Part shown: positions 1 through 64,000 of the stretch, one piece after another
Position numbering within the stretch: position 1 is the stretch's first letter
Layout: each line of letters opens with the position of its first letter
NCBI GenBank assembly: GCA_949299565.1
Contig: OX437086.1
Span: 880,099 to 944,098 of the forward strand
Reading direction: 5' to 3'
From: an uncultured Bacillota bacterium
GTDB taxonomy: Bacteria > Bacillota_I > Bacilli_A > RFN20 > CAG-826
DNA length: 64,000 bases
Notes under the pieces: model-generated
What the model was told of the DNA's origin: nothing
What the model saw: the letters and a program-made list of their open reading frames with translations, nothing else
The model's database searches: none
Made by a program: the position numbers and the translations under genes

Positions 1-1386
1 TTCTTTCTTGTTCTTATCAAAAAGAAGAAAATCCGTCACTTCCATCTTTCCTTTCGTTAAAGTGCCGGTTTTATCAAAAATAATTGTTTTGATTTTATGC
101 GTGTTTTCTAAAATCGAAGCATCTTTCATCAATAAGCCGTTGGATGCTCCTTTTCCGCTCCCGACCATGATCGCCACCGGTGTTGCTAAGCCTAAAGCGC
201 AAGGACAAGCGACCACTAAAACAGAAACTCCGTAATTGAAGGCGTTTGCAAAATCCGGCGTCAAGGAGATGTGGACGATGAAACTTATAATTGCAATCAA
301 AAGAACAAGCGGCACGAAAACAAGACTAATGCGGTCAACGAGACGCGATACCGGAGCTTTCGACTGCGAGGCTTCCTTGACCAAACGAACGATTGTCCCG
401 ATTGAAGTATCTTCCCCGACTTTTTCCGCTTTTAATTTCGCATGGCCGTTTAAGACTAGAGTTCCCGAATAAACCATTTCTCCCTCTTTTTTAAAAACCG
501 GAAGCGATTCACCGGTAATGCTACTTTCTTCAAACGAAGCCTCGCCTTCAATAAGGTGCCCGTCCACCGCCACCTTATCGCCCTTCTTTAAAATGACGGT
601 GTCATTAACTTTAATGTCTTTCGCAGGAATTATTTCCTCTTTGTCGCCGATTAGAACTCTTGCGTTTTCCGGAGCAAGGGCCACTAATTTGCTGAGTTCT
701 TTGGTGGTTTTTCCTTTCGCGAGTTTCTCTAGATATTTCCCGAGGCTCACAAGCGTTAAAATCATCGCCGCGCTTTCAAAATGCAGGGCATGTTGATAGG
801 TATGAATTGTCGCTAAATCTCCTTGCCCCAAAGCATAAGAAATCATGAACAAGCAATATAGACCGTAAAGGTAAGAAGCTCCCGCGCCTAAAGCAATCAA
901 AGAATCCATGTTCGGATGAAATTTAAATAAAAGACGGAAACCGTTGATAAAGCGCTCACGATAGATTAAAAGGCTAGGGGTCGCCAAAAGCATTTGAACA
1001 AGCGTGAAACTAACTGCGTTCTCTTCGCCCTCAAGGAAGAACGGAAGCGGCATCCCGAACATCGGACCCATTGAAAAAATCATCAAAAGAATGAGGAAAA
1101 AGAAAGAAATCATCAATTTTTGAAAGTCACGATCTTGATAAAACTTTTTTTGTTTTTCTTTTTTCTCCTCTTTTATTCCTTTTAACATGGCCTCGTAACC
1201 GGCTTGATGAACCGCTTCTTCGATTTCAGCGGTCAGAGCCTCACTGCCATCATAATCCACTGCCATATCATTGGTTAAAAGATTGACGGAAACTTTCTTA
1301 ACGCCTTTTATTTTTTCAACTGCCTTTTGAACATGCGCTTGACATGCCGCGCAGCTCATCCCTTTAACATCGAATTCTTTTTTCAT
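1..1386 (-). CDS. copA: Copper/heavy-metal translocating P-type ATPase, partial (C-terminal part lies beyond window start)
   Basis: Minus-strand frame open to position 1; translation begins MKKEFDVKGMSCAACQAHV (HMA metal-binding GMSCxxC motif) and contains the CPC transmembrane metal motif and the DKTGTLT phosphorylation motif. Confidence 0.9.
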   Translation of the reverse strand, partial: MKKEFDVKGMSCAACQAHVQKAVEKIKGVKKVSVNLLTNDMAVDYDGSEALTAEIEEAVHQAGYEAMLKGIKEEKKEKQKKFYQDRDFQKLMISFFFLILLMIFSMGPMFGMPLPFFLEGEENAVSFTLVQMLLATPSLLIYRERFINGFRLLFKFHPNMDSLIALGAGASYLYGLYCLFMISYALGQGDLATIHTYQHALHFESAAMILTLVSLGKYLEKLAKGKTTKELSKLVALAPENARVLIGDKEEIIPAKDIKVNDTVILKKGDKVAVDGHLIEGEASFEESSITGESLPVFKKEGEMVYSGTLVLNGHAKLKAEKVGEDTSIGTIVRLVKEASQSKAPVSRLVDRISLVFVPLVLLIAIISFIVHISLTPDFANAFNYGVSVLVVACPCALGLATPVAIMVGSGKGASNGLLMKDASILENTHKIKTIIFDKTGTLTKGKMEVTDFLLFDKNKKE

Positions 1387-1667
1387 TTTTTATATTTCCT
1401 TATGAGTTCAATAACTTCCGGTATCATCTCGCTTTTTCCTTCTTTAAGCGAGTTAGTCACACAGTTATAAAGATGGTTTTCTAAAATCTTCATCGATAAA
1501 GATTCTAATGATTTTTCAGAGGCGGATAGTTCGCTTAAAAGATCGATGCAATAAGCATCTTCCTCGACCATTCTTTTGATTCCTTGGATTTGTCCAGCCA
1601 CTCTTGATAAGTGATTGAGAATCTGTTTCTTCGTCGCTTCATCGCGAATTGTTTTGCGTTTTTCCAT
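1383..1667 (-). CDS. csoR: CsoR/RcnR-family metal-sensing transcriptional repressor
   Basis: About 94 aa from MEKRKTIRDE; contains RVAGQIQGIKRMVEEDAYCIDLLSELSA typical of the CsoR family; stop overlaps the copA start. The track ORF extends to 1703 from an upstream start. Confidence 0.7.
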   Translation of the reverse strand: MEKRKTIRDEATKKQILNHLSRVAGQIQGIKRMVEEDAYCIDLLSELSASEKSLESLSMKILENHLYNCVTNSLKEGKSEMIPEVIELIRKYKK

Positions 1668-1712
1668 GCTTCTTATATATACCCACACAGGGTATTTTAG
1701 CAAGGATGATGC

Positions 1713-3005
1713 TCACTTCGTTTTCATCTCTATCATCAAGAAGCCATCATAAAGATCCGGCACTAAATGCAAGAATTCTGGAAACGTAACTAGATAGGCA
1801 AACGGAAGATAAAAAAGAAAAACAAGGAAGGAAGAAAGGAAATCAACTTTCAAATAAAGAAGCATTGAAAACAGAAGAATTCCACTCGTGAGAGGAATCT
1901 TGTTGAAGATGGCAAGAAACAATAAGGCACCCATCAAAACAAAAATTCGAATCTCGCGAGACGAAAAAAGAAAAACGTCTTGCAAAAGCGCAAGGAAGAG
2001 AAGGCTTAAAAGACCGCCGATCAATAAAGACGGCATGACTAAACCACCGCTGGTTTTGCTTTCGCTAGCCAATAAAGAAATGAGAATTCGCAAAAATAAA
2101 AGAAGAACGATTGATGATAAGACTAAATTATTTCCAAGATTTAAGAAAAGCGAAGAACCGCCTCCGAGAAAAGAGCGAAAGAAAAATGACAAAACGAAAA
2201 TCACAATGAACAATAAAGCAAGGCGAATAGCCACCCAAAAATGATTGTTGAAGCGATATAAAAGACGTCTGATCAAAAGAAAAAGAAATTCGATGATATA
2301 GGCTAGAGGCGCGATAATCAAAACAAGAAGCGGCCAAAGATAAGAGAAATTCCACGAAAACATTTCTAGCCCTTCGATCGCTAAAAGATGATGCGGATCA
2401 ATAAGAAAAGCGATGATAAAAGCCACTAAAGACGTAATGGGAGCGAGAATTATTTTTTGATAGAGCTTTGTTTGGCTTCGATGATGAAGTCCCATCTCTT
2501 CGAAAGCGTAACAAACGCCCGCTAAAGGCGAAAGGAAAGCGGCCCCAAAGCCGGCGCCCGCACCGATCGCGGTCGTTTCTTTTTCTCTTTCTTTATCTGA
2601 CGTTCGCCCATCGACAAAAGAAGAAATGCCGCCGCCTAAAAGGACCGATGGTCCCTCTGATCCTAAAGGAAAACCTAAAAAAGAACCGAGGAGGCTTATG
2701 AAGGCGAAGGGAATCATCAAAAGATGATTGCCTTTCTTTTTGCCGTGCGCTACTTCGATAGTTAACGGCACTCCCGATCCGCTCAAAGAAGGCATCAAAT
2801 AAATAAGACGATAAATGATGGCAAAGAAGAGAATGTTCAATAATACATTCAATAAATAGCTCCACCAGGCCCCGTTCGTCCAAAGCGTATTTCCAAAAGC
2901 GGCCAATGAGCGGAAGCTGTATTGAAAAACGCCGATAACAACGCCAATGAGAACGCCGCTAATTAAACTTCGCAATATTTTTTCATAAAAGGGGCGCACC
3001 ATCAC
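1713..3005 (-). CDS. ClC-family chloride channel / H+-Cl- antiporter
   Basis: 430 aa polytopic membrane protein carrying the three ClC selectivity motifs in order: GSGVP, GSEGP, GAGFGAAFLSPLAG. Confidence 0.8.
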   Translation of the reverse strand: MMVRPFYEKILRSLISGVLIGVVIGVFQYSFRSLAAFGNTLWTNGAWWSYLLNVLLNILFFAIIYRLIYLMPSLSGSGVPLTIEVAHGKKKGNHLLMIPFAFISLLGSFLGFPLGSEGPSVLLGGGISSFVDGRTSDKEREKETTAIGAGAGFGAAFLSPLAGVCYAFEEMGLHHRSQTKLYQKIILAPITSLVAFIIAFLIDPHHLLAIEGLEMFSWNFSYLWPLLVLIIAPLAYIIEFLFLLIRRLLYRFNNHFWVAIRLALLFIVIFVLSFFFRSFLGGGSSLFLNLGNNLVLSSIVLLLFLRILISLLASESKTSGGLVMPSLLIGGLLSLLFLALLQDVFLFSSREIRIFVLMGALLFLAIFNKIPLTSGILLFSMLLYLKVDFLSSFLVFLFYLPFAYLVTFPEFLHLVPDLYDGFLMIEMKTK

Positions 3006-3047
3006 GCCCCGTATTTTAATGCTTTTTAGAAAAGACGAAAGATTTTC

Positions 3048-3791
3048 TCATTCAGGAAGTTTTCGATAACTCTCTTCGTCAAGCGGTTCAAGCCATTCGT
3101 TGGAGGTTTTAAGACCCGGAACATCAAAGGCGATATGTGAGAACCAGGAATGCGGACGCGCGCCGTGCCAATGCTTGACATTCGCCGGTATCACAACAAT
3201 GTCGCCGGCCTTCAAGAGTTGGACTTCCTTTCCTTCTTCTTGATAATAACCTTCGCCTTCGACAACGATCAACACTTGTCCGCCTCCGCTTTCAGCGTGA
3301 TGGATGTGCCAGTTATTGCGGCAACCGGGCTCAAAAGTCACGTTCGCAGCCGCAATATCGCCGGCTTTAAATAAAGGCTTTAAATATGATTTACCAATAA
3401 AATATTGGGCATATGCGGTGTTTTCTCCGCCTAAACCAAAGAAACCACCATGGCCTTCTTCATCTTTAGCGTCCTTATAGACTTCCTTTGCCAAACGGAA
3501 AGAGGCCCAGGCATTTGGCCAACCAGCATAGAATGCCACGTGTGTAAGCAAGGCTGCCATTTCGTCTTTCGTGATTCCGTTTTTCCTTCCCATTTCAAGA
3601 TGGGAAATTAAAGAAGAATCTGTAATTCCTTTACTCACTAAGGAAGCAATCGTTAACATCGAACGAACTTTTAAAGGGAGGACGCCCGTCTGACTCCAAA
3701 CTTCACCGAATAAAACTTCATCGTTAAGTTCGGCGAATTGCGGCGCGAATTCACCGAGAACATCATGTCCCGCTGTCTGTTTAATTTTCAT
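3048..3791 (-). CDS. Carboxymuconolactone-decarboxylase-family (AhpD-like) domain fused to a cupin domain
   Basis: Start taken at MKIKQTAGHD (internal Met of track ORF 3048..3968); N-terminal AhpD/CMD-like segment (LTHVAFYAGWPNAWASF) and C-terminal cupin-like segment (GDIVVIPANVKHWHGA). Confidence 0.65.
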   Translation of the reverse strand: MKIKQTAGHDVLGEFAPQFAELNDEVLFGEVWSQTGVLPLKVRSMLTIASLVSKGITDSSLISHLEMGRKNGITKDEMAALLTHVAFYAGWPNAWASFRLAKEVYKDAKDEEGHGGFFGLGGENTAYAQYFIGKSYLKPLFKAGDIAAANVTFEPGCRNNWHIHHAESGGGQVLIVVEGEGYYQEEGKEVQLLKAGDIVVIPANVKHWHGARPHSWFSHIAFDVPGLKTSNEWLEPLDEESYRKLPE

Positions 3792-3843
3792 AAAAACTCC
3801 TCGAAGAACAATAAATAGAAAAGCACTTGAAGTTAACTTTAAG

Positions 3844-4617
3844 TCAAGCCGCTTTTGTATTTGTAATTTTCTCCTTTTCCTCATTGGAAGGCGAGAAGTC
3901 TTCATTCCAACGTTTGCTGAAGAATAGATAAATGAGGTAAATGTAAGGCATTCCCATGTTCGTCTCAATGAGCGAATTTATGAGGATTGTTAAAATGCTA
4001 TTTTCGTTGAGAGGTCTGATGCCGTTGATCAAAAGCGAGAATTCCCAGGCAAATTGAACAGAGATACCGATGAGGTTTAGCCAAAAGATCTTGACCATCT
4101 TCTTTTTCGTGAAAAGGTTATAAATGATGAGCCCTAAATAGCCGACCACTAAGAAAATCGCCATCACATAGTGATAAGAGCCGGTTGTCCTGGAAGTCAT
4201 AATCGGGTAAGCATCAGAAGCGCTCGCAAGCGTTGGGGCCACTAACCACCAGCCGACAATTAAAAGGAGCCAAAGTTTGAGATGCTTGTCTCTTCTTAAG
4301 CAGAGCCAAATAAAAGCGAAATTCGTGATGCCATATGACAAAGACATCCAGAGGAGCACTAAAGCCGTAATCGCTTCCCCGCTTTCGTGATTGAAGGTGA
4401 TGGTCCGCGTTCCTAGAGCGAGATGGAAAATCCCATAATCAACTAAAAAATAAAGAATTCCTCCAAACAAAGACCACACTACCGTCATATAGCGTTTCTT
4501 TAAGAGGAGAAGCGTCAAAAATATCAACAAAAAGATGGAGTCTAAAATCACATACAAAAGATTCAAATTTCGCGTAGGCGTGATATTTTCAAGACTCGCC
4601 AAAAGATTAATATCCAT
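3844..4617 (-). CDS. Hypothetical polytopic membrane protein
   Basis: 257 aa ORF with multiple hydrophobic helices, immediately upstream of the CMD-cupin gene on the same strand; no family recognised. Confidence 0.5.
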   Translation of the reverse strand: MDINLLASLENITPTRNLNLLYVILDSIFLLIFLTLLLLKKRYMTVVWSLFGGILYFLVDYGIFHLALGTRTITFNHESGEAITALVLLWMSLSYGITNFAFIWLCLRRDKHLKLWLLLIVGWWLVAPTLASASDAYPIMTSRTTGSYHYVMAIFLVVGYLGLIIYNLFTKKKMVKIFWLNLIGISVQFAWEFSLLINGIRPLNENSILTILINSLIETNMGMPYIYLIYLFFSKRWNEDFSPSNEEKEKITNTKAA

Positions 4618-4657
4618 AAATGTTCTATGGATATTTTATGTTAGAGAAAAGAGGCTA

Positions 4658-5278
4658 TCAACGAATAAAATTCGTGAAAGGACGCGGAGCTTCTAATTCC
4701 GGTAGAGGAGAATTCTTTTCTTGCGCAGCGATCGCTTTCATTAAATATGACATATTGAGGGCTAAAAGTTTCATCGTGTAAAGCCCTTCTTCGTCTTTTT
4801 GAGCTTCTTCACCATTCGCGCCGTGAATCTCATTCTAATAGCAAGAAGAAGCGATCGGCATCTCATTAATCGTGAAATATTTATTTAAAACGTCGAAGGT
4901 TGAAGAATTCCCGTTGCGGCGGCAAGAAACAACTGAAGCCCCGACTTTAAAACGTTTCGAAAAAGGCGTACTGAAAAAGAGACGATCTAAAAACGAAATA
5001 AGCGTCCCGTTTGGAGAAGCGTAATATACAGGAGAACCCAAAACAACACCCGAGACTTCTTTAAGTTTTGGAGCGACTTCATTGACGAGGTCGTTGAAGA
5101 TACACTTCCCGTTTTTCTTACAAGTACGGCAAGCGATACAGCCGCGAATATCCTTAGTTCCGACATCGACAATTTCGACTTCAATCCCCTGTTCTTCAAA
5201 AACTTCTTTCATCGTCTTGAAGGCTAAAGAAACCGCACCTTTAAGATCGGGCGAGCCATTGATCATCAATACTTTCAT
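4658..5278 (-). pseudogene. Flavodoxin-like FMN reductase / iron-sulfur-flavoprotein-type gene interrupted by an in-frame TAG
   Basis: Track ORF 4835..5278 (MKVLMINGSPDL...IASSCY) stops at TAG (complement of 4835-4837); the same frame continues NEIHGANGEEAQKDEEGLYTMKLLALNMSYLMKAIAAQ... to a TGA at 4658-4660, and this tail looks like the C-terminal helix of the family. The TAG sits where I expect a conserved Trp (TGG). Confidence 0.55.
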
Positions 5279-5644
5279 ATTTCATTTCCCCCTCATTTCT
5301 ATTCTTGATTGTTTAAGAAAAAATAAACTTTTCAACCATGAAGTTGGCTTTAAGCGCCTACTTTTTTTGAATCTCCATTTCTACTTTCTTTTTGAGATCG
5401 CTTTTGAAGAGTTTTTTAATGCGAATTTCGTGACGATAATTCATATTGAACAATTTAACAACTTATTTTTTTAATTTTAGAACAAGAATGTTTCCTTGAT
5501 CGAACACATAATACAGAAATTCTAATATCACCTCATTTTGGAAACTCCAGAAACTGGCGTTTTTTCTTGCTATTGCATTTTCCTTAAATATAGAGTGCCT
5601 TTGAAAGTTTCAAAGATTAGAATATCTCCATTAGAGGACTTAAG

Positions 5645-6610
5645 ATGGAAAGCGAAGAAAAAAGTCAACCTTCCCAAAAGGTTATCGATAATCCCGATTC
5701 TTTAAAGTATGAGAACAAGAAACAAGTAGCGAAGGGCGGAGTTCTTGGATTTTTTATCGGATTAGCTATCATTGTGCCCGGCATCAGCGGCTCCACTGTC
5801 GCAATCATTTTAAAACTTTATGAGAAGTTGCTTTATGCGCTTGGCAATCTTTTCAAACATTTCAAACGCTGCGCAATCTTCTTATTGCCGATTCTTTTAG
5901 GTTTATTGATCGGTTTGGTCCTCGGTTTTTTCGGCGTTCAATATCTTCTCAACCTTTTGCCTTTCGCGATTGTCGCCCTTTTTGCTGGACTGATGATCGG
6001 AGCTTATCCTTCAATCACCGATCAGTTGAAAGGAGGCAAATTTAAAAAGCGTTATATCCTTTATTTTTTCCTCGGGATCGCCGTGCCGCTTGCAATTTCT
6101 CTTATCTCTATCTATTTATTGAACGGCAATCAAAGCTTAGAAAATTTGAGCTTCTATCACTACATTTTGTTCATAGTTCTCGGATTTATCATTGCGATTA
6201 CGCAGCTGGTTCCGGGATTGAGCGCTTCGGCGATTTTGATGGCTTTCGGTTATTTTACCCCCCTTGTGGAATCGATAAGCATCTCTTATTGGCAAATTAA
6301 TCCGCTTATTTTTGTTGTCTATCTCATGTTGATTATCGGGTTCGTTCTCGGCTTGTTTACAGTTGCCAAATTCCTTTCATGGCTTTTAAAGCGTTTCCAT
6401 GAAGCCTCTTTTAGCGTCATTGCCGGACTTTCGCTTGGCTCAATCGTCACGATGTTTGTCAATCCTGAAATTATGGTCACTTATCAAAACTGGTCTATAA
6501 ATGGCGTCGATTATCTTGATCTATTTGTGGGGTTAACTCTTCTTTTGATCGGAATTGCTGCTGCTTATTTATTCGTACGTTTTGAACGAAAAAACACTAA
6601 AAAAGCTTAG
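5645..6610 (+). CDS. DUF368-family membrane protein (family recently linked to undecaprenyl-phosphate translocation)
   Basis: 321 aa polytopic protein with duplicated VPGISGSTVAI and VPGLSASAILMAFG motifs resembling the DUF368 signature. Confidence 0.7.
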   Translation: MESEEKSQPSQKVIDNPDSLKYENKKQVAKGGVLGFFIGLAIIVPGISGSTVAIILKLYEKLLYALGNLFKHFKRCAIFLLPILLGLLIGLVLGFFGVQYLLNLLPFAIVALFAGLMIGAYPSITDQLKGGKFKKRYILYFFLGIAVPLAISLISIYLLNGNQSLENLSFYHYILFIVLGFIIAITQLVPGLSASAILMAFGYFTPLVESISISYWQINPLIFVVYLMLIIGFVLGLFTVAKFLSWLLKRFHEASFSVIAGLSLGSIVTMFVNPEIMVTYQNWSINGVDYLDLFVGLTLLLIGIAAAYLFVRFERKNTKKA

Positions 6611-6725
6611 TATCATTTTTCTTACTTTTATCCACGAAAAAAGAATTTTATTCATTGAAAGTACTTTAAAAAAGTGTAGTTAGCAACTAGATTAAATAAA
6701 AATTTGTTTTCAATGTAAATCATTA

Positions 6726-6753
6726 TTGACATTAAAAAGAAACTTTCTAAATT
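6726..6753 (+). promoter_or_regulatory. Candidate sigma-70-like promoter for the lipoprotein gene at 6835
   Basis: TTGACA at 6726-6731, 16-nt spacer, TAAATT at 6748-6753, about 80 nt upstream of the start codon. Confidence 0.3.
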
Positions 6754-6834
6754 GATAGCACCGGAGCACCGGTTACACATATTTCGCCCCATGTAATTCG
6801 TTAGAAAATACAACGCGGCGAAGAAAGGAAAGTT

Positions 6835-9138
6835 ATGTCTAAGAAACTTCAATCAAAACTTTTTCTTGGAGCCGCGATTCTTTTAGGCACAAGTGTGACA
6901 CTTTTATCGTGTGGCGGTCCTGCTACTTCAGAGGGAGAAAATAGCTCTTCATCCAGTAGCAACGATACTTCTTCAACGCTTCCGATCGAAAGTCATAGCA
7001 TCAGCATCGGCGAGACGGGAGGCGCGGTTCTTGAACTTTCTGCTGAGACTGCTTCGAGCGGAACGCGAATAGAAATTACAGTCGTCTCGGTTCCTGATGA
7101 CAAGATTATCAGCGCAATTACGACTGATGTTCCGGGAGTTGACGTCATTTCCTCCGGAAACAACAGTTATTATTTCATCATGCCGAACAGTGACGTCACT
7201 ATAAGCGTCACTTTAAGCGATCAAATCGCTGATAGTTACCCATTGACTCTAGTCAATAACACGGATGGAGAAATTGTTGGGATCAGCGACAGTCAAAGCA
7301 ATCAAATTGACGAAGAAAATGGGGTTTATAATTTAACCCCGAACGCTTCTTATTATTTACGGATTATCAACTATACCGGAGCGATTACGGCAAATCTAAA
7401 CGGGGCACCGCTCACAATCGGCGAATATTACATTTCATTTGTAATGCCAGCCGCAGCTTCGACATTGACCATCGATCCGGCTGCTTCTTATTCTGTTTCC
7501 TTTATTTATGATGCAGAAGCTTTTAGTGAAGACCCAATCCTTATTGATTTTGCCTCTGATTACGGAACAATTCTCACGCCATCTAATATCGTGGAGGGAA
7601 CAGAGGTTTATATTGCTGCTTATCCAAATTCCGGTTATTTATTGACGGCGATTAATTTAGATGGCACGCCGATTCAAGAAGAAAACGGCAATTACGTCTT
7701 CACGATGCCGGGTCATGATGTCACGCTAGAATTCATCACTGAAAGCGAGGCTTCTAGTTCATACCTCCTCAACGTAAACGACGTTAACCAAGCCTTGAAT
7801 TTCGTAGTTTATGAAGTCAACGACGGCGTTTTCGAGGAAATTGAAAATTACACACCAACCCAGCGTTTCTTGGAAGGCAGCACTTTGGCAATTTCTTTCA
7901 GCGTCACCGCTCCTTACCGCAACATTTATACCCTTGGCGAAATTGTCATTGACGGCGTTTCAGCAACACCCGATTCAGAAGGACATTATTCTTTCGTTGT
8001 CGCTGATCACAATGTGGAAATCACGGCAAATACAACGCTCATTCAACATAATTTGGCTTTCGATGCGCAAGGAAGCGGCGCCAGTTGTCTCTTCTACAAT
8101 GAAGAAGATGAAATCATTACAACTGCCGGTTGGAATCAAATGGTTAAAGCCGTCTTCACTCATCCTGAGGGCTTAACCTTATTAGCTGTTTATCAAAACG
8201 GAACATTAGGAACTGGTACGCTTGAAGGCAACACTTATACCTTCACGATGGGACAAACAGATTTAACTTTAACAGCCGGCTGGTCAAGCTCCACTAATGT
8301 CTATAATCTCGGCTACAGCGTGACTCCGAGCGATTTAGCCGCACAAGTTTCTGTCACCTTCTTCGATTCTGATAACGGCTTTGGTGATGAAATAACTGAA
8401 GCTGTTGCTGGTCAAACAGTTTATGCACAAATATCGGTTGAAAGCGGCTACCGCGTTGCAAATGTTTCTTTTAACGGCAATACGCTTTCGCTCGTCGAAG
8501 GTTATTATCCGTTAACAGTTTTAGAAGAAGATGTAAAAGTCGAAATTACCGTTGAAGTTTCAAATACCTACAACCTTGTAATTGATCGAAGCAACGCTCC
8601 GTCTGGCACCATCATCGATGTTGTCGATGAAAACGGGACATACTTAGAACTCGTCTCAGGCCATTACGAATTGAGTGCCGGCGACATCGTCTATTTCGAT
8701 CCTTGGGCTCCTGATAGTACTGTTTCTGCGATGTATGCAAATGGCACCGCTCTAGAATTTGTTAGCGGCATTCCGACTCCCTCCGGCACCGGTTATCAGT
8801 TAGAGATGCCGAGTGAAAATGTCACAATCACAATTGAATGGGGAGAAGGAGAAATTCCGTCCGGAAGCAATGAAATCATTTATGTTCCTAGCGATTTAGA
8901 TCCTCAAACTGAAAATTTTGGTCTCAACATTTATAGCGGTTCAACTTGGCAAAGCGTAACTTCTGCTCAAGAAGGCGAAATGATTCTCATCAACGTTTAT
9001 GGTTATCCTGAAAACTACACAATCGAAAATCTCTATGTCAACGGCGTAGTCGTCGAATTTAGCTACGACTATGGAATGTATGTCTTTACGATGCCGGCGA
9101 CAACCGCTTATATCAGCATCAGCTGGCTCATAAGCTAA
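6835..9138 (+). CDS. Surface lipoprotein with repeated beta-rich modules (InlB-B-repeat-like)
   Basis: Signal peptide with lipobox LLSCGG, Ser-rich linker, then at least four repeats of a 60-80 aa module (G-x-E/T-V-x-I ... P-x-x-G-Y ... N-G ... Y-x-F-x-M-P ... D/N-V-T-I). Confidence 0.85.
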   Translation: MSKKLQSKLFLGAAILLGTSVTLLSCGGPATSEGENSSSSSSNDTSSTLPIESHSISIGETGGAVLELSAETASSGTRIEITVVSVPDDKIISAITTDVPGVDVISSGNNSYYFIMPNSDVTISVTLSDQIADSYPLTLVNNTDGEIVGISDSQSNQIDEENGVYNLTPNASYYLRIINYTGAITANLNGAPLTIGEYYISFVMPAAASTLTIDPAASYSVSFIYDAEAFSEDPILIDFASDYGTILTPSNIVEGTEVYIAAYPNSGYLLTAINLDGTPIQEENGNYVFTMPGHDVTLEFITESEASSSYLLNVNDVNQALNFVVYEVNDGVFEEIENYTPTQRFLEGSTLAISFSVTAPYRNIYTLGEIVIDGVSATPDSEGHYSFVVADHNVEITANTTLIQHNLAFDAQGSGASCLFYNEEDEIITTAGWNQMVKAVFTHPEGLTLLAVYQNGTLGTGTLEGNTYTFTMGQTDLTLTAGWSSSTNVYNLGYSVTPSDLAAQVSVTFFDSDNGFGDEITEAVAGQTVYAQISVESGYRVANVSFNGNTLSLVEGYYPLTVLEEDVKVEITVEVSNTYNLVIDRSNAPSGTIIDVVDENGTYLELVSGHYELSAGDIVYFDPWAPDSTVSAMYANGTALEFVSGIPTPSGTGYQLEMPSENVTITIEWGEGEIPSGSNEIIYVPSDLDPQTENFGLNIYSGSTWQSVTSAQEGEMILINVYGYPENYTIENLYVNGVVVEFSYDYGMYVFTMPATTAYISISWLIS

Positions 9139-9190
9139 AGGTAATTATTTATCTATTTTCTTGATTTCTAAAAAGTAGAAAGGATTTACT

Positions 9191-10657
9191 ATGCAAAGAA
9201 AAACCCCGCTTTTGTTCTTAACTACGCTTGGCGGACTATCGCTTTTGGCTTCTTGCGGAGGAGGTGCCTCTTCCTCGTCCATAAGCGAAGCACCATCGCT
9301 CAATCCGACGCTTCAAGCACTCCGCCAAGGCTTTAGAGTTGAGGGAACTATCGAGATAAATGAAAGTTATTATAGCGACCGCAATTATCAAGTGCCTGAT
9401 CTTGCTTTAAGCGACACAACCACTCGTTACCGCTATGAACTTAATTTCGAGGATAGTGCAAACTTCACTGGCGTTGATCGCCGCTACTACCAAGTCTTTG
9501 ATTTAGGGGACGGCGAGACACAAGAAGCTTATTATTATGGCGAGAACTCCTATAACAATAACGGCTATGCCTCTTTAATTTACCTTGATTACAATAACGA
9601 GTTAGTCAATGACTACGCCGTTGATTCAAACGGCGAATTGATTCCTTATGCTAACAACGGGCTGCTCAATCCGTTTAAACTCCTTCAAAGAGGCGACTTT
9701 CACGAAATTGAAGGGGGTTTTATGTTGGATAACGCTAAAACATCGGTTTTCCTTGATGGCTTCTTCTCGTTGTTAGATGGTTATCAAGATAACATCGTTT
9801 ATGAAACGAAAACTTTTGCCTTCGGTGATTCTACTTTGGAATCTGCAACTTTTATATCTTATAACATCGATGATGGTTATAGTTCCACCGTTCCAAGCGA
9901 TGATGATCCGCTTCATCAAACCTACATTCGCCGCAATTATCAAATAGACATGGAATTCTCCGAAGTCGGAAGCGCAACTTCTCACGATTTAATTGCTGTT
10001 GAACCGGAGAAAGAAGAAAACGCACCCTTAAAAGCGGCGCTAGAAAATATGGTCGCACAAGAGGAAGTGACCGTCCAAAGACGCATTACCCCTTATATAG
10101 ACGGGGAATACGTTGGAGAGGATAATTACCTTAACATTTATTACATGGGAGAGGAAGAAGGGATTTATTCGCAAAATTATGTTTTAGCCCCGGATGAAGA
10201 AGTTCCTACCGCTCCAAGCGCCTCCGATTTCATCTTGAAACCGGCAATCGCGGGCGGGCGTCTCCGTGTCTATCAATTAGATGATACAACCGGCAATTTC
10301 ATCCTCAATTCGTCAAATTTCACTTCTTTAGACAACGTCTATTACTATGCTGACCAGCAATATGATCTTTCTTATCTTGATGCAAACATCTTTAACATCA
10401 ATGAAGACGGATCTTATTCGCCGACCGTTGATAACCTCCCCTATATCACGCGCGACATCTTTATGTCATATCTGGACACTTTCACGCCTGTCGATAATGG
10501 ATATGTCAATTCAGTGCGAATTTATGTCAACGAAGAGGCGACTTGCATCGATCATATCGATATTCAATACGCCGATCATCTCGGCTATTCGGGGGAAATG
10601 GTCATTTCCTACAGTGATCTCGGAGATTCGCATCCAAGTTTCGCGATTAATTATTGA
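9191..10657 (+). CDS. Lipoprotein, acidic Tyr/Asn/Asp-rich, unknown function
   Basis: Signal peptide with lipobox LLASCGGG; RBS GAAAGGA upstream; paralogous to the next gene. Confidence 0.85.
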   Translation: MQRKTPLLFLTTLGGLSLLASCGGGASSSSISEAPSLNPTLQALRQGFRVEGTIEINESYYSDRNYQVPDLALSDTTTRYRYELNFEDSANFTGVDRRYYQVFDLGDGETQEAYYYGENSYNNNGYASLIYLDYNNELVNDYAVDSNGELIPYANNGLLNPFKLLQRGDFHEIEGGFMLDNAKTSVFLDGFFSLLDGYQDNIVYETKTFAFGDSTLESATFISYNIDDGYSSTVPSDDDPLHQTYIRRNYQIDMEFSEVGSATSHDLIAVEPEKEENAPLKAALENMVAQEEVTVQRRITPYIDGEYVGEDNYLNIYYMGEEEGIYSQNYVLAPDEEVPTAPSASDFILKPAIAGGRLRVYQLDDTTGNFILNSSNFTSLDNVYYYADQQYDLSYLDANIFNINEDGSYSPTVDNLPYITRDIFMSYLDTFTPVDNGYVNSVRIYVNEEATCIDHIDIQYADHLGYSGEMVISYSDLGDSHPSFAINY

Positions 10658-10667
10658 GGAGTCTTTT

Positions 10668-20207: not shown

Positions 20208-21614
20208 CTATTTGATTTCATCATGCTTTTGACGGGCGATGTTATATGGGTAACTGCCCGCTCGCGTTTTTCGCCAATCATGCCCTAATGGCAACGCTTC
20301 TTCTTTCTTTTCTAAGAACTTTTCATTCAAAGATTCCTCTTTGATTGGAAAATCATTTATCCGATACTCGATTTTAATTTTTCTGTTCTTCTTCTCTTTT
20401 TTAAACGCTTCTTTAGGGATTGCTCCGCTTTTAATAAGGGCAATCTTTGCTAAGACGGGGCCAGCCATTTCATATAAAACAGAAGAACACAGAATGATTG
20501 ATAAGAACGTATCGCCGATTGATGATGGCAACATCCGCTCCCCTAAAAAAGCTAAACCAATCGCGACGCCTGCTTGAGGCGCTAAAGCAAAACCTAAGTA
20601 AATCCTCGTCTTTTTCTCGCTTTTTGTGATTAAAGCGCCTAAATATGCTCCGCCATATTTACCAAGCAAGCGCACGATAAAATATATAACGCCAACAACG
20701 CCGATCGTCATAAAAGAAGAAAAATCCATGTTCATTCCGCTCATAACGAAGAAAAGGAGCATGATGGGCGGACTGAAGTGATCGACATAGTCAAATAACT
20801 TCTCATCCTTCGTAAAATTGGTGTAACTTGCCCCGAAAACCATGCAAGACAACAAGGGAGAAATGTCTAAAAGAATGCAGGCTCCGCTGATTAAAGAAAT
20901 AAGGGCGACAGCGATGATTAATCGCGAATTCGCTGAACGTCCTTTAATTAAAAGTTTTAAGAGAAAGCCAGCTAAGAAGCCTAAGGCCACAAAAGAAAGG
21001 TTATAGATGACTGGGAGAATGATTTCTAAGGCATTGACGTTGCCGCTTTCTAGTCCTTCGACGATAGAAGAAGCAAGAGTAAAAGCCAATAAGCAAACTA
21101 CGTCATCAAGCGCCACTACTTGTAAAAGCGTCTCAACAAATTCGCCTTTCGCCTTATATTGATTGATGGTCATCAATGTCGAAGCCGGCGCAGTGGCCGT
21201 GGCAATAGCCCCTAAAAGCAAGGCAAAATTCCATCCTAGATCTTGAAAGCACAGCCCGATGACAAGCGTCACTAAAACACCCGCCAGAAGCGCTTCTAGT
21301 AAAGTGATGACAATCACCCGTCCGCCCGTCGCCTTCAAAACCTCTTTCTTAAAAAACTTACCAACTCCAAAAGCAATAAAACCCAAAGCCAAATCGCTTA
21401 AAAACGACATTCCGGAGATAATCGTCGGAGAAATTAAATCCAAAACAAATGGTCCGATTAAGATTCCGCTGATGATATAACCCGTTACGTTCGGCAATTT
21501 AATAAGCTTCGTGACTCGCGAAATAAGAAAGCCCGCGAAAAACATAATCGCCAGAGCGATTAAAATCGTCGCTCCTCCAAATCCTTCGTAATATTTATAA
21601 AGATTAAACGGCAT
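20208..21614 (-). CDS. Monovalent cation:proton antiporter (CPA-type, Kef/NhaP-like)
   Basis: Start at MPFNLYKYY with RBS AGGAGA upstream; about 12 predicted TM helices with Gly-rich CPA-like segments. Confidence 0.8.
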   Translation of the reverse strand: MPFNLYKYYEGFGGATILIALAIMFFAGFLISRVTKLIKLPNVTGYIISGILIGPFVLDLISPTIISGMSFLSDLALGFIAFGVGKFFKKEVLKATGGRVIVITLLEALLAGVLVTLVIGLCFQDLGWNFALLLGAIATATAPASTLMTINQYKAKGEFVETLLQVVALDDVVCLLAFTLASSIVEGLESGNVNALEIILPVIYNLSFVALGFLAGFLLKLLIKGRSANSRLIIAVALISLISGACILLDISPLLSCMVFGASYTNFTKDEKLFDYVDHFSPPIMLLFFVMSGMNMDFSSFMTIGVVGVIYFIVRLLGKYGGAYLGALITKSEKKTRIYLGFALAPQAGVAIGLAFLGERMLPSSIGDTFLSIILCSSVLYEMAGPVLAKIALIKSGAIPKEAFKKEKKNRKIKIEYRINDFPIKEESLNEKFLEKKEEALPLGHDWRKTRAGSYPYNIARQKHDEIK

Positions 21615-21736
21615 TTTTCTCTCCTTTCCTTCTTTCTTTTTCTTATAAACTCCCATATCATAATGAAAGTAAAAATAAGTAAACTTAATTATTTAATATG
21701 AATATATAAGTTTTTCTTATAATAGGAGGCAGGATC

Positions 21737-22621
21737 ATGATTGATCAAAAACTCATCACCCTCTTGAAAGTCAACGAACTAGGAAGTTATACAGAGGCCG
21801 CGAAAGAATTAAATCTCACCCAGCCAGCCGTAAGTCTCCACTTAAAGAGCCTAGAAAAGGAAAGTGGTATTAAAATCTTCAACCGGACCTCAAACGGCAT
21901 CAAAGCCACAAAAGAAGGAGAAATTCTCATTAAATACGCGAAAAGGATCGCGTCTCTTTATAAGGAATTAGAGCTCAAATTAAAAGACAATGAAGAAAAC
22001 CAAAGAAGTTATTTGATCGGAATCACTCACACTTCCGAAAGCAATTTGATCATCGAAGTGCTCGCGACTTATGCTTATCTCCACCCGGAAGTCAAAATAA
22101 AAATAAAAACAGATGCCATAAAGAAACTTTATGAGAAACTCTCTTCTTATGAAATTGACTTAGCTTTTATCGACGGGAAACCGAATAAAAAATATTCTTC
22201 AATTCTTTTAGACACCGATACTTTAGTGGCCGTCCTCAATAAAAATAATCCCTTAGCCAAAAAAGGGTTGATCCAAGTTGAAGATTTGAAAAATGAAAAG
22301 ATGATTCTCCGCTCCTCCACTAGCGAAACGCGGAATCTCTTTCAAAGCGCTCTCAATAGCGATGGGCTTTCTCTCGAGGAATTTAATGTGATCATGGAGA
22401 TCGACAATATCGCGACAATCAAAGATCTCATCTCTGAAAATCCTTTTGTGTCCGTTCTCCCGAGAAGCGCTTGCTATGGACATGCTAAAGATTTAGCGAT
22501 CGTCCCGATTGAAAACCTCAACATGAGCCGCGAGGTGAATATCGTGTTCCCAAAGGATTTCTCTGATCGGAGATTCTTAAAAGAAATCACAAGCATCTAT
22601 CATCAAAAGATTGAGAGATAG
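21737..22621 (+). CDS. LysR-family transcriptional regulator
   Basis: N-terminal HTH (GSYTEAAKELNLTQPAVSLHLKSLE) plus substrate-binding domain; divergent from the antiporter gene; RBS AGGAGG; ends with TAG. Confidence 0.9.
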   Translation: MIDQKLITLLKVNELGSYTEAAKELNLTQPAVSLHLKSLEKESGIKIFNRTSNGIKATKEGEILIKYAKRIASLYKELELKLKDNEENQRSYLIGITHTSESNLIIEVLATYAYLHPEVKIKIKTDAIKKLYEKLSSYEIDLAFIDGKPNKKYSSILLDTDTLVAVLNKNNPLAKKGLIQVEDLKNEKMILRSSTSETRNLFQSALNSDGLSLEEFNVIMEIDNIATIKDLISENPFVSVLPRSACYGHAKDLAIVPIENLNMSREVNIVFPKDFSDRRFLKEITSIYHQKIER

Positions 22622-24307
22622 CTATTTAAGGGGTTTCTCGTACAAGGCAAACGTCGTGAGGTTTTTCTCTTTTAAATCTGTGGGATCATAATTTTTGCCG
22701 TTTTCTTGATAAATGTGGAGTCGATAATGCTTTGCCGCTTCTTCATTACAAATCGCGACTAAAATTGTTGAAGAATCAACATTCATCGATGAAACGATTT
22801 TCGCGGCTTCTGAGGTTGAATTGATTTCCTTTTTTAAGCGTTTCTCCAAGAAAATAGAACATTGTTTAAAAGCTTCGTTTTTCGATAAATAAAGCGTCTC
22901 CTTATCATAGATCATATTTCTATCAAGTTCGCGGTTGCTCGCTAAAACGTATCGAATCGGCTTAACGAGTTGCTCGACTTCCTTAAAAGATGAGAATTCG
23001 TTTTTCGGCTCTAAGTCTTCGTTATTGTTGCTGATTGGCACTAAAGCAAGATCTAGATAGCCGTTTTCCAAATATTTTCGTTCAGTCATGAAATCATCGA
23101 AATAGATTTTCTTGTAATCAGAATATTTAGAGGCAAGTTCTGTCCGAAAGGCCATATCTGTATTCGAATAAGGGTATCCGAAAATGCCAATTATTTTTTG
23201 TCCGGGTTTTCTGATCGAATAGAAGGAAGAAGAATAGTCTAGTAATTTTGCATCTTTCTCGCTGATCCGATAAAAACGGACGCGACCGCTCAATTTAGTG
23301 CCTCTTGAGAAGAACCAGCCATCCATCGTCGTAATCCCGTTTTTCCCGATCTGGCCAATGAATTGACAGTTCCCTTCAGCCCGATCACCGGAATTGTTTG
23401 AAACATTCGAGGAATAATGATAGAAGCCCTTCCCGACCATGTCATGCTCGTCAATCCCGAAAACAAAGGAATCCGCCGAGAAGAAAAGAATATCTTCTCC
23501 AACGAAATGACATTTCATCGAGAGCTGTTTCTTTTTATAAGAAATATCGACAATCCTAAGCCTTAAACCTTTCGGAACATAAGCAAGGCCGTCCTTCCGT
23601 TCTTCAAAAGAATAATAAATCCACTTCCCCGTAATCAACGAGTTGCGGTTATCTTCATCAAAGCCCGTCATCCCCAGCACGAGGTTTAAAACAACAACTA
23701 AGACCGTTCCTACCGCGGAATATATTTCTTCATTGGCCTCCGGCAAAAATTTAAAAAACGAGGAAAGGAATAAAAGAATCGTCAAAGTGATCGAAATTAA
23801 GGCAGAAACCAAACGCACGATGAAAGAGACCGTCACATGCGAACCGAAATAATTTTTGATGCGCATGATCAAAGAACGTCGATAATCATTCAATTTAAAT
23901 AGACGAAACTCGAGCATTTCAAAATCTTCATCATCCTCGTCGTATAAAAAGCTCAAGGCTTCCTCGTTATTCTCTTTCGAGAGAGCGTAATTTGAATAAC
24001 GCGAATTCACGAAACGGCTAAGCTTATCGATTTTTGCAACGAATAAGCCGATTTCGATGATTTGATCGATATTTAAACGGCTGATTAAAGAGAGGAAATC
24101 ATAATTTGGATGATTATCGATGGTTCGCGACGGAAGAAGCAAAAAATCAATCTCGCGTTTTTTTAAGCGCGCGACCATTTCTGATAAAGAAGCACATAAC
24201 ACAAGTTCAACTTCCTGCCCCTCAAAAAGTTTATGATTCATGAGGTTTGAAAGTAACACTTCTTTTTGAAGGGTTTCCGGTGTCTTTAAATATCCGACTT
24301 TCAGCAT
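22622..24307 (-). CDS. Membrane protein built from prephenate-dehydratase (PDT)-like domains, no ACT domain
   Basis: N-terminal about 100 aa resemble the PDT N-subdomain (VGYLKTPETL...ELVLCASLSEMVARLKKREIDFLLLP); two hydrophobic helices in the middle; C-terminal about 250 aa resemble a full PDT domain (IGIFGYPYSNTDMAF...LDLALVPISN...STSEAAKIVSS...NLTTFAL) with TTF where TRF is expected. Confidence 0.65.
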   Translation of the reverse strand: MLKVGYLKTPETLQKEVLLSNLMNHKLFEGQEVELVLCASLSEMVARLKKREIDFLLLPSRTIDNHPNYDFLSLISRLNIDQIIEIGLFVAKIDKLSRFVNSRYSNYALSKENNEEALSFLYDEDDEDFEMLEFRLFKLNDYRRSLIMRIKNYFGSHVTVSFIVRLVSALISITLTILLFLSSFFKFLPEANEEIYSAVGTVLVVVLNLVLGMTGFDEDNRNSLITGKWIYYSFEERKDGLAYVPKGLRLRIVDISYKKKQLSMKCHFVGEDILFFSADSFVFGIDEHDMVGKGFYHYSSNVSNNSGDRAEGNCQFIGQIGKNGITTMDGWFFSRGTKLSGRVRFYRISEKDAKLLDYSSSFYSIRKPGQKIIGIFGYPYSNTDMAFRTELASKYSDYKKIYFDDFMTERKYLENGYLDLALVPISNNNEDLEPKNEFSSFKEVEQLVKPIRYVLASNRELDRNMIYDKETLYLSKNEAFKQCSIFLEKRLKKEINSTSEAAKIVSSMNVDSSTILVAICNEEAAKHYRLHIYQENGKNYDPTDLKEKNLTTFALYEKPLK

Positions 24308-24339
24308 ATTGACATTATATACAAAGAAACTTCTTGTTT

Positions 24340-25008
24340 TTATCTTTTAAGGGTCAGGCGATAACTATTATCGATATAAGAATATATTTCTTCGTTCTTC
24401 ACCGTCCCGTTTAAGAGAACTGTAAACCAGTTCTTTTTATTCATGTGATAGGCTGGGAAATAATTATGATAGTCAAGTAAAGAAGATAAGCGTTCTGGTT
24501 CAATCCGTAAATCTAAAATCTCTAGGTTCTCTTCACCTAAAAGACCGATTTTCTTCTCTTTTACAGTTAATAACGCCGCGTACCACGTCTTTGTGTCCTT
24601 TCGCCTAAAAATTGCATTATTCGGGAACTTCTTCCAAAGATATTCCGGTTCATCGCCATATGTTCTTTTTATGTATTCAATTACGAGTTTTGTTTGTTCG
24701 CCTTTAAAGATTTCAGTCGCACAACAATTATTTATAAAGTTCTCGATTGCTGCGTTATAAGCTTCTCTGATTGAACCGATAAATTCTCCGATTGCTTTAG
24801 AGATTAAATGAAGAACATATTCTTCATTCGTGGCTTTTTCGCTTATCCTTACCCATAATTCATCTCCCTTTAAAACATAAAGTTCAAGAAGAAAACGGCC
24901 CCCTAATATCTCGCTTTTATAGGAATAGACGTTATCTAAATAACTAAAACCAAATGGTATAAGTCTCTCAGTGATTATCTTTTTGTTTATTAAGGGAATT
25001 TGCTTCAT
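24340..25008 (-). CDS. MmcQ/YjbR-family putative DNA-binding protein with N-terminal extension
   Basis: C-terminal half (WYAALLTV...LDLRIEP...PAYHMNKKNWFTV) matches my recollection of MmcQ/YjbR motifs. Confidence 0.6.
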   Translation of the reverse strand: MKQIPLINKKIITERLIPFGFSYLDNVYSYKSEILGGRFLLELYVLKGDELWVRISEKATNEEYVLHLISKAIGEFIGSIREAYNAAIENFINNCCATEIFKGEQTKLVIEYIKRTYGDEPEYLWKKFPNNAIFRRKDTKTWYAALLTVKEKKIGLLGEENLEILDLRIEPERLSSLLDYHNYFPAYHMNKKNWFTVLLNGTVKNEEIYSYIDNSYRLTLKR

Positions 25009-25452
25009 GTTTCTTTATCTTAAACATTAAGCCATAAGAGTTCCTTAATCATCAAAGAAAAAACATTTTGTGCGACTACTTTGTTATTATTCTGAGTTAT
25101 TACACAACAAGATTTAAAAAATGTCGAAAAGAAAAAAGAACTTTAATGCTATAAAAAATTTTTCCATTTTATTTCTCCTAACTCTTTCAATTTTTCAAAA
25201 GCGTTTGCATCTATTATTGTGTCTAACCACGGTCCGTTCCCTCCTTCGTCAAAAATGCCGTTGGTACGAAGGCTATCTAATTAAAGATGGCTGAGAGAAA
25301 TCTTCTATAAGCAATGATTTAGTTCTCAACAAGCATTATTAGTCGAATGCTTTTATTTATGCTTTTTCTTTTTTCATAAAAGTTAAACAACAACTCGATG
25401 TATTGAGCTTTTTAAAGATGACTAATTTTTTGATGAAACTTATTCGCGGTCG

Positions 25453-26247
25453 TCAAATATTGCTGATAATGTTAAATAATAAAACGAAAATCAAAACAAG
25501 AAACACTATGAGGCCAAATAAATAACCCATGGAATATGCTATATCGTTTTTCTTATTATTTTTATAACTCGTTTTTTTGCGTACTATTTTTTTATTTTTG
25601 GGAGATATACTGTTTTTTACAGTACCTTGCGTTTTATTGATATTTTTATGTTCAGACAAACGTTCCCAATGCCGCGCAGGGACGCATTTTTTTAAAGCAT
25701 TATACGCTTCTAGATGTTCATCAACTATTTTTCGACAAGCTATTTGATACCTATTAAAACTGGCCATTGGAATGGTTCCATCATAAAGAGAATCAATATC
25801 ATTAATGATCAAGTCGACGCCATTGTTATACATTCCTGTCTCATATTCTATCTTTAAATGTAAAATAAGATGCTCTAAAAGATTGCAGTAGGTTAAAACG
25901 TCAGGTTGGTGAAAGCTAATATATAACGATGAATAAGGTTTATTTGGACCAACATACAAATTCTCTTGCTTAGATAGTTGCGGGTATTTATTTTCAAGAT
26001 CATGATGAATTGAAAGTCCTTCTAACCCGCGCTTAATCGATTTGTTTTGTTTGAATGTATAATTTTTATCAACAATAAAATAAGAACCACTAACTTTCCC
26101 ATATTTGGTTTTAAGAGCTCTTAAGCATTGCTTATAGTTCAAATCACAATATAAATGCTGGAGAAATCTTTCATCTTTTTGAATTTTTTGATATTCAGCT
26201 TCCCCCAAACTTGAGTTTGCTGATTTAGATTCATTGGTTGATTCCAT
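25453..26247 (-). CDS. Hypothetical tail-anchored membrane protein (island gene)
   Basis: 264 aa; soluble N-terminal domain, Lys-rich linker and a single C-terminal TM helix; AT-rich codon usage like neighbouring island genes. Confidence 0.5.
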   Translation of the reverse strand: MESTNESKSANSSLGEAEYQKIQKDERFLQHLYCDLNYKQCLRALKTKYGKVSGSYFIVDKNYTFKQNKSIKRGLEGLSIHHDLENKYPQLSKQENLYVGPNKPYSSLYISFHQPDVLTYCNLLEHLILHLKIEYETGMYNNGVDLIINDIDSLYDGTIPMASFNRYQIACRKIVDEHLEAYNALKKCVPARHWERLSEHKNINKTQGTVKNSISPKNKKIVRKKTSYKNNKKNDIAYSMGYLFGLIVFLVLIFVLLFNIISNI

Positions 26248-26577
26248 ACTTAAATTATATGCTTAAGTTTTGCACAATAGCTTTTATTAAGAATTACTAT
26301 AAAACCAACTTTATAATATGCAACTAAAGATGCACTGCCATTAATTTCACCATAAAAATTATGACGAATATCAATTCAGAAAACGCAAAATGATTGATAT
26401 CGCTATTGCAGATGATGATAAAGTAGTCGTTCTTTTGTGTTTTTATATGTCTATGACTCAAAATATAGAAAAATTTTAGCTAAGAAAATAATAACAAAAA
26501 CTTTCATTGCCTTGTCACTGAAACTAATATCACCATATTTTTTAGGGAGTAGCACGCGTACAAATATGACGTAAATT

Positions 26578-28440
26578 TTACCTAATTTTTAGCATTTTCT
26601 TTATATGTTCATTCAAAGCTTTATCTTCGCAAAATATATAGCATCCTTTTTGCCCACGCGTTAATAGGGTGCGATAAGTGTTTTTGATGATAATATCGCA
26701 ATCTTTTTCGTGAAGCGGGTTATTCTTGTAGCCCTTTAGTGATTTGTCAGTTTTAGCTCTTGCATCTTTGTTTGTTAAAACATTACCGTGCCTATAGATT
26801 AGGTCTTTTCCAATAATCACACCAACGTGATCAAATTCAAGCCCCTGACACGTGTGAATGCAGCCTATTTGATCAAAAGAGTCCTTATCTATTGCCCAAG
26901 TCTTGGTGTTTGAAAAGTTCCACTGAGCTTTAAAATCGCTCCCTATTTGAATATCAAATTTTGTCAAATCATCACGACTTATCCAATCATAACAATAACC
27001 CGCAACAATTCTAGACTTATTGTTTATCTCGTTTTTCTTTCTCAGCTCTTCCCTCATTGCAGAAGGGCTATCGAAGACCTTTATATCATATTCCTTTCGG
27101 TCGAAACTAACATTCGCTGTAGGCCTAATTTCTAGCAAATTATCTAAAAAAGCTAAGTATGCGTCACTACCATTACATCTAAACTGAGATGTTAGCGTCA
27201 ACTCTTTTCCAAAATAGGCTTTTGAATCTAAAATTTTAGCCCATTTTTTAATTTCGTCTATTGAACCGATATCGCTGGAAGTAATTCTTTGATCCTCGTC
27301 AATAAAAAAGACGCTAACCTTCGCTGCGTTAATTATTTCTTTTATTTGGTTTTCGCCTTTGCCGTTAAAAATAGATTTTTTGTTCAAACGATGAGCTTCA
27401 TCGGCAATGATACAATCGAATTCGTTTTTAGTGGAGTCAACAAAAACACCACTGCCTTTAAATAAATTTTTAATATACGCTTTTTTAAAATCTCCACCTG
27501 CGAGTTTTTTATAATAAACTTCTCGTGGTGCACTATTCTTAGAAGTGTAGATAGCATTAAAACCATCGCGAATTAAACTCGACAGCATCTTGATTGCAAT
27601 CACAGATTTTCCAGTGCCAGGACCGCCTTGAACGATAATGGTATGTTTAGTGTCGGTTTTTAGACTCTCATTAATCGTTTTCAAAATAGTTTCATATGCT
27701 ACCTTTTGCTCATCCAATAGTTTAAAAGAATCATTTCCTTTAATTAACCTTTCGATTTCATCTTGTAAAGCAGTTGATGGTCTAATTTTTCCATTTTCAA
27801 TTTCGTATAAAATTTTTCCATCATCAGGATTAACAACATACTTCTTTATAAAATCAGCCAGTTTTTTTCGATCCCTTTGTAGAAAAAGCGGAGCCTCTTT
27901 TATTATAGTTCGATAGCGCTCATCTTCGATTTTATATCGATTTGATTCATTGAAATTATGAAGAAAGGCGCAAGGAATCATTCGAATATTCTTTTTTTGA
28001 ATAGATTCGTTAAAATTCTCGATAGTTTTCGCATAACTATATGCTTGATATGATGGGTGTGCCTCTTCTCTATATGCTCTTGCGACATAGGTTATTACTA
28101 TATCCTTCTTGTCGCTTAGTTCTATATCTTCCCATTGCTTAAGTTCTATGATGACTGCGTTGCTTTTGCCGTGATCGTCTCTACCTGTGATTATAAAATC
28201 AATTCTTTTCGATGTTAGAGGAATTTGAAGTTCTATTGCGACGTTTAAATTTCTATTTATTCCAAAAGATTCATCAAAAACTCCATCAATCTGCGGCAAC
28301 GAGTTCTCAAAGGCACGATGTTCCCTTGGATTATTATGCGTGAGTCCTTGCTTGCGAAACCCATCCTCGATTCGATCAGCAATGACGCCATTTATAATGT
28401 CTTCATGAAATTTGCTTACGATGCTAGAGTAGATTATCAT
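26578..28440 (-). CDS. PD-(D/E)xK nuclease-like N-terminal domain fused to a DUF2075/SF1-helicase-like P-loop ATPase
   Basis: N-terminal IDFIITG ... AVIIELKQW (D ... E-x-K); Walker A VQGGPGTGKSV; Walker B/DEAH-like CIIADEAHRL; motifs SQFRCNG and CQGLEFDHVGVIIG; start ATG overlaps the MazG-like stop (ATGA). Confidence 0.8.
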   Translation of the reverse strand: MIIYSSIVSKFHEDIINGVIADRIEDGFRKQGLTHNNPREHRAFENSLPQIDGVFDESFGINRNLNVAIELQIPLTSKRIDFIITGRDDHGKSNAVIIELKQWEDIELSDKKDIVITYVARAYREEAHPSYQAYSYAKTIENFNESIQKKNIRMIPCAFLHNFNESNRYKIEDERYRTIIKEAPLFLQRDRKKLADFIKKYVVNPDDGKILYEIENGKIRPSTALQDEIERLIKGNDSFKLLDEQKVAYETILKTINESLKTDTKHTIIVQGGPGTGKSVIAIKMLSSLIRDGFNAIYTSKNSAPREVYYKKLAGGDFKKAYIKNLFKGSGVFVDSTKNEFDCIIADEAHRLNKKSIFNGKGENQIKEIINAAKVSVFFIDEDQRITSSDIGSIDEIKKWAKILDSKAYFGKELTLTSQFRCNGSDAYLAFLDNLLEIRPTANVSFDRKEYDIKVFDSPSAMREELRKKNEINNKSRIVAGYCYDWISRDDLTKFDIQIGSDFKAQWNFSNTKTWAIDKDSFDQIGCIHTCQGLEFDHVGVIIGKDLIYRHGNVLTNKDARAKTDKSLKGYKNNPLHEKDCDIIIKNTYRTLLTRGQKGCYIFCEDKALNEHIKKMLKIR

Positions 28441-28763
28441 AACTTATCATATTTAAGAGATTTTGATTTGCATTTTTCAATAGGATATTTTCTTTTCGTT
28501 TTTTCAAGTTTATCTAAAACAATTTTATTGATATCAAGATTCAAGACTTGCGCCATTTGAATACAATAATTAATTACATCGGCAAGCTCGTCTTTTACAT
28601 CATTTGAGTTGAAGTTTTTCTCATCCCATTGAAAACACTCAAGAAGTTCGTTGGCTTCAATGGAAATAGATTTAGCTAAATTAGCGGGTGTATGAAATTT
28701 GTTCCAATCTCTCTCGTCAACGAATTTTTTAATTTCCGCTTGCAATAAATCTAGTTTATCCAT
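28437..28763 (-). CDS. MazG-like nucleoside-triphosphate pyrophosphohydrolase (small all-alpha type)
   Basis: 108 aa with the EExxE-type metal-binding segment (SIEANELLECFQWDE, DELADV); translationally coupled to the nuclease-helicase gene. Confidence 0.75.
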   Translation of the reverse strand: MDKLDLLQAEIKKFVDERDWNKFHTPANLAKSISIEANELLECFQWDEKNFNSNDVKDELADVINYCIQMAQVLNLDINKIVLDKLEKTKRKYPIEKCKSKSLKYDKL

Positions 28764-28858
28764 GATTTTATTTTATCATTGTTAAAGATTAAAAAACTAA
28801 AGAAATGTTCGGCACTGCTTTTCAGTATCGGAGTATCAAAATAACCACTTCAATATTG

Positions 28859-28879
28859 CTTAACTTTTTAAAAGTTAAG
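28859..28879 (-). promoter_or_regulatory. 21-bp near-perfect palindrome upstream of the MazG-like/nuclease-helicase operon (candidate operator)
   Basis: CTTAAC-TTTTTAAAA-GTTAAG, about 100 nt upstream of the MazG-like start; AT-rich, so not a convincing terminator. Confidence 0.3.
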
Positions 28880-29088
28880 AAGCTACATGGTACTAGAATC
28901 GCCTCACATTCTTGTCTGAATCATTTGCATAGCCGTAACATCTGCCGTCGAAATGCTCAAATTGTTCCAAATCATGAGTAACCTCAATACCCTCTAGCAA
29001 AGAAGGCAACAAACCAAAGCAAACAACCCTGTTGCAATAAGTTTGGCAGCTAACAACAAAAAACTCAGTCCTATAACTCAGTAATCGA

Positions 29089-29769
29089 TTATTCAACCAT
29101 AAGAGTTCCAATGAATTGACCAACATTTGACCCTAGTTCTTCTTTAAGATCATATAAATCTTCACAAAATTCTTGTTCATTCTTGATTGCAATTTTAATT
29201 TTGTCTTTATAAATTGCGAAGTCCAAATTGCGCTTATTGTGATGGAAAAAATTTTCAACCTGTAATTCTAAGTATCTTTTAGAATTCTCTTTACAATTTT
29301 CAAGCATCTTTTTCCTATCTAAATTGAAAATTTTATCGTCATGCATTAACAAAAATAATTCAAATGTCGGATTTGAAATACAAAGCTTGTATCCTTTTTC
29401 ACAACATAATTTTAAATAAGTATCATATTGCTCCGATTTAAAATTCTGAGGATCACGATCAAAAACGAATACTGCAATATCAACATCCTTATCATAATTA
29501 ATTTTGCCTTCTTTTACTGAGTCCTCAAAATTATTGATTTTACGTTTTAAATGACTTTGACCAACTTCGTCTTCCTCGTTTTCAATAATAGTAAGCTTTA
29601 TAAGTTTGTTTAGATGAAGACATTCGCTATTGTTTTTTAAGCCTTCAAAATATCTTATTTCAGTTACATCGCCCTCCGAAACAATAAAACAGAATTTATT
29701 AAACTCTCTATTATTTCTTTTTCTATCATAATTACTTTTGCTGCCAAGTTCTCTCATCAAACACCTCAT
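29089..29769 (-). CDS. RloB-like protein (AbiLii-like partner of the upstream ATPase)
   Basis: Motifs CFIVSEGDVTEIRYF and CISNPTFELFLLMH match my recollection of the RloB family; start overlaps the ATPase stop (TAATG). Confidence 0.7.
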   Translation of the reverse strand: MRCLMRELGSKSNYDRKRNNREFNKFCFIVSEGDVTEIRYFEGLKNNSECLHLNKLIKLTIIENEEDEVGQSHLKRKINNFEDSVKEGKINYDKDVDIAVFVFDRDPQNFKSEQYDTYLKLCCEKGYKLCISNPTFELFLLMHDDKIFNLDRKKMLENCKENSKRYLELQVENFFHHNKRNLDFAIYKDKIKIAIKNEQEFCEDLYDLKEELGSNVGQFIGTLMVE

Positions 29770-31112
29770 TAAGCGAAGTAATTATTAAAATTAGGAATTC
29801 CACCATATCGTCCATCTAGATAGGCCTTATCAACTTTTTTATCAAATCTTTCGCCAAATTCTTCAAGCGAATATACTGTGGTTGGTCCATTATTTTTTCT
29901 TTCACAAAACCAAATCTCATCCCTTCTCAAAAGATCCAAATCCAATAAACGAGTTTCATGTGTAGTTACAACTAATTGAGAATTTGATGTTTTAGAAAAG
30001 AAAGACTTAATAAATTCGAAAGAAAGATCTGGATGAAAACATCTATTAAGTTCATCAATAAAATAAACTTTCTCAGAATGATCATCCATTAAAACTTGAA
30101 TCAAATCAAATAACCTTTGAGTACCATCGCTCTCTTCATCAAATTCATATAACCCGTCGTCATTTCTGTGCTGAAAAGTTATTTTCTTTAGTTGATAAGA
30201 GTTATCTTTTTTGCCGAGAAAGTAAATATTGTTATTGAGCCTTATATTAACTTGCGGATTGGTCTTTTTATTCTTAGAAGCATTAAACTGTTCAAATTGA
30301 TTGAGTAAATCATTAAATATAACAGGAGGCAATTTATTTTGAAGTTCTTCAAGTGGACAATCGACCAATTTGCATTCTGATATACCAGTTCCAAACTTTG
30401 AAATTAAAGCATTTATCTCATTAATTTTCTGGTTAGAAATGAAAAATTTAGAGTTGTCTAAAGACATATTTGGGAAAATAACAACCAACGAATTAGAAAA
30501 CCAATTAAATATTTTTTTAAAAATCATTACACTATTATTTGCGTTTTCTTCATATAAAGTGTCCTTGTTGGTATTCATCAATGTTAAAAACAAAATATTG
30601 TCCTGATTTTTAATATCAGAGTAATAAATATTAAGCCTATTTAAAATATCTTCTTCAAAATAATTTTTGCTTAACTTTATTCCGCCATTTGTGACTCTTT
30701 TAAAAATCAAAATATCTTTCTCATCAGGACCAAGTTCATACAGCCATTCGGCCTTAATGCTATTTTTAGAGAGTAATATATCAAAACCATAGGTATATAT
30801 CTTATTATCAATTTCAAACTCAAAATCAAAAGTAGAAATTTTATCTTTATTCTCTTTTTTTCCTCTGTAATAACAACTCGACCAATTAATTCTAATGCCT
30901 TCTAAAACTACTCTTTTGAAAAAGGCAACAGCCTTAATTAAATTTGATTTCCCAGAAGCGTTTGCTCCGTATAATTCAGCAAATTTAAGTATTTTCAATT
31001 TGCCCTTATTAACACAATGATCAACTTTCTTTTTAGGAGCTCCAGCCACCATCGATATTGTTTGCTTTGAGTCAAATGATAAAAAATTCGATATGGTATA
31101 GCTAATTAGCAT
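29769..31112 (-). CDS. AAA/ABC-type ATPase (AbiLi-like, AAA_21-type)
   Basis: Walker A GANASGKSN near N-terminus; split-ATPase C-terminal motifs DEESDGTQR, Walker B VYFIDELNRCFHP, TTHE; RBS AGAGGAGG upstream. Confidence 0.8.
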   Translation of the reverse strand: MLISYTISNFLSFDSKQTISMVAGAPKKKVDHCVNKGKLKILKFAELYGANASGKSNLIKAVAFFKRVVLEGIRINWSSCYYRGKKENKDKISTFDFEFEIDNKIYTYGFDILLSKNSIKAEWLYELGPDEKDILIFKRVTNGGIKLSKNYFEEDILNRLNIYYSDIKNQDNILFLTLMNTNKDTLYEENANNSVMIFKKIFNWFSNSLVVIFPNMSLDNSKFFISNQKINEINALISKFGTGISECKLVDCPLEELQNKLPPVIFNDLLNQFEQFNASKNKKTNPQVNIRLNNNIYFLGKKDNSYQLKKITFQHRNDDGLYEFDEESDGTQRLFDLIQVLMDDHSEKVYFIDELNRCFHPDLSFEFIKSFFSKTSNSQLVVTTHETRLLDLDLLRRDEIWFCERKNNGPTTVYSLEEFGERFDKKVDKAYLDGRYGGIPNFNNYFA

Positions 31113-31134
31113 GGCTTACCTCCTCTTTGGTTAG

Positions 31135-31227
31135 ATTATAAGTGAAATTATCACTTGCAACAATCTTATTGAGTAATAAATTAACCTTATTTTGAAAATA
31201 TTTTATAAATTAAGGTGAAATTTTCAC
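31135..31227 (-). promoter_or_regulatory. Promoter of the AbiL-like operon with two palindromic operator-like sites
   Basis: Minus-strand reads GTGAAAATTTCAC (31215-31227, perfect 6-bp arms) ... TTGCAA-GTGATAATTTCAC (31142-31154)-T-TATAAT (31135-31140), then RBS and ATG at 31112; the second palindrome lies between the -35-like and -10 hexamers. Confidence 0.4.
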
Positions 31228-31302
31228 ATTGATTTAAAAGTATCGCCATGTTTTTTATTCTAAATAAGGTATTAAGACAATCAATTAAACCGCCACTGTA
31301 TT

Positions 31303-31328
31303 AAATAAAACAGCACCATTAAGTGCTG
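31303..31328 (-). terminator. Candidate Rho-independent terminator after gene 31426..32202
   Basis: Minus-strand hairpin CAGCAC-ttaatg-GTGCTG followed by TTTTATTT; stem is only 6 bp. Confidence 0.35.
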
Positions 31329-31425
31329 AAATTTGAGAATGTCTTTGTGTTATCGATTTAATACAAAACGATACCCCCTGTTAGAAAAATGACACCATTA
31401 TAAAGTGTTTATTTTGTTTGGCTTT

Positions 31426-32202
31426 TTACTTTCTCCTTCTCTTTCTTGTCGTTTTTTTCGATTTTTCTAAGCCTAATTTCCAAAGCCCCATATCCAAAAG
31501 TTTCATTTGTGGATATTCAATTGATGGGAGGTCTTTTAAAGTTAAAGTTTCCATCTTTTTTCTAATCTTTTTTTTATTTTTTGAATAGAAATCGACTAGC
31601 GCTTCGAATGAATTTTTACCGAATCTTTGAACTAATTCTTTTTCTCCGCATTCCTCTTTTCCAAATTTTAGTGCTCCTTTTAGCATCTCATCGTAAGCAG
31701 GAACGCATCCTAATGTTCCTAAGAGAATCTTCGTAACTAGAATGTCCGAAATAGCTTGATTAGTTGACTCGTCTTCGTTCCTAGCTTCTCTTCTAAAACG
31801 CTCATATTCTTTCTTAATTGAATTTATTAGTCCTTCATTACCTTCACTACCGAAGAGTAGATCTAAATTTGAAGAGTAGTTCTTATCACCTTTGTCCCAG
31901 CAATAGCCAATTAAAGGTTTATATTTATCATTGAGAATTAATTTGACGGTTTGAAGATGAACTTTGTAATCAAATTGCAACAGAAAAGATGATCCACGGT
32001 ACATTCCCCATGATGCAAGATAAAAAGCAAGGTGCAATGACAAATTCAAGTAATCATCTTCATTTAATTCGTTCAATTTATCGAATGCTTCATGAAATTT
32101 ACCATAACAATATTCCCAAGACAAATATCTAGAATTTGCATTGCTATCTATCTCTCTCTTAAACTTATTAAAAGATTTAATAAATTCATTAATAAATTTC
32201 AT
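31426..32202 (-). CDS. Hypothetical protein (island gene, basic C-terminal tail)
   Basis: 258 aa ORF with AT-rich codon usage; no family recognised; ends in a Lys/Arg-rich tail. Confidence 0.5.
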   Translation of the reverse strand: MKFINEFIKSFNKFKREIDSNANSRYLSWEYCYGKFHEAFDKLNELNEDDYLNLSLHLAFYLASWGMYRGSSFLLQFDYKVHLQTVKLILNDKYKPLIGYCWDKGDKNYSSNLDLLFGSEGNEGLINSIKKEYERFRREARNEDESTNQAISDILVTKILLGTLGCVPAYDEMLKGALKFGKEECGEKELVQRFGKNSFEALVDFYSKNKKKIRKKMETLTLKDLPSIEYPQMKLLDMGLWKLGLEKSKKTTRKRRRK

Positions 32203-32324
32203 ATCTATGCCTCCCTATATTTTTCAAAGAATTTATCTTCACCTGCTCTTCTAGCTTTAATAACATCTATTTTATATTTGAATCTGCCGAGCAAATGTGA
32301 TCTGTGTTGAAATATAATTTGAGC

Positions 32325-32650
32325 TACCTATAGTCTTCGCTCCCTATCGTAATGAACGCCTGTGATGTCTGATGTGTTGCTTTTTTGGAATTTCCAATAG
32401 TTCTTTTGTTTTTCTTATAGGCAAAGCTAACCACTGTCAGTCTACCGAATTTTTGACCAATCAAGTCCCTCACCATGAAACGACTTCAACCGCTAAATTT
32501 GACCTGGCCAGTATGGAGCATGTTGACATTGAATTCTACCTCTTTTTCACAAACGCAACGTCATTTATAAATCTTTGTGGAATGATGCTTCTTCCCAGTA
32601 TCTTCGATCACAGTCAGATAGACATAGCGTTTCCCAATTTCAATATTCAT
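32325..32650 (-). pseudogene. Decayed gene fragments sharing an N-terminal G-x-K/R-F/Y-G-R-L-T-V motif
   Basis: Minus-strand short ORFs MNIEIGKRYVYLTVIEDTGKK (stops after 29 aa, with a Cys-containing continuation in another frame) and MVRDLIGQKFGRLTVVSFAYKK (50 aa, 32325..32477); GC content differs from flanks. Confidence 0.3.
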
Positions 32651-32765
32651 TTGCTTTGTAACCAATCAATAAATTTATAAACAAAATTGAAACCAAAAAA
32701 ACGAAAATAAAAGGATGGTTGTCGCCCACCACCCCAATTCAATCAAAGGAGGTTCTCATAGAACC

Positions 32766-33755
32766 TTAATCTTGTCTACTTACCTCCTTATCCAGGTTTT
32801 TAGCTAGCTTTGTGAAGATATAGCTATATTTCACATAGGTCTTTCCACCAAAGTCTTTGTTGTTTGTCGTTCTAATGCCATAAGGATTGAAGTTAAAGTC
32901 CTGCTCTTCCAAATCATCCTTGGCATCAGTGTTTTCGACAACGAGTTCACTGATATAAAGATTATTGGTTGGATGACCAAAATAGGAATTGATATCCCTC
33001 AAATTGACGTTTTGATAGTACTCATCAGCGGTTTTGCTATATGCAACATTGAAATAGATATCAAATGCATAAAGATAACCCATCGGCACAAAGTAATGCG
33101 ACAGATAAGTGTTGATGAGTAGACACTTATCAAGCAAATCCTGAATCAGTGACTTCAATCCGACATCGTAGCTTCTAATGACAACAAGATGGCTTTGAGC
33201 ACTAGAAGGCATGAACATTGAATAACCACTCTCCTTGGAGAAGACATTAACGTTTTCCGTGTCGAAGACCTCTCTTATGAAGTCGAATATTGCACTGGTC
33301 TTGACGAGCCTTAAATCAATAAGAATCTCACCACAGAACTTCTGCTTCTTCGATGCCTTCACGAACTGATTGAAAAGCCTGACTCCATATGCAGAATCAA
33401 AAAGTGTAGGCTGATTCACTTTATCGCTACCATTGGTTTGGTTGACGATTTCATAGTGGTTTTCAACTTTCACGACCTTGAATGATTGGCCGTTTGCGTT
33501 AAAGCAGATCTTATCGGCTTTTTCATCGTTGGTCAGAATATGGCAACAAACCAAGTTGTAATCCGCTGTTTTTCCTCCTTTTGACTGAGGATAGATGTGG
33601 TCGAGGTTCCATCCGTATTCGCTGTTGCGATTATCGTAGGCGGACTTAGCCATCGTCCTTCCAGCGAAATCCACAGCCCTGGTCTGCTTCCCGTACCTTG
33701 ACGTCCACAAACGCATTGCAGTTTCTCTGTTAACAATCATTTTTTCATTTTTCAT
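32766..33755 (-). CDS. HNH-nuclease-domain protein with unassigned C-terminal domain
   Basis: N-terminal GWNLDHIYPQSKGGKTADYNLVCCHILTN fits the HNH signature (D-H-x-x-P, N-L, Cys pair); the C-terminal about 230 aa has no motif I recognise. Confidence 0.65.
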   Translation of the reverse strand: MKNEKMIVNRETAMRLWTSRYGKQTRAVDFAGRTMAKSAYDNRNSEYGWNLDHIYPQSKGGKTADYNLVCCHILTNDEKADKICFNANGQSFKVVKVENHYEIVNQTNGSDKVNQPTLFDSAYGVRLFNQFVKASKKQKFCGEILIDLRLVKTSAIFDFIREVFDTENVNVFSKESGYSMFMPSSAQSHLVVIRSYDVGLKSLIQDLLDKCLLINTYLSHYFVPMGYLYAFDIYFNVAYSKTADEYYQNVNLRDINSYFGHPTNNLYISELVVENTDAKDDLEEQDFNFNPYGIRTTNNKDFGGKTYVKYSYIFTKLAKNLDKEVSRQD

Positions 33756-34445
33756 AATTTAATCTTTCAACAAGAAAAAAACTATGAGGTTGACCTCCTT
33801 TCATAAGGAGACGAATGCAATGATTGACTATAGGGCGACCTACTGCTGATACCTCGAAGGGTAGTTCTCTTAACAGCTTTGACAGAAAACTTTATCAATC
33901 AGCTCTAACTAAAGAGCTGTTAGATTCGTTCCTTACGTACTAATTATAACCGATGGAAACTATTAAAAAACGAAAATCTTGTGAATGCAAAAAAATGATA
34001 ACATTAGTCAAATTATTGCAATCAGCGCATAAAGTGTGAACTCTTAAATCTTTTTGATAAAACTTTTAGTCTATTTTGACTTTCTCATTGTTAAACCACG
34101 ACTTCGGAGGAAAATGCTCAAAAGATAAAGTTTTTTTCTAAACAAATATGACAAGTCCCAAAATGATTATTCTTTATTGTTTTCATACTAATATTTTAGC
34201 GTCATAAACTATGCAACCTAATCGTTTCTCTACTAGGCGTATCACATTTTCCTAGGGTATCTTTTTCTAGTAGCCTTAGCGTTCATCTAGTAGAGTTCTA
34301 TTTTGCTAGTAGCCTTAAACCACCTTTCGATTCCTTGGAGGTTTCGAACTTTAACTAGGAAAACTACTTAAAAAAATGCCCGATTTCTCGGACAAATATC
34401 GTTAATTTTGACACCCTTACTTTGTATCAAAATTTAGTTATAAGA

Positions 34446-34519
34446 TGGCAGGGGCTGAAGGAATCGAACCCTCATCAAAGGTTTTGGAGACCTCTGTTCT
34501 ACCATTGAACCAAGCCCCT
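34446..34519 (-). tRNA. tRNA-Trp (anticodon CCA)
   Basis: 74-nt cloverleaf folded by hand: acceptor AGGGGCT/AGCCCCT, D-stem GTTC/GAAC, anticodon stem GAGGT/ACCTT with loop CTCCAAA, T-arm GAGGG-TTCGATT-CCTTC, discriminator G and encoded CCA. Confidence 0.9.
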
Positions 34520-34563
34520 ACAATTCGTGTATTGTATCCTTCTTTCGTTTCAAGAACAAGTAA

Positions 34564-35175
34564 TTACTCCTCGCTCAATAACTCCGGAAGTTCTCCTCCG
34601 TTATATGGCCCGTCAATAACCTCAACATTGGGATATTGAGAAGTGATTTCTTGATAGGCTTTTTTGGTGATCTTCCGTTTGACGCCCTTATTGCCATATT
34701 TGATGTATTGCTCAAACAACCATTTGATGAATTCACGTGTCCCTTTAGCCATATAATAACGATCGACGCGCGCTAAAAAGTAGTTATAACCATTCTCGGG
34801 TTTATAATGCTCAGGATCATAAGTTTTCGTGGCCGCTAAAACGTCACATACATATTCCACCGCATATTTATAAGGCATTTGTTTGATGAGAATCCGGCCT
34901 TGCAAATAATCCGTCCAATATTCCCAATGATGCGCATTTCTCTTAGTGTGATGCTGACAAATCAAGGAGAAATAATTGTTCCGAATTCTCTCTTCAAAGA
35001 CCGGAGAACGAAAACCCGCATAATATTTTGCTGAAAGATGAAATTCCCGCCACCCGTATTTTGTGAGATCGTGCTTCAAAGCGTGAAAGAAAATCCCGAA
35101 ATGAAAGGCGTTCCTAATCACTTGATGACGATGTTTGGTGATTGTTCTTAAATGTTTAAAAGGATGCGACTTCAT
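34564..35175 (-). CDS. Conserved hypothetical protein, His-rich
   Basis: 203 aa ORF with several His-containing segments (HALKHDLTKYGW, CQHHTKRNAHHWEYW); 4-nt overlap with the upstream Sir2 gene; family not recognised with certainty. Confidence 0.5.
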   Translation of the reverse strand: MKSHPFKHLRTITKHRHQVIRNAFHFGIFFHALKHDLTKYGWREFHLSAKYYAGFRSPVFEERIRNNYFSLICQHHTKRNAHHWEYWTDYLQGRILIKQMPYKYAVEYVCDVLAATKTYDPEHYKPENGYNYFLARVDRYYMAKGTREFIKWLFEQYIKYGNKGVKRKITKKAYQEITSQYPNVEVIDGPYNGGELPELLSEE

Positions 35176-35888
35176 AAAATTTTCTCCAATGTCAAACTGA
35201 TGTCATCATGAACGATATAATCAAAGAAATCATCGTAAGGCGTCGCTTCATAATTGATGAGAAGCTTAAAGGCTGAAGAAGCATAATAAATAAGAGACGC
35301 TGCTGGCTCGACTTTTAAAGATGTTCCGGCAACCAACAAAAAATCTGCTTCCTTTAAAACCTCAATCGCTTTCTTTAAAACATCAAACGGCAAATTCTCC
35401 TCATATAAAACGATGTTCGGATGAAGAATTGCCCCGCACTTGCAACGCGGAATCTCTTGCCCTTTTACATCTTTTAAGTCGTAGAGAGATCCACAACGTT
35501 CACAATATAAGTCCTTTAGATTGCCATGGAGTTCTAAAACATGCTTAGAACCCGCTTCTTTATGAAGATTATCAATGTTCTGGGTGATGATCCAAATTTC
35601 ATGACCGCTCTCTTCATATTTACTCAAAAGGCGATGGGCTTTATTAGGCTTAGCCTCCTCATGAACCATGAATTCATAATAGAAACGATAAAATTCGCGT
35701 GGATGAGACAAAAAATAAGAACGCGAGAGCATCTCCTCATAAGAAACCCCGAATTCGCTTTGAAGGTTATAAAGTCCTTCTGGCGAACGGAAATCCAAAA
35801 TCCCGCTGGCGGTCGAAACGCCGGCTCCTCCTAAGAAGACTAAATGCTTCGCTTTCTTTATCTTTTCTTTGATCAACGTTAAATCCAC
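35172..35888 (-). CDS. NAD-dependent protein deacylase, Sir2 family
   Basis: GAGVSTASGILDFRSPEGLY, TQNIDNLH, a Zn-ribbon pair (CERCG ... CKCG) and HGNL all match sirtuin catalytic-core motifs. Confidence 0.85.
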   Translation of the reverse strand: MDLTLIKEKIKKAKHLVFLGGAGVSTASGILDFRSPEGLYNLQSEFGVSYEEMLSRSYFLSHPREFYRFYYEFMVHEEAKPNKAHRLLSKYEESGHEIWIITQNIDNLHKEAGSKHVLELHGNLKDLYCERCGSLYDLKDVKGQEIPRCKCGAILHPNIVLYEENLPFDVLKKAIEVLKEADFLLVAGTSLKVEPAASLIYYASSAFKLLINYEATPYDDFFDYIVHDDISLTLEKIL

Positions 35889-35922
35889 GTCTTGTATTAT
35901 AGATCTTTTCTATTTTTTGCGT

Positions 35923-36279
35923 CTAATGACGCATGATTTCATCGTAATGGGCAATCTTATATTCAAGGCGTTCCAAAGCTTTCTCTAAATCTTCTTTCTT
36001 CTTCAATAATTTCTCTTGTTCGTGTCTTAGAAGTTCTTTTCTTTTATTGATGTTCTCTTCGTTAGTAGCCGGCAATGACAAATATTCCTTTAAGGCTTCA
36101 ACTGAAACGCCGGCTGCCCGCATGCATTTTACAAAGACAATCGCGTTTTCTTCTTCCTCGCTATAATCGCGGACACCCGAGTCGTTACGATGAGCTCGCG
36201 GGAGAAGACCGACCCGTTCATACCAACGAAGCGTCGACTCCGGTATTTGATATTTCTTTGCCACTTCAGAAATCGTCAT
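35923..36279 (-). CDS. MerR-family transcriptional regulator
   Basis: N-terminal HTH MTISEVAKKYQIPESTLRWYERVGLL followed by a coiled-coil segment. Confidence 0.85.
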   Translation of the reverse strand: MTISEVAKKYQIPESTLRWYERVGLLPRAHRNDSGVRDYSEEEENAIVFVKCMRAAGVSVEALKEYLSLPATNEENINKRKELLRHEQEKLLKKKEDLEKALERLEYKIAHYDEIMRH

Positions 36280-36349
36280 AAAAAGAACCTCGCACTTTTT
36301 GCATTGTAATGATTGAAGTCAAGTTTAAGTCAAGGCGAAATTCAAAAAT

Positions 36350-37156
36350 TTAACGCTTATCGATTTTGAGGTCAAAAGGCTTCACGCGGACAAGAGAAAA
36401 AGGTGGCACGCTACTTGTGATATAAGCATTTGAACCGATGATGGAATCATGACCAATAATCGTCGTGCCGCCGAGAATCGTCGCTCCCGCATAAATCGTT
36501 ACATTGTCTTCAATCGTCGGGTGACGTTTCTGTCCCTCTAACTTCCGTCCGTCTTTTAAGGACAAAGCTCCAAGAGTCACGCCTTGATAGAGCTTAACGT
36601 GCTCGCCGATTTTTGTTGTCTCACCAATGACGATGCCAGTCCCGTGATCGATAAAAAAGCCAGAAGCAATCTCTGCCCCCGGGTGAATATCAATACCCGT
36701 TCTTGAATGAGCGTATTCGCTGATAACGCGAGCAATGAACGGATATCCGCCCTTTAATAAAAGATGGGCGAGACGATGGGCGCTGATTGCGATAAAACCC
36801 GGATAAGATAAAACAATTTCAAGATGAGAACGCGCGGCAGGGTCGCCATCATATATCGCTTCAATATCCGAAACCAAGAGCTTCTTTAAGTTTGGAAGCG
36901 CTGATAATAATTCATCATAAATCAAAGGTTTTTGGCAATTGCAAACATTCGCGAAATGCTTAAAGCGTTCCTCGCTTGAAGCTAAAAGAAAAGCAACGCG
37001 TTTCTCATCGAATTCTGTGTGATACGCCTCAAAAAAGAGAAGTTCACGGATCTCTTCATAAAAATCTTTGACGCCGTCGCGAGAAATTTCTTTCGAGCAA
37101 TCCTTTGTTCGCGGAGTATATAAGCTCTTGATGAACGCTACTTTGTCTTCAATCAT
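36350..37156 (-). CDS. cysE: Serine O-acetyltransferase
   Basis: Start at MIEDKVAF (internal Met of the track ORF), overlapping the cysK stop by 8 nt; hexapeptide-repeat region (IDIHPGAEIASGFFIDHGTGIVIGETTKIG...). Confidence 0.85.
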   Translation of the reverse strand: MIEDKVAFIKSLYTPRTKDCSKEISRDGVKDFYEEIRELLFFEAYHTEFDEKRVAFLLASSEERFKHFANVCNCQKPLIYDELLSALPNLKKLLVSDIEAIYDGDPAARSHLEIVLSYPGFIAISAHRLAHLLLKGGYPFIARVISEYAHSRTGIDIHPGAEIASGFFIDHGTGIVIGETTKIGEHVKLYQGVTLGALSLKDGRKLEGQKRHPTIEDNVTIYAGATILGGTTIIGHDSIIGSNAYITSSVPPFSLVRVKPFDLKIDKR

Positions 37157-38063
37157 AAAGCCCCTCCGTTGAAAGATAACGCTCACCGTTATCCGGAAAG
37201 ATAGCGACGACATTGCCTGTTTGAAGAGGTAAGTGTAGAGAAGCATATAAAGAAGCACCGCTACTGATGCCGGCAAAGACGCCTTCAGTTTTAGCCAAAA
37301 GGCGCGTCATCTCATAAGCATCTTCGTTCCTGACTTTTATAATGTTCTTCAAATCATTTTTATCGACAATTGAAGGCACAAAATTCGCCCCTAATCCTTG
37401 TAATAAATGTGGTCCGCTACGTCCTTCGCTTAATAAGGGCGAACTAGCCGGCTCCACCGCAAAGAAAAGCGTCTCAGGCGAATGAACTTTAAAATAATGA
37501 TAAAGCCCTTCGTAAGTGCCGCCCGTTCCAATGCCGACAACAAGCGCCGCTACTTCGCCATTTAAATCTTTAAGAATTTCTGGTCCGCTTGTCATCTTAT
37601 GAGCGTGAGGATTTTCTAGATTCTCGAATTGACGAAGCATGACGGCTTTTCCGCTTCTAACTTCCTTTTCAGCTCTTTTGAGGGCACCGTCCATCCCTTC
37701 TTCAGCCGGCGTTAAATAAACTTCCGCGCCCCAAGCCTTCATCATCTTAATCCGTTCTTTGGAGGCGCTGCTCGGCATATATAAATGGCATTTAATTCCA
37801 AAAGAAGAGGCAATCATCGCTAAGGAAATTCCCATGTTGCCGCTTGTTGCTTCCACTAAAGTCATCCCGGGGCATAAGGTTTTATCATCTAGAGCCTTCT
37901 TGACCATATATAGAGCCGCGCGATCTTTTATAGAGCCGCTCGGATTAAAACGCTCTAATTTGCCATATAGTTTATATGGCAAGGAAAAGCGTTCCTCAAT
38001 CTTTCTTAGATGAAGAAGAGGCGTACCGCCAATCGTCTCTAAAATGCTTTCAAAAAGAGCCAT
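37149..38063 (-). CDS. cysK: Cysteine synthase (O-acetylserine sulfhydrylase)
   Basis: PLP-lysine motif SGSIKDRAALYM and Gly-rich loop GIGTGGT; directly upstream of cysE. Confidence 0.9.
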   Translation of the reverse strand: MALFESILETIGGTPLLHLRKIEERFSLPYKLYGKLERFNPSGSIKDRAALYMVKKALDDKTLCPGMTLVEATSGNMGISLAMIASSFGIKCHLYMPSSASKERIKMMKAWGAEVYLTPAEEGMDGALKRAEKEVRSGKAVMLRQFENLENPHAHKMTSGPEILKDLNGEVAALVVGIGTGGTYEGLYHYFKVHSPETLFFAVEPASSPLLSEGRSGPHLLQGLGANFVPSIVDKNDLKNIIKVRNEDAYEMTRLLAKTEGVFAGISSGASLYASLHLPLQTGNVVAIFPDNGERYLSTEGLYD

Positions 38064-38077
38064 AAACGCTGCAAAAC

Positions 38078-39856
38078 CTACTTAATATTCAAAATATTCG
38101 CCAAACGAGCAACCAGTTCATCCATTCTCTCAATCACTGCATCGAAAGAATGAGGGTCGGTGAAATCAACGCCAGCGGCTTTAACTTCATTTAACGGGAA
38201 GTCACTGCCGCCGCTCTTGAGTAAACTGATATATTTCTCAAAAGCCCCTTCTTCATGCTCGCGGACTCTCTTATAAAGCAGTTGACTCGCTGTAAATGAG
38301 GTCGCGTATTGATAAACATAGAAAGGCGTATAGAAAAGGTGAGGAATATAAGCCCAAACCAACGGCTTATAAACTTCTTCCTGAATATCAATTCCATAAT
38401 AATCGTCATAAAGTTTTCTCATTGTTTCTGAGGCAACTTCATAACTTATCGGTTCTCCGCGTTCAACCTTCTCACTCATTAATAATTCATATTCAGCAAA
38501 AAGCGTTTGGCGGAAGAAAGTTGAAGCAATTTCATCGATCTCTTTCTGCAAAAGAAGGATCTCTTCGTTTTTTGAAAGAGAGGAAGAATTGAGCAAATAA
38601 TCTAAAAGATTGTGTTCATTGAAAGTTGAAGCGATCTCCGCCACGAATATCGTGTAGTTCTGCTTCATGAGCGGCTGATTCTCCATCGTATAAAGCGTAT
38701 GGATTGAATGGCCGGCTTCATGTGCTAATGTGAAAACGTCATCGAGATTTCCAACGAAGTTCAAAAGAATATATGGATGAACGTTTTCGCCTCCGGAAGA
38801 ATAGGCTCCGCTCCTCTTGCCTTCTTGCGGGTAAACATCGACATAACCTTCTTTCGTGACTTCATGGGCTTTCTTTTGGAAATCCTCCGGCAAATGCTTA
38901 ATCGAGGCGAAGAAAAGTTCTTTCGCTTCTTCATAACTATATTTTTTATCGCTTGTAGCAAGCGGCAAAAAACGATCATAGCTACGATGTTTCTCTAACC
39001 CTAAAGCCTTTCTCCGAATCTCGTAATATTTTTTAAGGAATTTGCTTCCGCGATGAGCGGCGTCAATCAAATTATGATAAACAGAAGACGGGATGTTGTT
39101 GCCATAAAGATGCGTATCGAGAATTGAAGCATAACCGCGGCTCTTTTTTAAGGCTAGTTGTGACTGCAAACCAAGATTATAAATCTCAGCAAAAGTCACC
39201 TTATGCGCATCGAAATATTTATATAGACCTTCAAAAATGGCTTTGCGGTCATCCGGATCCTTGCTATCGGCAATTAATTTGCTCCAATTAGCGACATTGA
39301 CGTTGATTGTTTCTCCGTTTTTAAGCGTAACTTCGCTTCCTCTATAATCCCCGACCGCTAAAGTGCTATATAAATTAGCGGCTTCACCGCTTAAAGCCTG
39401 ATAGTTGGAAAGAAGCGCTTCTTTTTCTGGCGATAAAATATGGTCGCGGTCACGGAACAATTTAATGAAATAATAATCGAAATCCTTAAATTCCGGATTC
39501 TCATTTAAAAAACGCGAAATATGCTCCTCCCCGAGCGATAAAAGCTCTGGTTCTTCCCATGAAAGCTTTTCGTTTAATTCATGGAAGAATAACTCAACTT
39601 TGCTTTCGTCTTCAGCGTTTTTCACGTCCTTTCGATTTAAATCCGCTCGCTGAGAGGCAAACATCGAAAGTTTTGAAAGACGCGCATTTAATTCCCGACT
39701 CAATTCTAAATATCTCTTGAGCTTTTCATCTTCCTTTAATTGTCCTTGAAGCGGCAAAAACTCTGGCAGCAATTCATTTTTAAGTTTATCTAATTCCTGA
39801 AGAAACGCTTCTTCATCAACATATAGTTTCGTTAAATCCCAAGAATAATTGCTCAT
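38078..39856 (-). CDS. pepF: Oligoendopeptidase F (M3 family)
   Basis: 592 aa with zinc-binding TLAHEAGHSIH (HExxH); 14 nt upstream of cysK on the same strand. Confidence 0.9.
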   Translation of the reverse strand: MSNYSWDLTKLYVDEEAFLQELDKLKNELLPEFLPLQGQLKEDEKLKRYLELSRELNARLSKLSMFASQRADLNRKDVKNAEDESKVELFFHELNEKLSWEEPELLSLGEEHISRFLNENPEFKDFDYYFIKLFRDRDHILSPEKEALLSNYQALSGEAANLYSTLAVGDYRGSEVTLKNGETINVNVANWSKLIADSKDPDDRKAIFEGLYKYFDAHKVTFAEIYNLGLQSQLALKKSRGYASILDTHLYGNNIPSSVYHNLIDAAHRGSKFLKKYYEIRRKALGLEKHRSYDRFLPLATSDKKYSYEEAKELFFASIKHLPEDFQKKAHEVTKEGYVDVYPQEGKRSGAYSSGGENVHPYILLNFVGNLDDVFTLAHEAGHSIHTLYTMENQPLMKQNYTIFVAEIASTFNEHNLLDYLLNSSSLSKNEEILLLQKEIDEIASTFFRQTLFAEYELLMSEKVERGEPISYEVASETMRKLYDDYYGIDIQEEVYKPLVWAYIPHLFYTPFYVYQYATSFTASQLLYKRVREHEEGAFEKYISLLKSGGSDFPLNEVKAAGVDFTDPHSFDAVIERMDELVARLANILNIK

Positions 39857-40084
39857 AAAAGACTCCTTCTATCTTCATTAGTATAGCGAAACATTAAAAA
39901 GTTTGTAGTAACTTACTCAGGAGGCGTTATACTCCTGCATAAAATTCAAAACACGAAAGAAAAGTTAGTTAATAACTATTCTTTCCGTCTCCTCGCCTTG
40001 ACTTAACCTCAAAAATTGGCTAGAGTGGCTAGGCTTGTTTGGCTTTGGAAGATCTCGCGCTTCGCTAACAAGGAGGAAACTCTG

Positions 40085-41446
40085 ATGGAACGGAACGTCT
40101 TTTTTGAAAGTGCGAACATTCGCCGTCTTTTCTTTAAAATCGCCATCACCGGTTCAATCGGGATGTTGGCGTCAGCTATTTATCAAGTGATTGACGGAAT
40201 GTTCGTCAATCTTTTTCTCGGATCGACAGCTTTTTCAGCGGTCAACTTCGTTTTTCCTTTGGTTGTCGTCAGCTACGCAATCGCTGATTTAATCGGCGTC
40301 GGTTCCTCTGTTATCATCGCCATCCGTCTCGGCGAAAAAAGGCAAAAAGAAGCCAATAGCATTTTCTCCACCGCTCTCATCTTTATTTTGGGAGTTGATA
40401 TTGTCTTAGCCCTTGTTTTTCTTTTCGCCTCTGAGCCGCTTCTTGTGATGATGGGGGCTGAAGGCGAACTGTTAGAAATGTCAAAACAATACCTCCAAGT
40501 CTACCTTATATCATTGCCGCTTACGGGCTTTACTTTTGCTCTCGATAACTATTTAAGAATTGCTGGCTTGATCAAAACAAGCATGACGATCAACCTTTTG
40601 ATGTCAATCGGCGTCATCTCGGTTGAATATCTTTTCTTAGGCGTTTTGAAAATGCCAGTTTATGGGGCCGCTTTAGCGGCGTGTCTCTGCTTTTCCGTCG
40701 CTGCCATCGTCTCCTTTATTCCTTTTTTCTTTAAGAAAACAAACCTTCATTTTGGGCGACCGAGTTTTCATCTTTCTTACCAATTAGCGGTTCTTAGAAA
40801 CGGCCTCCCAACTTTTCTCAGCAATATTGCCGGGAGGGTGACGGCCATCATCTTCAACATTATTTTGTTAGAACAAGGAGGAGAAGACGCTGTAAGTGCC
40901 TATGGCGTTCTTATGTACATCGATGGCTTCATCCAGCCAATTCTCTATGGGATGTGTGACTCTTTACAGCCGTGCATCGGTTATAACTATGGCGCGAAAA
41001 AATATGATCGCGTGAAGAAAATCGAGAAACTGTGCTTCATGTCGAGCGCCCTCATTTGTTTGCTGGCATTCATCATCCTTATTTCAATGCCGCAATACAT
41101 CTCTTCTATCTTTACAAGTAATGGCAGCGGATCTTTAAAAGAGATGGCGACTTATGCAACCTTTATCTTCAGTTTCATGTATCTCAGCCGTTGGATTTCC
41201 TATAACAGTCAATCCTTCTTTTCAGCGATTGAAAAACCTCTTCCTTCGATTCTGATTTCGCTTTCCGTCTCCTTGATTTTTCCGTTATTATTGGTTCCAA
41301 TTCTCTTATCAATCAAATTGACGGGTATGTGGCTTAATCCTGTTTTATCCGCGTTGTGCGCCGCATTAGTAGCGAGCTTTTTCCTCTATTTCTACATCAA
41401 AAAACGCGGAGTTTTAAAAGGCGAGAACTTGATTGAAGAAAACTAA
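40085..41446 (+). CDS. MATE-family efflux transporter
   Basis: Start at MERNVFF preceded by RBS AAGGAGG (track ORF starts at 40016); about 12 TM helices in two repeated halves. Confidence 0.85.
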   Translation: MERNVFFESANIRRLFFKIAITGSIGMLASAIYQVIDGMFVNLFLGSTAFSAVNFVFPLVVVSYAIADLIGVGSSVIIAIRLGEKRQKEANSIFSTALIFILGVDIVLALVFLFASEPLLVMMGAEGELLEMSKQYLQVYLISLPLTGFTFALDNYLRIAGLIKTSMTINLLMSIGVISVEYLFLGVLKMPVYGAALAACLCFSVAAIVSFIPFFFKKTNLHFGRPSFHLSYQLAVLRNGLPTFLSNIAGRVTAIIFNIILLEQGGEDAVSAYGVLMYIDGFIQPILYGMCDSLQPCIGYNYGAKKYDRVKKIEKLCFMSSALICLLAFIILISMPQYISSIFTSNGSGSLKEMATYATFIFSFMYLSRWISYNSQSFFSAIEKPLPSILISLSVSLIFPLLLVPILLSIKLTGMWLNPVLSALCAALVASFFLYFYIKKRGVLKGENLIEEN

Positions 41447-42030
41447 TATTTCTTAAACTGCTCGTCAATAAAGTGTTTATCATATTTATCCCAATATTTC
41501 TTATAGACGAAGTTATCGTCACAGCTTATGTTTAACTGATGCATTTTAAAAGTAACGAGAATATGTTTAGGTTTCCACATTTCATCATAAGAATATTGAT
41601 ATTTAAAACCTATTCTCTGCATGGTAGACCCGCTTCTTTGATTTCTCACATCATGAGTCGCGGTCAAATATGGAAGATGTTCCATTTTTGCTAATTCAAG
41701 CATCATCGCCCCGGCTTCGCTTGTAATCCCTTGATGCCAATATTTCTTCTCTAAGGCATAACCTAAATCATAACTATCGTCATCTTCAATCTTAATGTAG
41801 CCGACTGGACGATTATCTTCTTTTAAACAAATTGCAAAACAATACTTTTTGTTCTTTAAGCGTTGCTCATAAAAATGACTCGCTTCTTGCTTATTTTTTA
41901 AAGGGAACCACGGCAAAAATTCATTCACTTCTAAATCGGAAAATATCGTATAGATTGCTTCGAGATCTTCTTTCTCAAACCTTCGAAGAATTAGGCGTTT
42001 TGTCTCTAATTTATTTGGAAATGTCATCAA
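41443..42030 (-). CDS. GNAT-family N-acetyltransferase
   Basis: 195 aa; GNAT core motif region GYALEKKYWHQGITSEAGAMMLELA. Confidence 0.8.
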   Translation of the reverse strand: MMTFPNKLETKRLILRRFEKEDLEAIYTIFSDLEVNEFLPWFPLKNKQEASHFYEQRLKNKKYCFAICLKEDNRPVGYIKIEDDDSYDLGYALEKKYWHQGITSEAGAMMLELAKMEHLPYLTATHDVRNQRSGSTMQRIGFKYQYSYDEMWKPKHILVTFKMHQLNISCDDNFVYKKYWDKYDKHFIDEQFKKY

Positions 42031-42039
42031 TTAAGATTA

Positions 42040-42471
42040 TTAAAGTTCTCTCTTTTTATAAAGAATGATTTCCGGTTTATCGCCATTACAGCCGTATTCG
42101 CATATCAATATGTGATTGACGCTACAGGCGACGCCATAACATCTTTCGTTATTCTTTCTTTCAACTTGATTCCCTAAATAAACGTCGTTGTCGTTTAACA
42201 ATTTAATTTTCTTCCCGTTTTCTAGTTGATATTCAAGGTTTATATATGAACCCGAAAGAAGATTTAGATCATTTAGAAACAATCCATCTATGTTCAAGTC
42301 ATTAATTTCTCTGATCAATTGTTCTTTCAGTTGAAGAAAGCCTTCTGTCCCTTTTTCTTTAATTGTGTCCGCAGCTATGCATTTACCTCTATTGCATCTT
42401 TTTAAGCAACCGCCGCATTGATCAAATTTTTCACATTCTTGGCAGTCGAATTGTTTACACAGCGATTCCAT
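42040..42471 (-). CDS. Cys-rich small protein (possibly DUF3795-like)
   Basis: N-terminal cluster CKQFDCQECEKFDQCGGCLKRC plus C-terminal Cys residues; AT-rich accessory block. Confidence 0.45.
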   Translation of the reverse strand: MESLCKQFDCQECEKFDQCGGCLKRCNRGKCIAADTIKEKGTEGFLQLKEQLIREINDLNIDGLFLNDLNLLSGSYINLEYQLENGKKIKLLNDNDVYLGNQVERKNNERCYGVACSVNHILICEYGCNGDKPEIILYKKREL

Positions 42472-42479
42472 CTTTTTCC

Positions 42480-43097
42480 TTAAATTTCTTTCCAGTCGAT
42501 GCCTGACATATATTGACTATTAACTGGTTTATAAAATGAACCCTCAATTATTTTGAAATGGCATTCTTGAAAAACGAATTTGGTGAAAAATGTATAGATG
42601 CAATTTTCGCGATGCTTACGTGTTCCTACCGTCATTAAAGAATAGAAAAGGACGCCCGCTTCGACTTTGCAATCATCTAAATAATATCGATCTTCCTTTG
42701 TTGAAAAATCTAGCGCCTGTCTTGGATATCCTTTAATTAGTTCAATTTCTTGTCCACGGAGATATGGCGAATTATATTCAAGGAAATGCGCGCTTTTGAT
42801 CCTATTTTGTGCTTCTAATTTCTTCTTATATTCTTCCTCGGCTTTCCTTAATTCCTCCGCAATTCGCGCGTCTTTTTCTTCGATTACCTTTGGATCAATG
42901 ACTACAATCTCATCATTTAAAAAACTAATGGTAGGTAAATCTACTTCATCGTTTTCATAAGCATAATACCTGAACGCGTGAACGATATTTTGATTATAAT
43001 CAACGCTTTTTATCTTCAAAATTCTCAGTTCAGGATCGTCTTCATCGTCATTCTTTAAACTGAAGAATTTAATTCCTTCAAGATCTTTAAGCACCAT
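42480..43097 (-). CDS. Hypothetical protein
   Basis: 205 aa ORF, AT-rich; no family recognised. Confidence 0.45.
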   Translation of the reverse strand: MVLKDLEGIKFFSLKNDDEDDPELRILKIKSVDYNQNIVHAFRYYAYENDEVDLPTISFLNDEIVVIDPKVIEEKDARIAEELRKAEEEYKKKLEAQNRIKSAHFLEYNSPYLRGQEIELIKGYPRQALDFSTKEDRYYLDDCKVEAGVLFYSLMTVGTRKHRENCIYTFFTKFVFQECHFKIIEGSFYKPVNSQYMSGIDWKEI

Positions 43098-43205
43098 AGA
43101 ATGTCAAAATTATATCATCAACTTCCATGATTCGCCTAAATCAAGAAAATAGATGTCATGGAAAAAGATGATTCTAATCATCATAAATAATCCTCCTTGA
43201 TTAAA

Positions 43206-43664
43206 TTATCTTCTTATTAGTTTTATAGCGATGCCTACAATATTTTCACCAAGAAAATACACGTAAGCGTTATCTAAAAATCTCAAGCATTTGTTACCGT
43301 CAAGTTCGCCGATTCCTAGAATTTCTTTTTCCTGATCATAAAATATTCTCTGATTCTTTAAAGGCATAAAGCAGCCTTCATCATTTAGTTCGTTACCTAC
43401 TTCAGTTAATTTTAATTCCCCTTCATAAATAGACGGGGGATTGAAACGAAAACTGGGAGTTCGTTTTTCTGATTCATGCGGAAAATAGCCTTCTATCGAT
43501 ACGACTGTTTTTGTCCTTTTATCTACGTTCAACAAAAAAGTTGAACTGTCATTGAGAGAAATTTGAAAGTTTTCTAGAGAGTTCAAAGGACCAAAGGACC
43601 CATCTTCAAACCAATAGACAGGACAACAATCTTGATGGTCTTGAATTTTATAACTTAATTTCAT
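43206..43664 (-). CDS. Hypothetical protein
   Basis: 152 aa ORF, AT-rich; no family recognised. Confidence 0.45.
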   Translation of the reverse strand: MKLSYKIQDHQDCCPVYWFEDGSFGPLNSLENFQISLNDSSTFLLNVDKRTKTVVSIEGYFPHESEKRTPSFRFNPPSIYEGELKLTEVGNELNDEGCFMPLKNQRIFYDQEKEILGIGELDGNKCLRFLDNAYVYFLGENIVGIAIKLIRR

Positions 43665-44101
43665 TTTAGGCCCTTAATTCTCTTTTTACTTCTTCATTAT
43701 TCGGGAAAAAGTAAACAAAGCTTTCAATTACTACCAGCGTATTTTCAATCACATAGTGTTTCCTAATGCATTTCTTATTTAAGATTGAAGATGCGTTTTT
43801 CACTAAGTTTTTGATTAAAACATTTCCATCATTAAATTCATACTCATAAGTGACAACGCTTTTTCCTTTGCCTTTTGCCGATTTCTTGAATATAATTCGC
43901 CATAACTCCTTTATTCTTTAAGAATAATTTAGCCATTATTCTTCTAATTTTATTGACGCTTATACTGAACGTTTGCTTCATTTGTCATCTCTTTCTAATT
44001 TAGACAGGAATAGACTTTAGGAGTCTTTATATTTATTTTAAGATTGGTTGAATCATGAATGCTTATTTATAAACCAGCTGAACTTTTTGAAAACCATATC
44101 C

Positions 44102-44618
44102 TCAGTTTTTAAGAATTTCTTCGATAAATTTATGTTTAGAAGACGTATAGGACTTCCTATCATTTCTATACTTTTCAGCAAGATAAATTTTTAAATTTTC
44201 ATACCTTCTTGCAGTTTCTTCATTTGATCTAAGATAATCACGAAATAATAGATAATCACCCCACTCTTTCGAATTAAAAACCACAACATGAACATAACTT
44301 TTTGCTATATCTAGGTTTATTTTATCTCTAACCGTGTAGAGCAATTGTTCCCTTTGGTAACTACCACGAAAAACAAAACCCATTTCATTGAGTGTATCGT
44401 TATATGGAAGTATTGAATTAAGAGTTTTGACGCCTAAAGCAATATCAATAATAGGTTTAGCTTTTATACTAGGAATTGCTATACTCCCTACGTGTTCGAT
44501 TCCTAAGGCATCATCACCTAAAATTCCCTTAAGACAGAAATGAGCTTTTTGGCATACTCTTCCCATTCAACTTGATGATTTTTTAAAAAACTTCTCCGTG
44601 TTTCAAACCGATGCTCAT
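44102..44618 (-). pseudogene. GrpB-family gene with apparent frameshifts in its 5' region
   Basis: Track ORF 44102..44566 carries the GrpB core (GIEHVGSIAIPSIKAKPIIDI); the expected N-terminal segment (EWEEYAKKLISVLRE) is in another frame just upstream, and a plausible start with RBS AAGAGG (ATG at 44616-44618, MSIGLKHGEVF) is in a third frame; frame breaks fall in A/T homopolymer runs. Confidence 0.45.
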
Positions 44619-44865
44619 TACCTCTTGCCTCTTTAACATTTTATTTTATAAAACTCTAAAAATCACGGCAAAATGCACCTTTTTGTAGAGAAGTGATTTA
44701 ATTTAATTTTAGAGATTTCAAAATATTCAAAATATTTGACCTGCATTTTTTGTGCATATTCATTGTTTGGTGTCCTAAAGATAAAAAATTGCATTTCCGA
44801 GTCTTTTGCCATCCTTCAATATAAAAAACCTATAATGTCGAAACATTATAGGTGTTCTTCTAATT

Positions 44866-44942
44866 GGTGACCCGTACGGGATTCGAACCCATGAATGCAT
44901 GCGTGAAAGGCATGTGAGTTAAGCCACTTCTCCAACGGGCCG
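44866..44942 (-). tRNA. tRNA-Glu (anticodon TTC)
   Basis: 77-nt sequence: acceptor GGCCCGT/ACGGGTC, anticodon stem CATGC/GCATG with loop CTTTCAC, T-loop GGTTCGAATCC, encoded CCA. Confidence 0.8.
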
Positions 44943-44943
44943 T

Positions 44944-45017
44944 GGCGCTTGCTATAGGACTCGAACCTACAACCGATCGGTTAACAGCCGATTGCTCTGC
45001 CATTGAGCTAAGCAAGC
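44944..45017 (-). tRNA. tRNA-Asn (anticodon GTT)
   Basis: 74-nt sequence: acceptor GCTTGCT/AGCAAGC, D-stem GCTC/GAGC, anticodon stem ATCGG/CCGAT with loop CTGTTAA, T-loop GGTTCGAGTCC, encoded CCA; 1 nt from tRNA-Glu. Confidence 0.85.
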
Positions 45018-45089
45018 ATTGCACCTCAAGGTGCACGGAAGATTTTAGGCGAAGTTATGATTAGTTGCAAGATTAAGCGATGTTTTTGC

Positions 45090-45326
45090 TTATTTTTCTT
45101 CAAGTTTTCCTTGAATTGACTTCAATAAGTCTCCGAAAGTTTTAAAAGATGAAAGCTCTTCAGTGGTAAATTGAACTTTGTATCTTTCTTCTAAATCCAA
45201 ACACATTTCCACAACATCTAAACTATCAAGGCCTAAGTCCTTAAGCATTGTTGAATTGTTAATGTCTTCGCGTTTTGTACGCTCAATAAAGAGCGTTCTA
45301 ATTTCTTCAATCGTTTTGTTTTCCAT
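45090..45326 (-). CDS. Acyl carrier protein
   Basis: About 78 aa from MENKTIEEI; phosphopantetheine attachment motif DLGLDSLDVVEM. Confidence 0.8.
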   Translation of the reverse strand: MENKTIEEIRTLFIERTKREDINNSTMLKDLGLDSLDVVEMCLDLEERYKVQFTTEELSSFKTFGDLLKSIQGKLEEK

Positions 45327-45413
45327 AGTTTTTATTACCTCGTGCATATTATATGAAGAAATAAGAAAAAGGACTAGAATCTCTAATAAACGAGAAACTC
45401 TAGTCCTTTCTCC

Positions 45414-45614
45414 TCAATGCAAGATGGGAGCGTCCCAACTATAATTCATTGAAGTAACGTTTTGTTCGCTGACGCTAACCGTTGGCGGATTAACGATTTC
45501 AGAAGCAACGTTCTGCGCGGCTGATTGAAAAGCGCCATAAATAATGCCCGCCACTGCTCCAAAAATCGCTAGAACAAGAATCATTCCCAAGAATTGTCCT
45601 TTAATTTCTGACAT
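45414..45614 (-). CDS. Small pilin-like protein (candidate divergent Flp-type pilin)
   Basis: 66 aa: short polar leader MSEIKG followed by a hydrophobic helix (QFLGMILVLAIFGAVAGIIYGAF); last gene of the secretion-ATPase operon; lacks a canonical G-x-x-x-x-E-Y processing motif. Confidence 0.4.
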   Translation of the reverse strand: MSEIKGQFLGMILVLAIFGAVAGIIYGAFQSAAQNVASEIVNPPTVSVSEQNVTSMNYSWDAPILH

Positions 45615-45636
45615 TCATTCACCTCCTTTCTTCAAT

Positions 45637-45975
45637 CTAAACAACATATCCGATGATGGTCGCACGTTTGATGGTGATCGTTAATGATTTTCCAAGGGCT
45701 ATCGGTTCATAAATACGGAGAAGCGCGAATTCATAGACTTCGCCGACCATCACATCGTTATCGCTAAGGGCAACTAAGCGGGCTTTTGCCGTCTCCGCTG
45801 CATATCGTTTAATTTCGTTTGTAATTCCGCCACTGATCGATATGCGTTTTCCGATAGTCACAGCTAAAGAATCTAACGATGCATGAAGCGACTGGATGGC
45901 TAAAAAGTCACCACCGAAAGCAAAGATTTGAATAACGAAGAATAAAGATAAAAGGAATCCTAATTTAGAAGCCAT
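45637..45975 (-). CDS. Small secreted/membrane protein of the pilus-like operon (TadE-like position)
   Basis: 112 aa with N-terminal hydrophobic segment; overlaps the adjacent gene; no confident family. Confidence 0.45.
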   Translation of the reverse strand: MASKLGFLLSLFFVIQIFAFGGDFLAIQSLHASLDSLAVTIGKRISISGGITNEIKRYAAETAKARLVALSDNDVMVGEVYEFALLRIYEPIALGKSLTITIKRATIIGYVV

Positions 45976-46630
45976 TGAGGAACCCTCCTAATATTTCCAC
46001 AATCCCGATAACGACCATAATTAGGGCTAAACCGCTTGCCAAAAGCGGCAAAAACGAGAAAGAAGAGAAAGATTCTTTTGTTTCTAGAAGTTTTTCCTCG
46101 CCCTTCATCTCTTCGAGCGCACTGAAAGAATTTAAGAAATGCGATAAAGCGTTCCCGCTCCCACCTTCTTCCTCTAAACGATAAATGCTCAGAAGCAGTT
46201 GTTTTACTTCCGGAGAAGCGAATCGGTTTCCTAATTCTAGATAAGGAGTCAAACTCTTATCCTCATTAAAAGAGGCGAGGAAAGGCGTTATTTCTTCTTT
46301 TATATTTTCATCAGCTAGATAGAATGCGCGCTTTAGCGATTCATAAACAGTTAATCCTGTTTGAACATAAATTGAAAAATAAGAGAAAAATTGAACAGCG
46401 GCGTAGATCTTCTTGTTTTTAACTTTTTCCTCTATTTGCCGACTTCGATTATAAAGGAAGAAGAAAGTCATCATCAAAATTAAAGTTATTGAGAAAGCAA
46501 GGAAGAGATTTCTTGTAAAAAGATAGAAAGCAAGCGCACAAATTAAGGTGAAAAAGAAGTAAAAGAAAAGAAGGAGACTCCCTTTTTTGTTCTTTCTATT
46601 CGTTTTTGGGCGCTTTAAGAAGTTTTTCAT
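45965..46630 (-). CDS. TadC-like (T2SS-F family) inner-membrane protein
   Basis: Start at MKNFLKRPK with RBS AAAGGAGAA; N-terminal TM helices, cytoplasmic helical domain, C-terminal TM helices; adjacent to the secretion ATPase. Confidence 0.55.
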   Translation of the reverse strand: MKNFLKRPKTNRKNKKGSLLLFFYFFFTLICALAFYLFTRNLFLAFSITLILMMTFFFLYNRSRQIEEKVKNKKIYAAVQFFSYFSIYVQTGLTVYESLKRAFYLADENIKEEITPFLASFNEDKSLTPYLELGNRFASPEVKQLLLSIYRLEEEGGSGNALSHFLNSFSALEEMKGEEKLLETKESFSSFSFLPLLASGLALIMVVIGIVEILGGFLNGF

Positions 46631-47330
46631 TCGTCGGTTCTCCTTTCTTCTCTCCAAGAGGATAAGCGTGTCGCATATAAAGATAGAAACTCAATAATGC
46701 GAAGAGGAAATAAAGGCTTCCGATGATCGTGTAAAGAAGAGAGTTACTGACTAAATCATCGAAATTACTGAGCCCAAATCGCACGAACAAAAGAATGACG
46801 ACGCTGAGACCCCATAAAGAAAGAAACTGATAATTGTTTTTCTTTCTTATTTCCTTTTCTTTTTTCCTCGTTGTTTCATGATGCGCGATTGTCTCTAATA
46901 ACGGCGAAGAAAGTTCTATAACATTCCCGCCTTGTTCTTTATAAAGAGTCAGAAGCGAAAGGAACATCTCATAATCATCACTTTGAAAATAAAGATTAAG
47001 GCGTCTCAAGCGTTCATCGATCTCGTCATTGGAAATGCTCTTTAAATAATCAAGAAACTCACCTTCAGCCCCTAATGAAGCGCTTTGATAAGCTTCTTCA
47101 ATCGAAGACGTTGCTGCTAAAGAACTGAAGAAGTTCTGGATAAAGTGCCCGGCTTCAAGCTCCTTCCTCTCGTTATTGAGGGCTCTTTTTAAGAAAGGCT
47201 TCATTATCAAAAATAAAACAAGCAGGAAAGCAATGACGATAATAATGCTCACCAATAAATCGCTGAGAATGAGGTAGGCTAAAAAGCCAATTAGAAGTGA
47301 TAGGACAACAATAATAAAGTTCTGTTTCAT
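46596..47330 (-). CDS. TadB-like (T2SS-F family) inner-membrane protein
   Basis: 244 aa with the same TM/helical/TM organisation; 4-nt overlap with the ATPase gene. Confidence 0.55.
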   Translation of the reverse strand: MKQNFIIVVLSLLIGFLAYLILSDLLVSIIIVIAFLLVLFLIMKPFLKRALNNERKELEAGHFIQNFFSSLAATSSIEEAYQSASLGAEGEFLDYLKSISNDEIDERLRRLNLYFQSDDYEMFLSLLTLYKEQGGNVIELSSPLLETIAHHETTRKKEKEIRKKNNYQFLSLWGLSVVILLFVRFGLSNFDDLVSNSLLYTIIGSLYFLFALLSFYLYMRHAYPLGEKKGEPTNEKLLKAPKNE

Positions 47331-48274
47331 TCATCTCTCCTTATAAGTGTTTCGTACTCTCCTTTTTCATTTAACCTTGCAATCGATTCCAAATAACGAT
47401 GTTCGCCATTTTGAGTACTTTCTCTTTTTAAATAGACGAAATAGGGAAAATGTGCCCGAATATCTTTCATAAGCGAATCTTCATCAACGTTTGGATGATA
47501 AAGTTTAGTTAAAAATAAAAGTCGCAAAGGAATTAACTCACTCTTTAAAGCATGGATGGATGTGATGAGCGGATGTCCGGAAGTCGCACTGACTAAAACT
47601 TCATAGGTTTCAGCTGCCCGGCACTCGCCAAAAACTAAATAATCGGGGTTCGCCCTCAAGGCGTTCGCAATCAAAACACTGACATCATTGAACGGCTTTC
47701 TTCCAGCGACCCAAATATTAAGGTCAAGTTCTTCATTTTCGATAAGAGATAATTCATCGCTGTGGTCGATGATTATCACACGCTTCAGATCTTTCATTTT
47801 TCCTAGAAGCCACTTCTCTAATTCTGTTTTGCCAGAGCCGGAAACGCCCCCGATAATAATCGACTGATTGTGCTCGATCAGTTCTAAAAGCAATTCCTTC
47901 GCGCCCGGGCAAAAGAAATCCTTATCCTTATCAAGGATTGAATCGCATGAAGCGATTCTTAAAGAAAATAAATAAGTTTTCTCTCCCTTGTTTCTCCCGA
48001 TTGAATGATGAAGCGCGTTAAGACGATATCGCCCGAAAGAAACGTCGATGACAGGAGATTGAAAAGAAAGAGAGACGCCTAAACTATTCGCAAGACGATA
48101 TAAAAATAATTCAACTTCTTTTCGTGAAACCTCAAGATCTAAAACTTGCCGTTGAACACCCTGTTTTAAAAGATAAAATCGTTTTCCATCATAAGAAATA
48201 TCCGTGACTCTTTCTTCTAAAAAAGGGGCAAGGAATGATTTCTCTAAAATATTAAGCGCTTCCAGAGTTTCCAT
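47327..48274 (-). CDS. Secretion ATPase of the CpaF/TadA/VirB11 family
   Basis: Walker A IIGGVSGSGKTE, Walker B region RVIIIDHSDE, and YLVFGECRAAETYEVLVSATSGHPLITSIHA resembling the His-box region of CpaF-type ATPases; RBS AAAGGAGAT. Confidence 0.8.
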   Translation of the reverse strand: METLEALNILEKSFLAPFLEERVTDISYDGKRFYLLKQGVQRQVLDLEVSRKEVELFLYRLANSLGVSLSFQSPVIDVSFGRYRLNALHHSIGRNKGEKTYLFSLRIASCDSILDKDKDFFCPGAKELLLELIEHNQSIIIGGVSGSGKTELEKWLLGKMKDLKRVIIIDHSDELSLIENEELDLNIWVAGRKPFNDVSVLIANALRANPDYLVFGECRAAETYEVLVSATSGHPLITSIHALKSELIPLRLLFLTKLYHPNVDEDSLMKDIRAHFPYFVYLKRESTQNGEHRYLESIARLNEKGEYETLIRRDE

Positions 48275-48665
48275 AGTTATCTCCTTTTTGAATTGAAAAT
48301 GAACGAGACGCTAGATAGTCAACAAGATGATATTGAGCTGAAAAATTCAGGCGTAATGATGACGGATAAAGTTCTCCTTCAAAAAGAAAGGAGTCTTTGA
48401 CACTGATTGTATAGTTGTATTCGATTCCAGGGCGCGAAGAGAAATTCCTTAGAAAATAAGAATCTAATAGTTCTTCCAAGTCAGTAAGAAGAAAGTAAGG
48501 CTGCGCTCCTTCTCCTTTTAAGCTAAAAGCATCAACCGCTAATTGAATGTCTTGGTAATCAAGTTTTAGCCAGGTCTTATCAATGAAGTTATAAGTTAAC
48601 GAATGATCAAAAAGGAAGGCGCTCAGGAGAAAGAAAAGCGAAGAAAAAAGAAAATTTAACATCAA
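48252..48665 (-). CDS. Hypothetical protein with N-terminal signal/anchor (pilus-operon gene)
   Basis: 137 aa; hydrophobic N-terminus; overlaps flanking genes. Confidence 0.45.
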   Translation of the reverse strand: MMLNFLFSSLFFLLSAFLFDHSLTYNFIDKTWLKLDYQDIQLAVDAFSLKGEGAQPYFLLTDLEELLDSYFLRNFSSRPGIEYNYTISVKDSFLFEGELYPSSLRLNFSAQYHLVDYLASRSFSIQKGDNYGNSGSA

Positions 48666-49723
48666 TAATCCTCAATGACGCACCACGTCGAGTTATCGCA
48701 CTCACCAAAATAATTCGTATCATGAATGATGCTGAAGCGATATAAAAGCGAGTCCTCAGCGATTTCGCCAACGCCTTCGATTTCCAAAGCGAAATTATAT
48801 GTTCGCGTTTCTCCAACCTTTAACGCCGCTAAAGGAATCTCTTCGAGAAACGAGCAATTTTCCGGGTGGTTGGCCCCATCATAGATTCTTTTCGTGTCTA
48901 AAGATATCGCTAACGGGTCCTTTAAAAGGAACGAGGTTGTTTGATCATCGTTTCTGACGCCTTTAAGCGAAAATTCAATAGCGGTTCCGTAACGATCAAT
49001 AAATGGCGATAAAAACGAGAAAAGATCGTGATTATCGTACAATTTCAAAGTCGCATTTTTAAAACTTAAAGGTTTAAGAGATCCATCATAATCGCGAGTT
49101 TGAAAACGAAGCTCAGAAAGAGAAAAGATTCCGTTCTCCGGATTATAAAAATTTTCACGACATCCCGCAGTCAAAAACGAATAAGGCAAAATGTGCGGAC
49201 GTCCGTTTTTAAAGATCGTTCCGCTTCCGCGTTCGCTTTGAATCTCAAGATTATCATTTATTAAATATTCTTGTCCTTCAGGCTTATATCCGAAGGCAAA
49301 ACTTGTGACCCAAGACCAAGTTCGCTCTAGCCCCTCCCATTCAGAGAACACTAAATTTATCGTGTTACGACCTGCATATAAATTTTCGTGCGGAATCAAA
49401 AAAGAATATGTGCGTTCAACATCGCCTTTGACGCTAATTCCGCCGAGCGCTACTCGCGAAAGAGAATAACCGTCTTCCCCATATGTTGCCGTCGTAAGCG
49501 GGTTTTTAAGATGTGCCTCCAATGAGAGGTTCATATTGTGGCTCGGAATAAATCCGAAACGTAAATTGTAGTCAATGTCAATTGAACGCAAAGGACGAAT
49601 TACTCCATCAGCAAAACCTCCTAAACGAGACGGTGGCTGAATCTCGTTTTGCAGGCGATATGAAGATAAAAAAGGCACAAGAAAAAGAAGGGAACAAAGC
49701 CCTTTAATTTTTAAGGACTTCAT
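48662..49723 (-). CDS. Secreted protein of the pilus-like operon
   Basis: 353 aa with N-terminal signal peptide (MKSLKIKGLCSLLFLVPFLSS); no family recognised. Confidence 0.5.
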   Translation of the reverse strand: MKSLKIKGLCSLLFLVPFLSSYRLQNEIQPPSRLGGFADGVIRPLRSIDIDYNLRFGFIPSHNMNLSLEAHLKNPLTTATYGEDGYSLSRVALGGISVKGDVERTYSFLIPHENLYAGRNTINLVFSEWEGLERTWSWVTSFAFGYKPEGQEYLINDNLEIQSERGSGTIFKNGRPHILPYSFLTAGCRENFYNPENGIFSLSELRFQTRDYDGSLKPLSFKNATLKLYDNHDLFSFLSPFIDRYGTAIEFSLKGVRNDDQTTSFLLKDPLAISLDTKRIYDGANHPENCSFLEEIPLAALKVGETRTYNFALEIEGVGEIAEDSLLYRFSIIHDTNYFGECDNSTWCVIEDY

Positions 49724-49725
49724 TT

Positions 49726-50088
49726 TTAACTCAAAAAGCCTTCCAGCGTCTTAGCAAATAAACGATTCCGAAAACGTCGATAATTTTTCGGATCCATGAA
49801 TTCCAACCACCACCAATTGTAATGACGGCCCCGTTCTAAACATTCGCAAAGAAATACACGCCTCCCAAAATCTGGAAGCGATTCGTAATAATCTAAAATT
49901 TGCAAAACAAATTGAACGCTTAAAGAATCATCCTTGTGTCGCATCAAAAAGTCTCTGTCGAGATCGTATACATGTTCATCGGGACTATAACCAATCTCGA
50001 CAAGGGCTTGACGATACATCGCACCTAAAAGACCCATTACAGCGTTCCTGTCATTGAGTTTTAGATCAATAGCAATAACGTCACTCAT
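49726..50088 (-). CDS. Hypothetical small protein, first gene of the pilus-like operon
   Basis: 120 aa; basic/aromatic C-terminal region (RHYNWWWLEF...RRFRNRLF); family not recognised. Confidence 0.45.
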   Translation of the reverse strand: MSDVIAIDLKLNDRNAVMGLLGAMYRQALVEIGYSPDEHVYDLDRDFLMRHKDDSLSVQFVLQILDYYESLPDFGRRVFLCECLERGRHYNWWWLEFMDPKNYRRFRNRLFAKTLEGFLS

Positions 50089-50167
50089 CTTTCATTTTCT
50101 CCTTTCACCACTTATATAGGACAAAGCCAGAAAAAAGTCCCGCATTATTTTTATTTTTCTCAATGTC

Positions 50168-50770
50168 TTGCAAGATATAAGAGTAAAACTTACAATCGGT
50201 TTAATGATTTTATTATCCGGACCTTCCGCCAGCGGCAAAACCGAAGTTGCAAAAATGTTAAAGTTGCTTTTCGGAATCCAAAAAGCAGTCACGCACACGA
50301 CACGCTCACCACGCAAAGGCGAAAAGAATGCGATCGATTACTTTTTTGTCAGCAAAGAAAGGTTTCTCGAACTTAAAAAGCAAGACTTCTTCGTCGAAAC
50401 AACTTTTTATAACCAAAATTATTATGGATGCGGCAAAGATCAAATTTCTCCCGCTAAAGTTGTGGTCGTTGATCCTAACGGCTTGAAAAGTTTTTTGGCA
50501 TTAAACAATCGCGGTGTCGTCTCTTTCTTTTTAAAAGCAAAAGAAGAAACGCGGATTAAAAGAATGAGAAATCGCGGCGACAGCGAAGAAGCGATTGCTT
50601 CTAGAATTTCTAATGATCGCATCGAATTTGCAAGCAATAAAATTCCGCCCACGAATTTTCAAATCACGACTGATGATTTACCGCTTGAAGGCGTTGCTCA
50701 AGAGGTATATAAGCTCTATTTAGCGGCTCTTCAAAAGCAAGGAATTTCCTTATCCACCGCTTCTAAATAA
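50168..50770 (+). CDS. gmk: Guanylate kinase
   Basis: P-loop LSGPSASGKTE and GMP-binding region THTTRSPRKGEKNAIDYFFV; start uncertain (alternative ATG at 50204, MILLSGPS). Confidence 0.85.
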   Translation: MQDIRVKLTIGLMILLSGPSASGKTEVAKMLKLLFGIQKAVTHTTRSPRKGEKNAIDYFFVSKERFLELKKQDFFVETTFYNQNYYGCGKDQISPAKVVVVDPNGLKSFLALNNRGVVSFFLKAKEETRIKRMRNRGDSEEAIASRISNDRIEFASNKIPPTNFQITTDDLPLEGVAQEVYKLYLAALQKQGISLSTASK

Positions 50771-51543
50771 GCATCTAATTCTCTCTTTTTCGGATATTTC
50801 AGAGGCTTTCTGCATGGTTTTCCTCGCATTTCAAGAAATCCATCCAAAGCGTAATATCCAGGTTCGGAAAGCGCGGCCATATAATATAAATCGCCAATTT
50901 GCTCTTTGATAGGTGTAAATTTTGTCACCAAGTTGTTAAAAAGACGATAAATCGTCGGTGCTTCCGATGAATAGATATTCGTTTTAATAACACCAGGATG
51001 CAATAACGAAAGATTATAGCCTTGCTTTAGGAATTCAAAATAAAGGAGATAAATCATTTCCTTGCTCACCTTATATTCGAGGCGTGGACGCAGAGGATTA
51101 TGAAATAAGAAAGATGAAAAATCTAAGTGAGGCGGCTTCTCACGAGCCATTGAAGTTACAAGAACCTCGCGAAGATTCGGATATAATTCATGAAAGGCCA
51201 CCGCTAATTGCCTTACACCCCAATAATTGATTCTAATGGTTTCGCTGCAGACAGAATTTCCTACCTTCTCCTTTGGAAATTGGACACCGGCATTAAAAAT
51301 CGCAACATCCAATTGAAGATCTTTAAAATATGAAATAAGTTTTTCGTTACTGCTCTTCTCGCCTTGATTATGCTCGATGAAATGCACACGCTCGCAATAT
51401 TGCGACGGGATAGTTTCAAGAACTTCTTGCCCTTTCTTAGTATTTCTTCCACTGATATAAACTTCATGACCTTTTTCAAGAAAGGAAATAGCCGCGGCTA
51501 AGCCTAATCCCGATGTCCCGCCAGTTATCAATATTTTTTTCAT
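50731..51543 (-). CDS. Short-chain dehydrogenase/reductase (SDR) family oxidoreductase
   Basis: N-terminal Rossmann motif ILITGGTSGLGLAAA. Confidence 0.75.
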   Translation of the reverse strand: MKKILITGGTSGLGLAAAISFLEKGHEVYISGRNTKKGQEVLETIPSQYCERVHFIEHNQGEKSSNEKLISYFKDLQLDVAIFNAGVQFPKEKVGNSVCSETIRINYWGVRQLAVAFHELYPNLREVLVTSMAREKPPHLDFSSFLFHNPLRPRLEYKVSKEMIYLLYFEFLKQGYNLSLLHPGVIKTNIYSSEAPTIYRLFNNLVTKFTPIKEQIGDLYYMAALSEPGYYALDGFLEMRGKPCRKPLKYPKKRELDAYLEAVDKEIPCF

Positions 51544-51560
51544 GTCTTGATTCTAACAAA

Positions 51561-51590
51561 AAAGCCCAACCATGCGGTCAGGCTTTTATG
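51561..51590 (-). terminator. Candidate Rho-independent terminator after gene 51603..54065
   Basis: Minus-strand hairpin AAAAGCC-(14 nt)-GGCTTTT followed by a T-run; stem is A/T-rich and weak. Confidence 0.3.
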
Positions 51591-51602
51591 ATCAATAGTT
51601 AC

Positions 51603-54065
51603 TTATTCCTCGTCTTCCACATCGTCCTCATCTTTGCCGGAGGCATTTTGAGGTTTGTAGTCAACAAGTTCAGAAGCGTAGTCTTTATTAATAACCTTCC
51701 CCTGTTCGAGATCATCACGCTCACAAGCATCAGCGATCAATTGTTTTGCGCGCTTCATCGAAAGAGGAGATTTAACTTTAAAGACAACAGGAATCTCGCG
51801 ATAGATATTCTTGTCACCAGCATCCTTTACAGGAATGGGCGAGTTCTCATAATCTTTCGGATCAAGGGCCAAATAAAGTTTTAAGCCTTTTCCCGCCACT
51901 GTAATCTTCACATAAGTTTTAGTGTGAAGGCGGAAGGTATCACCGGAATTTGAAAGGCGACTCTTAAGCCCATAGGAGAGGCATTCGGCTTTGAGCTCAT
52001 TGTAGTTATCTTTCAGTTCTTGCTCAGAGGACAATAAACGTGTCGGGAACGGAATTCGAATAATTTTAGGTTTTTCGACTGGTTCCTTCACCTCTGTTTT
52101 AACTTCTTTTTCGACCACCACGGGAGCTGGAGCCGGAGGTACATTAACGATAATCTGCGGCATCACCGCCGGGGCTGGCGCAGGAGCCGCTTCCGGCTTG
52201 ACCTCAGGTTCAACGGGGGCTGGAGCAACTTCAGGCTCTTCTTTAACTTCCGGAACCGGCGTCATGGCCTTTAATTCTTCGATTTTGCGGGATAATTCAT
52301 CAGCGATGATTGCCCGAATATCCTCAGGTTTCACCATTGCGTTTTTAAGAGCTTCAATGCTTTCGGTTTGTGCATCGTCAATTCTCCGCTGCGCTTCCTT
52401 TTCAGCTAAACGAGCCTCTTCTTCAGCACGTTCTTTTTCTTCTTGCTCTTTGATGGCTAAGGCTTTTCTATCGGCTTCGGCACGAATACGGGCATCCTCA
52501 GCCTCTTGCTTCCGCAAAGCCGCCTCTTTTTCTGCTTCTATGCGAGCATTAGCTAGAGCCTCCTCGCGAGCTTTGCTCTCTTCACGGAAACGCGCAAACT
52601 CTTCAGCCATGATTGAACGAATGTCATCAACAGTTAAAGACGGCGTTTTTTCTTCAGTCTCAGGAGCTTTTTCGGTTTTTTCTTCAAGAGGAGCAGGCGC
52701 TACAGCCTCCTCTTTAGTGCTTTCAACAACCGGCTCATCTTTTGGAGCAGGAGTTTCTTTGCTCATAGCCAATTCTTCGCGAATGATTGAACGAAGATCT
52801 TCAGAAGTTAAGGATTCCTCCTCTTCATAATCCTCATCATCGTCGACAAATTCTGGGTATGAACGAGCATAGTAACTATCAAGTTCCTCGCGAATCAACT
52901 TGCGGGCTTCATCATCCGTCAAAGGTTTGTCGTTATCTGGATGATCGTGATCATCAAGCGCTTCCTGGATGATGGAGCGAAGTTCACGAGCCGTCAATGG
53001 GCGGTTGCTCTCATCGATCGGCGTTGGAGCCGGAACCGGTTGCGGAGCAGGCGCAACAACGGGCTTTTCTTCAATCTTTTCCTCTTTTTTAAGTTCATCA
53101 TAGTGATGATAATGATGTACTTCGTTAGGAGCGACTTCGTTTGTGGAAGCAGTTTTGTTTTCAGGCATTGCCCCTGCGTAATAAATGTTTTGTACAATGT
53201 AAGGATTGGTTGTAGCCGTTGGCTCCGGCGTCACCTTCTTTTCTTCTTCGGGTTTAGTCGGCGCATTATTGGCGTTATTAATCACAATCGGAGCAGTTGC
53301 GGCTTTATTATCGGGAGTGACTGGCGTGCCTTTATTCGTCAATTCTTCATATTGCGCCGCTTTTAGAGCATCGAGATCTTCATCCGTCACTTCTTGCGGA
53401 GTGTAGGCTAATTCTTTGCTGAGGGCTTCATCATGGGCGATGGCCTTCTTTGTCGTGCCTGGATTGACACGGCAATCGTGAATGCCAGTGCATAAAGCAA
53501 CAAAAGCTAAAATCAAGCCAACAAGCGTCAAAAGCATTCCTAAAATATGAATGAGATGGAAGGCTAATAAATCAGTTGTAAATGAGGCGCCGATGTTTAA
53601 GAAATAATCAATGACGTAGTTGCTTTCAAAAAGCGACAAAACGGCCAATAAACCAATTGCCATCGAAACAAAGGAAACAATCCATGTCCAAATAACAGAT
53701 GGGCGCTTACGAGCGATGAAGACAATTAAGGTGATGATCCACAAAACGACAATCACAACAGCAAGAACGCCAATCACCAATCCAGCATAGAGATTGAAAA
53801 CAGCGACACTGCTAACACCCATTACACCGCTAGCAAAATCTAAGCCAAAGAAGCCTTGGAAATACGAACTTAATAAATCAGGAAGATGGCCTAAGTAGCT
53901 ATTAAAGATATCGAATGTCAATTGGAAACTACCGCCAGGAAGGGTTTGGAATGAGAACAGCAAGCATAAAATACCGGCTGCGACGAAAAGAAAACCGAAA
54001 AGCGTCAACAACGAATGACGTTTCAGAACTTTCCGTTTTTTCTGAGGAAATTCAACATTTGCCAT
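51603..54065 (-). CDS. Large membrane protein with charged coiled-coil/low-complexity region and five periodic LR(S/A)II-x-EEL repeats
   Basis: 820 aa: N-terminal multi-TM domain, Pro/Ala/Glu/Lys-rich linkers, five copies of (D/E)(L/I)R(S/A)II(x)EEL, ERK-rich helical segment, globular C-terminal domain. Confidence 0.75.
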   Translation of the reverse strand: MANVEFPQKKRKVLKRHSLLTLFGFLFVAAGILCLLFSFQTLPGGSFQLTFDIFNSYLGHLPDLLSSYFQGFFGLDFASGVMGVSSVAVFNLYAGLVIGVLAVVIVVLWIITLIVFIARKRPSVIWTWIVSFVSMAIGLLAVLSLFESNYVIDYFLNIGASFTTDLLAFHLIHILGMLLTLVGLILAFVALCTGIHDCRVNPGTTKKAIAHDEALSKELAYTPQEVTDEDLDALKAAQYEELTNKGTPVTPDNKAATAPIVINNANNAPTKPEEEKKVTPEPTATTNPYIVQNIYYAGAMPENKTASTNEVAPNEVHHYHHYDELKKEEKIEEKPVVAPAPQPVPAPTPIDESNRPLTARELRSIIQEALDDHDHPDNDKPLTDDEARKLIREELDSYYARSYPEFVDDDEDYEEEESLTSEDLRSIIREELAMSKETPAPKDEPVVESTKEEAVAPAPLEEKTEKAPETEEKTPSLTVDDIRSIMAEEFARFREESKAREEALANARIEAEKEAALRKQEAEDARIRAEADRKALAIKEQEEKERAEEEARLAEKEAQRRIDDAQTESIEALKNAMVKPEDIRAIIADELSRKIEELKAMTPVPEVKEEPEVAPAPVEPEVKPEAAPAPAPAVMPQIIVNVPPAPAPVVVEKEVKTEVKEPVEKPKIIRIPFPTRLLSSEQELKDNYNELKAECLSYGLKSRLSNSGDTFRLHTKTYVKITVAGKGLKLYLALDPKDYENSPIPVKDAGDKNIYREIPVVFKVKSPLSMKRAKQLIADACERDDLEQGKVINKDYASELVDYKPQNASGKDEDDVEDEE

Positions 54066-54134
54066 AGGTTTTACCTCTCTTTTAATTAGATTTTAGGTCT
54101 TTTGCCATGATTTTGAAAGCGATTTCATCTAATT

Positions 54135-54201
54135 TTGCGGCATTTTTGCAAGGATACCAAAAATTAAAATTCCAATTTCAAAACGAAATTGCGGCATTTT
54201 T
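54135..54201 (-). promoter_or_regulatory. Two direct copies of TTGCGGCATTTTT upstream of gene 51603..54065
   Basis: Identical 13-mers at 54135-54147 and 54189-54201, 54 bp apart, in the intergenic region. Confidence 0.3.
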
Positions 54202-54264
54202 ATTAGAAAAGTTTCGATAAATACTAGTTTTATCTTAAAAAACTAACCCGCTCAGCATTTAAAA

Positions 54265-55128
54265 TTATTTCTTGCGCTGCAGAGTAAAAACGTGAAGAAC
54301 ACGATAATGATAATTAAATTTGGCAGGTCCACTTTTCCATTTCTCACCATCGAGGCACCAATGAAGATCATTCGGTAAACTCAAAGAGAAATTCTTGAAA
54401 TTTAACGGCATAACTTTCTTTGGAAAAAAGAAATGCCAAAGCCCGTTTAAAAAGGAAGGCGAAGGAAGAAATAATGACAAATTCGCATCAAACGGAGTGT
54501 GCCCACCATTGACCTTAAACCCACCGGCATAGGCACCATTAAGGACCATCGCGAAAGGAACTTGGCCTTGAATTTTCTTATTTAAGCACTCTAATGAGTA
54601 ATTATACGCTTTCCGGTTAATCGCGCTCTTAAAAGCGGAAAAATAATATGAAAACCTCTTCCAAAAATGCTTGCCTTTCGCCAGATATGATAAATCCGAA
54701 TAAGTCCCGATCGCGCAAAAATAAGCAAAGTAGCGGCGTTCTCCCCCTACTTCAATGCTTCCCAGGTTATAAGATCTAGGCTCGCCGTTTAAAACTGTAT
54801 TTAATGTCTGACGATGGCTCTTTCCTAATCCCCAGGCGCGCGCAACATCGCCAAGCGTTCCGCCTTTTAAATAACCAATTGTCGGACGAACGCGAAGAGT
54901 CAATATAAGGTTTAAAAAAGAAGAGAAAGCCCCGTCTCCGCCTTCAAAGATGATAGTCGCGAATTCTCCATCGTGCAGATATAGATAAGAGGCAAGGCTT
55001 GCATAATTCGGGCTGCGAAAAATCGTCAATGACGGGAAACGGCCCTGCAATTCTTTGGCAGTGCGTTGAATATGTTTTTCCGTAGGCGGGTTTGCACCTC
55101 CTAACGAAACAGCATATAAAACAGCCAT
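54265..55128 (-). CDS. GGDG-motif lipid-kinase-like protein (DAGK_cat / YegS-like superfamily)
   Basis: 287 aa with IIFEGGDGAFSSF resembling the kinase GGDG loop; immediately downstream of pyrG. Confidence 0.5.
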   Translation of the reverse strand: MAVLYAVSLGGANPPTEKHIQRTAKELQGRFPSLTIFRSPNYASLASYLYLHDGEFATIIFEGGDGAFSSFLNLILTLRVRPTIGYLKGGTLGDVARAWGLGKSHRQTLNTVLNGEPRSYNLGSIEVGGERRYFAYFCAIGTYSDLSYLAKGKHFWKRFSYYFSAFKSAINRKAYNYSLECLNKKIQGQVPFAMVLNGAYAGGFKVNGGHTPFDANLSLFLPSPSFLNGLWHFFFPKKVMPLNFKNFSLSLPNDLHWCLDGEKWKSGPAKFNYHYRVLHVFTLQRKK

Positions 55129-55136
55129 AAGGAAAA

Positions 55137-56747
55137 CTACCTCGCCGTTCCTTTATCAAGCGCGGCTTTTACAAAACCATGAAATAATGGATTTGGTTTA
55201 AGAGGACGCGAAGTAAATTCGGGGTGGAACTGTGAAGCCAAGAAAAACGGATGATCTTTTAATTCAATAATTTCAACCAAGTTTGAATCGGGATTTAAAC
55301 CGCTGAAAACCATTCCGGCTTTAGCAAAAGCTTCGCGGTACTCGTTATTAAATTCATAACGATGACGATGACGTTCTTGAATCAATTCTTTTTGATAAAG
55401 AGAGGACGCTAAACTGCCTTCCAAAAGACGGCAATCATAATTTCCGAGTCGCATCGTTCCGCCCATTTGAATTCCCGAATACTGATCGCGCAACAAATCG
55501 ATGACTGGGCACGGCGTGTGCGGATCGAATTCAGTGGTGTTCGCCTCTTCTAATTTCATAACGTGTTCTGCATATTCGATGATTGCAAGTTGCATGCCAA
55601 AACAAATTCCAAGAAAGGGAATCTTCTCTTCGCGCGCGTAACGGATGGCTTCTTTTTTTCCTTCGCTTCCGCGTTCACCGAAACCGCCCGGCACCAAGAT
55701 TCCTTGAACATCCTTTAAAACTTCAGTGACGTTGTCGTGAGTAATGTCAACGCTTCTGATCCAAGAGATTTCAACTTCAGCCCCTTCTTTATAGCCGGCA
55801 TGCTTAAGCGCTGAAGAAACCGACAAATAAGCATCGTGAAGCTCAACATATTTACCAATGAGAGCAATTTTCACCTTTTTATTTGCAGTTTTAATACTCT
55901 TGACCCACCTTTCCCATTCATGTAAGTCAATAGAATCAGCTTCTAAATGCAAATGACGCAATACATAATCATCAAGCCCCTGCTCATGGAGCAAGAACGG
56001 CAATTCATAAACATTCTTCTGATCTAAAGCCTCAAAAACTCCTGAAGGCGGAACATTGCAGAAAAGAGAAATCTTTTCTTTTTCCTTGCTAGCCAAGGCA
56101 ACTTCACTTCTTAAAACGATAGCGTCAGGCTGAATTCCTAAACCCAAAAGTTCCTTGACTGAATGCTGCGTCGGTTTCGTCTTTGACTCCCCGGCGCTTC
56201 TCAAATAAGGGACAAGAGTGTTATGGATAAACATCACGTTTTCATAGCCGAGCTCTGACCGCGTCTGACGGACAGCTTCTAAGAACGGTTGACTCTCAAT
56301 ATCTCCGACTGTCCCACCGATTTCCGCGATTAAGACATCAGCGCCAGAAACTTTCATTGCCTCGAGGAGCCGCCCTTTAATTTCATTTGTAACGTGTGGA
56401 ATCACTTGCACGCATGCGCCGAGATAATCCCCGCGCCGTTCCTTATCCATTACGGCCCGATATATTTTTCCAGAAGTGACAGAACTCTCCTTGCTGAGCG
56501 TCAAATCAACCCATCGTTCATAATGTCCCAAGTCTAAATCAGTCTCAGCCCCGTCTGCCGTCACATAAACTTCGCCGTGTTGATAAGGCGACATCGTGCC
56601 GGGATCAACATTTAAATACGGGTCGAACTTTTGCATGAAGACTTTAAGTCCGCGGCTCTTGAGTAAAAGGCCTAACGAAGAGGCAAAAATTCCTTTTCCT
56701 AAACTCGAAACAACGCCGCCCGTTACAAAGACAAATTTAGAAGCCAT
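55137..56747 (-). CDS. pyrG: CTP synthase
   Basis: 536 aa; N-terminal synthetase domain ([19 protein letters not shown]) and C-terminal glutamine amidotransferase domain (GICFGMQL, catalytic Cys). Confidence 0.95.
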
Positions 56748-56901
56748 CTCCGTCCCTCACATTTCGCCGTTATGATAGACTATCTAAGAGACAACTTAAA
56801 GGAAAAATACCCGCAAAAGCCCCTTAAATTTCATTCTAGAAATCTCATATCTTCAAAAATAAGTATTTAAAACAAAGAGGAGGACAGTAAAATTACCTTG
56901 T

Positions 56902-57942
56902 ATGAATAAACTAAAAATTAACATGCACGTCGCTGGACTCAACGTCAAAGGACAAGGCGTAGGTTCTGCCTATCTTGAACAAGAAAAGTTAGTGTCTTCG
57001 TTGCCGAGTTTAGATGTCTCCGTTAACAAAACGCATCCTGCTAAATTTACAATCAACCATTTCCATACTGTTAATCCTTCCTTCTATTTCAAATTTTCAA
57101 AGAAAAGCATCAACGTTGTCTCTGTTCATTTCATTCCCGAATATGACGACGGCTCCTTAAAAATGCCGAAATGGATGTTTAAGATTTATCGTAAATATGT
57201 TTTGTCTTTCTACCACAAAGCTGATGAAGTGATGGTCGTAAATCCCTATTTCATCAAAGAATTGGAGAAAATTCAGATTCCAAGAGAACGCGTCACTTAT
57301 ATTCCAAATTTTGTGAGCGATACAAAGTTTCACCCTCTTGAAAATATCGAGGAACTTCGTTCCCGCTATAACTTGGACCCTAAACGCTTTACCGTCTTAG
57401 GCGTCGGACAAACGCAAACAAGAAAAGGCATTTTAGATTTCGGGCAAATTGCAAAAGAAAACCCCGATATTCAATTCCTTTGGGCCGGCGGCTTCTCCTT
57501 CGGTCATTTGACGTCAGGCTACCAAGAAATTAAAGATTTGATGGAACACGCTCCGGAAAACCTGAAATTTCTCGGAATCGTCGATCGCGAAAAGATGAAC
57601 GAAATCTACAATTTAGCGGACGTTCTCTTTCTCCCCTCCTATCAAGAATTATTCCCGATGACGCTTTTGGAGGCTGTTAATGTTGGACTGCCGTTTCTTG
57701 TCCGCGATTTGGATTTATATAAGGACATCTTCCTCTCGCCATATCTAGTTGGAAGTAACAACGAAGAGTTCATTAAAATACTTAATCATTTACGTGACGA
57801 TCGGGATTTTTACGAAAAAGCCAAGAAATTTTCGTTAGAAATCAAGAATTATTATAGCCGCGAACATGTCGCTAAATTGTGGGATGAATATTATCATCGT
57901 CTCGCGCAAAAATATGCTGCCAAAATAAAAAAGCAGGAATAA
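56902..57942 (+). CDS. Family 4 glycosyltransferase (GT4; possibly a glycolipid synthase)
   Basis: 346 aa; C-terminal GT-B fold segment (LPSYQELFPMTLLEAVNVGLPFLVRD) resembling GT4 E-x7-E region. Confidence 0.7.
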   Translation: MNKLKINMHVAGLNVKGQGVGSAYLEQEKLVSSLPSLDVSVNKTHPAKFTINHFHTVNPSFYFKFSKKSINVVSVHFIPEYDDGSLKMPKWMFKIYRKYVLSFYHKADEVMVVNPYFIKELEKIQIPRERVTYIPNFVSDTKFHPLENIEELRSRYNLDPKRFTVLGVGQTQTRKGILDFGQIAKENPDIQFLWAGGFSFGHLTSGYQEIKDLMEHAPENLKFLGIVDREKMNEIYNLADVLFLPSYQELFPMTLLEAVNVGLPFLVRDLDLYKDIFLSPYLVGSNNEEFIKILNHLRDDRDFYEKAKKFSLEIKNYYSREHVAKLWDEYYHRLAQKYAAKIKKQE

Positions 57943-57958
57943 CCCTGCTTTTCTTTTT
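57929..57958. terminator. Rho-independent terminator, probably bidirectional
   Basis: Stem AAGCAGG / CCTGCTT with loop AATAAC, then TTCTTTTT; A-run on the other side; between convergent genes. Confidence 0.55.
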
Positions 57959-57972
57959 GGTGCTAGAAATTG

Positions 57973-59133
57973 CTAATTGCCTAAAGCCGCTTCATCAAGA
58001 GCGATTTGCTCCATAATGCCGGGAATCACTGTCGTCCCGATATTGTCGATTGTGAAACGAGCCACATAATCAGGCTGAAATTCATCAGTCATGTAAATAC
58101 CGGGGAAAATGAATTCACCGTAAAAATGTTCATCATCAAATTGCATTTTGCCGGTGACAGCCAAATGATATCCAGAATTAAAGAGGCTGCTCCCATAGCC
58201 CGGATCAGCAGCGATAAAAATCGCAATCGGCAACGAATAATCGGGGGCGTAGACATCTGGACCAAAATTCGTAATCTCATTTTCGTCTGCCCCGGCGTTA
58301 TATTCCAGATAAGCGCCATCCTCGCTCAAGGTTAGATGAGAATCTTCGACTTTAAATTCATCGCGAACGAAATAACTTAAATCACTGGTGTAAATTTCTT
58401 TATAATCGCTGATGCCGAGGAACCCTGAATAATAATCCATCGCTCCTTTAACCACTTCACCGTTGCTATTGACGTCATAATCATAGACATAGCCGTCTGG
58501 GGAATTATAGCTTCCGCCTTCATAGAGATTTCCATTCGAATCTTCTCCATAGCGGTAGTAATAAGCTTCGTCGGTAAATTTAGCGATATTTCCGTTGACT
58601 GCAAAATCATCATAAAGCGATAAGGAATATTCATCGCTATTCGTGACTTGTGCAATCTCGTTGCGCGTCAAAGCCTCTCCATCCTCACTTAAAAAATCAC
58701 CGGTCCAAGTAATCGTATAGTTATAATCGCTGCCCAACGAATAAAGCATTGAAGTGAGATCGCGTGCCTCTAAAACGTTGACGCTGAATAACTTGTTGAC
58801 TTGATATTGAGGATTACGGACGCTTGTCGCCGTCACAAAGAAGGATCCGCTTTTTTCCTTTGCAGACAAAACACCGTTTTCATCGATTGTCGCTAAAGTT
58901 TCATCGCTGACGCTCCAACTGACTTCTTCATCATTCTCTAATGACAAAGTTAAACTTTGTCGCGCATGCAATGTTGTCGTCGATGCCAAAATTTCACCAA
59001 GTTCGACATAGGCAGTCGTTGGCAGAGAAGAAACATCACTACTCGTCGATGAACTAGAAAGCGGCTCTCCGCAGCTAACTAATAGCAACGTTGAAAGAAA
59101 TAACGAAGAAAAAACATAGAAAGATTTTTTCAT
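57973..59133 (-). CDS. Surface lipoprotein with N-terminal Big_2-like domain
   Basis: Lipobox LLLVSCGE, Ser-rich linker, Ig-like segment, acidic Tyr/Asp-rich C-terminal region. Confidence 0.8.
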   Translation of the reverse strand: MKKSFYVFSSLFLSTLLLVSCGEPLSSSSTSSDVSSLPTTAYVELGEILASTTTLHARQSLTLSLENDEEVSWSVSDETLATIDENGVLSAKEKSGSFFVTATSVRNPQYQVNKLFSVNVLEARDLTSMLYSLGSDYNYTITWTGDFLSEDGEALTRNEIAQVTNSDEYSLSLYDDFAVNGNIAKFTDEAYYYRYGEDSNGNLYEGGSYNSPDGYVYDYDVNSNGEVVKGAMDYYSGFLGISDYKEIYTSDLSYFVRDEFKVEDSHLTLSEDGAYLEYNAGADENEITNFGPDVYAPDYSLPIAIFIAADPGYGSSLFNSGYHLAVTGKMQFDDEHFYGEFIFPGIYMTDEFQPDYVARFTIDNIGTTVIPGIMEQIALDEAALGN

Positions 59134-59138
59134 TTTGC

Positions 59139-62015
59139 TCAGGCTCCTTTCGTTAAATTGATTGTTGAATCGTCGAAGGTCGTGCTTAAGGATGAGAAAG
59201 CTTCATTTTCATCCATGTTGATTGTCATTGTTTCAGAAAGCATCGAAAGATCGGAAGCGTTAGAAGAAGTAACGTCAGTCAAAATAATGCTAAGACCATT
59301 GATTGTCGCTTTCGCCTCGTATAGATAGGTCGTTTCAGTCACTTCACCTGTATGCCAATCTTCTTCCGAGAATTTGATTTCAACGCTTAAATCCATAACC
59401 CCTTCATTTAGAGCTCCAAAGCTAAATTTATAACTATAATCGCCCCAAAAATCGCTCGTTTCATAGTTGAAGGTATTTCCAGCGATTTCATTGCTGAAAT
59501 CAGGAACAGGTTTAATTTCAATCTCTTTCTCCACTGATTTTGTCGGATCGGCAACCGAAGTCGCGACAATCGTCACAGTCCCCGCTTCATTGCCGCTTAC
59601 CAGATAAAAATCAGTTGAGATGCCCCAGCGATCCGGCCGTTCTTCAATTCGGGCTCCGTGAGTTTCACTGCCTTCTTTGAAAACATAGGTTATTTCATCG
59701 GTGGCGATACCGGTGCTCGGTTCTACCGTCGCTTCAATTATCGTCTCTTGACCAATGTAAATCGAATCGGGAGTTCTAGAGGTAAAACTGATGCTCTCAA
59801 TCGCTTTATTCGAAACATTGATGGCAATTGTCACCGGTTCTGCTTTTGCCGTTTCGATTGTCAAGTTGACTTCACCAGCCATTTCAGCATCGAAATAATA
59901 GCCCGTTCCGCCATAAGTCGCTTTTTCCGGAAGCGAAATAATCCCTTCCTTGTCGAGACTGAAACTTGGAATATCAATGTCGATAAGCGCGCTGTCAGGC
60001 AAATAATTGGTGAGATCTAAATAATAACGGTCGCCGTTAAGCAATTGATAAACATCGTTTTCGGGCGCAATCAATTCTTGAGAAGCATCGCGAATCTCAA
60101 CATCAAAGGAAGAGAAGAAATAATCATCTAAATTGAAGAAATTGTCATGATCTTCTCCGCGTTCGCCGCTCAAAAGTTGAGCGCTCACTCGTTCTATAGA
60201 ATATGGAGTTGAACTGCTCGGCTCTTCATCGATGGAAGAAACTTCATATTGAGTATGCGAATAGGAAGCGGAACGGAGTTGTCCCTCGACATCGAAAACA
60301 ACATTTAGCCGATATTCGTGGAGATAAATGTCATGAAGGAAATCTTCCTCGTAATAACGAGAATATAAATCGTAGGCGTTATCGCCAACGACAATCGTCG
60401 CGTGGCTCAACAATTCTTCATCTTCAAAGGTCGCGTTATAACCATCGAATAACGTTGTGTATAGATAATCAGCAACACCATTATAAGTTTCATCCAATTC
60501 AAGCGCTCCGAAGGTATTAATCTCCTTCAAATACTCTTCACGATTACCATCAGTCACGTCGCTGACTGGATTGATAATGCTGCTGGCGCCGAAAGAGTCT
60601 TTCTTCAACGTGTAATATTTATTGTCGACAATGCCGCGATAATAGTATTCAGTCGTATTGGTCGGCGTCGTCACTTCAGTCACTGAGTGCTCATCAGCGT
60701 ATGCTTCAAAATGATACGTCGTTTCAGCGATTGCCACGTCAGATGTAGCTTTCGTTTCGCTCACGAATTCGACCTCATTGACATTTTCGCCTTCAACTTC
60801 TCGAGCCAATGCCAAGCTGCTTTTAATTCCGGCCACGTTGTAGTCGGTTTGCGTGACTGGCAAAAGGCTGATTGAAGCACGAATGCTGGAATTATCGCGG
60901 AGGGTCGCGGTCACAGAACAACTGCTGCTTGAAGGCTCTAAAACCGTCAAGAGACCATCCTCTGTGATCTCTAAATAACTTGAATCGAAGCTCCCAACAC
61001 TCCAAACGATATCCGCATAACTGCCTTCCGGACTTAAAGTAGCCTCCATCTGATAGGAATTTCCGACGACGACTAAATAACGATCGTAAATCGTGTAATC
61101 CTCATCTAAAGTCGCGCCTTCTGGAACGTTGATTGTTAAGCCAGTGGCAAAAACGACGATTTCAACATTAAGAGAATTGAGACCCTCGACGACTTGGAAA
61201 GTATAAACACCTTCTTCAGTTGACGTTAAGGCGCTTCCGTTAAGCGTGACCTCACGAACAATGTAACCGCTATTGGCAGTAACGTTAACAGTCACCGTCT
61301 CCCCAACCGGATAATAGTCGTCAACTTTGTCGACAGAAACGTTTCCATTTTCATAATTGCCACTCAAACGCACTAAACCATATCCCGGCCTTGCAGGAGC
61401 GAAACTCGAAGAGAGGAAATTTTTGCCTTCAACTACTTCAAAACTATAAAGATTGTCAGTGGGTGTTAGAACTTCGTCATTCAGTTTTATTTCATCGACA
61501 ATGTATGTTTCATTGATTGGACTAACTTCTAAAACAACTCGAGTGCCAACTTCGAGGCGACTATTGCTCGCGTCTAAAACCGTGCCGTCCTCCAATTTCG
61601 GCGTAATCGTGCCGAATTCATCGCTTTCAATCACCCTAACCGTTCCGTAACGAATTTCTGGTTCTAAGGCACGATAAGTAACATTGACAAGATTTTGTCC
61701 TTCTTTGACTGAGAAAGTATTGCTAGCCAACAACTCGCCATTTAAGAAATAAGATTCAACCGCGTATCCGTTCTCAGGCACAACTAAAATTTCTACTTCT
61801 GTTCCCAACGGCAAATCACCAGTTTTAGAAAGCGTTACCTCGCCATGAGCAAAAGCGGTTTCAGCGATGGAAACGCTATATAGTTCTTCGTGCGAAATAG
61901 AACTGCTTTGATCGCCACTTGAAGTATTGCTCGCAAGAGGTTCGCTGCAACCGACAAGCGCAAACGACGAAAGAGCAAGAAATGAAACAAGAAGTTTCTT
62001 CAAATTCTTTTTCAT
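59139..62015 (-). CDS. Large surface lipoprotein with InlB-B-repeat-like modules
   Basis: Start at MKKNLKK (ATG at 62013-62015, RBS AAGGTGGAG; the track ORF begins at an upstream GTG); lipobox FALVGCSE; repeats like those in the 6835 protein. Confidence 0.8.
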   Translation of the reverse strand: MKKNLKKLLVSFLALSSFALVGCSEPLASNTSSGDQSSSISHEELYSVSIAETAFAHGEVTLSKTGDLPLGTEVEILVVPENGYAVESYFLNGELLASNTFSVKEGQNLVNVTYRALEPEIRYGTVRVIESDEFGTITPKLEDGTVLDASNSRLEVGTRVVLEVSPINETYIVDEIKLNDEVLTPTDNLYSFEVVEGKNFLSSSFAPARPGYGLVRLSGNYENGNVSVDKVDDYYPVGETVTVNVTANSGYIVREVTLNGSALTSTEEGVYTFQVVEGLNSLNVEIVVFATGLTINVPEGATLDEDYTIYDRYLVVVGNSYQMEATLSPEGSYADIVWSVGSFDSSYLEITEDGLLTVLEPSSSSCSVTATLRDNSSIRASISLLPVTQTDYNVAGIKSSLALAREVEGENVNEVEFVSETKATSDVAIAETTYHFEAYADEHSVTEVTTPTNTTEYYYRGIVDNKYYTLKKDSFGASSIINPVSDVTDGNREEYLKEINTFGALELDETYNGVADYLYTTLFDGYNATFEDEELLSHATIVVGDNAYDLYSRYYEEDFLHDIYLHEYRLNVVFDVEGQLRSASYSHTQYEVSSIDEEPSSSTPYSIERVSAQLLSGERGEDHDNFFNLDDYFFSSFDVEIRDASQELIAPENDVYQLLNGDRYYLDLTNYLPDSALIDIDIPSFSLDKEGIISLPEKATYGGTGYYFDAEMAGEVNLTIETAKAEPVTIAINVSNKAIESISFTSRTPDSIYIGQETIIEATVEPSTGIATDEITYVFKEGSETHGARIEERPDRWGISTDFYLVSGNEAGTVTIVATSVADPTKSVEKEIEIKPVPDFSNEIAGNTFNYETSDFWGDYSYKFSFGALNEGVMDLSVEIKFSEEDWHTGEVTETTYLYEAKATINGLSIILTDVTSSNASDLSMLSETMTINMDENEAFSSLSTTFDDSTINLTKGA

Positions 62016-62409
62016 AATGAACTCCACCTTGAATTAAAAGCCATAAATGCCACCCGTATATGATGCTATTACTATTAAAAGATTACAAACAAAATCACGG
62101 CAATAAAGCGCTGATAACAAAGAAAAAAGGCAAGATTGTGCTAATCTTGCCCTAAATCTTTAAAGGTGATCGTTCAGTTATCGCTCACTCCTTCAAAATT
62201 CATTTTAGAACTCAGGACTTCTAAGGAACTTTCAGCATTTGAAGAAAATATTCCCTTACTAGCCATAAGCAACCTCATTAAATTATTTGAAGTAAATCGA
62301 CTGACGGAACGTTGAAATGATGAAAAACCATCTAAGCAATCGCTTCTCCATCATTAACGATTGAAACAATATCGATTGTTCCTAGAAGCTTGTATTTTAA
62401 ACCCTAATT

Positions 62410-63270
62410 TTATTGTTTCTTTCTTCTTTCGATGATGAGTTGACCAAACCACTCGACGATGTTCGGATCGCGGTGATCGAAAAACATTGATGTTTTCGTA
62501 TCAAGCGAAGCGATTGTCTCCATGTCTTGCTCCGTCAAAGAGAAGTCATAGATCCGATTGTTTTCTTGAATTCTCTCTTCGTGAACAGACTTAGCAAGCG
62601 AAACAATTTCTCTTTGATAAAGCCAACGCAAAATAATTTGCGCGACACTTCGATGATGCTCTTCTGCAATCTTCATGAGTGTCTCATTATGGAACATGTT
62701 ATTGCGTCCTTCGGCAAAAGGCGCCCAAGCTTCCAAAATAACACCATATTTATCAGCCCACTTTTTCGCTTCGATTTGTTGATTGAAAACGTTGATCTCA
62801 ATTTGATTGACCATCGGCTTAATTTCAGCAAATTGGCAGATATCCACTAGACGATCAGGATAGAAATTTGAAACGCCGATCGCCCGAACTTTCTTCTCTT
62901 TATAAAGTCTTTCCAAATCGCGATAAGCCCCATAATAATCGGCAACTGGCTGATGCAAAAGAATTAAATCAAGATAGGAAGTACGTAATTTCCTTAAAGA
63001 TTCAAGTACTGACTCGTATGTTTTGCCCTCTCCATAATGGTCAATCCAAACCTTTGTAGTTAAGAAAATCTCTTCACGTTTAATGTGAGATTCTTCAAGT
63101 GCCTCTCCGACCTCCTCTTCGTTAAAATAGGATTGAGCTGTGTCAATATGACGATATCCCGCCTTAAGGGCCGTCAAGACACTGGCCTTGCAGTCTTCGC
63201 GTTTAACTTGATAAACGCCAAAACCGTTAGCCGGAACTTCCACTCCGTTATAAAGTTTTAAAGTTTCCAT
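62410..63270 (-). CDS. Aldo/keto reductase
   Basis: 286 aa; N-terminal LKLYNGVEVPANGFGVYQV and LKAGYRHIDTAQSY are typical AKR motifs. Confidence 0.9.
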   Translation of the reverse strand: METLKLYNGVEVPANGFGVYQVKREDCKASVLTALKAGYRHIDTAQSYFNEEEVGEALEESHIKREEIFLTTKVWIDHYGEGKTYESVLESLRKLRTSYLDLILLHQPVADYYGAYRDLERLYKEKKVRAIGVSNFYPDRLVDICQFAEIKPMVNQIEINVFNQQIEAKKWADKYGVILEAWAPFAEGRNNMFHNETLMKIAEEHHRSVAQIILRWLYQREIVSLAKSVHEERIQENNRIYDFSLTEQDMETIASLDTKTSMFFDHRDPNIVEWFGQLIIERRKKQ

Positions 63271-63293
63271 ATTTTCTCCTTTTCTTTATCTAT

Positions 63294-64000
63294 TTACATG
63301 GCGCCCGAGGCTCCATCAATAGCGTAAATTGAACCGCTCACATAACTTGCGGCATCGCTTGCCAAAAAGAGTGCGACATTCGCGACTTCTTCAGCTTTCC
63401 CCATCCTTCCAAGAGGAATCTCGTCAACAATCTTTTGCTTATGTTTTAACGCGTCTTCGGCGCTTAAATCCGTGGCATTCCAAATGTTTGTTTCAATCGC
63501 ACCTGGAGCAATCGCATTGACGCGAATACCGCTAGACGCCAAATCGAGAGCCCATCCTTTTGTGAAGTTTTCAATCGCCGCCTTAGCTGCAACATACATC
63601 GAAAGATTTTTAGCCGGGTGAGTAGCCCCAACGCTTGAAAGATTGATGATGTTTCCGCGTGTTTTAAGAAGCAACGGCAGGCTTTTAATTGTCAACGCGA
63701 CCACTGAACGCACATCCAAAGAGAAGGCTTTGTCGTAATCTTCAATGCTGGCTTCAAGAATTGATTGAACCGGACACCAACCGGCATTGTTCACCAAAAT
63801 ATCGAGCCGACCATTAAAATTGTCATGCAAAAATTGAACAATGCGATCTGGGGCATCTTCATCCAACAAATCTATTTGAAAAGGCGTGATTTTCTCATGC
63901 AAGGCCGCAACTTCCTCAAGCCGTTTTTGATTGCGACCCACGATTACTACGCTAGCCCCGCTCTTAGCAAAAGACAAAGCAATCGCGCGTCCAATTCCGG
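63294..64000 (-). CDS. SDR-family oxidoreductase, partial (N-terminus beyond window end)
   Basis: Frame open to position 64000 (upstream residues ...GIGRAIALSFAKSG); SDR core NNAG and catalytic region SSVGATHPAKNLSMYVAAKAA. Confidence 0.85.
   Translation of the reverse strand, partial: GIGRAIALSFAKSGASVVIVGRNQKRLEEVAALHEKITPFQIDLLDEDAPDRIVQFLHDNFNGRLDILVNNAGWCPVQSILEASIEDYDKAFSLDVRSVVALTIKSLPLLLKTRGNIINLSSVGATHPAKNLSMYVAAKAAIENFTKGWALDLASSGIRVNAIAPGAIETNIWNATDLSAEDALKHKQKIVDEIPLGRMGKAEEVANVALFLASDAASYVSGSIYAIDGASGAM

Follow-up and report, generated by a model that had tools for sequence, protein, structure and literature searches.

What does a gene with an N-terminal HNH signature and an otherwise unfamiliar protein sequence encode, and does the non-coding DNA beside it belong to the same unit? 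The question is raised by an open reading frame of the window, the whole stretch of 64,000 nucleotides from an uncultured Bacillota bacterium that was analyzed here. A sequence-only reading had described an HNH domain fused to an unassigned C-terminal part, in a gene higher in GC than its neighbors and placed between gene fragments and a repeat-bearing non-coding stretch, and had considered a standalone effector or a mobile nuclease. Our analysis partly supports this interpretation; a structured RNA upstream of the gene had been missed. The gene and the promoter, leader, 3'UTR and terminator elements described below lie on the minus strand.

The nuclease gene and its two domains

The reading frame (32766..33755), delineated by sequence, domain and structure comparisons, encodes 329 aa from an ATG start, and its more than 1000 full-length homologues show that it is not a chance ORF. 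The N-terminal HNH assignment was confirmed. The signature peptide GWNLDHIYPQSKGGKTADYNLVCCHILTN corresponds to residues 48-76, inside an HNH core of approximately residues 45-82 (33510-33623), and all 43 aligned members of the family (43/43) match HNH_4 at E ≤ 0.01, the best at 1.4e-6. The window protein itself falls just below the cut-off of the Pfam HNH_4 model (PF13395; E 5.6e-4, 20.3 bits, cut-off 22), which more distant family members exceed (25.5-31.7 bits). It also matches PHROG HNH families and the HNH part of the NCBIfam Cas9d model (E 4e-7). D52, H53, N67 and N76 do not vary among the 43 aligned sequences, and the HNH catalytic set is present, with a catalytic His within D-H, a structural Asn and a metal-binding Asn/His on the helix. 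The predicted beta-beta-alpha fold superposes on solved HNH domains (beta-beta-alpha-metal), and the best structural matches of the N-terminal model are the HNH domains of Cas9, followed by those of retron, PtuB and Cap5 nucleases. When used alone as a query, the N-terminal domain returned only fragments of the same HNH-palm family, and PADLOC 2.0 models gave no family for the window protein at E ≤ 1. Judged by its sequence, the flagged gene is a real HNH nuclease with predicted activity.

Beyond the core, a beta-meander (residues 84-105) is followed by a palm-like C-terminal domain (residues 120-329; 32769-33398). The C-terminal part had been said to match nothing, and at the sequence level this holds: residues 120-329 matched no sequence family in Pfam, NCBIfam, PHROGs, PADLOC or the PDB (phmmer and profile searches), and the sole non-HNH sequence match of the window protein is a weak one to YfjL_C (E 0.014). 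A restriction-modification accessory domain, the kind of match that would have spoken against the earlier reading, was not found in this part either. Structure prediction, the approach that had been proposed for this region, confidently gives a nucleotidyl-cyclase/GGDEF-like palm fold with the topology beta-alpha-beta-beta-alpha-beta and without catalytic acidic residues. There is no invariant acidic residue on beta1 (139-151), and the beta2-beta3 hairpin (175-186) is variable, with many indels, and carries neither a metal-binding Asp pair nor a GG(D/E)EF motif. The palm fold is thus common to this protein and to class III nucleotidyl cyclases and GGDEF proteins, but the former lacks a sequence-profile match to these families (none in Pfam) as well as their acidic residues. 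An active cyclase is ruled out by the absence of catalytic residues, and since no cyclase acidic residue is conserved the domain is probably not an enzyme; it probably serves in dimerization or in nucleic-acid or nucleotide binding. An exhaustive search with the C-terminal domain only returned 83 clusters, which with few exceptions represent this HNH fusion, so the domain has no other detectable partners.

A self-contained cassette with a structured leader RNA

Upstream of the gene, the window contains a structured 5' leader RNA of 125 nt (33808..33932), identified with Rfam RF03112 ('Staphylococcus-1') and with our own covariance model. It comprises five nested helices, namely P1 (33924-33932/33808-33816), P2 (33902-33917), P3 (33894-33900/33822-33828), P4 (33873-33877/33845-33848) and P5 (33830-33843), together with a small hairpin (33851-33862) and a pseudoknot (approximately 33885-33892 with 33863-33869) detected by covariation. 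The match spans the whole Rfam model (81.5 bits, E 1.5e-15) but remains under the gathering score of 87.7, and the RNA would therefore escape routine annotation. Relatives score from 127 bits (L007, L009) down to 69 (L011) and 51 bits (L002); all four fall in one alignment with the window RNA, which our own covariance model scores at 154 bits. Among 81 distinct sequences, 94% of helix cells are paired and 26 of the 30 pairs show compensatory double changes, a level of covariation reached by none of 500 shuffles, while sliding the partners lowers pairing to 34-45%. The pseudoknot covaries as well (CG:71/UA:10 and AU:38/GC:8). Many positions in stems, loops and the junction core are invariant, and many of the invariant bases are unpaired. 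The RNA ends 52 nt 5' of the window start codon.

RNA and gene are tightly coupled. Starting from the gene, the RNA was found in all 90 homologue loci having upstream DNA (90/90): a single copy on the same strand, approximately 45-60 nt before the start, was present in 90 of 92 sources, and both misses (2/92) were without upstream DNA. Starting from the RNA, the gene lay directly downstream in 5/5 viral and 79/80 metagenome matches; the one exception is a GC-rich chance match, without which the count is 84/84. The two are also coupled in cultured Mycoplasmopsis cynos. In the Mycoplasma copy P5 is altered and GUCGCC is absent. Some copies retain an intact RNA beside a pseudogenized gene, which fits a costly protein. 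The HNH-palm family and the Staphylococcus-1 RNA never occur apart; their arrangement is fixed, and no further gene is conserved with them. The motif stems from the screen of Weinberg et al. 2017 (PMC5737381), whose main text does not mention Staphylococcus-1, and Rfam classes it as an sRNA gene, not a cis-regulator, and as a candidate of unassigned function. Our literature search found no paper on RF03112 or 'Staphylococcus-1', nor on an RNA tied to this HNH family. New relative to the Rfam entry are the exclusive link to the HNH-palm gene, the covarying pseudoknot and the pairing with the 3'UTR and terminator loop described below.

Transcription probably starts approximately 7 nt past a -10 box TATAAT read from the sequence at 33943..33948; this site coincides with the 5' boundary of the RNA motif. 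TATAAT is kept at the equivalent position in close relatives, and other clades have a full TTGAC(G/T)-17-TATAAT promoter. At the opposite edge, a terminator scan identified an intrinsic terminator (32706..32734) with a stem at 32713-32734 followed by a U-tract; its loop is kept across relatives and its stems covary. Homology to relatives stops at 32704-32709, the 3' end of the unit. The ORF supplies the protein of a self-contained cassette of approximately 1.25 kb, composed of promoter, leader RNA, nuclease gene, structured 3'UTR and terminator, which recurs in unrelated contexts with the promoter at one edge and the terminator at the other. Copies with 87% nucleotide identity are found in unrelated flanks with sharp edges, and the cassette behaves as an independently transferred module. 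The suggestion of a mobile nuclease is supported to the extent that the unit behaves in this way, with homology bounded by promoter and terminator. That of a standalone effector stands only in so far as there is no conserved protein partner: the gene is always coupled to its 5' leader RNA and to pairing elements in the 3'UTR and so is not truly standalone.

A context survey of the homologues, also proposed earlier, revealed no recurrent neighbor gene: among 131 immediate neighbors and 138 Pfam families, none occurs in more than 4 loci, and this diversity rules out a conserved protein partner. Contexts are variable and include mobile-element and defence genes, rather than core housekeeping loci only. 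The window copy lies in an AT-rich island adjoining tRNA-Trp, with AbiL and MazG/helicase genes, and neighbors at other loci include integrases, AAA_21/AbiL, PDC-S01, methylases, Shosta and AbiE components. The GC content of the gene (0.37-0.42) is indeed above that of the AT-rich island on one side (0.25-0.33), as had been noted, but equals that of core-like DNA beyond the tRNA. No second copy of the tRNA-Trp 3' end was found within the window, and a tRNA-borne island with an att repeat was rejected on this ground. The adjoining gene fragments (32324-32680) are real remnants of a phage-type HNH gene, with weak matches. Similarly, the 690-nt non-coding stretch is real, although its repeats amount to one 17-nt pair with no tandem array; it contains the structured RNA coupled to the gene and is in this sense part of the system. 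Tandem RNA arrays of the type III toxin-antitoxin or TIGR kind were not found, and a guide RNA was rejected, as neither end of the leader motif has a variable segment. Antisense to the start region, at 33730-33758, there is one promoter-like site, but sites of this kind are no more numerous than expected by chance.

Pairings between the leader and the 3'UTR

The leader is connected to the 3' end of its own transcript by two sets of covarying pairings. The sequence GUCGCCC in the P5 loop and its 3' flank (33833..33839) is the perfect 7-nt complement of the terminator loop GGGCGAC (32721-32727), located 1.1 kb away; the duplex has a computed energy of -15.5 kcal/mol in the window. The two sites covary in at least 7 haplotypes (GUCGCC/GGCGAC, GUUGCC/GGCAAC, GCCACC/GGUGGC, GUCACC/GGUGAC, GCCAUC/GGAUGGC and GCCGUC/GACGGC, plus G-U intermediates). 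The mean Watson-Crick run was 5.77 with the own partner versus 4.54 with permuted partners (maximum of 4.86 in 1000 permutations). The second pairing joins a leader segment, UAUGAAAGGAGGUCAACCUCAUAGU (33781..33805), which includes a conserved AGGAGG ('SD#1'), to the 3'UTR segment UCUAUGAGAACCUCCUUUGAUU (32741..32762; inverted repeat I10) with its anti-Shine-Dalgarno core ACCUCCUU. RNAduplex gives -22.2 kcal/mol for this duplex in the window. Across the family, the mean energy is -27.1 kcal/mol with the own partner versus -20.0 with a permuted one, the pairing run is 7.24 versus 5.93 (maximum of 6.25 in 500), and the flanks of the pairing covary. The MFE fold of the full 1232-nt window transcript contains the pairing as AAAGGAGGU/ACCUCCUUU, while whole-transcript MFE folding recovered it inconsistently across 8 other loci. 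The purine-rich element itself is widespread: of 166 genes, 157 have [AG]GGAG no more than 110 nt before the conserved N-terminal ETAMRLW motif.

Local hairpins are predicted as well. The leader segment can form hairpin H1 with 33809-33812, and a hairpin predicted by folding, H2 (33753..33786), buries the start codon through pairing of CAUAGUUU (33779-33786) with AAAUUAUG (33753-33760); other clades have an equivalent hairpin over the start region. A chain of alternative helices links P1, H1, AGGAGG, H2 and the 3'UTR. The P5 stem cannot coexist with the long-range duplex, and selection acts on both. A further Shine-Dalgarno-like sequence, AAGGAGG, is found at the ORF end (32783..32789), where it spans the codons of the invariant K323-E324 and the next G. 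All 134 genes with a C-terminal K-E encode it as AAG-GAG-G (134/134), against an expectation of 11.6% from codon use elsewhere in them. It can pair locally with the 3'UTR anti-Shine-Dalgarno to form hairpin H3 over the stop codon (-13.4 kcal/mol), but as a covarying 3'UTR partner it performed no better than permuted ones (6.18 versus 5.98) and only its invariant core can pair. A leader peptide after AGGAGG was also rejected, since the short ORFs there are confined to one clade and lack conservation.

In most clades AGGAGG lies 24-38 nt from the first AUG, and because of this distance it may not be a working ribosome-binding site and masking it may not control translation. The long-range duplex of the window also engages the strand that otherwise covers the AUG, and for that reason on and off states are not assignable from the sequence. 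The covarying pairings could also be intermolecular instead of intramolecular.

A possible lock on nuclease expression and its alternatives

We give an even chance to a reading in which the cassette encodes a toxin-like nuclease that resides in defence islands and on mobile elements. Its mRNA would be kept closed to translation, like those of hok, aapA1 and icaR. The full-length mRNA would fold into a closed and translationally inert form, and a potentially toxic DNA nuclease would not be produced during normal growth. Expression would follow once the lock opens, and this could be triggered by RNase action, by a shortened or lost 3' end or by a factor that binds the leader motif, which can act as a switch because the P5 stem and the long-range duplex exclude each other. 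The product may serve in abortive infection or defence, or as an addiction-type toxin, on the defence islands and mobile elements that carry it. With its 125 nt, its pseudoknot and its many invariant unpaired bases, the leader domain exceeds the needs of a simple lock, which suggests a bound ligand or protein.

It is possible, though doubtful, that the leader RNA is instead a dedicated partner of the nuclease, an overproduced type III-like antitoxin or cofactor (partial termination past the AGGAGG hairpin would be one source of the surplus), which binds the protein, perhaps via the RRM-like palm, and keeps it inactive until infection or transcription shut-off depletes the labile RNA and frees the nuclease. 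A one-to-one association, seen whether the search starts from the gene or from the RNA, is what RNA-protein partnerships typically show and riboswitches rarely do, the many invariant stem and loop positions suggest sequence-specific recognition, some clades have a hairpin and U-run between motif and gene, and the palm/ferredoxin-like fold is devoid of catalytic residues. There is also a precedent from the same 2017 screen: the abiF motif lies upstream of a toxin gene, and its RNA, RCd22, neutralizes AbiF by direct binding in cis and in trans (bioRxiv 10.1101/2025.04.15.648962; PMC12373285). However, the RNA is single-copy without tandem repeats, HNH enzymes are as a rule DNases and not RNA-processing toxins, and the U-run is weak or missing in the majority clade. 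Moreover, a simple antitoxin would not need covarying pairings with the 3'UTR, which argue for action of the motif inside, or upon, the full-length mRNA.

The alternative helices described above would suit a riboswitch-like sensor of a small molecule or of a cellular or phage factor, whose ligand would stabilize the motif including P5, break or permit the 3'UTR contacts and so set translation of the nuclease. A position in the 5'UTR directly past the transcription start, a compact pseudoknotted fold with an invariant junction core, the mutual exclusion of two selected structures (P5 and the long-range duplex) and the helix chain from P1 through H1, AGGAGG and H2 to the 3'UTR all fit such a role. 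We nevertheless consider it unlikely: riboswitch classes normally control several gene families related by their ligand, whereas here a single protein family is involved (90/90, 84/84), neither the cassette nor its neighborhood contains a metabolite-indicating gene, and the Rfam class is that of an sRNA gene. More improbable still is a selfish cassette resembling a free-standing homing endonuclease, in which the HNH nuclease would cut cassette-less genomes and the RNA would only tune expression or aid mobility. The copies with 87% identity in unrelated, sharply bounded flanks would be expected of it, as would the presence of the cassette in viral contigs, the terminase, portal, integrase and serine recombinase genes that adjoin some copies, and a tRNA gene within approximately 1 kb at roughly one sixth of loci. 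Yet homing depends on a fixed target or on homology conserved in the flanks, and this cassette is inserted in diverse contexts; nor does it interrupt a host gene, intron or intein. The cassette ends show no terminal repeats or target duplications, and the 13-nt direct repeat flanking the window cassette (32696-32708/33965-33977) is at about chance level in AT-rich DNA and was not seen in relatives, which led us to reject transposon-like ends. Finally, the promoter lies inside the ends of the unit, which makes an RNA intermediate unlikely.

Whichever reading applies, an orphan Rfam motif is now tied to a specific gene, giving a directly testable hypothesis, and Staphylococcus-1 becomes the 5' third of a whole-mRNA architecture made of the leader domain, the leader/3'UTR duplex and the contact between P5 and the terminator loop. 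To our knowledge, comparable 5'-3' closure is known from few bacterial mRNAs only. The cassette, with its more than 1000 protein clusters, is frequent among the gut Bacillota of humans and animals and is not listed in the defence or toxin-antitoxin catalogues that we searched; as a compact, autonomous and horizontally moving nuclease unit, it is a candidate new toxin or defence module. We propose with some reserve, as a reading that is on balance improbable, that leader RNA, HNH-palm protein and structured 3'UTR form a new class of single-gene RNA-protein conflict system, in which the RNA would go beyond locking translation and be bound by the catalytically dead palm/RRM-like domain as an antitoxin, sensor or specificity factor. 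Were the RNA a physical partner of the nuclease, the result would be a compact RNA-dependent HNH nuclease of an architecture unrelated to Cas9 and IscB, and if it binds or directs the protein, a new small RNA-associated HNH enzyme and possible tool. Natural compensatory variants of the pairings in more than 100 sequences are ready material for mutational tests, and the cultured carrier Mycoplasmopsis cynos NCTC10142 offers an experimental entry point.

Among known systems, HEARO/omega-RNA-IscB resembles the cassette in having a structured RNA just 5' of an HNH protein with a domain of the Cas9-like HNH_4 type. In contrast to IscB and Cas9, the cassette protein is much smaller and has a palm-like domain instead of RuvC. 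OMEGA/IscB membership was rejected, as RuvC, a variable guide segment and IS200/605 features are all missing and the ends consist of promoter and terminator; there is no guide segment because the RNA begins at P1, right after the promoter (7 nt past the -10 box). The best structural matches after Cas9, Septu PtuB, the HNH proteins of retrons Ec83/Eco7 and CBASS Cap5, are stand-alone HNH nucleases that stay inactive until a signal arrives. These effectors need PtuA, a reverse transcriptase with msDNA, or a SAVED sensor domain, none of which was found in the cassette. With abiF (RCd22-AbiF) and ToxIN (PMC12373285) the cassette shares a structured RNA encoded directly 5' of the gene for a toxic, or in the cassette putatively toxic, defence protein and dedicated to it. 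AbiF and ToxN target RNA, however, and the antitoxins of type III systems consist of tandem repeats that the toxin cleaves, whereas the cassette has a single RNA copy, an HNH enzyme unlike ToxN/AbiQ and cis pairing with the 3'UTR. A ToxIN-like type III assignment was rejected, given the lack of tandem RNA repeats and of an endoribonuclease toxin.

The closest likenesses are with mRNAs that fold their two ends together. The full-length toxin mRNA of hok is kept inert by folding that hides the Shine-Dalgarno sequence and is activated by 3' processing. The same holds for aapA1, where the Shine-Dalgarno sequence of the inert full-length mRNA is likewise hidden by folding until 3' processing activates it (PMC5416894). 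As in aapA1/IsoA1 and hok/Sok, the 3' end of the cassette mRNA can fold onto the 5' leader, with the ribosome-binding region hidden and hairpins over the start, but there the toxin is a small membrane peptide that an antisense RNA counteracts, while the cassette product is a predicted 329-aa soluble nuclease with no known antisense RNA and only the cassette has a large pseudoknotted leader domain. In Staphylococcus aureus icaR mRNA, a 3'UTR anti-Shine-Dalgarno pairs with the 5' Shine-Dalgarno and blocks initiation (PMC3868564). The C-rich 3'UTR anti-Shine-Dalgarno of the cassette faces the Shine-Dalgarno region of its own mRNA in the same way, and the duplex could block initiation and feed RNase III. 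Unlike the cassette, icaR encodes a regulator, lacks a structured leader domain and a terminator-loop contact, and is a single-species gene, not a mobile cassette. The hallmark of type I toxin-antitoxin mRNAs, a conserved 5'-3' long-distance pairing that includes the ribosome-binding region, is present in the cassette, where the pairings outperform permuted partners.

The HNH nuclease gene and its protein family

The sequence-only observation of an HNH domain fused to an unassigned C-terminal domain was right, and its interpretation was right in part; the actual object is a cassette pairing an RNA with an HNH nuclease, and the window gene belongs to a large, uncharacterised family of such cassettes. 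The claimed open reading frame is there, with coordinates of exactly 32766..33755 (minus strand) and a length of 329 aa, and the peptide quoted for it corresponds to residues 48-76. The HNH identity of the N-terminal part was borne out by profile matches and by D52, H53, N67 and N76, which are invariant in the family alignment. The window protein matches Pfam HNH_4 (E 5.6e-4, 20.3 bits, with a cut-off of 22), HNH_5, several HNH families of PHROG and, over its HNH part, an NCBIfam Cas9d model (E 4e-7); HNH_4 was matched at E <= 0.01 by 43/43 aligned relatives, and more distant members exceed the cut-off. The identical protein in public records (P0001, 295 aa) is annotated as beginning at M35, which removes 33653-33755 (minus) and with it the family-invariant R15, W17, G22, D29 and R33. 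The real start is therefore M1 or M6.

A search of 5.8 billion proteins yielded 1084 matches, full-length at 300-330 aa and either without a name or called 'hypothetical'. Hosts are mostly gut Bacillota MAGs (Clostridia, Bacilli, 'Staphylococcus sp. CAG:324'), with a few MAGs labelled Prevotella, Phocaeicola or spirochaetes. Conservation is very strong over residues 6-105; a variable linker follows, and then a second, palm-like domain with invariant D120, G124, L208, K210, C211, N215-Y217, Y221, L317, L321, K323 and E324. As had been suspected, this domain is unassigned by sequence. An exhaustive HMMER search with the domain alone returned only 83 clusters, nearly all the same HNH fusion. One family variant (P0166, 442 aa) carries two tandem N-terminal HNH modules ahead of the palm-like domain, the second lacking the Asp of the D-H pair. 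The higher GC ascribed to the gene (0.37-0.42) holds against the AT-rich island 3' of it (0.25-0.33), but the DNA past the neighbouring tRNA has the same GC.

A leader RNA coupled to the gene and its 3' end

An Rfam scan of the surroundings detected RF03112 'Staphylococcus-1 RNA' on the same strand as the gene (33808-33932, minus), covering the full model (81.5 bits, below the gathering score of 87.7; E 1.5e-15), its 3' end 52 nt ahead of the ATG. We found no publication on RF03112 beyond the 2017 screen that yielded it, the main text of which does not discuss it. The motif lies upstream of every homologue first fetched. Starting from the protein, we built a covariance model on four copies of the motif and ran it on 92 sources (976 kb): 90 had exactly one match, always in the gene's orientation and with about 45-60 nt between its end and the start codon, the other two being sources without upstream DNA, and no match fell anywhere else than upstream of the gene. 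Starting from the RNA, a degenerate pattern from its core retrieved 5 viral contigs and 80 listed metagenome contigs; the HNH gene was directly downstream on the same strand in 5/5 and 79/80 of these respectively, the single exception being a GC-rich chance match. The pair is also present in cultured Mycoplasmopsis cynos NCTC10142 (L217, NZ_LR214986.1, 4846-5861), where an RNA of 68.5 bits precedes a homologue of 285 aa with the annotation 'HNH endonuclease domain-containing protein'; the pair adjoins a transposase, and the P5 hairpin of this RNA is altered and lacks GUCGCC. That record has a second matching place, and PLSDB lists the 987-kb replicon as a plasmid. In several metagenome copies (L136/L164, 139 aa; L172/L173, 59 aa; L098) an intact motif precedes an HNH gene that is cut short or joined to unrelated sequence, consistent with some hosts selecting against the active protein.

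Among 81 distinct sequences, 94% of cells in the motif helices are paired and 26/30 pairs show double changes; none of 500 shuffles reached the observed pairing, and sliding the partners lowered it to 34-45%. The pseudoknot, which was not part of the covariance model built here, covaries cleanly (CG:71/UA:10, AU:38/GC:8, AU:71/GC:3).

Terminator stems vary while the loop is conserved. In the window the loop GGGCGAC (32721-32727) is the exact complement of GUCGCCC (33833-33839) in P5, the motif hairpin at 33830-33843; their duplex has an energy of -15.5 kcal/mol. Across loci P5 and loop change together, as GGUCGCCC with GGGCGACA (54 cases), GGUUGCCC with GGGCAACA (12), GGCCACCC with GGUGGC (7), GGUCACCC with AGGUGACG (4), GGUCACCCC with AGGGUGACG (2), and GGCCAUCC with GGAUGGCA and GGCCGUCC with AGACGGCA (1 each). 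The mean Watson-Crick run is 5.77 within loci versus 4.54 with permuted partners (maximum 4.86, 1000 permutations). G-U intermediates are present too, which favours pairing at the RNA level rather than an inverted repeat in DNA. The P5 stem and this duplex have nucleotides in common and both covary, so the RNA has at least two selected states.

The leader between motif and start codon also pairs with the 3'UTR directly after the stop codon (33781-33805 with 32741-32762 in the window, -22.2 kcal/mol, including AAAGGAGGU with ACCUCCUUU). Flanks of this pairing covary across the family (GGAGGCACAG/CUGUGCCUCC, GGAGGUUUGU/ACAAACCUCC, GGAGGCAGU/ACUGCCUC); the run averages 7.24 within loci versus 5.93 permuted (maximum 6.25, 500 permutations), and the energy -27.1 versus -20.0 kcal/mol. 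The last Lys-Glu codons read AAG-GAG-G in 134/134 genes, while elsewhere in the same genes AAG makes up 38% of Lys and GAG 31% of Glu codons. This Shine-Dalgarno(SD)-like AAGGAGG can pair locally with the same 3'UTR anti-SD, spanning the stop codon. A hairpin covers the start region in all clades examined.

Cassette limits and genomic setting

Nucleotide homology among copies in differing contexts is sharply bounded: for the window cassette it spans 33948 (at most 33994) to 32706, and in another clade its limits are about 10-40 nt ahead of the motif and the terminator end, even at 87% identity. The conserved block stops at the terminator's U-tract and contains a good promoter, TTGAC(G/T)-17-TATAAT in other clades and TATAAT at 33943-33948 in the window, whose position would set the transcription start at the motif. 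No terminal repeats of the cassette were seen. There is no recurrent neighbour gene, 131 immediate neighbours matching 138 Pfam families, most commonly phage integrase and GNAT (4 each), AAA_14 and AAA_21 (3 each). Among the neighbours are genes with matches to defence models (PDC-S01, mad3, AbiLi, methylases, ShosA, AbiEi), other copies adjoin serine recombinase, MobL, or terminase and portal genes, and roughly one locus in six has a tRNA gene within about 1 kb.

In the window, the AT-rich island (taken as 25400-34400) starts right after the terminator (34377-34394) of a tRNA-Trp gene (34446-34519, minus); neither a second copy of the tRNA 3' end nor an integrase was seen that would mark its far border. 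The gene fragments reported beside the HNH gene are real: broken frames at 32324-32680 (minus) with a repeated 'IGxxFGRLTV'-like motif match PHROG 374 (HNH endonuclease; E 4.5e-5 and 0.059) and appear to be the decayed remains of a phage-type HNH gene immediately downstream of the cassette. Of the non-coding stretch said to hold repeats, only one real repeat stood, a 17-nt direct repeat (34262-34278 and 34301-34317; 94% identical, spacing 39 nt) between tRNA and cassette promoter. A promoter-like site, TTAACA-17-CATAAT (33730-33758, plus), antisense to the HNH gene start, would read into the leader; such sites are no commoner than chance in the region. Further along on the minus strand are a 258-aa open reading frame (31426-32202) separating the AbiL genes from the HNH cassette, found also in an identical public contig and without a match in Pfam, NCBIfam, PHROGs or PADLOC; an AbiL-type pair (29089-31112) of an AAA_21 ATPase (PADLOC AbiLi, E 3.9e-78) followed by an abutting 226-aa frame, with a shared end coordinate of 29769; and a MazG-like 108-aa gene overlapping the start of a 620-aa SLFN-g3/ResIII-type helicase (26578-28763), apparently a further two-gene candidate for defence in this same AT-rich island. 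In the identical contig, the gene called at the position of the 226-aa frame has an RloB domain. Just upstream of the tRNA (34564-35888, minus), the final 4 nt of a Sir2-family gene (238 aa) are shared with a DUF5662 gene (203 aa); the two are perhaps a deacetylase of housekeeping type and an uncharacterised partner.

Possible role of the cassette

The cassette combines intact catalytic residues and a dedicated structured leader with no partner protein, and a buried start codon with a 3'UTR anti-SD paired to the leader AGGAGG. Comparative evidence for the structural findings is strong, and the mechanism is offered as a hypothesis. We see an even chance that the cassette encodes a translationally locked, toxin-like nuclease, the leader motif acting as the switch for the lock, with a likely role in defence or addiction on mobile DNA. 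Against a lock, in most clades 24-38 nt separate the leader AGGAGG from the first AUG, the long-range duplex in the window also occupies the strand that otherwise buries the AUG, and whole-transcript folding is inconsistent among loci. The main rival, that the motif RNA binds the nuclease as antitoxin or cofactor, is favoured by the exclusive, one-to-one RNA-protein association and by the many stem and loop positions of the motif that are invariant; its precedent is the abiF motif RNA RCd22, from the same screen, which binds its protein in this manner (PMC12373285). We consider it rather unlikely. Less likely readings are a motif that senses a ligand as a riboswitch and a homing-type selfish cassette. 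An IscB-type guide-RNA system is not supported, because a RuvC domain, a variable segment and IS ends are absent.

Translational locks of the kind proposed for the nuclease have known counterparts. Full-length hok toxin mRNA is not translatable before its 3' end is processed. The full-length aapA1 toxin mRNA is untranslatable until 3'-end processing (PMC5416894), and in icaR mRNA the 3'UTR pairs with the message's own SD (PMC3868564). The reading of the cassette as a locked toxin is put forward because its arrangement resembles that of the aapA1, hok and icaR mRNAs.
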